Assembly: GCA_964016885.1 (NCBI GenBank)
Contig: OZ024741.1
Span: 371,318,001-371,382,000, forward strand
DNA: 64,000 nt
Source of the DNA: Eledone cirrhosa
Lineage: Eukaryota
Direction of reading: 5' to 3'
Made by a program: the position numbers and the translations under genes
Notes under the pieces: generated by a model
Database searches by the model: none
The model's input: the letters and a program-made list of their open reading frames with translations, nothing else
Told to the model about the DNA's origin: nothing
In this document: piece after piece, positions 1 through 64,000 of the stretch
How the letters are laid out: each line of letters begins with the position of its first letter
How positions within the stretch are numbered: the first letter of the stretch is position 1

Positions 1-676
1 TATACGTTGCTGACGATAGCTAATAAGCTTGAAACTAGTACAGCGTTCCTTTGTCAGTGTTGAACAAACGAGCAACGATGGTTGCTGGGCACTACGGCTT
101 AATACGGGATGTTTGTTTACAAACACACCGAGCATTATAATAAATGTTCGGTGAATCCATACGTACATATATATATGTGTGCATGTATGTATATATATAT
201 ACATACTACTGTACGTCTGTATACATATATGTATGTACGTGCACATACTTATATTTAAGTAACAGCCGTACTAAGATTGGGAAATGAAATTTCGTTTCAT
301 TTTTTTCCGTTTATCGTTTTCGGTGCACCCGGCCGATTAACCCACCCGATATGCAAATTGGACTACTCAGCCGTTAATATGCATAAGGTAAGTATATACG
401 TTCAACAATCTGGCAGGAAGGTATACGTTGCTGACGATAGCTAATAAGCTTGAAACTAGTACAGCGTTCCTTTGTCAGTGTTGAACAAACGAGCAACGAT
501 GGTTGCTGGACACTACGGCTTAATACGGGATGTTTGTTTACAAACACACCGAGCATTATAATAAATGTTCGGTGAATCCATACGTACAATTATATATGTG
601 TGCATGTATGTATATATATATATACATACTACTGTACGTCTGTATACATATATGTATGTACGTGTACATACTTATA
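1..676 (+). repeat. Tandem 421-bp repeat (retrozyme family A), about 1.6 monomers, truncated by window start
   Basis: TATACGTTGCTGACGATAGC at 1 recurs at 422 and the copies align through ~676. Each monomer has an HHR core (CTGACGA at 10 and 431). Confidence 0.92.
400..486 (+). ncRNA. Type I hammerhead ribozyme, family A
   Basis: ACGTTG-CTGACGA-T AGCT aata AGCT T-GAA-ACTAGT-A^CAGCGT. Stem I extends via AAGG/CCTT, CTGGCA/TGTCAG and GTTCAACA/TGTTGAAC. Stem III is the palindrome ACTAGT and the triplet is GUA. Confidence 0.88.
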
Positions 677-689
677 TATTTATAAAACT

Positions 690-2620
690 ATATTTATTCT
701 ATTATATATATTTCAAGGGTACCAAAACTTTGGTACGCACTCATCAGATAAAATACAAAGTTTGTTCAAGTTTCACCTGGATAGTGAAAGGAAAGATAGA
801 AAAAGGGATAAAGAGGAAGAGAGGAAAAAACAAATATTTCAAATTATTTTGATGAATATGCAAATGAGTTTGAGGCGTAGGGTGAAAAAATCGTTATTTT
901 TAGATGCTAGGTAGATTAAAATAATTATTAGGATATATATATGTATATATAGGAAGAAGAAAGAAAGAAAAGCTTGTAATTATATTACTAGTGTACGTGA
1001 ATTTAAAAAAATTGAAACGTTAAAAATTAAATGTTTGTTGAAGTGGTGGAATATCAATCCAGAATTAAAAAAATATTTAGCTAAATCATGACTTATAATA
1101 TTATATATATAATCATTACAATTAGATTATATGAAGAATTATGGTTGTAAGTACATTTTATCTTATTATATTACAACAGGTTGTAAGTATATAAATATCT
1201 ATATAGATTAATAAGTGTATAAATATAACTATTATTGGTGATTATATAGATATAAAACACACGTATTAATTTGTTTACATTTCTAATATGAGTTACGAAG
1301 GATGTTGATTTTACATTTTAAATATATACTTAAGAAAAAGACATAGTTCAAATTGTAAGAGAAGAACAATTTGTAGATTCAAATAGTTTCATAAAAAATT
1401 GAAAATATTTACAGAACATTATTAAGTTAGAGAAATTACATAGAATTTAACATACAAGTTATTATGTCTACGTCTGCTCAATTGTAAAGGAAAAGATAAC
1501 TCCAAAATTATTTGTTAAACTATTAATATTAGATTTGATGAATAATTTTCTTAGAAAATGCGGAAAGTATGTAGAGAAAATTATATATTATTTTGTGTGA
1601 GATTATAAGGTATTTTATATTACATGTTTTCAAGGATGAGAATTTCAATTATATATGTATTTGGATATTATCTATATCGAAAGATGTGTGAAAAGTTTGA
1701 AAATTAAAGAGAGGAAAAATATATTATTAGATAACTCAAGAGTGCATTTAGAAAAACTATCGTAAAGAGGATATCTTTCACAATATCAATTAAAAAGTAT
1801 CAATCTAAAAAAATATCAATCTAAAAAAAAATAGATTAAGAAGAGTATCATTAGGAAAAGAATATCATTGGTAAAAATATCAAATTTAAGAAGAAAAAAA
1901 TCATAAAAAAAAAACAAAAAAAACCTCATTAGACAACAGAAGCATTTTAAAGACGTATATGTAGTCAAGTGTAATGAATATTATAGATTAAAAATACTTC
2001 GGAAAGTGGTTCTTTGGCGATGTCTGCAAGAACTGAATAATTCGCTTTTTAAATTAATAGAATTTTGACAGTTAAGTATATAAAAAATACCTCGATACAC
2101 AAATGACAGATTCTTGAGAAAGCCATATTTCGGTATGCAGGTGCTATCGAAACCGTTCCCTAAGATATTGAATAGACTATATTATTGTCCTTTAAATGCC
2201 AAATTAAATGTGAAAGTGAAGTGGAAGATTTTTTATCAGACCTATTAAATGTATGTTTGCGATTATACCAGCGTTCTTTGAATTTTGTAGAAGTGTCACC
2301 TATATAGTTAAATATTTTGTCTCTAGTTTTTACTGTGCATTTATATATTAAGTTTTTATCTAAGCAATTGTTTTGTAAAGGACAGTTTGATTCAATTCTA
2401 CAGTTACATTTTCGGAAGTTGTTGTTACTAGAAACGGTACTATTAGTATGAATATTGTTATTTGAAATATTATTATTGTTATCTTGGTTTGTTTGGTTAG
2501 GGTTTAAATTTAAGTTTCTATTATTAATTCTATTTATATTTTGTGCGATGTTCATAGTAGTAGAGTAAGATAGTTTTATAGTGCGTCTGTTAAAAATAGA
2601 GTGTATATACATATATAATA
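690..2620 (-). mobile_element. Penelope-like element 3' fragment: decayed GIY-YIG endonuclease plus AT-rich pLTR with HHR
   Basis: ORF 2160-2612: CNCRIESNCPLQNNC..NLIYKCTV..YIGDT..KFKERW..TSLSHLIWHLK. The C-terminus continues frameshifted to ~1975. HHR at 695-755. Confidence 0.85.
695..755 (-). ncRNA. Type I hammerhead ribozyme in Penelope pLTR (family C)
   Basis: Minus strand: TATTTTAT-CTGATGA-GTGC GTACCAAA gt TTTGGTAC CCTT-GAA-ATATATAT-A^ATAGAATA. It lies downstream of the co-oriented GIY-YIG remnant. Confidence 0.75.
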
Positions 2621-2939
2621 AATGGGAACAAAGAATCAGTATTGCATCATATACATATTTAATTACATATTACATATCGGTTTCACTACCGATCAGCTCA
2701 AAGAACGATCGAATAATGTTCGATCCTGTCTCTGGAATCGGGAGCCCCTCAGATATATGTTCTCACATGTAGACGCATTTCCAAATGTTGAAATGTTAAA
2801 CACCCGATTCGTTATTTTAGGCTGCCACAAACTTTGCTAGAAGAATTGTGTGATACACTGACAGTAGATGGTTATACAATAGATATATTCAATACAGTTA
2901 ACTAATTGCAAACTCAAGGTTCTAAAAATCTTCGCTAAG

Positions 2940-3290
2940 TACAAACCACTACCTCCCTACGGACAAGTGATGCTGCCCACCAGATCCGAAAACGGAAGAG
3001 CCGAACTCCCACTGTCATCGCCTCCATCTCTCTCGCCCTCCCATCTCTTTGTATTATGAGTAAATGGAGTCTCACGTGCTGGCCGCCCCACAGTCCCGGC
3101 GGACAGAATAGAGATGGCGTTTCCCCGGAGGATGGCAAGGGAGATGCGTTGGAAGAACCATTCCATCTCGCGAGGCTCACACCTGCGGCTAGCCAGCTCA
3201 GCGCCTATGCTGGTAAGTAAGGAGGTAGCCCTAGGGCCAAGGACACCAGAAGTCTCCACTGCTATGGGGCACGACCGCAAACCTGTCGGA
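2940..3290 (-). mobile_element. 3' end of CRE-like (RLE) non-LTR retrotransposon
   Basis: PIAVETSGVLGPRA..LA..EPRE..FFQRISLAILRGNA resembles the C-terminal restriction-like endonuclease of CRE-clade elements. A related decayed copy lies at ~62155-62310. Confidence 0.7.
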
Positions 3291-3801
3291 GAGCGACCGA
3301 TACTTGGAGAAATGTGTTATCGTCGGTTTTATCATGCTAAATTGTGTTTGGTCATACCCCAGTGGATAAGCGACCTAGAATTCAGTAACGTTTACTGTCA
3401 TCGGTTGGTCAAGATGGTAGGTTATGCTGGTCTAGTACAGACGCCGTTCATGCGTGGCGGCCTATCAATAGGAAGTCTATGGTTATAGGCTACGAAGCCT
3501 TAGAAGATTCGAAGAATGTAGAATAATAAAGAAATACAGAAATAAATGTAAATCATTCGGAGGGCAATTTGATAGATGACATTATAAAGATAAAGAATAA
3601 ACCGATAAACAAATAAAGCGATAATGAAATAAAAAATAAGGATAGAAAAAATACGAGAGTGAGATAAAAATATACATAAAAAATAAAATAATACAGACGT
3701 AATAAAAAAAAAAAAAATAATAAAATTTATTTTACAAACATAGATGAATAAGTAGGAACTAGAAGAAAGGAGAAGAAAAAGGAAAAAGAAAAAAGAAAAT
3801 G

Positions 3802-3842
<41 letters not shown>

Positions 3843-3846
<4 letters not shown>

Positions 3847-4645
3847 TAAATGGTATAGAAAATGCTGACAAATTGTTCACAGTTGAAAAATGGTTTAATT
3901 AGGAATAAAAAAGTGTATTAGTGATTGTATGGGTTAGTATTCAGTTGTGGTTTTAAGTTTTTAAGTTTTTACTGGTTGCGCATTTCTAAATGCTTTTCAA
4001 AAATAATTTTGAGATAGAGTGTCCGTGTTGTTTGCTCTGATCTGATTAGTTTTGGGAATTCTACCTGTTTCTATGTTAAAAAAGTGGCTCCAGCGTTACT
4101 TTGGTGTTGCAAAAATTTTTGTGGTCAAAACAATTTTGATTGGTCGGTAGAGGTCATGTGAATGTAAAAAATTGATTTTGCGCCAAGACTTGGCGCAAAA
4201 CCAATTTTTTATTCACATGACCTCTACCGACCAATCAAAATTGTTTTGACCACAAACATTTTTGCAACACCAAAGTAACGCTGGAGCCACTTTTTAACAT
4301 AAAAACAGTCTTGGCGCAAAATCAATTTTTTACATTCACATGACCTCTACCGACCAATCAAAATTGTTTTGACCACAAGAATTTTTGCAACACCAAAGTA
4401 ACGCTGGAGCCACTTTTTAACATAAAAACAGGTAGAATTCCCAAAACTAATCAGATCAGAGCAAACAACACGGACACTCTATCTCAAAATTATTTTTGAA
4501 AAGCATTTAGAAATGCGCAACCAAAAACTTAAAACCACAACTGAATACTAACCCATACAATCACTAATACACTTTTTTATTCCTAATTAAACCATTTTTC
4601 AACTGTGAACAATTTGTCAGCATTTTCTATTCCGTTTACCAATAT
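3843..4645. repeat. Fold-back (inverted) repeat with partial tandem duplication
   Basis: 3843-4190 is the reverse complement of ~4308-4645, and 4190-4307 is a shorter tandem copy. Centre is TTTTGCGCCAAGACTTGGCGCAAAA. Confidence 0.85.
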
Positions 4646-4681
4646 ATAATAACTTGTGTGTTACACCTCTATTCTTTTAAC

Positions 4682-4753
<72 letters not shown>

Positions 4754-4769
4754 AATATATATGTATATA

Positions 4770-7550
4770 TACTACTTTGACGCTAAACTCCGCCAGTTGC
4801 AGACTGCGCATCAATATGAGATATTTTTCTCCACAAAGTTCGATCACCAGCAGCAGAGTTTAATGAGCAAAGATCAAGTCCAGTCCATAAGTTGACATTA
4901 TCAAGCCATCGTTTTGGCTGCCAGCCTCTGCTTCTCTTACCAGCCAACCTTCCTTCCAGATATAACCTACTCACACCACGAGTTGATCTTTTTATATGAC
5001 CGTATAGTTTGAGTATTCTTGACTTGACAATTGATGTAATTGGTCTACGTTTGGTAATGTTGAGCAGCTCACTGATACAGATACGGTCACTGAGCTGTTA
5101 GTCAGTCATAAGTCTCATGATGTGGTTCTGGAATGTAGAGAGCTTCTGAAGTGACCTTGTCGTCGAATTAACACAGTCAAGACCATATAACACAGCTGGT
5201 AGGATGTAAGTATCGAAGATCTTAGCTTTTAAATGATAGGAAACTCGTTTTAGATTGTGAGTTGGAGATTGATATTGTTTTTATCAGTTGTCATACATTT
5301 TGTTTTGGAGATGTTGATGCGTAAGCCAGCCTCCAGCGAATGTTTGGCCAGTACATTCAGAAAGTTTTGCAGATCAGTTCTAGAGTAACTCATGATGGCC
5401 AGATCGTCTGCATAGCTAAGATTTGATAGGATTTTACCTACTATTTGATAGCCTGAGGAGCTTTCTTCTTCAGTTTGGTAGATTAGTGCAGCTATAACTA
5501 TACAGAAAAGAAGTGCTGATAGTACATCCCCCTGCTTAACTTCCTTCAAGATATCTAAACACCGTGTAGTTCCCAAATCTGTTTTGATATATTCTGTTGA
5601 GTTGGTGTAAGTTTCTTTAAGTAGGTTGATGTATTTTTTGTTAATTGAGGTCTTGTTTAAGAGTTGACACAAGCTGGGTAGTTTCACGCTATCAAAAGCT
5701 TTTGTGAAGTCAATGAAGGTGATGTGACAACAGGGTTGTTGAATTCTATTGATTTCTCAATGATTTGTTCAATATCTAGGATCTGCTCAATGGTGTCTCT
5801 TCCAGGTTGATACGCTGTTTGTGTTTCAGGAAATGAGGCGTAAAGGTCTGACTTTACTCGTGCTGCAATGATACTCATGAAACTTGTAAACGTGGCTCAA
5901 TAGGCTGACAGGACAATAGTTCCCACAGTGAAGTCTGCTATCTTTTTTGTAGAGTATAATTATTAATGCTTTCTTGCAGTTAAAAAGATGTTGAAGTGCT
6001 TTGATAATTGGTTCACCTCCAGCTGTGATGAATTCTGAGTATAGGTTGTCCAGTCCAGGGCTTTTTTCTCGCTTCAAATTTTTGATGGCATGAGATATCT
6101 CGCTAGCTAAGATAGATGGAATGGCATCTGATGTCGAATCATGAATTGTTGTTGGTTCTGATTTGCTGAAGTACAGTTCTTCATAGAATTTAGCCCAGCG
6201 TTCAAGAATATCGTCTTTGGAAGTAAAGATAGTATCGTTTGAATCTTTAATGCCCCAGCTAAGATTTCTTGGTTTAGTGTCTAGTTTCTTCAGAACAGTA
6301 TGATATAACCTGTTGGGTGGTAGGTTATTCAGCTCCTCAATGTTATTGTACACTTGCTTAAGTTTGTCTGAATTAACGAGTTTTTTGGGATTCAGCCTTT
6401 GCTATTCTGTGGCCACATTCTCTTCTGATTCTATGTTTTTCAGATATTGCGTTTTTTTTTTTGTTTGTTGTGACATCCATTATGGGATGGAAAAGCTATC
6501 CTTAGGTAAAATCTCTTCAGATACCTCTTTTATGTCTCTGCAGATACTATCATAAATCTTGTCGGAGTTTTCATCAGATTGCAAAGCTGAAAAGCTGTTT
6601 TGCAATTCGAGTTTGAATCGGCTTGCTATTTCGTTACATGAGAGTTTGTCTAAGATAACTTTCGATCGTATTTTATTTTTTTGTGGCCAAATAAAGTTGA
6701 TGCGAAATCTTGTGCGTATGGTGCGCACAAGATTTCGCATCAGATATATCAGGAATGTTAAGAGCAGTGCTGTCTAATATTCTTAGTCTTTCTGAAGAGT
6801 TTCTTGCTATTGTAAAGTCTATTTGATTCTTAGTTATGCTGTGAGCAGTATATCCAAGTGAACAGATTTTTCTTTTGAAATATTGTGTTTGTGGTATATT
6901 TCCCAATACTTGATGGGAATGATTCGTTCAGGCGCCCAATTTTACAGTTAACGTCATCCATCAGAAAGAGGTGATCTCTCTTTGGTGTCTTATCTATAAT
7001 GGCTTGTATGTTGTCATATAACTCATTGATTTCTTCAGCTGAATGTGTAGATGTGGGAAAGTAGCACAGGATAAGTGCGAGCTTACAAAACTTACTTCTC
7101 AAGCTCAGAACAGCGAGTCTGTCTGAAATAGGTCGATAGTTGTGTAATAATGATGCGCACTTTTTGTTCACCAAGAAACCCACTCCATTCATGCGACGAG
7201 TCACATTGCTTGACAGATAAATATAGTGTCCGGTATTTTGGTGTATCTTTATTTTGTTTTCGTTTGATTTAGTCTCTGATAGTTCGATAATATCCCAGTT
7301 TACTTTCTTCATTTCATACATCATTGTCTCAAGAGAGTTGGTATCACGGTCATTGATGGTATGTGTGTTGTATGTGCAGTTCTATTTGTATAAATCAAAC
7401 CAGTCCGATGTTGCTGTGCGATTCCCTAGTCATAGCTGTCACATCAGTCTGGGACTGCTGGTGTTCACATCAGTCTGGGACTGCTGTTCACTCTTCGAGG
7501 GTCCGGAGGGGGCCTCCTCTGTACAACGAATCTTTGAGGCGATTTTTTCA
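4770..7550 (-). mobile_element. Near full-length decayed RTE-type LINE (APE endonuclease + reverse transcriptase)
   Basis: Frameshifted pieces: WDIIELSETK..GVGFLV..YFPT (APE); KSPGLD..NYCPVSLLSHVYK; VKQGDVLSALLF; YADDL; GKRSRG..RWLD..DRTLWR. Confidence 0.88.
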
Positions 7551-7554
7551 TATG

Positions 7555-7589
<35 letters not shown>

Positions 7590-7591
<2 letters not shown>

Positions 7592-7997
7592 GGAATAAGA
7601 TGAAACGAAATTTCATTTCTCACTCTTAGTACGGCAGTTACTTAAATGTAAGTATGTACATACATATATGTATACAGACGTACAGTAGTATGCATATATA
7701 TACATACATGCACACATATATATATGCAGGTATCGGTTTACCGAACATTTATTATAATGTTCGGTTTGTTTGTAAACAAACAAACAGTCCGAATTACGCC
7801 GTACAGTGTTTAGGCAACCACGTCACCTTTTTGTTCAACACTGACACAGGAACGGCGTAATTCGGGCTGTTTGGAACATTATAATAAATGTTCGGTAAAC
7901 CGATACGTGCATATATATATGTGTGCATGTATGTATATATATACATACTACTGTACATCTGTATACATATATGTATGTACGTATACATACATACATA

Positions 7998-8000
<3 letters not shown>
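7590..8000. repeat. Fold-back fragment of family A repeat, lacking the HHR core
   Basis: 7600-7853 is a minus-strand family A monomer ending at ACACAGGAACG, just short of the ribozyme. It is followed by an inverted copy at ~7854-8000. Confidence 0.8.
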
Positions 8001-8030
<30 letters not shown>

Positions 8031-8297
8031 ATGATTTTGGTATGTTTATGTACACTTTTTCTTCTAACTTTGATTTTGTACCTAATTATGTATGATTAAC
8101 TGTATGTCTAGTCAATTTCTACAGGCTATCAGAAATACTAGGTAAATTTTCTGTGGCTGTGAATCGCGGATAAAAAGCTATCATTTATTTATCTATTGTT
8201 AGCCTCGTTTAAATGATTTTTTGTATGGTTGATTATGCTGATTGGGGGAAGAAATACTGTATATATTTTATCTAATGATTCTATGGACTTACTTTCT

Positions 8298-8384
<87 letters not shown>

Positions 8385-8387
<3 letters not shown>

Positions 8388-9197
8388 TGTATATATAATG
8401 TATTTTGCAATACACTTTATGCTTAATTAAAAGCATTTTGAAGACCGTATGCTATTGTTTTAGAGTAGTGACAAACTCACTTACTTTAATCTCAGCAAAT
8501 AAGGGGAGATAAGCCGACAAGGCCTTGTTTCGCATTTATTGATGCTTATCAAGGCTAACTACTCCCTCCTGTTTACTGAGATCACTGATGTTATTATACA
8601 TTCATATATATATATTGCTATTTCAGAGCTCCAATTCTAATTTTTTATTTCTGCCTGACCGGCAACCGCTCTGTATAATCAGTTCCTGGTTATTTACTAG
8701 AATTCTATAAGAATATAACATCAGTGATCTCAGTAGACAGGAGGGAGTAGTTAGCCTTGATAAGCATCAATAAATGCGAAACAAGGCCTTGTCGGCTTAT
8801 CTCCCCTTGTTTGCTGAGATTAAAGTAAGTGAGTTTGTCACTACTCTAAAACAATAGCATACGGTCTTCAAAATGCTTTTAATTAAGCATAAAGTGTATT
8901 GCAAAATACATTATATATACATTCATATATATATTGCTATTCAGAGCTCCAATTCTAATTTTTTATTTCTGCCTGACCGGCAACCGCTCTGTATAATCAG
9001 TTCCTGATTATTTACTAGAATTCTATAAGAATATAACATCAGTGATCTCAGTAGACAGGAGGGAGTAGTTAGCCTTGATAAGCATCAATAAATGCGAAAC
9101 AAGGCCTTGTCGGCTTATCTCCCCTTGTTTGCTGAGATTAAAGTAAGTGAGTGTGTCACTACTCTAAAACAATAGCATACGGTCTTCAAAATGCTTT
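8385..9197 (+). repeat. 318-bp tandem repeat (family B) preceded by an inverted partial copy; one HHR per unit
   Basis: GTAGACAGGAGGGAG occurs at 8733 and 9051 (period 318). ~8385-8595 is the reverse complement of ~8715-8925. Confidence 0.9.
8743..8805 (+). ncRNA. Type I hammerhead ribozyme with U3-A8 core (family B); copies at 9061-9123 (+) and 8504-8566 (-)
   Basis: GGGAGTAGTTAGCC-TTGATAA-GCAT caataa ATGC-GAA-ACAAGGCCTTGT-C^GGCTTATCTCCC. Confidence 0.82.
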
Positions 9198-9871
9198 AAA
9201 AATCATATACCTCAGGTTGGTGCGAGCAATAACTAAAAAAAGCTATTGGGACAAGTAAATCGCGTAAAGCGAGTGAGACAAGTAAACAACATAGAAGGAT
9301 AAAAGCAAACCGAAGATAGGAAAATAAACAAGCAACATGGTTATCCGGTCAGCATAAGCTGGGTGCATTTCATGAGCGATCAAGATACAGACCGTCCGAC
9401 GTGAGTGAGATGTGAGCAAGAAGAGACCCCACTACTAGCCAAACGGGAAAAACTGAGAAGGGGAGAAACAGAGAGTGAGTGAGTGGAAGTGCGAGGAAGA
9501 GGTCAGTCGAGAGAAAGTGTAACTGACAGAAGGGGCGAAAGAAGGTGAGAGCATCAGAGAGAACGGGTAGCAGTAAGAGAGAAACAGACAAACGCAGCCG
9601 AGGTAAATATGTATAAAAAAACATGAGAAGAAAGAAGAATACTGCGTGGTTGCACATGGGTTACATATGATAAAATTAGTCCCTCGTCAGTGATTTGCCA
9701 ACCATCATTGATATTTCATCGCATTAAAAATCATATACCGCGAGCAATAACTAAAAAAAGCTATTGGGACAAGTAAATCGCGTAAAGCGAGTGAGACAAG
9801 TAAACAACATAGAAGGCAAACCGAAGATAGGAAAATAAACAAGCAACATGGTTATCCGGTCAGCATAAGCT

Positions 9872-9873
<2 letters not shown>
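9198..9873. repeat. Direct repeat pair (~150-165 bp; 9198-9363 and 9727-9873) flanking a purine-rich spacer
   Basis: AAAATCATATACC..GCGAGCAATAACTAAAAAAAGCTATTGGGACAAG..CAGCATAAGCTGG is present twice, with small deletions in the second copy. Confidence 0.8.
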
Positions 9874-9923
<50 letters not shown>

Positions 9924-10374
9924 CATAGGGATATATGTATATATTTAGACATATATTTAGACATAGTCACAGATACATATATGAGTGTGGCTACCTTTCA
10001 CGGTGTGGCTCAATGAAAAATTTAATTAAGCAAATAATTATTAATCAGAACTATATATAAAATTATTAGATAAAATATACACACTCTTTCCTCACCCTAG
10101 TCCATAGAAATCAACCAGATAAATAATCATTTAAACGAGGCTATAAGTTTAAAATGTAACTATGAAGAAATAATAAACAAATGATACAGACTATTTTCCG
10201 CGAGGAACAGTCAAAATTTATCTAGTCATTCCTTTTAGGCCGTATAAATTAACTAAACAAATAATCAATTAAACGGAGCTAGGTCATTGGTTGATTTCTA
10301 CAGACTAAAGTGAGGAAAGACTGTGTATATTTTATCTAATAATTCTTCAAACTTGCAACTTTATATATATATAT

Positions 10375-10880
10375 GATGACTGCCCCCTCGTTATCGAGTA
10401 TGGCCATTGCATGATATACCATTATTAATAATTATTAATTAATTCTATCGTGCAATGCCTGTGCGTGAAGATATATTTTAAAGTGAGGAAAGACTGTGCA
10501 CTGAGCCAATTCCATTCTCTGAGCGACAGTAGCTATAACCCGAAAAGAAGAAAAGATCAACATCATCGGTAACTACTGAGCCGCAGGTTTTAAATCGGAG
10601 TTATCCCAGTTTCCTGAGTTGCTTTCTCCTAGAAGAATGCCCTGACAAAGGCTAGGGGTCATTCACTCCCAGTAATTTAACCGCGCCGTACATGTGTATA
10701 TACATATTTACACACTTTTGGATGGCCGTTGACTCTTATGAGTTCTTCTGCCCTTTGTCAGGTTTTGTTTTTTGTCCTGCAGGGTGTCCAAAATCACCCT
10801 CCTCACCAAGTAAACTTGGTGGGGTTGCCGGTTTAGTCGCCGACGACCCGACCCAGTAGCACTCAAGAGTGACCCGACAT
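10375..10880 (-). mobile_element. Non-autonomous RTE derivative (5' UTR plus 3' terminal hairpin), degraded
   Basis: 10716-10880 and 10545-10680 match the leader at 25050-25385. 10375-10412 matches the RTE 3' end at 47996-48032. Confidence 0.6.
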
Positions 10881-10892
10881 ATATATACATAC

Positions 10893-10923
<31 letters not shown>

Positions 10924-11157
10924 CATACATATATATATATATATACATACATACATACATACATACATACATACATACATACATACATACACATATATGT
11001 GTGTGTGTGTATGTCCGCATCTGTGCATACGTCTCGTCACTTTGTGGATCAATAAAAAAAGACAGATAAAATAAATTTTGGACTAAATTATGACCGCAGT
11101 CTACTGACTGAAGCAAGTAAAATAATAGATTAACTGCACGAACACGGAGAAAAAGTG

Positions 11158-11700
11158 TACCGTAAACCTGGGTTACTTTGAATGATTTTCATCAATTTTG
11201 CATCTTTTATGCCGCATAGCTCAATTTTTTGTTGACAGATATTGCTAATATAGAGATAATTCAAAGCAGCCCTATCATATGTAACTTTTGTCAAAAAATT
11301 GTAAAAATATCTTAATTCGCTATATACTTATTGACAGTTATGATTGGTCTTCAAATTAGCCCCACGTCGGGGCTACTTTGAATACTAAACATAACTATAC
11401 ATTACAGAGTAAAAGGTATATGTATAAGACATTTTATTGATATTTTAATTGTAGTAAGTATAAATTTCATAGAGATTATGACAAAAGAATATTTAATTAT
11501 ACATACGACTAATGAAGTGATATATGTGATTGCACTTCAAAACAAGTTTCAAGAAGTGTGAAATATGAATCGAAAATGTTCATTTTATTCATAAAAGTCA
11601 CACAAATGGTAGTCTTGGCCAAGTTCATAGCGAGTGCAAGCCTCATGGCACCAGTTTCTACATTTATGATCACTACCCCCGTGTCCCAGCAAATAAGTGA
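11158..11700 (-). mobile_element. 3' end of pogo/Tigger-like DNA transposon (TIR plus C-terminal PHD-finger remnant)
   Basis: TIR-like TACCGTAAACCTGGGTTACTTTGAAT with internal GGGGCTACTTTGAAT repeats. Minus strand 11585-11665 reads KCRNWCHEACTRYELGQDYHLCDFYE*. Confidence 0.6.
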
Positions 11701-12181
11701 ATTTTTTGGTTGTAAATAGCCGCAAAATTCAGGATGAAGGGTAAAAAGTGGCCATCGAAGTGGTCTTTACTCGTGCTAGAAATAGCAGCCAAATTCAAGA
11801 TGACAGGGATAGTGAATGTTCGGCCATATGTAACCCAGCAAATATATATAAATTCTGCTATATATCATAAATAATTATAATAATAAAAAGAATAGACAAT
11901 ATACAAGAATCAAATATTAAAAACGTGGGACATTTTTAAACATTTGGCGTGATTGACAAAATGTCTGAATTACACAGATTTTGTAGCCGAACCATACATT
12001 TGAAATGTAATTTACAGAATCAATTAAAAATATATTAAGAATGTATAAAATATAAAATATATATAGAAAACACGCATTTATTCCCTTTGATCTGACTGAA
12101 AGTTGTTAGTCAATATTTCAGCATCTGTGTATCGCCTACATAATTTACATATTTTTTTACTGAGTTTAAAGTCATTTAAAG

Positions 12182-12401
12182 CAGGCATGTCAAACATGCG
12201 ACCCGCGACGCACGAATCGCATGCGGCCCTTTACAAGCACACCTGCGGCCCTCACAAAGGTTTTTATTGCATGTTTTATCTTCGTAATATAAAATTAAAA
12301 AAATTAGTTGTAATGTGTGCAATTAGTTGTCATGTGTGGCCCTCAGACAACACATATGTGACCCATGTGGCCCTCGGGGGCCCCTCAGTTTGTCATGCCT
12401 G
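12182..12401. mobile_element. hAT (Charlie-type) MITE, 220 bp
   Basis: TIRs CAGGCATGTCAAAC / GTTTGTCATGCCTG with a perfect 8-bp TSD ATTTAAAG (12174-12181, 12402-12409). Confidence 0.9.
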
Positions 12402-12699
12402 ATTTAAAGGAAATGCTTTAAAAGAAAGTTTAAATGATAATGAAAGTTTCGATTTATCAAGTCATCTTTTCCAAAATAACAATATTTAAGAAACTATGAT
12501 GGCATAAATAAATTTTATTGTTTTTTCAAAATAACTCCGGTTTACAGTACTCAATACATTTTGTAAGGTTTTATATCTCTTGGAAACTGAAAATTCCAAT
12601 AAACTTTACTAAGAGCTTATTATTTCTGTTCTTCAGACAGCCGCTCGAAGTTCGGAAATGTGGAACTCCAAGTGACGCTTAGTAAAGTTTACAGCTAAC

Positions 12700-13200
<501 letters not shown>

Positions 13201-13552
13201 GGTGATCTTTTGATGTTACAGATGGTAGATTTCACACTAGTTTCCGCCCACTCAACGGATATTCATATAAACAGCGCCATCTGGGTGTAATATTGTGGCT
13301 TTCATTCTCTGCTACAAGTAACGCCTGTTTTGCCATTGCCGTTACTATTATTATTAGTAAAGTTAATCCCAATTGAAAGATGAATTGGAGGTCCCCGTAT
13401 ATGGTGGCTGGTGTACTGGGTTTGTGAAGTGTGATGAGGTAGTGTACCTCTCTTTCTCTCTCTCGGTCTACATCCGGTTGGTCTCAGTTTCCTGTAATCG
13501 AGTAAGTGACGGCTTTGATACATTCGATCTGTTTTTCATATTTTCCCTCGTA

Positions 13553-13985
13553 GGGCGGTAGATTGGCAGTATCGGTAGAGTCGAACACCGTGCTTTGCAG
13601 CATAGTGTTACGGTCCTTTACGGTCTGAGTTCAAATCCCGGCGAGGTTAACTTTGCCTTTGATACTTACGGGGTCGATATAAAATAAAGTACCAGTAACG
13701 TACTGAAGTCGATTTAATCGAATCCCCACCTCCCAATTACTGGCCTTGTGCCTATACTAGCAAACATATTTTCCCCTTGTAAATCGTTAGAGCGTCGGAG
13801 AAATGCTTACCAGTATTTGTTCCTACTCTTTATATTCTGAGTTCAAGTCCCGACGAAGCCCACTTTACCATTCCATCATCCGGGGGTCGATGATTTTAAA
13901 AAATGCCAGTAAAATACTGGGATCGATTTAATCGACTTTCCTCTCCCTTCAAATTTCTGGCCTTGTGCCTGAACAAGAAATTATA
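13553..13985 (+). mobile_element. Two tandem tRNA-derived SINEs (MetaSINE-like central domain)
   Basis: Head GGCGGTAGATTGGCAGTATCGGTAGAG, B-box GAGTTCAAATCCC, core CTTTGCCTTT..GGGGTCGAT..AAGTACCAGT, tail GGCCTTGTGCC. Confidence 0.82.
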
Positions 13986-14094
13986 TTTCTCCATCATTCG
14001 GTCAGATTGTTCTTTCTGGGCAACAATACGAAATATTTAACCCTTTTGATACCAAACCGCAGGAAATCGGCTCTAGTTTTGCAATACAAACTGT

Positions 14095-14420
14095 TCGTGG
14101 CTGGGCGGTAAGAGAATTGGATTCGCAATCGTGAGGTTGTGAGTTCGATTCCTGGACCGCGCGATGCTTTATGTCCTTGAGCAAGACACTTTATTTCACG
14201 TTGCTCCAGTTTACTCAGCTGGAGAAATGAATTGCGACGTCACTGGTCTCAAACTGTAGCGGCCATTGCCTTTTCCTTGGACAACATCGGTGGCGTGGAG
14301 AGGGGAGACTGGTATACATGGGCGACTACTGGTCTTCTACAAAACAAACCTTGCCCAGGCTTGTGCCTCGGAGGGAAACTTTCTCGGTACTAAACCATGA
14401 TCTTTCGTGACCGAGTGGGG
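14095..14420 (+). mobile_element. tRNA-derived SINE with V/CORE-like domain
   Basis: A/B boxes (GTGGCTGGGCGGTAAG..GAGTTCGATTCCTGG) followed by GTCCTTGAGCAAGACACTTTATTTCACGTTGCTCCAG. Relatives at 19495-19800 (+), ~20160-20420 (-) and 59970-60240 (+). Confidence 0.8.
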
Positions 14421-14756
14421 TCAAGAAGAAGTCATATTACTAAATGCTTCCAAAGTCTTGATTATTAAAACAAAACAGTTAAAGACCATATAATTATGGT
14501 CATGAATGTGTTAAAATAGTACATCAACATTCATTTACATCGCACACTTCTTAATGTTTCTAGAAATTCTAAAAGGTTGTTATTGTCGTCATCATTATCA
14601 ACCCTGACCCAATAGTTTCTATGATCAAATGTGTTCCAGCTGTGATCAACTAGTCTTTTTTTATTCTCCAGACTTAAGTGTATCTTGAATTATCTTCTTC
14701 CCATTTTAAAAACAATAGTGTGGGGTTAACAAAAATGTGTCGCTATTCGTGTAAAC

Positions 14757-14949
14757 AAGGTATGTCAAACATGCTGCCCTCTACAAGCACACCTGCGGCT
14801 CGCACAAAGGTTTTTACAGTGCGAGCATGTTTTATTTCGTGATATAAAATTTAAATAAATAGTTGTAATATGCACAACTAGTTGTCGTGTGTGTGTGGCC
14901 CTCAGACAACATATATGGTCCTCGGGGGACCCTCAGTTTGACATGCCTG
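14757..14949. mobile_element. Second copy of the hAT MITE
   Basis: AAGGTATGTCAAACATGC..CAGTTTGACATGCCTG; TSD GTGTAAAC/GTGTAGAC (7/8). Confidence 0.82.
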
Positions 14950-15664
14950 GTGTAGACCTATGGACACAAACTTTCCAATCATGACCATCCCATAATATTC
15001 TTATCCAACGCATCCTTCATTTTTGTAAAGGTGGGTGCAATGTGAGGAACATTTGGTTGCCATTTCTAGCGGATCGTATAATATCTGTTTTCGTTTAGCC
15101 TAGACCAGCCATGGTCGAGCAAACCTATGATCAAAGGCATTCTCGCAGTCGCTATTGCGTATTTTTATCAGATATAGTTTATCTCAGAATACATTATCAA
15201 GTGTCTTTCCGTTAAAAAAAAACGGCTTAGTATATAATTTAAGAGCTATTTGGCTACTATTTTTAGAATACTTAACGACCATGTAAAGTCTCCTTTATCG
15301 GCTCATTTTCGTTGAGAAATGTGGGAGATCCATTTCTTATTTTAATAGTATTTCTGTCAGGAGTGTAATAAATATTGCATTTAGCGCGTTTTCCTGTTTT
15401 ATTTTTCTTCGCATATCAGCTTCCTTGGTCTTTAAACTGGAATAAACTTCCGCAAGTCAATTCAATGTCACGTACATTTTAAAGAGTGTTTCTAAACGTA
15501 TTTGAAATATTAAAGCATTTAATATATTTAACTGCGTCCGGTGTCTGGCATGTCACTATTAAATGTTTAAAAGCACCGTCTCTAAATTATTTACTTTCTA
15601 GACAAGTAACCAGTCTATTGAGGGAATATACGATATTGCTCCATTAGTTCTAATTTTGTTTTTT

Positions 15665-16125
15665 AATAATAATTGTTTCTACTTTTGACACAAGGTCAGC
15701 AATTACCCCACTGCATTACAGGTACTATATTTTATCGACCCCGTAAGGATGAAAGGCAAAGTTAACCGCGGCGGGATTTGAACTCAGACCGTAAAGAGGT
15801 GTAACTCTATGCTGCAAAGCATGGTGTCCCACTCTACTGATACTGCCAATCCCCGCCCTATTTTAATAATTGTTTCTACTTTTCGCACAAGGCCAGCAAT
15901 TATCCCACATAATAATGGTTTCTTATATAGGCACAAGGCCAACAATTTTGGGGGAGGGGAAAGTTGATTTAATCGACCACAGTGCGTGACTGCTACCTTA
16001 TTTTATCGACCCCGTAAGGATGAAAGGCAAAGATACCTCGGCGGGATTTGAACTCAGATCTTAAAGGACCGTAACTCTATACTACAAAGCATGATGTCTG
16101 ACCCTCTACCGAAACTGCCAATCCA
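15665..16125 (-). mobile_element. Cluster of MetaSINE-like SINE copies (another at ~16445-16610)
   Basis: Reverse-complement core TTTATCGACCCCGTAAGGATGAAAGGCAAAG..GGGATTTGAACTCAG..TGCCAATCC. Confidence 0.82.
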
Positions 16126-18026
16126 CAATAATCTGTATTTACACGTTTACTTTATTGAAATTTTGCAACTTGTGAGTGTGTGATGGAGTGGAAGAAACAG
16201 CTGAGCACAAAATGTTTTATCGTTCTGCTGTCCGAAGTTCATATTTTGCAGAAGTGGATAAAATCAGTATCAAGTCATGAATGTATGTATGAACCCGTAA
16301 GACCCTTGGAGTCGTGGAGGTGCCGTATTGACATACAGCAATTCTAGGCTATTTTAAAACCTGGCGGAGCCCATCTCTTCTCGAGATTTGAATACAGCAG
16401 ATTTCTTCCAGAAAAGATAGAGAGAGTGAGAGAAAGGAAGTGAGAAGAATCGATCCCAGTACTAGACTGGTACTTCTTTATCGACTCAACCTTGAATGAA
16501 TGAAAGGCAAAGTTAACCTCGGCAGGGTTTGAACTCAGAAGGTAGAGAGACGGAACGAATACCACAAAGCATTCTATCCAACGTTATAATGAGCCTGCCA
16601 ATTTGCCGACTTACCAAGTCATCGGCTGTATTCCTCTCCTACACATTGTGTGATTTTTGTGCCAATGTAACACATAATTCTTACAAAACAGACCCTGTCC
16701 ATCAACAGTAGAGACACAAAAAAAAAAAAATTAAGCAATGAAAGTAAGGAGTCTCTACGCACCAGTCTAGGTGGTGAGTATCAGTTGCGCCCACAGATAA
16801 AATGGTGACAACATTGCCACAAAGAACAGTCAACGACACCTGTTACTTTGTGACACCGCCTCACGGAGCTTTTTCCTCAGGTAGGATGCACTTCTCGCAA
16901 TTTTGCGGAAGAAAACGGCAGTTCAGCGACCGAAGACTTCCGAGGTCCCAAATGTATTTAAATTTAACGACATAGGCTTGGGGAGTGTTGTGTGATCTCA
17001 CCTTCAGTACACATGTAACGTTACCCAGACAAGTAAGATGAATTTCCTTATTACAGTTTAGAGACGACGCCAATTTGCAGAACAGAGTCAAGATAACCTG
17101 ACTGTGTTTTGAAACCTCGACCTCATTATCAAGGGAATTCCAACATTATATATATTGATGTCGTAGCTGTTGATCGCGCAGACATGTACTGAGTCTGCGG
17201 CATCAGCAAACGTCCCTAGACGGTGAATTAGGAATGTTCCAAAATTACATATATCGTGGCTGTCGCAGCGTTTCCAAACGTTCCTTGACTGCTTTCCGCA
17301 GCTCGTCTTTTTGACTCAGCTGTAGTCTTGGGTCAAGCGAGGACCGAGACAGGGTATCTGGCATCTGGACTGTTGTCAGGCGTTCACAACCCTCTACCAG
17401 TTAGGCAATACAGCCGGTGGAAATTCTGCGATTGCGTTCTATAGAGGACTAATGGTGGACAAGTGTGACGACGCTCTCGAGAAAACCATAGACGTCGACC
17501 AAAATGAACTGATTCGTCTATTATGGAGGACATTCAGTCGAGGGTCTATGGATAATTTCCAGAAATCCTTGGCCTGGCAGTACTATCAGAAGCACGCCGA
17601 TTCGATTTAAACTCTACAGATACAGAAGTGCTGGGAAATAACAGATAAATTATATGGACAGATAGATAGACAAACAAACGTTTGTTTATAGTTTTCAGTG
17701 GTAAACAAACTAATTATACATTGGTTTCAGGGCTCATATACTGTATAATGTTAAGATATTTGTTGCTGGTGGCGACTGTTTAAAGTTTCGCCGGCGTTGT
17801 TAGCTTATCAAAAGTAACGAGATATATGTATATAGATATAATAATAATTATTATTATGGAAATTACTTCTACAGAACTAGAAATGTTTCAAAGTGATTTT
17901 TTACGGATAACAGTTCTAGTCCTGTAGAAGTCATTTCTATAATAAAATAAATATACCTATCCTCTACTAACGTATTGAGCACCTTTTTGTAACTGTGCTC
18001 ACCTCCCGATATACATCGGGAATCCA

Positions 18027-18103
<77 letters not shown>

Positions 18104-18262
18104 GTAGAACACTGGAAGGTAATATCCGTAGTGGTAGAGCACTCAGTCCATGGGACGAGTTAGGTAGAAGTGGTTACACAACAGTTAGTTCACCATACCA
18201 AAAACAATTGTTTCACCTTAGCGGATCCTCAGCTCGTAATGGACTAATGGACATGTCAATTA

Positions 18263-18300
18263 CGAGCTGAGGATCCGCTAAGGTGAAACAATTGTTCTCG
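18263..18300 (+). ncRNA. Minimal type I hammerhead (family E) inside the 18167-18334 fold-back
   Basis: CGAG-CTGAGGA-TCC gctaa GGT-GAA-ACAATTGT-T^CTCG. The inverted copy at ~18198-18238 has a degraded stem I. Confidence 0.6.
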
Positions 18301-18332
18301 GTATGGTGAACTAACTCTTGTGTAACCACTTC

Positions 18333-18401
<69 letters not shown>

Positions 18402-20697
18402 TTGTATATCCTTATTATACCGTTTTGTGTGCGTGTTTGTGTGGTTGAATGTATGTTTTTCTTTTATTTGTTTATATGTGTATATATGTGTGCATGTGTG
18501 CGTGAGTGTTTGTGCTTGCAATTCTTCAACAAAGAAACGCTAAAATAAATAATAACAATAATAATACAAAACATATGGCAATTGCTCGTCTTTCACTTCA
18601 TTTACTGTTTCATCTTCGTTTTTTTTTCTTTATCCTTCTTTTTTTTCCTCAAACATTCTGTTGAATTAGGTTTTCTATATACAGTTGAATCCAGTGAACA
18701 GGGATATGTCATCAACAGCTGTTTGTGTTGTTGATATTTCTCCTTAGCCCCAAATCAGCTGCAATTTACTAGACTTATGATCATTTGTGGTATTTGTTCC
18801 GGCTATCAAATCCCATCAAGGTCACTTTCCCTTTTATCCGACTAAGATCCACTTTCATTTGTTTGGAATAGGAAAACACCAGTGGCTTCATATGTGTCGT
18901 GGGACGATGGATTAACATCTTGAAGCTTCTTCGCCAAAAGATCTGTAAAATTTATGTTATGGAAGATTATCAATGGCCCATGCATTCAAATCTCCACTCA
19001 CCCCAACTCAATGCTGTTCAAGGACCAATAGAGCTTGGTTGCAGTGTCATCACAGGTGTTACCACCAGAACGCAAAGAGCCAGAACAAATATCCCACGAC
19101 ACCTCCTCTGGCGCTCCAACGATTCCGCCAGTTCAACACCATAGACACGATACTATTTTTATCAACAAGGATGAACAGCAAATGTGACCGTTGGATTTTA
19201 ACTCAAAGTACAAAGCATTCTATCTTACACTCTAATAATTCTACGAATTTGCTGGCTCTGTGTGGGACTGTATCCGGTATATATGGAATCACACTAGACG
19301 ACATTGCCCCACTGTGTGACTATCTATGATAGCATGATGCCTCGGTGAAATAAGTAATAGAGAAGTGTTGAAGCTAAATCTAATGATCACACAAAGTGTT
19401 TGGCACGAAAATCCAGAATTCTCGTCTCATGCCTTAAGAACATAAATTCATTAACTTCACTAAATAAATTCTATGTTCACAAGTCATATGTATAAGTGCA
19501 TGGCTTAGTGGCTACCGTGTTCAGCTGATGATCGTAAAGCCACAAGTTCGATTCCTGGCAGTGTATTATGTCCTTGAGCAAAACATTTTATTTCACGTTG
19601 CTCTAGCTCACACAGTTGGCAAAAAGAACTTGTACCTGTAGGTCAAAGGGCAGTCCTTGTCACCTACTGTTCCACGATGAATATTCTCAAGAACTACGCC
19701 CAGCCACTTGCCCAGCCACTTGCACAGAAATTTCAGGAGGAGGCTGTTCTGTTGATCAAACAACTGGAACACTCTTCATTGAAACTGACGGAGATCTAAC
19801 AACAACGTAAGCCATTACTAGTTTCCTTGTGTTCTTTCTTTTTCTTTTAATGTTGCTACTTGGTTATAACCTACCCTTAAATACGTGACCTTAAATATGT
19901 GGCGAATGGCGTAGGATGCGGTGTTGTTCAATAGATTAAGGTTCTGGTGCTTTGAGTCGAAGTTACAGTGGATACATTTTCCTAACATGTGTAATAGGGA
20001 TGATTGATCAAATTTGGCTGTTATTTAGGCGTGGTGTGATCATATTTCTGTAGATAACGTTTACATTTTTAACTGCTGTAGACATACATCTTACATAATA
20101 ACTTACTCCTTGTAGGAAGCAAGTGAGCTCAGTGGTAAAAATACGGATGTTTGATTAAAAGTTAAAGACGAAGGCTCATCAAACCGGTGTTTATCCTCGG
20201 TTTCTTTGATGCTAAGTGACTAAAACTTTCCCTGGACAGGACGCCGGTCTATCTAAGAATTAACTCATCAGCTACTGCTTTATACACTGTATATAAAGTG
20301 CAGTACACTCTCAGCTGTGTGTACTGTAGCAACATGAAATAAAGTATTTTGCTCAATAACACATCCAAGTAGCCTGTCCAGGAATCATACCAACGTCATT
20401 ATGATTGTACATCAAGCATTCTAATTGTTTGCATTTTTATAACTTACAGGTAAAATTAAGACTTAATTTCATTTAAGATCGAAGTTTGTGTTTCTATCAG
20501 CACCTAGCACAACCTGTCAAAACTACTGAAAACGAGCCAATGTAGGCGACACTATATAGTCGCGTGCCTAGACTGATATCAAAAAGCCAAATCAAATCAC
20601 ACCCCACTGATTTACAAGAACAAGATACATTACTAATCTTTTACTTATTGTCTTTCAATCTTAAATACACACAGAGACATAGAGGCAGCCTTTGTCT

Positions 20698-20735
<38 letters not shown>

Positions 20736-20773
20736 TATATATACATACATACATACATATATATATATATATG

Positions 20774-20937
<164 letters not shown>

Positions 20938-20960
20938 CATATATACATACATATATATAT

Positions 20961-22021
20961 ACCAGATAGAAAAATGCGTACAGCAAAAAAAAGTAATATT
21001 GTTGGAATATAAACCTTTAAAAATACAGGACAAGAAACTAAAATAAAACTTTAAAATAATAGGACAAGAAACTAAGATAAAACTTTAAAAGAATAGGATA
21101 AGAAACTAAGATAAAACTTTAAAGAATTGGACAAGAAATAAAAAGTTTTACAATAATATTAGTGGCAAAATTTTTATTGGTAAAAAATCGAGTTCCACAT
21201 TCATAGGCTCTGGGTTCCACATTCAGAGGTCGTCGTCAGACCGGGGGGATGATTTGATCCTGGTTTGAACACCAATTGGGCCATAACCATACCCCTATTT
21301 CATCATTCGGCGACACGCCTCATGTGTCATGCATAATGTGAATGGACCCATGGGCCCATGAGCACAGATCTTGAGCAGCAGCGGACGGTCTTGTCGTCCC
21401 GCTCATCCTTGATCTTGACCAACCCGTCCATCTTCTCCTTGCATCTTGTCCTTGAGTTCAAGTCCGGCAGTCCAGATGAATGCGTGCCACAGCTTTCTGG
21501 TACAGGAAGGGGGAGCAGGAGGACTGGAGGGATGACGGGACAGAGGGAGGGAGGACCGGTGGTTGAGGGAGGTGCCGTAGTCGGTGGTCAGAGTCGACAT
21601 CTTGTCCCGGTCGTCTTCTCCATCTTCGTCTGGTGTTGCGAGACCAGAAGTGCATTCTTGGAGGAGACCTGCAGTTGCATCGGACAATTCTTCTTGCAAT
21701 GGTCATTCTGACGGAGCAGAACTGCTCAGCCAACCAACCCCAACCAGAACCAACCGCTCAGGGGCAACGCGCAATGAGAGCATGACAATTATTATGCACT
21801 AATCAAGAAGATACTGGGGCATAGCACAGGAAACGAATAAAAAAATGTTGCCACTAATATTATTGTAAAACTTTTTATTTCTTGTCCAATTCTTTAAAGT
21901 TTTATCTTAGTTTCTTGTCCTATTCTTTTAAAGTTTTATTTTAGTTTCTTGTCCTGTATTTTTAAAGGTTTATATTCCAACAATATTACTTTTTTTTGCT
22001 GTACGCATTTTTATATCTGGT
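20961..22021. repeat. Inverted repeats (~180-215 bp, with internal ~32-bp subrepeats) enclosing a GC-richer 660-bp segment
   Basis: 20961-21175 is the reverse complement of ~21840-22021. Subunit AGGACAAGAAACTAAGATAAAACTTTAAAA. Confidence 0.85.
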
Positions 22022-22294
22022 CTACTATTTTTTAAGGCAATGCAAGCAACAACTATCTAATAATTAAATGATCATAGTGAATTACTGACAAGTGATTGAC
22101 ATTTTAAAGTTCTTTTGAGTATAATTGCAATCTAGTTGAGGCAACTGGCTTAATGACAAAGCTAGTAAATCATGAATGCATTTGAGATGATTAGTGCATA
22201 ATAGTGAATTGGTGAAACTTGTGCATTTCAATGGTGTTACAACAATCGATGTAAGTTATATAGTAGTAATACTTTATCATTTTAACTTTTTAGA

Positions 22295-22630
22295 ATGGAC
22301 AAAAACCCATGCAAAGAAATGACTTTGACTGCAGTGATTCTCTCCAATTTACTTACAAAGAAAAACGTGGTCAAATACCTTATCATCTCTGATAAAATGC
22401 CCATTGAATCACTGAAAATCGGATGCATGGAATTCCTCATAAAATGCACCTATGAATCGGAAGCCATCACATATATCAATGGATATAGGGAGTTGTTCAC
22501 ACTGGAAGACCATCACTTCATTTGTGACTTCATCAGTTATCTCCACGATTATCTCAGACACCCAATGCCATTGATGAGAGGTGATCCAATGTGTGAGCAT
22601 AGAAGTTGTTATCGACCACCTGGCTTTTAG
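22295..22630 (+). CDS. Putative BACK/BTB-associated domain-like ORF (111 aa, possibly a terminal exon)
   Basis: SNLLTKKNVVKYLIISDKMPIESLKIGCMEFL fits the L-x-x-x-N-V..L..D....LK..C..F pattern that follows BTB domains. Preceded by a possible 43-nt intron GTAAGT(22251)..TTTTTAG(22293); AATAAA at ~22726. Confidence 0.45.
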   Translation: MDKNPCKEMTLTAVILSNLLTKKNVVKYLIISDKMPIESLKIGCMEFLIKCTYESEAITYINGYRELFTLEDHHFICDFISYLHDYLRHPMPLMRGDPMCEHRSCYRPPGF

Positions 22631-22820
22631 TGACATTTGACTGATTTGACTGATAATGATGTATTTTTAAAAAGTATGTGTACATTCTTGTTACTATTTT
22701 AAGGCAATGCAAGCAACAACTATTTAATAAAATTTATATTTAAAAATGACCATTGTGCATTACTAGTATGAGGACATTTTATTAAGTCACAAAATTAGTC
22801 AGTCAGCCATAGAACAAGGA

Positions 22821-23619
22821 TCAGGTGGCAAAAACATTGGCAAAAATTTGTGTCAATTTAAGATTTCCAACATTGTTCAAATGAATCATATTTGGTTTGA
22901 AGTCAGATTTGTCAAATTTTGACCAATTTTCAATATTGTGAAGATTGGGCAAGTTCAATTTTTGAATCATTTCTTTCATGCAGTAATTAAACTTTTCCAA
23001 ACGAGAATTTCTCTTGCCCAAGTCATTTTTATTTTCAATTACACTTTGTGGACGTGGAATGACACCACTGTAGAAAATGGGTGTACAGTGGTGCTTTTCC
23101 GCTATTTTCTGTAGCCTTGCAAAGAGACTCTTCCCCTGTTTTTCCGGTTTTGTGCCTCGAATGGGCACTTTGTCCTTAATTTACAAATAAATGATTAATA
23201 AAAAATACTTGGGCAAAAATTATTGTATTACTTTGCACAGCTTTGTAGTGCCAACGGTGCGACGAGGATTCAGATCATTAGAGCCGACATGAACCACCAA
23301 TACTTTCACAAAAGGACAACAGATAACAATGTTGGCGATTAACATTACCTGGCCCTGACGGGCCCCAGGTATACAAAATATCTAAGTATTTTTGTTGGTA
23401 TGATAAGTAAATACATTTGAATTATTAATATTTTTATACCTTCTGGTCATTCGATTTCGCCACATTTCTAATTATGGATTTGTAAAAACTGGCATGAATG
23501 TGAATTTGATCAGTCCAATTGCCCGATTTTAGTGAAAAGTGTTGATTCGAAATGGAAATACTCCATTTCCGTGCCATGGAAAAAATGAATAAGCCGATCA
23601 AAAAGCCGCGAAACATCAT
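22821..23619 (-). CDS. Three-exon SGNH/GDSL hydrolase-fold protein (~227 aa); exons 23619-23440, 23381-23232, 23174-22821
   Basis: Two phase-0 GT..AG introns (58 and 57 nt) join an open frame: ..FYKSIIRNV..|IFCIPGAR..VLVVHVGSND..|..IFYSGVIPR..FN..NWSKF..NMIHLNNVG.. = SGNH blocks I, II, III and V. Confidence 0.72.
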
Positions 23620-23666
23620 TTTTAATTAAGCGAAATTAGTGGATGCAAATCTCAGAAAATATTGTA

Positions 23667-23745
23667 CACTATTCGCACCTATCGCACTATTCGCACCTAT
23701 CGGTACAAAAATAGAGCGCACTATTCGCACCTATCGGTACAAAAA
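23667..23745. repeat. Short tandem repeat CACTATTCGCACCTATCG (3 copies) upstream of the SGNH gene
   Basis: Copies at ~23667, 23685 and 23719. Further GAACAAAGGTGTC repeats at ~23914-23980. Confidence 0.75.
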
Positions 23746-24559
23746 AATCGCACGACTGTTAATAATACTAGAAGTGCAAACTATCTGTTGAATACCTGGT
23801 ATATGAAGAGCAACGAATACGATCGGTCGGCGATCGGTCTTGAAGAAGAATGAAGAATGAAGTGAAATTTTGGTCTGGTTGTTGTCATCGGTGTTTCGCA
23901 GAGATGCCGGCACGAACAAAGGTGTCAGTGACACAAAGTTGTCCGCTTGAACAAAGGTGTCGGTCCGACAAAGGTGTCAGTCAGACAGACAGTCAGACAG
24001 TGTTACAGTCGGTGCGACAAAGCGATCGATGCGATTAAAAAAATTTAACTCACATGTTTACCTATATTTTCGCAAACTATTGATAGATTGGTACAAAAAA
24101 TAGCTTTGATAATAAACATAAATTTTTAACGAAGTATTTAAAAAGCATTTTAGCAGTAAAAAGTGAAGTAATGTTTCACACTGACGCAAGATAGAAATGA
24201 CGTAGTTAATTAGGAGGAGGGGATTCGGCGATTTGACTACATTTGACTAACGTAATCACAATCACAAGAGTTCCGCCGAAAGAAATTCGTCATTTCTGGA
24301 TTACCTCCCCTAGCGTCACGCTTACTAGTCACTCACTTGATCACAAGATTTATCAGCAAACTTTGATTATAAACTTTTTCCCGCTGGACCAAATTTCTAG
24401 ATTTTTAAGCCAAAAGATGCGTAATGATCTACTGTTCATGCTCATATAAGTTTTATCTCCGTTAAATAAAGTAGAGCCGCGCTGTACTGTCGTAAACAGA
24501 CGATTGCCAACGAAAACACGACCACAACAATATTACTAAACGGATTACCGTCCGTTTAG

Positions 24560-24613
<54 letters not shown>

Positions 24614-24649
24614 TACATACATACATATATATATATTTTAATAAATATA

Positions 24650-24755
<106 letters not shown>

Positions 24756-24775
24756 CATACATACATATATATATA

Positions 24776-25385
24776 TGGTGGCTGCCAACTCGTTTTCGAG
24801 TACGGCCACTACTTTATATCCATGTAGGAGAACCCCTACCAATGCGCTGAACGAGTCTGACTTTTTAGTCCAGCCAGCGACTTGAAAACTCTGGTACAAA
24901 CACTACACTTGTGACAATTATTGACACATAGTGCTGGGCCCATGGTACCATGTGACGACAAGTGCAGAGAGATCTCCAGATATAAAGTAATTCCTGTGCG
25001 TGAAGCTTTTATAGTGAGCAAAGGCACTGCACAAAGCCAGTCCCACTCTCTTAACCAAGATGATATTTACCAAAAAGAAGAACAAGTCAACATCATTGGA
25101 TACCATCAAGGTTGCAGGTGTTATATCAGAGTTTTCCTTCTCCTAGAATTCTGCCTTGACAAAACCTAAGGGGTCATCTCTCCCGGTGATTTTGGATGGC
25201 CATTGACTCTTAAGAGCTCCTTTTCCCTTTGACAGATTTTGTTTTTAGTCCTGCAGGATGTCCAAAATCACCCTCCTCACCAAGAAACCTTGGTGGGATT
25301 GCCAGTTTAGTCGCCAACGACCCGACCATGAGATAGGTTGTACTGGGATACATGTTACCAGTAGCACCAACTGGTGACCTGACAT
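24776..25385 (-). mobile_element. ~610-bp internally deleted, non-autonomous RTE derivative in (TA)n
   Basis: RTE-type leader (GGCGACTAAACTGGCAA..CTAGGAGAAGGAAAACTCTGA) fused to terminal zinc-finger codons ([18 protein letters not shown]) and the 3' hairpin GGCCGTACTCGAAAACGAGTTGGCAGCCACC. Confidence 0.7.
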
Positions 25386-25387
25386 AC

Positions 25388-25462
<75 letters not shown>

Positions 25463-26074
25463 TATATATAATAGGTCCCCCTATTAAATCCTATATCATC
25501 AACAAAAAATGACCTAGAGAACATCAAAATTGCTCCTGTAGAATCAAAAGTGAATGCCCATTACAAGGTAAATGCAACACCAAAGCCATTGTATATGCGG
25601 CTAAAGTGACAACCACCAGCAACAACCAACCAGCCACCAGTGAACGATATGTGGGTATGACGCAAGACAAATTCAAAACGCGTTATTACTCACATGTCGC
25701 ATCCTTTCGACATCCAGAAAAAAGATTTACAACATCTCTGGCTAGCAGAATATGGGATTTGAAAGACCAAGGTATCCAATATAAATTGGATTGGTCAATT
25801 TTGAACCAATCTAAAGAATATGCAACTGGAACAAGAAAATGCACGCTCTGTATAAATGAAAAATATTGGATTCTGCAAAACCTTAAATCACCAAAGACCT
25901 GCCTAAACACAAAGACAGAAATTTTCACCAGTTGCCCACACATGAAATCACACCTGCTTTCCAGCTCATATAAACTTAACACACTTTCAGATACTTATCC
26001 TCCATAAGCTCTTATTATTCTCTTTAAGACTACATTTTCTGATTTACTTTCATTTTTAACCTTATTATTAATTT

Positions 26075-26195
26075 CATTTTTATTTTTATTATTTTTATTT
26101 TTATTTTTATTTTTATTTTTATTTTTATTTTTATTTTTATTTTTATTTTTATTTTTATTTTTATTTTTATTTTTATTTTTATTTTTATTTTTATT
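26075..26195. repeat. (TTTTTA)n minisatellite
   Basis: Direct reading. Confidence 0.95.
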
Positions 26196-42626: not shown

Positions 42627-42779
42627 TATGTATATATATATATATATATATACGTTATTCCGGGTTGAATCGGAGGTAACCACAGTAAGTAAGGTACTCA
42701 ATACATTGCAGAGTATAAAAGTGTTAATATAGATGAGATTCTACAGGACTAGAACTGTTTCATTCTTTAGAAATCATCA

Positions 42780-42832
42780 GAGATTCCTGATGATTTCTAA
42801 AGAATGAAACAGTTCTAGTCCTGTAGAATCTC
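42780..42832 (+). ncRNA. Type I hammerhead (family H) within a perfect 57-bp-arm fold-back (42724-42843)
   Basis: GAGATTC-CTGATGA-T TTC taaa GAA T-GAA-ACAG ttctagtc CTGT-A^GAATCTC. A degenerate relative lies at ~17853-17945. Confidence 0.78.
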
Positions 42833-42845
42833 ATCTATATTAAAA

Positions 42846-42915
<70 letters not shown>

Positions 42916-42946
42916 AATATATATAAAGTCATCAACCTCGAATTAT

Positions 42947-42984
<38 letters not shown>

Positions 42985-42986
<2 letters not shown>

Positions 42987-43183
42987 TGGCTGCCAACTCG
43001 TTTTCGAGTACGGCCACTACTTTATATCCATGTAGGAGAACCCCTACCGATGCGCTGAACGAGTGTGACTTTTTAGTCCAGCCAGCGACTTGAAACCTCT
43101 GGTACAAACACTACACTTGTGACAATTATTGACACATAGTGCTGGGCCCATGGTACCATGTGACGACAAGTGCAGAGAGATCT

Positions 43184-43187
<4 letters not shown>
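42985..43187 (-). mobile_element. RTE 3' end in (TA)n, same family as 24776-24978
   Basis: Near-identical sequence; [25 protein letters not shown] followed by the terminal hairpin. Confidence 0.8.
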
Positions 43188-43222
<35 letters not shown>

Positions 43223-43243
43223 CATATATATATATATACATAC

Positions 43244-43275
<32 letters not shown>

Positions 43276-43295
43276 GTACATACATATATATATAT

Positions 43296-43357
<62 letters not shown>

Positions 43358-44129
43358 ATCAACGTCGAATTATATACATGTGGGAAGTAGGCTTAATCGC
43401 CAAAACTTACTGGTACTCATTCATTTTATAGGTCCTTAGGGAAACCTTTACACACTTAGCTATGGCAAGTTTTTAATATTTGAAACCAAATACATGAGAA
43501 CCGAACGCAATATTTTAAAATTATATATCAACAATGTGCGTGTATATTTAATTATGTCTCATATAAAATAATACAACTGGTTATCCGCAAACTACGTATT
43601 GTTAGCACCCCAAATGTATAATTGGGATTATACTAAAGTATATCCTAATGTTTGTTGAGTGAGACAGAAGTCGGTCGGAGTATTGCTTAAAGCTTTCTCT
43701 GTTAATGTATTAAATATATGAAAATTATTAACCGTTGAGTGCTTCCAATCTACTGTAAAACTCATTCTTTGACATAATCATCGAATATTGTTTAACAACT
43801 TAATATTTATATATGTATATATATATATATAATTATAAGTTTGAAGAATAGTCAGTCAAAATTTATCCAACTTTTTCTTCTTAGTCCGTAGTAGAAATTA
43901 ACCAGATAAATAGTCATTTTAAACAGAGTTAAGTTTAAAATGTAACTTTGAAGAAATAACAGATAAATGTTATCGATATTCCTTTATGAGGAACAGTCAG
44001 ATAAAATTGACCTAGTCTTTCCTCTCAGTCCATAGACATTAACTAGACAAATAATCAGTTAAACGGAGCTAAGTTTAAAATGTAAGTTTGAAGAAGAAAA
44101 AAAAGATAAACGTTACCAAAAATTCTCCC

Positions 44130-44217
44130 AGACCCGACTATCGATAGTTTCGCTCGTACTTTGTAGAAATGTCTAATCGTTGCATTATCCATTAGGCTTA
44201 GAGCTTTTCAAGAGACT
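44130..44217 (-). ncRNA. Hammerhead with U3-A8 core and long stem II insert (family I)
   Basis: AGTCTC-TTGAAAA-GCTC..45 nt..GAGC-GAA-ACTATCGATAGT-C^GGGTCT. Confidence 0.62.
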
Positions 44218-44355
44218 CCCTCAGTTAGACCGAAATTTTCAAAGTGATCGCCGTTAGTAACAAATTCAAAAGGAGTGAAAATCATCACGTGACTAGCGGT
44301 CAAGATAAAATTGTTGTGAAGGGTGACCGGTGGCAAGAGAGTTCATTGCTACAAG

Positions 44356-44393
<38 letters not shown>

Positions 44394-44519
44394 ACTAGGT
44401 GTGTAACTACAGCTACAGTTTGATGTGTCTTTGCACATATAAACTCGCATATCCGAGGAGATCTCGAGGAAGAGTTGGGCCCCTGATCGATAATGAAACA
44501 ATTTTAATATGCCAATAAA

Positions 44520-44579
<60 letters not shown>

Positions 44580-45265
44580 TGTAGCACTGAACTCGATTCT
44601 ACTTACTTTATGATTTTCCGCCTTGTGTCCAGTTTCCCTAATGGACCCCATTCACCAATTTCTTTAATCTTGCATGCATACACTCGTGCTTACAGTGGCT
44701 CTACCCTTAGCCACTGTCACCCTTATCTCGTCCGCTGTCACACACGCGTGCGTACATTCAGCCCCTGGTTCCTATGGCTCTGTTATGCTCTACACTTACA
44801 CATCTCTACATTTACCTTCACTGCTCTGTACTTACCAACAACGAACACACACACACACACGCACACACGCTCCCTTATATACACACATATTTGCTCACAG
44901 CTTCATACTTACAAACAGACACGCACACATACACACACATACAATCACAGATACGCACGAGCACACGCACAGCTTTATATACAAAACGATGTATTTTCTT
45001 TTTCAGATAGACGCACTTGATCACCACTTTTTAAAACAAGATTATCTTACGCAAAAATGTTTGCGCTTCTGCCACTGCCCATCTCCTCAATCTTTCTCTT
45101 TCTTCATGAATTTCTCATTCTATTATCTAATGAAGGATAGCGTCCGAAACGTTAAGACCCTTTTCCTACTAGATCAAGCGTAAAACTAATAATATATTTC
45201 TTCATCGTACTGTCGTTTGATTTGTTATTTCTGTTTGCCTTTTGCTTACACACACACGCACACTC

Positions 45266-46171
<906 letters not shown>

Positions 46172-46396
46172 ATATATATATATAGATATTATTATATGCT
46201 GAAGACGTATGTATTATATGCTGAAGACGTATGTATTTTTTTCTTACTATGATTGTTTTTTTTCTTACTATGATATTTTGTAATATGTTTTACATAGATC
46301 AATAATTGAATGAACATACAGAGAACTACCCCCCAGAAACGATCGTAAAATAATGTGTCTTACTATGAATTAACAGTTTTGTGTTTAATTTCATTG

Positions 46397-46455
<59 letters not shown>

Positions 46456-46946
46456 GTAATCTGAGTTTTTCGAATATTAATAATATTCGATTCGTTTGCA
46501 ATTATGCAAACGTACCTCAATTTTATAGCCATGTCAGTAGAATGAATACTTCATCGTTGCTCTTGTGTTGGCATGTGAACAGGACTGCAGACACTAATGT
46601 TTCTGGGTATCACCCTTCATCAGTACAGCTCACAGTTCACCTGCCAAACTATCAGTTCACCTGCCGTTTCAACAGCTGTTGAATTTTTCATAATACTCAC
46701 TCTACTACTCTAAGTATCGAGAACTCTGGTTTTTACCGCTTCCATTCTTTAATATATATATATAAATAAATAAATGCCATTGTTAATTAATAAATAAATC
46801 AACTAATACCTTAACACTTCACACAGAGTAAAATATTTCGTTTTAATCATTTTCTAACCCAGAAAAAAAGAGAGAAATAAATAAAAAGGGAAAAAAATAT
46901 TTTTTTCTTCCTAATAATCGTCTTTTTCTCTCTGTTTTCATATATA

Positions 46947-47005
<59 letters not shown>

Positions 47006-47637
47006 TGTGTGTGTGAGTGTGTGTAAACTAAAACTGAACGTCAATCGCCATGCTTTTACCGTTGGATTGGCAGTATCGGTAGAGGGTCGGACGCCATGTT
47101 TTGACGCATAGAGTTACGCCCCTTGCCATTCTGAATTCAAATCCCGCCGAGGTTAACTTTGCCTTTCATCCTTACGGGGTCGATAAAATAAAGTACCAGT
47201 AATACACTGGGTAATTGCTGGCCTTGTGCCAAAAGTAGAAACAATTAAATTAGTCATTCACGATTTACAGCTGTCATTATATTTTACAAGCACTACTAAT
47301 TCCGTAACCAATACGACACTAGTATGACCATTCTGATTCTGAAGATAAAGCCGGTAAGACTTCAAAATGTTAGTACAATACATATATTTAGGAACGCTAC
47401 TGTTCTAAACCAAGCATAAAGAGCTAATATGGAAATACGAAAAATTCCTTTAAAAAAATTATCTAACTTGAGCTGAGTTGTATTTTCAATACAGCATGTT
47501 TGAAAAAAAATTGTTTCCTACTTATACAAATAGCTGACTAAATATACACGTGCTCTCCTCCCGTGAACCATTTTTCCTGTTTCTTCCTTCTTTTTACACT
47601 CGTTCATATTTTGATTTCTTCTTTTATTCCTCATTCT

Positions 47638-47675
47638 ATCTTCCGATGAACGACTAACGCCTGAAACGTTAAGAT
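47638..47675 (+). ncRNA. Decayed minimal hammerhead (family L); relative at ~45122-45157
   Basis: ATCTT-CCGATGA..GAA-ACGT-T^AAGAT and ATTAT-CTAATGA-AGGA..TCC-GAAACGTT. Both are followed by TCAAGCGT.AAACTAATA. Confidence 0.4.
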
Positions 47676-47876
47676 TATTCCCTTACTATATCAAGCGTCA
47701 AACTAATATATATCATCATTGTTCTACTGTATTGTTCTACTGTGTTGACATTTCGCGTACACACACACACACACTACTCTCACACACACACACACTCTCT
47801 CTCTTACACACAGACATCACACTTACATACATATGTATTTATGTGCATGTGTATATATATGTATATAATATGTATG

Positions 47877-49465
<1,589 letters not shown>

Positions 49466-50274
49466 GTTGTTGTTGATGTTGTTGTTTGACTTTTTATCGT
49501 TTGATGCCGCTGTTGTTGTTGTAGATGTTGGTGTTATTCCTTTCGATGCTGTTGTTGCTGTAAATATTTGTGTTGTTTGTTCTGATGCTGTTATTGTTGT
49601 TGTTGTTGTTGTTGTAGATGTAGGTGTTTGTTAATCGTTTTGACTGAGTGGTGGTGATGGTAGCAGGTCAGTGACTTTAGTCTAAAAATAGGTTGGAGAT
49701 TGACGTGTGTGAGTGTAAATGTGGTGGTGGGGAGGAAGTGGATGTAAATGTGATGGTGGGGGCAGAGAGATGTATCTCTTTCATCTGTCCGTTTTTACTT
49801 TTCAAAATTTGAAATTTAGCCATATTTGATTATAAAGCATTAGGGTGTAAATAAAATGTAAACAACGATTGCATTGGGAAAATGTATAAAAATATATATG
49901 AACTTACACAACTTCTGCCAGGTTATTTGCTGAGACAAGTGGGCAATAGTTTGTCGAATTTGGATGTTTGGAAATACATAATTAAACAGAACTTACCCCG
50001 CGACATAGACAGGAGAGACTAAAAACACGTCCGTATACTTCAAATTTCTGATGCCTATATATATATATATATATAGGCATCAGAAATTTGTTGATTATTA
50101 CATTATATATATATATATATATATATATATAATGTAATAATCAACACAATATAATTATTCCATTACCCAAGGTTTCGTGAAGTTAGACGATTCTAACAGA
50201 ACCGTCTGATATCGCTGATCAGATAGAAATCTTTATTTTGGATATATCCAAAAATATATATCCAAAATAAAGAT

Positions 50275-50345
50275 TTCTATCTGATGAGCGATATCAGACG
50301 GTTCTGTTAGAATCGTCTAACTTCACGAAACCTTGGGTAATGGAA
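50275..50345 (+). ncRNA. Type I hammerhead (family J); inverted twin 50158-50228 carries G8>C
   Basis: TTCTAT-CTGATGA-G..AGACGGTTCT gtt AGAATCGTCT..C-GAA-ACC ttg GGT-A^ATGGAA, in the fold-back ~50142-50361. Confidence 0.75.
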
Positions 50346-50486
50346 TAATTATATTGTGTTGTTTGTTACATAATTAAATAACTCTGTACTATACATAGAG
50401 CACTCTTCTTTCCTTTACTTTTTCCACGTAAATACTTAACACACACACATATATATATATACGTATATATATACACACACACATAT

Positions 50487-50571
<85 letters not shown>

Positions 50572-50605
50572 TGTATGTATGTATGTATGTATATATGTGT
50601 GTATG

Positions 50606-50653
<48 letters not shown>

Positions 50654-51184
50654 TGTATGTGTGAGAGAGTGTATGTATGTAAGTATGTGCGTATTTGCAT
50701 GCATGTATAAGATGGGGATGTATATTATATCAACTGACGTATATGTGTGTGCATTTCTGTACGAGTTTAGTGATGAGACAGAGCTCTGTGAGAAGATATT
50801 TCCTCTCATTAATTATTAATTTTCAAACTCTCCTACTTCTTTGTAACAATAACTTGAAGTTGAGCTAGTAATACCTTATTAAGACCTACATTATTTGGAG
50901 CTAGTAGCGCCTTATTAATAATAATAATAATTGTTTCTACTTTTGGCACAAGGCCAGCAATTACCCCAGTGTATTACTGGTACTTTATTTTATCGACCCT
51001 GTAAGGATGAAAGGCAAAGTTAACCTCGGCGGGAATTGAACTCAGTTCATAAAGGGAGGTAACTCTATGCTTGAAAGCATGGCGTCCGACCCTCTACCGA
51101 TGAAATGATTGTGTACAGTGCTCAGGTGCACTACAACCTATATTAAGACCTATATTGCTAAATTATTTGGAACCAGATATTATA

Positions 51185-51632
51185 CAAATTCTTTTATTCT
51201 TTTACTTGTTTCAGTTATTAAACTGCCGCTATGCTGGGGCACCGCCTTGATTTATTCGATCATGTCAACCCTAGTGCTTATTTTCTAAATCTGCTACTTA
51301 TTCCACCGATCTCTTTTCTGTCGAACCGCTAAGTTACGGGACACGTACAGATACACAAACATAAATACAGACAGGGACACACACACACACACACACATAT
51401 TTATATGTATGTATATATGTGTGTATGTTCGTGTGTGTGTCCCCGTGTCTCTATATATATATATACAACGGGCTTCCTCAGATTCCACCTACCAAATTTC
51501 TCTCACAGGGCATTGGTCAATTGGTAAACCCAAGCTATATTAGAAGACACTTGTCCAAGGTACCGCACAACGTGACTGACTCCAGAGCTACGTGGTTGCG
51601 AAGCGAACTCTTTAACCCTGCAGCCATGCCTA
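51185..51632 (-). mobile_element. Long (~450 bp) octopus-type tRNA-derived SINE with internal (CA)n
   Basis: tRNA-like head at ~51570-51632, CCTTGGACAAGTGTCTTCT core, GAACCGCTAAGTTACGGG and an AAGTAAAAGAATAAAAG tail. Confidence 0.72.
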
Positions 51633-54600
51633 CGTCTTCTGTCGGCTGGCACCAAGAGGCAGACGACATATTAGAAAATGTGATTTCTATCTTTAACTTT
51701 TCAAACCCTTTAAATTAGTTGCTTGTGTATATATAGTCCTGTTTGTGTTTACTTATAATAAAGAACGTAGAGAGATTTGATCCCTAAATAAAAAATGTTT
51801 TCAAAGAAGTATTAACTGTAAATCCAAAGGCAAGAAAAGATATAATGGTGATTAGCTGCTAGCTATAGTGATTTCAATGGTAATGTACTAAGACACCACA
51901 TCGAATGCACCAAACCTCCTCGTTGTATTTCAATGGAAAATATCAAAGCTCTTTTGAAATACGACTGCGAATATAAAGTCAAATGCAAAACGAGTGATCT
52001 CATTAAATCCTAATGTATACTTACATATACACATGTGTATGTGTGTGCATTCCTTACTGCATAAACCGTCTTATATTTTCATTTTATTTCGCACACAGAC
52101 ACACACACGCACACACATGTATAGACATGCACACATTCGCACATACGCGCGCAAATAGTTACATCTTTTTATTTTATTTCTTCTATTTTTTCTTCGTCTT
52201 TCTCTTCTTTTCCTTCACCCACATATTCCTGGGAATGTAGAAGGGTAGAAGCCTCAGACACGCCTTCCAGTGAGTCTCATCAGAAGCAACCGTTTCCAGT
52301 TGATCCGGCTGAATTCCCAAGCGTGACCAACCGAACTGATGGAGGTTATACCACCATATTGTTGGGGTTTTACTCCCGGCTCTCCTGCCTGTTGACTTTG
52401 CCCGTAAAATCTATCCAGCGATTCTTTCCTTACACATTTTAACCGCATGTTCGTAGTATCGGAGCTGTGATCTCTCGATTCTGAGAAAAAACAAATCTGC
52501 CTAGAGGGACTCCTTGATCTCCGAGCTACACCTCTATCGAGTAATTACTCCAAAGACCCTTAAAAATAAAAAAAAAAGATGAAACACTTAAAAATGAAAT
52601 CAAGATACATATTTCAATATGAACTTCGGTATTGTGTATTTCCTCTTGTCACGAATGTGTTTCTGGTATTCATATGCTTATAGAATTATATAGTTACGTG
52701 ATACCTTCATCAGCGGAACTGCAAAGGGGGTATTTTACTATTTATATACACCGTGAGACAGAATCCGCTAATATTCCGAAACAGTCGAAATATCAATAAA
52801 AACAAATATGCATGATTTGTTTCGAAAATTACTTTTAAAGAGTGAGTGCTAGAATTACCGAAAGAATCATTGTAGCATCCCAAATAAGACATCTACCCAT
52901 TCCCCAGGGGCAAAGGAGTAGATGTCGCATTTGAGATTCCCTCTTAGCGACTGTTTTGCTTCATCTCACATGTTGGATGTTGCAGGAATAAAATTCTAAA
53001 ATACCACCAAGTTGTTATCAGGTGATGACCGTGTACAAAATGGGGTGGGGGGCTATGTTACATACCACATGGGTTGTCCTTAACCAGAAAGGAGGTATAT
53101 CCATGTCTGTAAGTGCCCTGCCCGTCAAAACACTCTGGCCAGAACGTATAAGCATATAAGGCCAGCGCACAGAGCAAAACCACGTCCTGCTTCCCCAACC
53201 AACCGATAGCGAAAGAGGGCACACCACACTTCTGCTACTTTCCAGTTACACGATGTCACTCCGCTCTTCTGTTTCCGGTAAGGCGCTCAAGCCCCATGAT
53301 GCCACTGTCTTTTATACTTCCGGCAAAGCCCCCAGCCCCTCAGTTAATCCAACACATTAGCCGTGTTATCCCCCACGGAAATGCTTCAAATGTTTTGACT
53401 TGCCTCATAAATTACTAGGGGGAAGCTCTAGCGCCCTTTATCGTGTCATGTGATTGAGTACATTAGGCTTCTGCTCACCCCTCTTTTCTGTGATTATTTT
53501 CCCAGGTTAGGGCAGTGGATTTTCAGAATCGGTAGAGCGTTGGACAACGCGCTTTGTGGCATAATGTTACGTCCCTTTGTGTTCTGTGTTCAAATCCCAC
53601 TCAGGTTAGCTTTTTTTTCCTTTCATCCTTACACCGTCGATAAAATATCAGTAACGCACTGGGGTCGATTTAACCGACATCCCTCTCCCCCAAAATTGTG
53701 GGCATTGTGCCTAAATCATAGCCCTTTATTCCTTAAAAACAAATGTTTAAAAACATTGGATTGAAACCGAACTTATAAAAATAAGTTGTTATATAATTAT
53801 AGGATTAACTATTGCGCAAATATATCGAAAATATTTCTTTTGTGCAAATCGATTAGTGAAAGAAACCAATAAAAGTGAAAGATGATATTATAATAATAAT
53901 TGTTTCTACTTTTTGGCACAAGGCCAGCAATTACCCAGTGCATTACTGGTACGTTATTTTATCGACCCCGTAAGGATGAAAGGCAAAGTTAACCTCGGCA
54001 GGATTCGAACTCAGAATGGCAAGGACCGTAACTATGCGTCAAAGCATGGCGTCCGACCCTCTAGCGATACTGCCAATCCACCGCCCTTGATATTATAATA
54101 ATAATGATATTATTATAATAATGTTTCTACTTTTGGTACAAGGCCAGCAATTATCCCAGTGTATTACTGGTGCTTTATTTTATCGACCCCGTAAGGATGA
54201 AAGGCAAAGCTAAATGATAATATAATTCATTATATGCTAGTAGCGACATTTGGAAATAAAATCAATATCAATACTAATATATAATACGCTTGTGTATTTG
54301 TCTGTCACAAGAGAGATGACTTAAGAAGTAAGGGGTGATAAGGTCGACTGAGAAAGGTGGCAGCATCCAATATTTACTACATCTGTCTGTGTCTATATGT
54401 ATAGCGAATTGCTACACACATTGGCTGTTATGATTATGTGTGTGTTTGTGTGAGTGTATATATGTGTTTGTGTAAATTATATTTATATATAATATTTGTG
54501 TGAGTGTATACGCGTTTGTGTGTGTTTATTTAGAAAGATACATAGACAATAGAATTACAAACACACACGACTCTACACATACATATAAACAGATGTGATG

Positions 54601-54841
54601 ACTGAGGAAGAAGGGCGGTGAGAAACTATAGAAGTCCAGCGTTCTAAGATTCGTCACTGTTGTGTGTTTGTATGTGTAGCGATTTAGCTACACACATTAA
54701 CTGTGTGTTTGTATGTTTGTATCTCAAGTGTGAGTGAGCGCGAAGGAACCAACCAACCAACAAACATACAAGCATCGCTTTTTTTATATTATGTATACAT
54801 ATTACAATTAGCCGTCATTTTTAACGGCACGGGGCCAGCTA

Positions 54842-54908
<67 letters not shown>

Positions 54909-54938
54909 AGTTATATATTAATATATATGATAAACACA

Positions 54939-55722
54939 ATATAAGCTTGTCTTTATTGACTATATCGAGACAGACAAATTGTATTCACTTTAATTAGTTT
55001 GTTTCATGCTGGCTAACTTTGTCTGTTACAATACAAACACGTTTTGTGTTTATCATATATATTAATATATAACTTGTATTTCACTGCTCAGAAATGCCTC
55101 TTTCTTCGAGCTGATTAATTGTAAACGACTATGAGTCTAATCTCTAAATATAATATAGTGTATTGCTCCTTAACTGTAGAGCTGACCTTTAATCCCGTAT
55201 AAACGGCTGTTATTTCTAGCACCGGGAATACGGGATGGCTAGTATAGCTGGCTACACACACGTGTAGTCAGACCTGCAACATTTTTGAAGGTGGAATGTA
55301 CTAATTTTACTGGATTCCTGTTGATAAACACAGAAGATTTGGATATTTCACTTTTTATTTCAACTCCATTTCGATTCTCTTTATTTTTCAATTCATGTAC
55401 TATCGTTGCGAAACATATTTGGGTTTCGAAGTTCAAATTCATCTACGGAGCGGGTTTGGATTTTGAAATTTAAATTTGTCCAGGAATCACGGCTTTTGCC
55501 AATATAAGCTTGTCTTTATTGACTATATCGAGACAGACAAATTGTATTCACTTTAATTAGTTTGTTTCATGCTGGCTAACTTTCTCTGTTACAATACAAA
55601 CACGTTTTGTGTTTATCATATATATTAATATATAACTTGTATTTTACTGCTCAGAAATGCCTCTTTCTTCGAGCTGATTAATTGTAAACGACTATGAGTC
55701 TAATCTCTAAATATAATATAGT
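54939..55722. repeat. ~220-bp near-identical direct repeats (54939-55158; 55502-55722) flanking 340 bp
   Basis: AATATAAGCTTGTCTTTATTGAC..CTAAATATAATATAGT is present twice. Confidence 0.88.
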
Positions 55723-55925
55723 ATATATATATATAATTGTTTCTACTTTTGGCACAAGGCCAGCAATTATTCCAGTGTATTACTGGTACTTTATTTTATC
55801 AACCCCGTAAGCATGAAAGGCAAAGTTAACCTCGGCGGGATTTGAACACAGATCACTCTACTACCCTAAGTATTGAGTACTCTGGTTCGTTATGGTCCAC
55901 CTGGTTCCTTACCACAATTCCTTTG

Positions 55926-55964
<39 letters not shown>

Positions 55965-56033
55965 CATGTGGTTGACGGCTGAGAGAAAAGAGTACTCAAA
56001 ACCGAAGTACCGTTTAAATATTCATTTTATCTG

Positions 56034-56116
56034 GGCTAAATAGTGAGTTTGTACTTGTCTGATGACCCTGTAATAAATAGGTGAAACTCCACAGTAACAA
56101 GACTCACTATTTAGCC
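56034..56116 (+). ncRNA. Type I hammerhead ribozyme, extended form (family K)
   Basis: GGCTAAATAGTGAGT ttgta CTTGT-CTGATGA-C CCTGT aataa ATAGG T-GAA-ACT ccac AGT-A^ACAAG ACTCACTATTTAGCC. Confidence 0.9.
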
Positions 56117-56693
56117 TTAATAAAATAAATATACATATATATACATATGTGTGTGTGTCTCTCTGTGTGTGTTTGTGTATGTGTGCGTGTGCGTATGTAT
56201 GTATATATAAATTTATTTATATAGAAAGATAGAAAGCTAGATAGATAAGTTTATGTATTTGTTTTGCCAGAGTCTTAATGTGAAATCATGTGTTGAAACA
56301 AATATTGTTATATTCTGGAGATTGTAAAGTTGATAATTCAATAACTAATTATTATAAAACCGAAATGAAAATCAAATAGTGTGTGTGTGTTTTATTGAAA
56401 ATAAAAACACGCACTATTCGGCTTTATTATTAGTTATTAGTTAACAGTATCGAGTTATAGCCCTTTATGATCTGAGTTCAATTCCCGCCAAGATTAACTT
56501 TGCATTTCATCCTTACGGGGTCGCTAAAATAAAGTACCAGTCACGCCCTGGGGTCGATTTAAACGACTTTCCCCTCCTGGTTTTATTTTTACTCCATTTT
56601 GTCTTTCTGAAAGACAATCAAAAAATCGTGCGTGTGCTTTTCTTATTGGCAATATTGGCAACATGACCATCGCTAAATATAACAAGATGGATA

Positions 56694-56801
<108 letters not shown>

Positions 56802-56805
56802 CATC

Positions 56806-56849
<44 letters not shown>

Positions 56850-56962
56850 CAGATACTCATATGGCGGTGCTGCACCATTGTCATATCCAACGAACTGGAA
56901 TAGACAAAAGTGTAAAAGAGTAATATATAACAGTATGTATGCATGTATGTATGTTTGTATAT

Positions 56963-56995
<33 letters not shown>

Positions 56996-57278
56996 ATGTG
57001 TGTGCGTGCGTGTGTGTGTGCGTGTGTGTGTGTATTATATATATATATATATTTATTTTTTATCATTTATTTTATTTTGACCTGTTTAGCTTGATTTGGT
57101 TTTTGGCTTGGGTGGTTAATGCCTTCTCGACCACCTTTTCAGTTTTGTATGGCTTCTTAACACATTGTTTAGCTCTGGTTTTTAACTATTGAGCACTTTG
57201 CCAGTATCATTTCTGATTTTTGCGTTTCGCTTCGCTTTTCCTGCCTGCCGAAAATGCGATTCTCGCTGAATCTTTATT

Positions 57279-57313
<35 letters not shown>

Positions 57314-57624
57314 GTATGTGTGTGTATGTGTGTCGGTGACAGAGTTGTCTGCTTGCATGCCCGCGCGCGCATGTTTCTTCTGTCTAAGAAAGGGATTGTT
57401 TCTCCTGAAGAAGCACACAACTTCTGTTTACCATTCTACCATTCTACCATTCTACCATTCTTCTATTCTTCAAATGGAACTAACTGCCTGTAATTTGATC
57501 CCTTTGTCGACTAGAGCAAGACAAATGGAAAGAAAACTTCCTCGAACACCACAGATCTCCTCATGTCAGCTCTCCTTGGTAGATTTACTTTGCAGGGACC
57601 ACATGTTCTTTCTTTTTATCTAAC

Positions 57625-57679
57625 ACTCCTCCCTCCTCTTCCTCCCCCTCCGCATCATCATCATCATCTTCTTCTTCCA

Positions 57680-57716
<37 letters not shown>

Positions 57717-58025
57717 TTCTTCCACATCATCATCATCATCATCATCTAAACCAATTTACTTTTGCCTCCTTCTCCCCCCCCCCTCCTCTTCTTCTTCCCT
57801 CTCCTCCTTCTCGCCCCTCTTCTCCTCCTCCCGCTCCTCATACACCACCACCACACCACATCATCATCAAGATTATCATCATCATCATCATCATCCTCCC
57901 CCTTCCCCCTCCCCCTCCCCCTCCCCCCTCCCCTCCCCACCTTCCTCTTCTTCTCCCGTTCCACCCCCACTACCACCACCACCACCACCACCACATCATC
58001 ATCATCACCATCGTTATAATCATCT
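57625..58025. repeat. Compound (CAT)n/(CCT)n/(CAC)n low-complexity tract
   Basis: Direct reading. Confidence 0.9.
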
Positions 58026-58132
58026 GAACCAATTTACTTTAGCCCCCCCCCCTCCTATCTCTGTTGAAGTCACTTAAATGTTTGACCTACTTCATCTATT
58101 TTTTTTCTTTTTAGGTTTTCGTTGGAACTTTT

Positions 58133-58226
<94 letters not shown>

Positions 58227-58229
58227 CTA

Positions 58230-58304
<75 letters not shown>

Positions 58305-58308
58305 GTAA

Positions 58309-58343
<35 letters not shown>

Positions 58344-58454
58344 GAGGTATCCACAGTAAGTTGTGGGGTCTGTTCTGGGGTCTATATGTATATATATATA
58401 TATATATTATTATATGTATTTATATATATATTATTATATGTATATATATATATG

Positions 58455-58525
<71 letters not shown>

Positions 58526-58615
58526 CACATATATATATACATATATATATATACATATAATAATATATGTATAAATACATATAATAATATATATATATAT
58601 ACATATATATATATT

Positions 58616-58657
<42 letters not shown>

Positions 58658-58682
58658 CAGATACATACATATATACATATAT

Positions 58683-58713
<31 letters not shown>

Positions 58714-59459
58714 CATATATGCATACATACATACACATACACACATATATATATATATGCAAAAAGGTAGGCATAAACGTATATACTATCATTTGCGCAT
58801 AATTATATGTATACATATATACATGCATACATTTATATATGTATGCAGACGTATATATATATATATAAACATACATACATACAAACATACATACATGATG
58901 GCTGCCCCCTCGTTATCGAGTATGGCCATTGCACGAGAAAAAAAATATATATATACATACATACACCCATACATACATACAAACATGCAAACATACAGAC
59001 ATACAAACATACATAGATAGATACATACATATATACATACATACATACCATAGAAGCATATGAATATATGTATGTATCTTTGAAAATATGTAGGCCTGTC
59101 TTTATGAACGTGAATAAATATGTCATTTCCAGAATAACGTCTATGTGTCGACTGTAAATTCAGAGTCCGACCCATCCCACGCCACTTCACACATTCTTCT
59201 ACCTTATTTCTTCCAATTGTTGTGTTGCATACTTTCTTTTATGGTCCCCCAAATTTATATTAACTGGTCTTTTGAAAGTAATTTTTGCTTTTTGCAAAAT
59301 CGTTAACTATAAAATAGTTGAATATATCTGGGATATAGTGCCCTTAGACGTAAAAAGTTTCACAGAATCACCAATGGGAATCGAATCTCACGTCGGTTGT
59401 ATGCCTGAAGGCCGTGTCAGCGTCTACGCCAAAATGTTATTGCCACTCTTATTCTACCA

Positions 59460-60735
59460 GTAGATGACAGGTTCGAGACCCTCAGGGGATTCTTTCCACT
59501 TGCTTCAGTGAAATTACAATTACATGCAGAGTGTCCTGCACTAGCTTTCTCGAGAGGATGAATGTCACTCTTCACAAAACTAATTTTCATTCCTGCCATG
59601 CAACACTCGGCAGCAAACCTATTGAGTACATGTCGAAGATCACCTACCATCAAGTTAAATAACATCAAGTCATCTGTAAATATCAGCCGACTGGTTCTAT
59701 ACCCGCAGGTTTTGATACCACTTCCAACTTAGCTGCGAATTTCAATCCTGTCCATGAACATGATGAACAGGAGAGGTGGCAATGGGCTCTTTTGGCGGAG
59801 TCCGACACCCACATTTAATGATTTCAAATTAACTCCATTTATCTGAACACAACTACTAGAGCACTCGAATAGGGATTTTAAGGCAACAAGAAGCTATCCA
59901 TCGATCCCATACTCAGAACCTTCCACACTATGTCCCATAAAATGCGGTTGTGCGAATATTTAGTTGGTTGTGCACGTGGCCTTGTGGTAAGGGTGTTGGA
60001 CATACGATCGTAATGTCGTGGGTTCGATTCCTGGACTGGGTTGCATGTCGTTTTCTTGAGCAAAATACTTCATTTCACGTTGCTCCAGTATACTCAGCTG
60101 AAAATGAATACCAGCAATAGCTGGGGGTTTAACTGGCGTACAAAACTCTCCGTTACGTCCTGTCCAGGGGAGAGTCTTGTACTCTCAGTCGCTTCACGCC
60201 ATGGAACCTGGATAAGCACCGGCTCAACGAGGACATGTATGCATGCTGCGTCCGGGGGGAGACTACACAACCTCCCCCACATCTCTTTGCTAGACACTTA
60301 GCGCAGATTTTACCTAAGAGGCTTAAGAAGAAGATCCCGCTATAATTGTGAGTAATCTCTCTTGTCTTTCTTTTTGAGAATTGGGGTTATCACTCCTGAT
60401 TGCCATTAAGTGCCTTTCCAGAGATTTAGCCCACCCGGCACATACGAATCACCGGCCAGAGATACTTTCCCTATTAAAGATTTTTAACATCTCTGGCCGA
60501 AATTCAACCTCCCCAGAGTGTTTTAATTGTTCTGGTGACCTCAACTTCTAAAACATTAGTCTTCACCCCTAGATGTACCTCATGTATATCAAAAGATGTT
60601 GTAACAGGATTTAGGAGATCAGTAAAGTATTCTCTCCACCTCGCGAGGATGCACCTCTCTTTAGAGAGAAGAACCCCAAGCGAATTTCTGATAGAAGGAG
60701 TGGAAGAAGATTTCTTATTACGGATGGTTGCCTAA
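59460..60735 (-). mobile_element. Decayed LINE RT fragment interrupted by a SINE (59970-60240)
   Basis: NYSGI..LSLLGKIYAK (60290-60350); GVRQ..PLLFIMFMDRI and LIFTDDL..FAAEC..AGMKIS (59570-59810). Confidence 0.65.
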
Positions 60736-62319
60736 ATACTGTTTTTTTCCTTTTTAAATTAATACTCCTAAAGTGAGTGTTTGTTTTCTAATCGCTTGGA
60801 TAATCTCGTGTGTAGAGCCCTATCGTATGTGTATTTATTATGCAGAATATTCCCCTAAGGTATTTTCCCTTAGCTCTTTGTTTATAATTTCCGTTGATTT
60901 TTTTTCTTCTGGTAGAATAATTTCCATTCTTGCGTGCTAGAACATCTTTTCCCTACACACACACACACACATCTATCACAACACACATACACATAGCCAT
61001 GCGCGCACGCACACATATACACACACAAACATCTATGTAAACTACTGCTGCTGCTGCTGCTGCTAGTAGTAGTAATAGTAGTAGTAGTAGTAGTAGTAGT
61101 AGTTGTAGAAGAAGAAGAAGAAGAAGAAGATATTTCTAAAATACAATACGCAGCATCGCAACTTTTTCCTGCTTCAAATCCTTGTTTCATAAAAGAATTA
61201 CTAAGTCGATATATTTACCAATGAAATACTAGAAAAAACTGTAAACGACTATGTTTTCTCCGACACTAAAATTGCTTGCCTTGTACCTAATCTGTAGAGA
61301 GGCGGATACCATGCTTTGCGGTATAGAGTTACGACCCTTTACGTTCTGAAATCAAATCCTGTCGAGGTCAAATCGATAAAATCAAGTACAGTAACCTATC
61401 GGGGTCGATTTAATCGCCTTTCCTCTCACCCAAAATTATTGGCCGTGTGCCTAAATCAGAAACCATTATTATAGGGTGGAGGGTGGTGTATTGGCAGTAT
61501 CGGTAGAGCGTCGGACACCATGTTTTGCAGTATAGAGTTATGGCCCTTTACGTTCTGAGTTTAAATACTGCCGAGGTTAACTTTACCTTTCATCCTCACA
61601 GGGTCGATAAAATAAAGCACCAGTAATGCACTGGGGAAATTGCTGGCCTTGTGCCAAAAGTAGAAACAATTATTATAGGGCGGTGGATGGCAGTATCAGT
61701 AGAGCGTCGTACAACTGTTTTGTGGCATATAGTTATATACCTTTATGGAACAGCCAAAGTTTAAAAAATAATGACAGCAACAGCAACAACAACTCTGCAC
61801 GGGAAAAGTACAACAACGATAACACAAATAACAACATAAACAACAACATAAACAACAACAATAACAACATGAACAACATAAAATACAACAATAACAACAT
61901 GAACAATACGACATTTGCAGTAACGGCGGCAAAAGCCAAACAAATGTTCAATATGAAGTTAATAGACAAAAACTCTTGTTTGACATGAGTGGCCAAACTT
62001 GGCAATAAAAAGTAAGTTACAACCATTTTTTTTTGTTTTCGTTAATCAGCGCAATAGTAAACGAGATATACAGTGAAAAATGTAGATTCTACCAAATACT
62101 CATTCTCTCCCATATACAAATACACCAGGTCCGAACACAAAAGAACCAAACTCCCTCTGTCACCGCCTCCGTCTCTCTCGCTCTCTCCATCTCTATTGTG
62201 AGAAAATGGGGGCCCACGCGCTGGCTACCTCGCGGTCGCGGTGGACTGGCCGTCCTGCGGCCTCGGCGGACAGAATAGAGAAAGCGTTTCCCCGGAGCAT
62301 AGTGAAGGAGACGCGCTGG

Positions 62320-63850
62320 AGAAACTTGTCAAATAAGACAAGATTTTGGCCAACGTAGCCGTGCAAACCGAGGTGTGGGAAGCAACCGCCAAAAAAATGT
62401 TTGAAATACAGATGTATTTTGGCAAAACACCAGTCAGCCGGAGTTCATCAGCTCCCTACCAGAAGTAGAAAGAGCACTGAAGGACTTATTGCCGGACATC
62501 CAGCACATTGCTAGAGTCAGGAAATTTGGAACCAATTCAATGCTCTTCAAAAGTAAAGTTCTGGCTGTAAAGCACTTGTGGTGAAGGTCAGGATTTCAGG
62601 AATCCCGGTGATGTTAGATATCACTAACACCAACAATAACAACAGCAGAAGCAACACCACCACACCAACACCATTAAGAAAAGCAACAAACGTCAAAAAA
62701 AGCCAGGAGGTTCGCCTAGAGAAGCTCTCCCTCTCCCTAGCTGTCTCTAAGTATAGACACACACTCCCACCCATATCCAAGACAGATTCCGCAGACATAG
62801 TTACTCCTTCATCTCAAAATGAAGATTAATGGGGACACCAAAGGCAGAAAAAAAGATAACACAAAAAACACAACTTGCCTCACACCAACACACACACCAG
62901 AAAACATAGACAACACGCCCCAGCAATGACAGACATACCAAACCCATCAACACCATAACCGGCAACACAACCACTACTATCACTACCAGTGCTACCAACG
63001 TTAACACAACCACAGCTACCCACAAAGAGAAAACACACAAAACAACAACAACCAAATACAGAGACACCGAAATTAGTGTTAGTGAAGAAGGCCAACGAAG
63101 AATTGACGGCCCTCATAGCACGAAGTCAGGATATTGAGAGAGAAGGAGAAATGTTGGGCACCAGAACGTTTAAAGTGCCACAAATCTAATGATGCGGCGC
63201 ATGTCTCTTAAGACATACAAAAACATTAGCGAGAGCTTCCCAACGACATGGGAAACCCTAATGAAAAAACCACGAGTAGGCTTTTAAAGATATGGAGGTC
63301 GAACCATCCGATCTCCAGCAGCACCGGGAGGGCAAATATGTCCCTTTATTCTCTTAACTCTTTCCGGCCAACATAGTAATTTAAAGAGTAGGTTGCATAA
63401 ATGTACGTGACCTGGGGTCGTCCTGAAAGTAAGGTCGCTTCCTAAAACGGCATCAGAGCACTAGCTATAGATGTTTAGCCGTCAGCGAGACCAGGATTTC
63501 CGACATACACGCACGACTGAGACAGCCGGATTTCTTTACGCGCCTGAAAGCCTTTCTTGGGACGTCTTGTATTTAGCGGGGGGGGGGGGGGGGCTGGAAC
63601 TGTGGGGAGTAGCCGATAGAAGCAGGAGGTGCAAAAGCCTCAAGAACCCGATCTGACGACTAATTTTCCGATTGTGCCAGTGTAGACCTGGACTAATCAA
63701 ATATGATCATCCAGACCACATTTTGATAGGTTTTTTTTTGTTAGCCGATAGGGATAGCGTAGGTTGTTCACAATTTCAAACAGTCGACTACTCAGACCAC
63801 AAATTTGACAGAGCCCCGATTGCTAGAAGTTTAATGCATCGTTCGTGGTG
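62320..63850 (+). mobile_element. Decayed Tx1/L1-like element: ORF1 remnant plus APE endonuclease
   Basis: VKVRISGIP (62581); RVGCINVRDLG (~63385); AVSETRI (~63480); VDYSDHKF (~63785); many stops and frameshifts. Confidence 0.6.
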
Positions 63851-64000
63851 CGAAAAGTCCACAGAAACCGAAATAGTACATTAGTTAAGCACCAGTTTTA
63901 CGTGCATATATTAGACTTGTTTTCCGATATCCTCAAAGTTGTCTACTGGAACTGGCTGCAGAAGGGGGAATTTCAAGCTCTGTATGTCGGCGTGTAGTAA

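What the first reader, a model, noticed from the sequence alone, without database searches (positions are those of the whole stretch)
8385..9197. Second retrozyme-like repeat (318 bp) whose ribozyme has the compensatory U3-A8 core
Seen: three copies read TTGATAA instead of CTGATGA, with perfect stem II (GCAT/ATGC), GAAAC, a 12-nt palindromic stem III, GUC and a bulged stem I. Known: C3-G8 is a tertiary Watson-Crick pair and the U3-A8 double change retains activity; such variants are missed by CUGANGA searches. Inference: a functional natural variant in a second, unrelated retrozyme/pLTR family. The layout (inverted partial copy, then tandem copies) is the Penelope-type insertion signature.
Basis: partly seen in the sequence, partly recalled or inferred. 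Interest (0 to 1): 0.75.

Follow-up and report, generated by a model that had tools for sequence, protein, structure and literature searches.

The report
Retrozyme repeat with U3-A8 hammerhead
This is a short, non-coding jumping repeat in an animal-type genome that carries a self-cutting RNA motif with a swapped but still matching base pair in its core; both the kind of element and the swap are already described, so it is a new example, whose one notable trait is that it looks built to cut only when two copies lie in one RNA.

Summary
Confirmed. Three near-identical copies of a type I hammerhead (HHR) with U3-A8 lie at +8757, +9075 and -8552 in a 318-bp non-coding unit: 1.9 tandem units plus an inverted 220-bp copy that runs into a (TA)n tract. 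Reads from other copies show a dispersed, often tandem family; all 9 shown substitutions in the ribozyme region fit the predicted fold (3 of the 9 only if in phase, which is not shown), and none falls on a core position. The native two-unit transcript folds in silico as a double hammerhead; a single copy or the circle folds into an inactive decoy helix that uses U3. Best reading: a non-LTR retrozyme moved by Penelope-like (PLE) machinery. The U3-A8 pair is in print (natural examples, Perreault 2011; about 1,300 in Schistosoma PLEs, Cervera 2014), as are the inverted/tandem layout and (TA)n targeting (Craig 2021); this scan noted a U-A core in another genome. Cleavage and expression are untested, and 3/8 covariation inside the family was not seen. 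New member of a known kind; low to moderate interest.

The parts
8301..8384 (.). (TA)n tract into which the inverted copy runs; likely target site
   Evidence: 620 reads of run X14 leave the unit at the same place into an AT run (table 7)
8385..8594 (-). Copy C: inverted partial unit with one hammerhead
   Evidence: 99.1% over 220 nt to 8715-8934
8504..8566 (-). Hammerhead of copy C; U3 8552, A8 8547, C17 8516
8594..8595 (.). Inversion junction, blunt, no shared letters; the + side starts just before the unit's internal AT run
8595..8915 (+). Copy A: full unit (321 bp; 3 extra letters near its start)
8743..8805 (+). Hammerhead of copy A: U3 8757, A8 8762, helix II 8764-8767/8774-8777, palindromic helix III 8781-8792, cleavage predicted after C8793
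8794..9111 (+). Predicted 318-nt monomer released by two cleavages; GC 34%; circular fold -85.5 kcal/mol, z -6.3, 0 of 100 shuffles as stable
   Evidence: prediction
8916..9200 (+). Copy B: 285 bp, cut short at its 3' end; internal AT run 8925-8934
9061..9123 (+). Hammerhead of copy B: U3 9075, A8 9080, C17 9111; helix I extends to 9043/9140
9197..9873 (.). 1.3 units of a different ~520-bp repeat family fused to copy B over 2-4 shared letters and ending in (TA)n 9874-9918; possibly part of the same insertion
   Evidence: loose ends before 9193 in 509 X14 reads show this family's own continuation

Best explanation
A non-autonomous non-LTR retrozyme. Steps: (1, inferred) tandem genomic units are transcribed as multimers; (2, predicted) two neighbouring ribozymes pair their 12-nt palindromic helix III and swap helix I strands to form a double hammerhead that cuts after C17, with U3-A8 standing in for C3-G8; (3, inferred from known retrozymes) the 318-nt monomer is ligated to a circle, in which (predicted) the core strand GCCUUG pairs with the helix III strand CAAGGC, so the lone ribozyme is mostly shut; (4, inferred) a PLE reverse transcriptase/GIY-YIG protein supplied in trans copies a multimer or circle into a (TA)n tract, both DNA ends priming, one of them on the unit's own AU run, which leaves an inverted copy head-to-head with a tandem array. 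Shown: anatomy, family-wide tandem arrangement, structure-compatible variation, recurrent end at the AT run and recurrent inversions. Not shown: RNA, cleavage, circle, helper.
For: All core positions other than 3/8 match the consensus, 3/8 can pair, G10.1-C11.1 present. Aligns end to end with Rfam HH9 incl. 6-bp helix I, 4-bp helix II and a CAANAA loop 2 (E 0.034-0.06). Other copies (4 runs laid on 8883-9330): helix II pair A-U to U-A (X14 278/738 and 279/694), helix I pair C-G to U-A (221/616 and 292/717), A-U to G.U at 9071 (241/602), G.U at 9044/9139 seen as A-U (184/466) or G-C (43/486), G.U to G-C at 9125 (88/490), loop change 9089; 9 of 9 compatible against 3.8 expected, P about 9e-5. 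A loose-end consensus of 6 contigs keeps U3 and A8 with a changed helix II. Head-to-tail joint 9197 to 8883 in X1 (6 contigs), X14 (36 reads) and X5 (1 contig). Native 8595-9200 transcript: minimum-energy fold is the double hammerhead, cross-copy helices I and III at 0.81-0.96, helix II 0.76-0.86; whole active form 0.27 at 37 C, 0.45 at 25 C. No ORF (longest stop-free frame 49 codons). U3-A8 active in vitro per Perreault 2011. A PLE-like 3' end with GIY-YIG-like ORF sits head-to-head between (TA)n tracts in the same window.
Against: No cleavage or RNA data. Phase of the paired variants is not shown: 3 of the 9 (9084, 9093, 9112) need their partner, and 9044A with 9139C on one molecule would mismatch. 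153 of 193 variant rows were hidden, so low-frequency core changes cannot be excluded; some indels look harmful (+A after 9095 in 43/732 reads, +T after 9114 in 34/734). X14 is reduced-representation, so its shares are not genome-wide copy shares. Rfam score is far below the curated cut-off. The folding model ignores loop-loop contacts, and it also gives a very low open-core value for the circle of the window's ordinary C3-G8 462-bp family (2.5e-5), so low monomer values are weak evidence. No target-site duplication could be read. In an Anolis PLE the HHR was not needed for insertion in vitro.
Confidence: 0.7

Rival explanations
1. The unit is the pLTR of an autonomous PLE, and this locus is a 5'-truncated insertion that copied only terminal repeats; the HHR processes the full-length PLE RNA rather than a free small circle.
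For: Inverted plus partial-tandem layout and (TA)n bias are PLE hallmarks (Craig 2021); the published U3-A8 set is from PLE-related motifs; retrozymes are proposed to derive from pLTRs (bioRxiv 2026); a truncated PLE end with the same layout lies at 37680-39340.
Against: No ORF in or beside the unit; exact head-to-tail 318-bp joints recur in 3 of 4 runs; helix sizes are canonical-like, without the extra nucleotide after A9 and long helix II described for minimal PLE HHRs; none of the 24 loose ends shown was tested for, or recognisable as, a PLE ORF, but 355 were hidden.
Confidence: 0.17
2. The ribozyme is a fossil: the family descends from a retrozyme or pLTR but now spreads as satellite or passenger DNA, with conserved pairing serving the RNA's rod-like shape or PLE protein binding and not cleavage.
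For: The lone ribozyme is predicted inactive (0.0002-0.0003); many PLE HHRs cleave poorly in vitro and one is dispensable for insertion in vitro; read depth is lower over the ribozyme than over its flanks.
Against: No shown variant hits any of 12 core positions; helix II and helix I change in compensating pairs, which a simple rod does not need; the two-unit transcript folds straight into the double hammerhead.
Confidence: 0.11
3. Chance resemblance or assembly artefact.
For: Microsatellite-rich, AT-rich region; the three copies are not independent; no listed read piece spans the whole laid stretch.
Against: 0.005 hits per shuffled window; family, tandem joints, AT-run ends and opposite-strand joints (4 and 3 reads at other places) are seen in independent reads.
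Confidence: 0.02

Closest known systems
Metazoan non-LTR retrozymes (Cervera and de la Pena 2020, PMC7229834; coral 220-245 bp, mussel 350-390 bp, axolotl 330/350 bp)
   Same: Tandem non-coding unit of a few hundred bp, one type I HHR per unit, GC below 50%, highly self-paired predicted circle, dimer-favoured cleavage as in axolotl, co-occurrence with PLEs.
   Different: U3-A8 core (not mentioned in the parts I read; supplement unreadable); helix III is a 12-nt palindrome, longer than the 1-2 bp plus small loop described as usual; the predicted circle blocks the core by self-pairing, which that paper says is the exception among metazoan retrozymes (some mussel circles); circRNA not shown here.
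U3-A8 minimal HHRs of Schistosoma mansoni Cercyon PLEs (Cervera and de la Pena 2014, PMC4209133)
   Same: Same 3/8 swap in a type I HHR of an animal genome, about 1,300 motifs; palindromic helix III; dimer model.
   Different: Those are minimal motifs (long helix II, short helix I, extra base after A9), mostly single; this one has canonical helix sizes and sits in tandem 318-bp units.
Natural U3-A8 hammerheads of Perreault et al. 2011 (PMC3088659)
   Same: First report of the natural covariation; states the double change was already shown active in vitro.
   Different: Their sequences did not contain this core string in 11 supplementary files searched for 4 spellings; context there not examined.
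PLE insertion architecture (Craig et al. 2021, PMC8557442; Frangieh et al. 2024, PMC11167929)
   Same: Inverted 5'-truncated copy next to a partial tandem; (TA)n preference; both target strands cleaved and extended; internal start of reverse transcription.
   Different: No coding part here; the left end coincides with an AU run of the RNA that matches the target, whereas the Anolis enzyme starts at a site not homologous to the target.
Rfam Hammerhead_HH9 (RF02275)
   Same: End-to-end alignment, same helix I/II sizes and loop 2 type.
   Different: 19.5-20.3 bits against a cut-off of 52; HH9 has C3-G8 and is a single intronic motif of amniotes.

Membership tests
Type I hammerhead ribozyme | Core N3-UGA-N-N8-A, GAA, A15.1-U16.1, H17 with a Watson-Crick 3-8 pair | tested here: met
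   U3 UGA U A8 A; GAA; A-U; C17; U3-A8 is a published natural form
Type I hammerhead ribozyme | Helices I, II, III around the core, open at helix I | tested here: met
   formed in the two-unit transcript, not in the lowest-energy fold of one copy
Type I hammerhead ribozyme | Structure kept across diverged copies | tested here: met
   9 of 9 shown substitutions compatible, phase not shown, 153 of 193 rows hidden
Type I hammerhead ribozyme | Rfam family score at or above gathering cut-off | tested here: not met
   0 hits in the window; HH9 19.5-20.3 bits against 52. The other HHR families of the window are missed too, so this reflects the models' reach
Type I hammerhead ribozyme | Self-cleavage after H17 | not testable with these tools
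   No assay
Non-LTR retrozyme | Tandem units of about 150-450 bp, each with a type I HHR | tested here: met
   318-bp period, two consecutive complete HHRs; tandem joint in 3 of 4 runs
Non-LTR retrozyme | Non-coding, GC below 50%, highly self-paired monomer | tested here: met
   Longest stop-free frame 49 codons; GC 34%, z -6.3
Non-LTR retrozyme | Expressed as linear and circular monomer RNA | not testable with these tools
   No RNA run could be laid
Non-LTR retrozyme | Target-site duplication when present; no LTR, PBS or PPT | tested here: inconclusive
   Ends lie in (TA)n and in another repeat, so no duplication can be read; PBS/PPT not searched
PLE pLTR | Joined to an RT plus GIY-YIG ORF | tested here: not met
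   None at this locus; other copies not visible beyond short loose ends
PLE pLTR | Minimal HHR (extra base after A9, long helix II, short helix I) | tested here: not met
   No extra base, 4-bp helix II, 6-bp helix I with distal extension (description)
PLE-mediated insertion | Inverted 5'-truncated copy adjacent to a partial tandem; microsatellite target | tested here: met
   against Craig 2021

The most novel reading that the evidence does not exclude
The C3-G8 to U3-A8 swap was kept because U3 does a second job: it completes a 6-bp decoy helix (GCCUUG with CAAGGC) with the long palindromic helix III, shutting the ribozyme in the monomer and the circle while leaving the double hammerhead of the multimer untouched. 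That would be an encoded off-switch in a catalytic-core nucleotide, and an answer, for this family, to the open question of how animal retrozyme circles avoid cutting themselves. The locus would also record twin priming on a multimeric, chimeric RNA (320-bp family fused to a second family) inserted into one (TA)n tract.
Probability: 0.15. Interest if true: 0.6.

Novelty: new member of a known kind. Interest (0 to 1): 0.3.

Why it matters
As it stands it adds one retrozyme family and shows that the U3-A8 core also occurs in a canonical-size ribozyme of a tandem retrozyme, where descriptor and Rfam searches miss it, so retrozyme counts may be low. It offers a small, clean construct for two testable questions: whether U3-A8 locks the circle while the multimer cleaves, and whether PLE proteins mobilise retrozymes into (TA)n tracts by priming from both DNA ends. 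Neither would change the accepted picture of hammerhead chemistry.

Tried and rejected
No RNA holder listed; this says nothing about expression. Pattern scans of viral contigs and metagenome contigs gave 1 hit each; both lie in unrelated, apparently coding DNA without a paired core and were rejected as chance. Rfam miRNA hits at 8536-8772 come from the inverted repeat itself. Rfam found no ribozyme in the right-hand repeat 9190-9880. Pfam gave no family for 4 GIY-YIG-like ORF relics and 3 other relics; only 1 of 8 (5250-5756, RVT_1) matched; the GIY-YIG label rests on one Atlas search of 38422-38880 (clusters with GIY-YIG on 18-31% of members). No tRNA and no bacterial-type promoter (the latter scan is not suited to this genome). 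My first constrained fold had the distal helix out of register and was redone. The idea that U3 is required for the lock was weakened by controls: with C3-G8 in silico the circle's open core is still only 0.02, and the ordinary 462-bp family scores 2.5e-5. Lunse et al. 2017 on dimeric PLE hammerheads is not held and may bear on novelty. Look-ups of earlier notes by sequence and by place were empty.

Full report
Observation. The window is AT-rich, full of microsatellites and retroelement relics, as in an animal genome; no whole genome is held. A descriptor scan finds a type I hammerhead with core U3-U-G-A-U-A8-A at +8757, +9075 and -8552. Helix II is GCAT/ATGC around CAATAA, helix III is the palindrome ACAAGGCCTTGT, and the cleavage triplet is GUC (C8793, C9111, C8516). 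The + array spans 8595-9200 with a 318-bp period (98.9% over 261 nt); an inverted copy covers 8594 down to 8385 (99.1% over 220 nt) and runs into (TA)n 8301-8384. A strict descriptor gives 3 hits in the window and 0.005 per shuffle in 200 shuffles. The unit shows no blastn similarity to the 462-bp family or to 8 other repeat stretches tested, apart from two short hits at E 0.42.

Type of ribozyme. Rfam gives 0 hits at gathering score in the whole window. At a loose threshold all three copies align end to end with Hammerhead_HH9 (19.5-20.3 bits, cut-off 52, E 0.034-0.06): 6-bp helix I with one U.U mismatch, internal loop, 4-bp helix II, 6-nt loop 2. This is the canonical metazoan layout and not the minimal PLE layout, which has an extra base after A9, a long helix II and a short helix I (PMC4209133, parts 1-2 of 4 read). 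Helix I continues for about 20 more pairs (9043-9065 with 9119-9140).

The family. Sixteen runs were listed, 13 holding part of the stretch, none on record as RNA. I laid 4 of them on 8883-9330 at 80% likeness: X1 (contigs, organism A, 3,083 laid), X14 (RAD-seq reads, organism A, 7,567), X4 (organism B, 77) and X5 (organism C, 6). X1 may be the source of the window. The head-to-tail joint 9197 to 8883 is in X1 (6 contigs), X14 (36 reads) and X5 (1 contig); X4 lists no joint, but its loose end at 9197 continues into the next unit. 620 X14 reads leave the unit at its internal AT run (8934) into an AT run, the same place where copy C meets (TA)n; an expanded internal microsatellite could give the same signal. 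Opposite-strand joints at two other places (4 and 3 reads) show that inversions recur. Of 193 substitution rows 40 were shown; 9 lie in 9043-9140. In X14: 9084 A>T 278/738 with 9093 T>A 279/694 (one helix II pair); 9074 C>T 221/616 with 9112 G>A 292/717 (the pair next to the cleavage site); 9071 A>G 241/602 (to G.U); 9044 G>A 184/466 and 9139 T>C 43/486 (two different repairs of one G.U); 9125 T>C 88/490 (G.U to G-C); 9089 T>C 399/727 (loop 2). All 9 are compatible with the structure drawn from the window copy alone; the same substitution types placed at random give 3.8 on average and all 9 with P about 9e-5. Limits: 6 are compatible whatever the phase, 3 need their partner and phase is not shown; 153 rows are hidden; RAD-seq samples few loci; two small insertions look harmful (43/732 and 34/734 reads). 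No shown row falls on a core position, including 9075 (U3) and 9080 (A8), and a loose-end consensus of 6 X1 contigs keeps both with a changed helix II. So U3-A8 looks like the family state; a C3-G8 subfamily, which would show covariation directly, was not seen.

How it likely works. A single ribozyme does not fold into the active form in the nearest-neighbour model: the strand GCCUUG, which includes U3-U4-G5, pairs with CAAGGC of helix III (active helices 0.0002). The same decoy dominates the predicted 318-nt circle (0.80-0.98), which is highly self-paired (-85.5 kcal/mol, z -6.3, 0 of 100 shuffles). The native two-unit transcript 8595-9200 has the double hammerhead as its lowest-energy fold, with cross-copy helix I and the 12-bp helix III duplex at 0.81-0.96 and the decoy at 0.03-0.04; the complete active form has 0.27 at 37 C and 0.45 at 25 C. 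This fits the published idea that dimers cleave in multimers and circles are spared. Replacing U3-A8 by C3-G8 in silico raises the circle's open-core value from 0.0003 to 0.02 and leaves the dimer about the same (0.21). Against reading much into this: 0.02 is still mostly shut, the model omits loop-loop contacts, and the circle of the window's ordinary C3-G8 462-bp family scores 2.5e-5. PMC7229834 (parts 2-4 of 6 read; supplement unreadable) says most metazoan retrozyme circles are predicted to leave the ribozyme free and that the block in vivo is unexplained; this is why the decoy is worth a test.

Insertion. The inversion junction is blunt. The direct part starts at 8595, a few letters before the unit's AT run, and the inverted copy ends at that same AT run where it meets genomic (TA)n. 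That is what priming of the second DNA end on the RNA's AU run would leave (twin priming, a mechanism I recall from L1; a search for it with Penelope listed 3 papers, none on PLEs by title). On the right, copy B is fused over 2-4 shared letters to 1.3 units of another ~520-bp family that ends in (TA)n at 9874, so the whole block 8385-9873 may be one chimeric insertion; its orientation is unresolved. Inverted plus partial-tandem layouts and (TA)n bias are described for PLEs (PMC8557442, passages); an Anolis PLE protein cleaves and extends both target strands, prefers AT-rich DNA, and did not need its HHR for insertion in vitro (PMC11167929, parts 1-2 of 4). The window holds a candidate helper class: two head-to-head 3' ends (37680-38581 and 38380-39340) with a GIY-YIG-like ORF relic and an HHR, both ending in (TA)n. 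It shares no sequence with the 318-bp unit, so the link is inferred.

What is known. Natural U3-A8 cores were reported by Perreault et al. 2011, who state that the double change was already shown active in vitro (PMC3088659, one section and a supplement search). Cervera and de la Pena 2014 found U3-A8 in S. mansoni Cercyon PLEs and about 1,300 motifs with a dedicated descriptor. Tandem type I HHR repeats of 150-450 bp are non-LTR retrozymes, proposed to derive from PLE pLTRs (bioRxiv 10.64898/2026.07.22.740005, part 1 of 5 and passages). PMC6155905, PMC6765202 and PMC7151607 were seen as passages only. I found no report of U3-A8 in a canonical-size, tandem retrozyme in searches, but the library lacks most subscription papers, Lunse et al. 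2017 was not held, and supplements of the 2014 and 2020 papers were not seen.

Verdict. The core variant and the layout are both known. New member of a known kind; interest 0.3. The boldest reading left open, U3 as a built-in lock of the circle, I put at 0.15.

Noticed in passing
   Followed up: partly
window 37122(-)/37233(+), 41807(+)/46623(-), 42787(+), 56059(+), 27739(-): At least five further, mutually different C3-G8 type I hammerhead motifs in short elements next to (TA)n tracts, two of them as inverted pairs; none reaches an Rfam cut-off. At least 8 hammerhead families in 64 kb counting the 318-bp, 462-bp and PLE-end ones.
   Followed up: partly
window 37680-39340: Two head-to-head PLE-like 3' ends (96% alike over 911 nt) with a GIY-YIG-like ORF relic and HHR (37875-, 39084+); both end in (TA)n, the right one with about 60 extra letters, like a PLE tail.
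   Followed up: partly
window 8653, 8971; 34962, 35424, 35886, 34127(-); 9863(-), 9352(-): The 9-mer GCCTGACCG lies 104 nt (318-bp family) and 113 nt (462-bp family) upstream of the ribozyme core in otherwise unrelated units; a near match is in the right-hand repeat. In reads, the segment 8965-9006 around it is shared with yet another family in organisms A, B and C. Possible promoter or protein-binding module; not tested against chance.
   Followed up: partly
window 9197-9873: A ~520-bp repeat family, 1.3 units; its minus strand has a half core CTGACGA near 9698 with no matching GAAA, perhaps a decayed ribozyme.
   Followed up: partly
loose end before 9108 in run X1 (1 contig) and +C after 9104 (95/696 X14 reads): Helix III variants that stay palindromic with a one-base centre; the first would lose the decoy helix unless the core flank also differs.
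   Followed up: no
window 2160-2669(-), 25513-26007(+): Two more ORF relics that look by eye like PLE GIY-YIG ends; no Pfam hit.
   Followed up: no
window 4783-7381(-): Decayed non-LTR retrotransposon; one piece matches Pfam RVT_1 at 1e-20.
   Followed up: no
window 8030-8300 and 10057-10346: Another repeat family flanks the whole block on both sides, partly inverted; it may mark the pre-insertion site.
   Followed up: no
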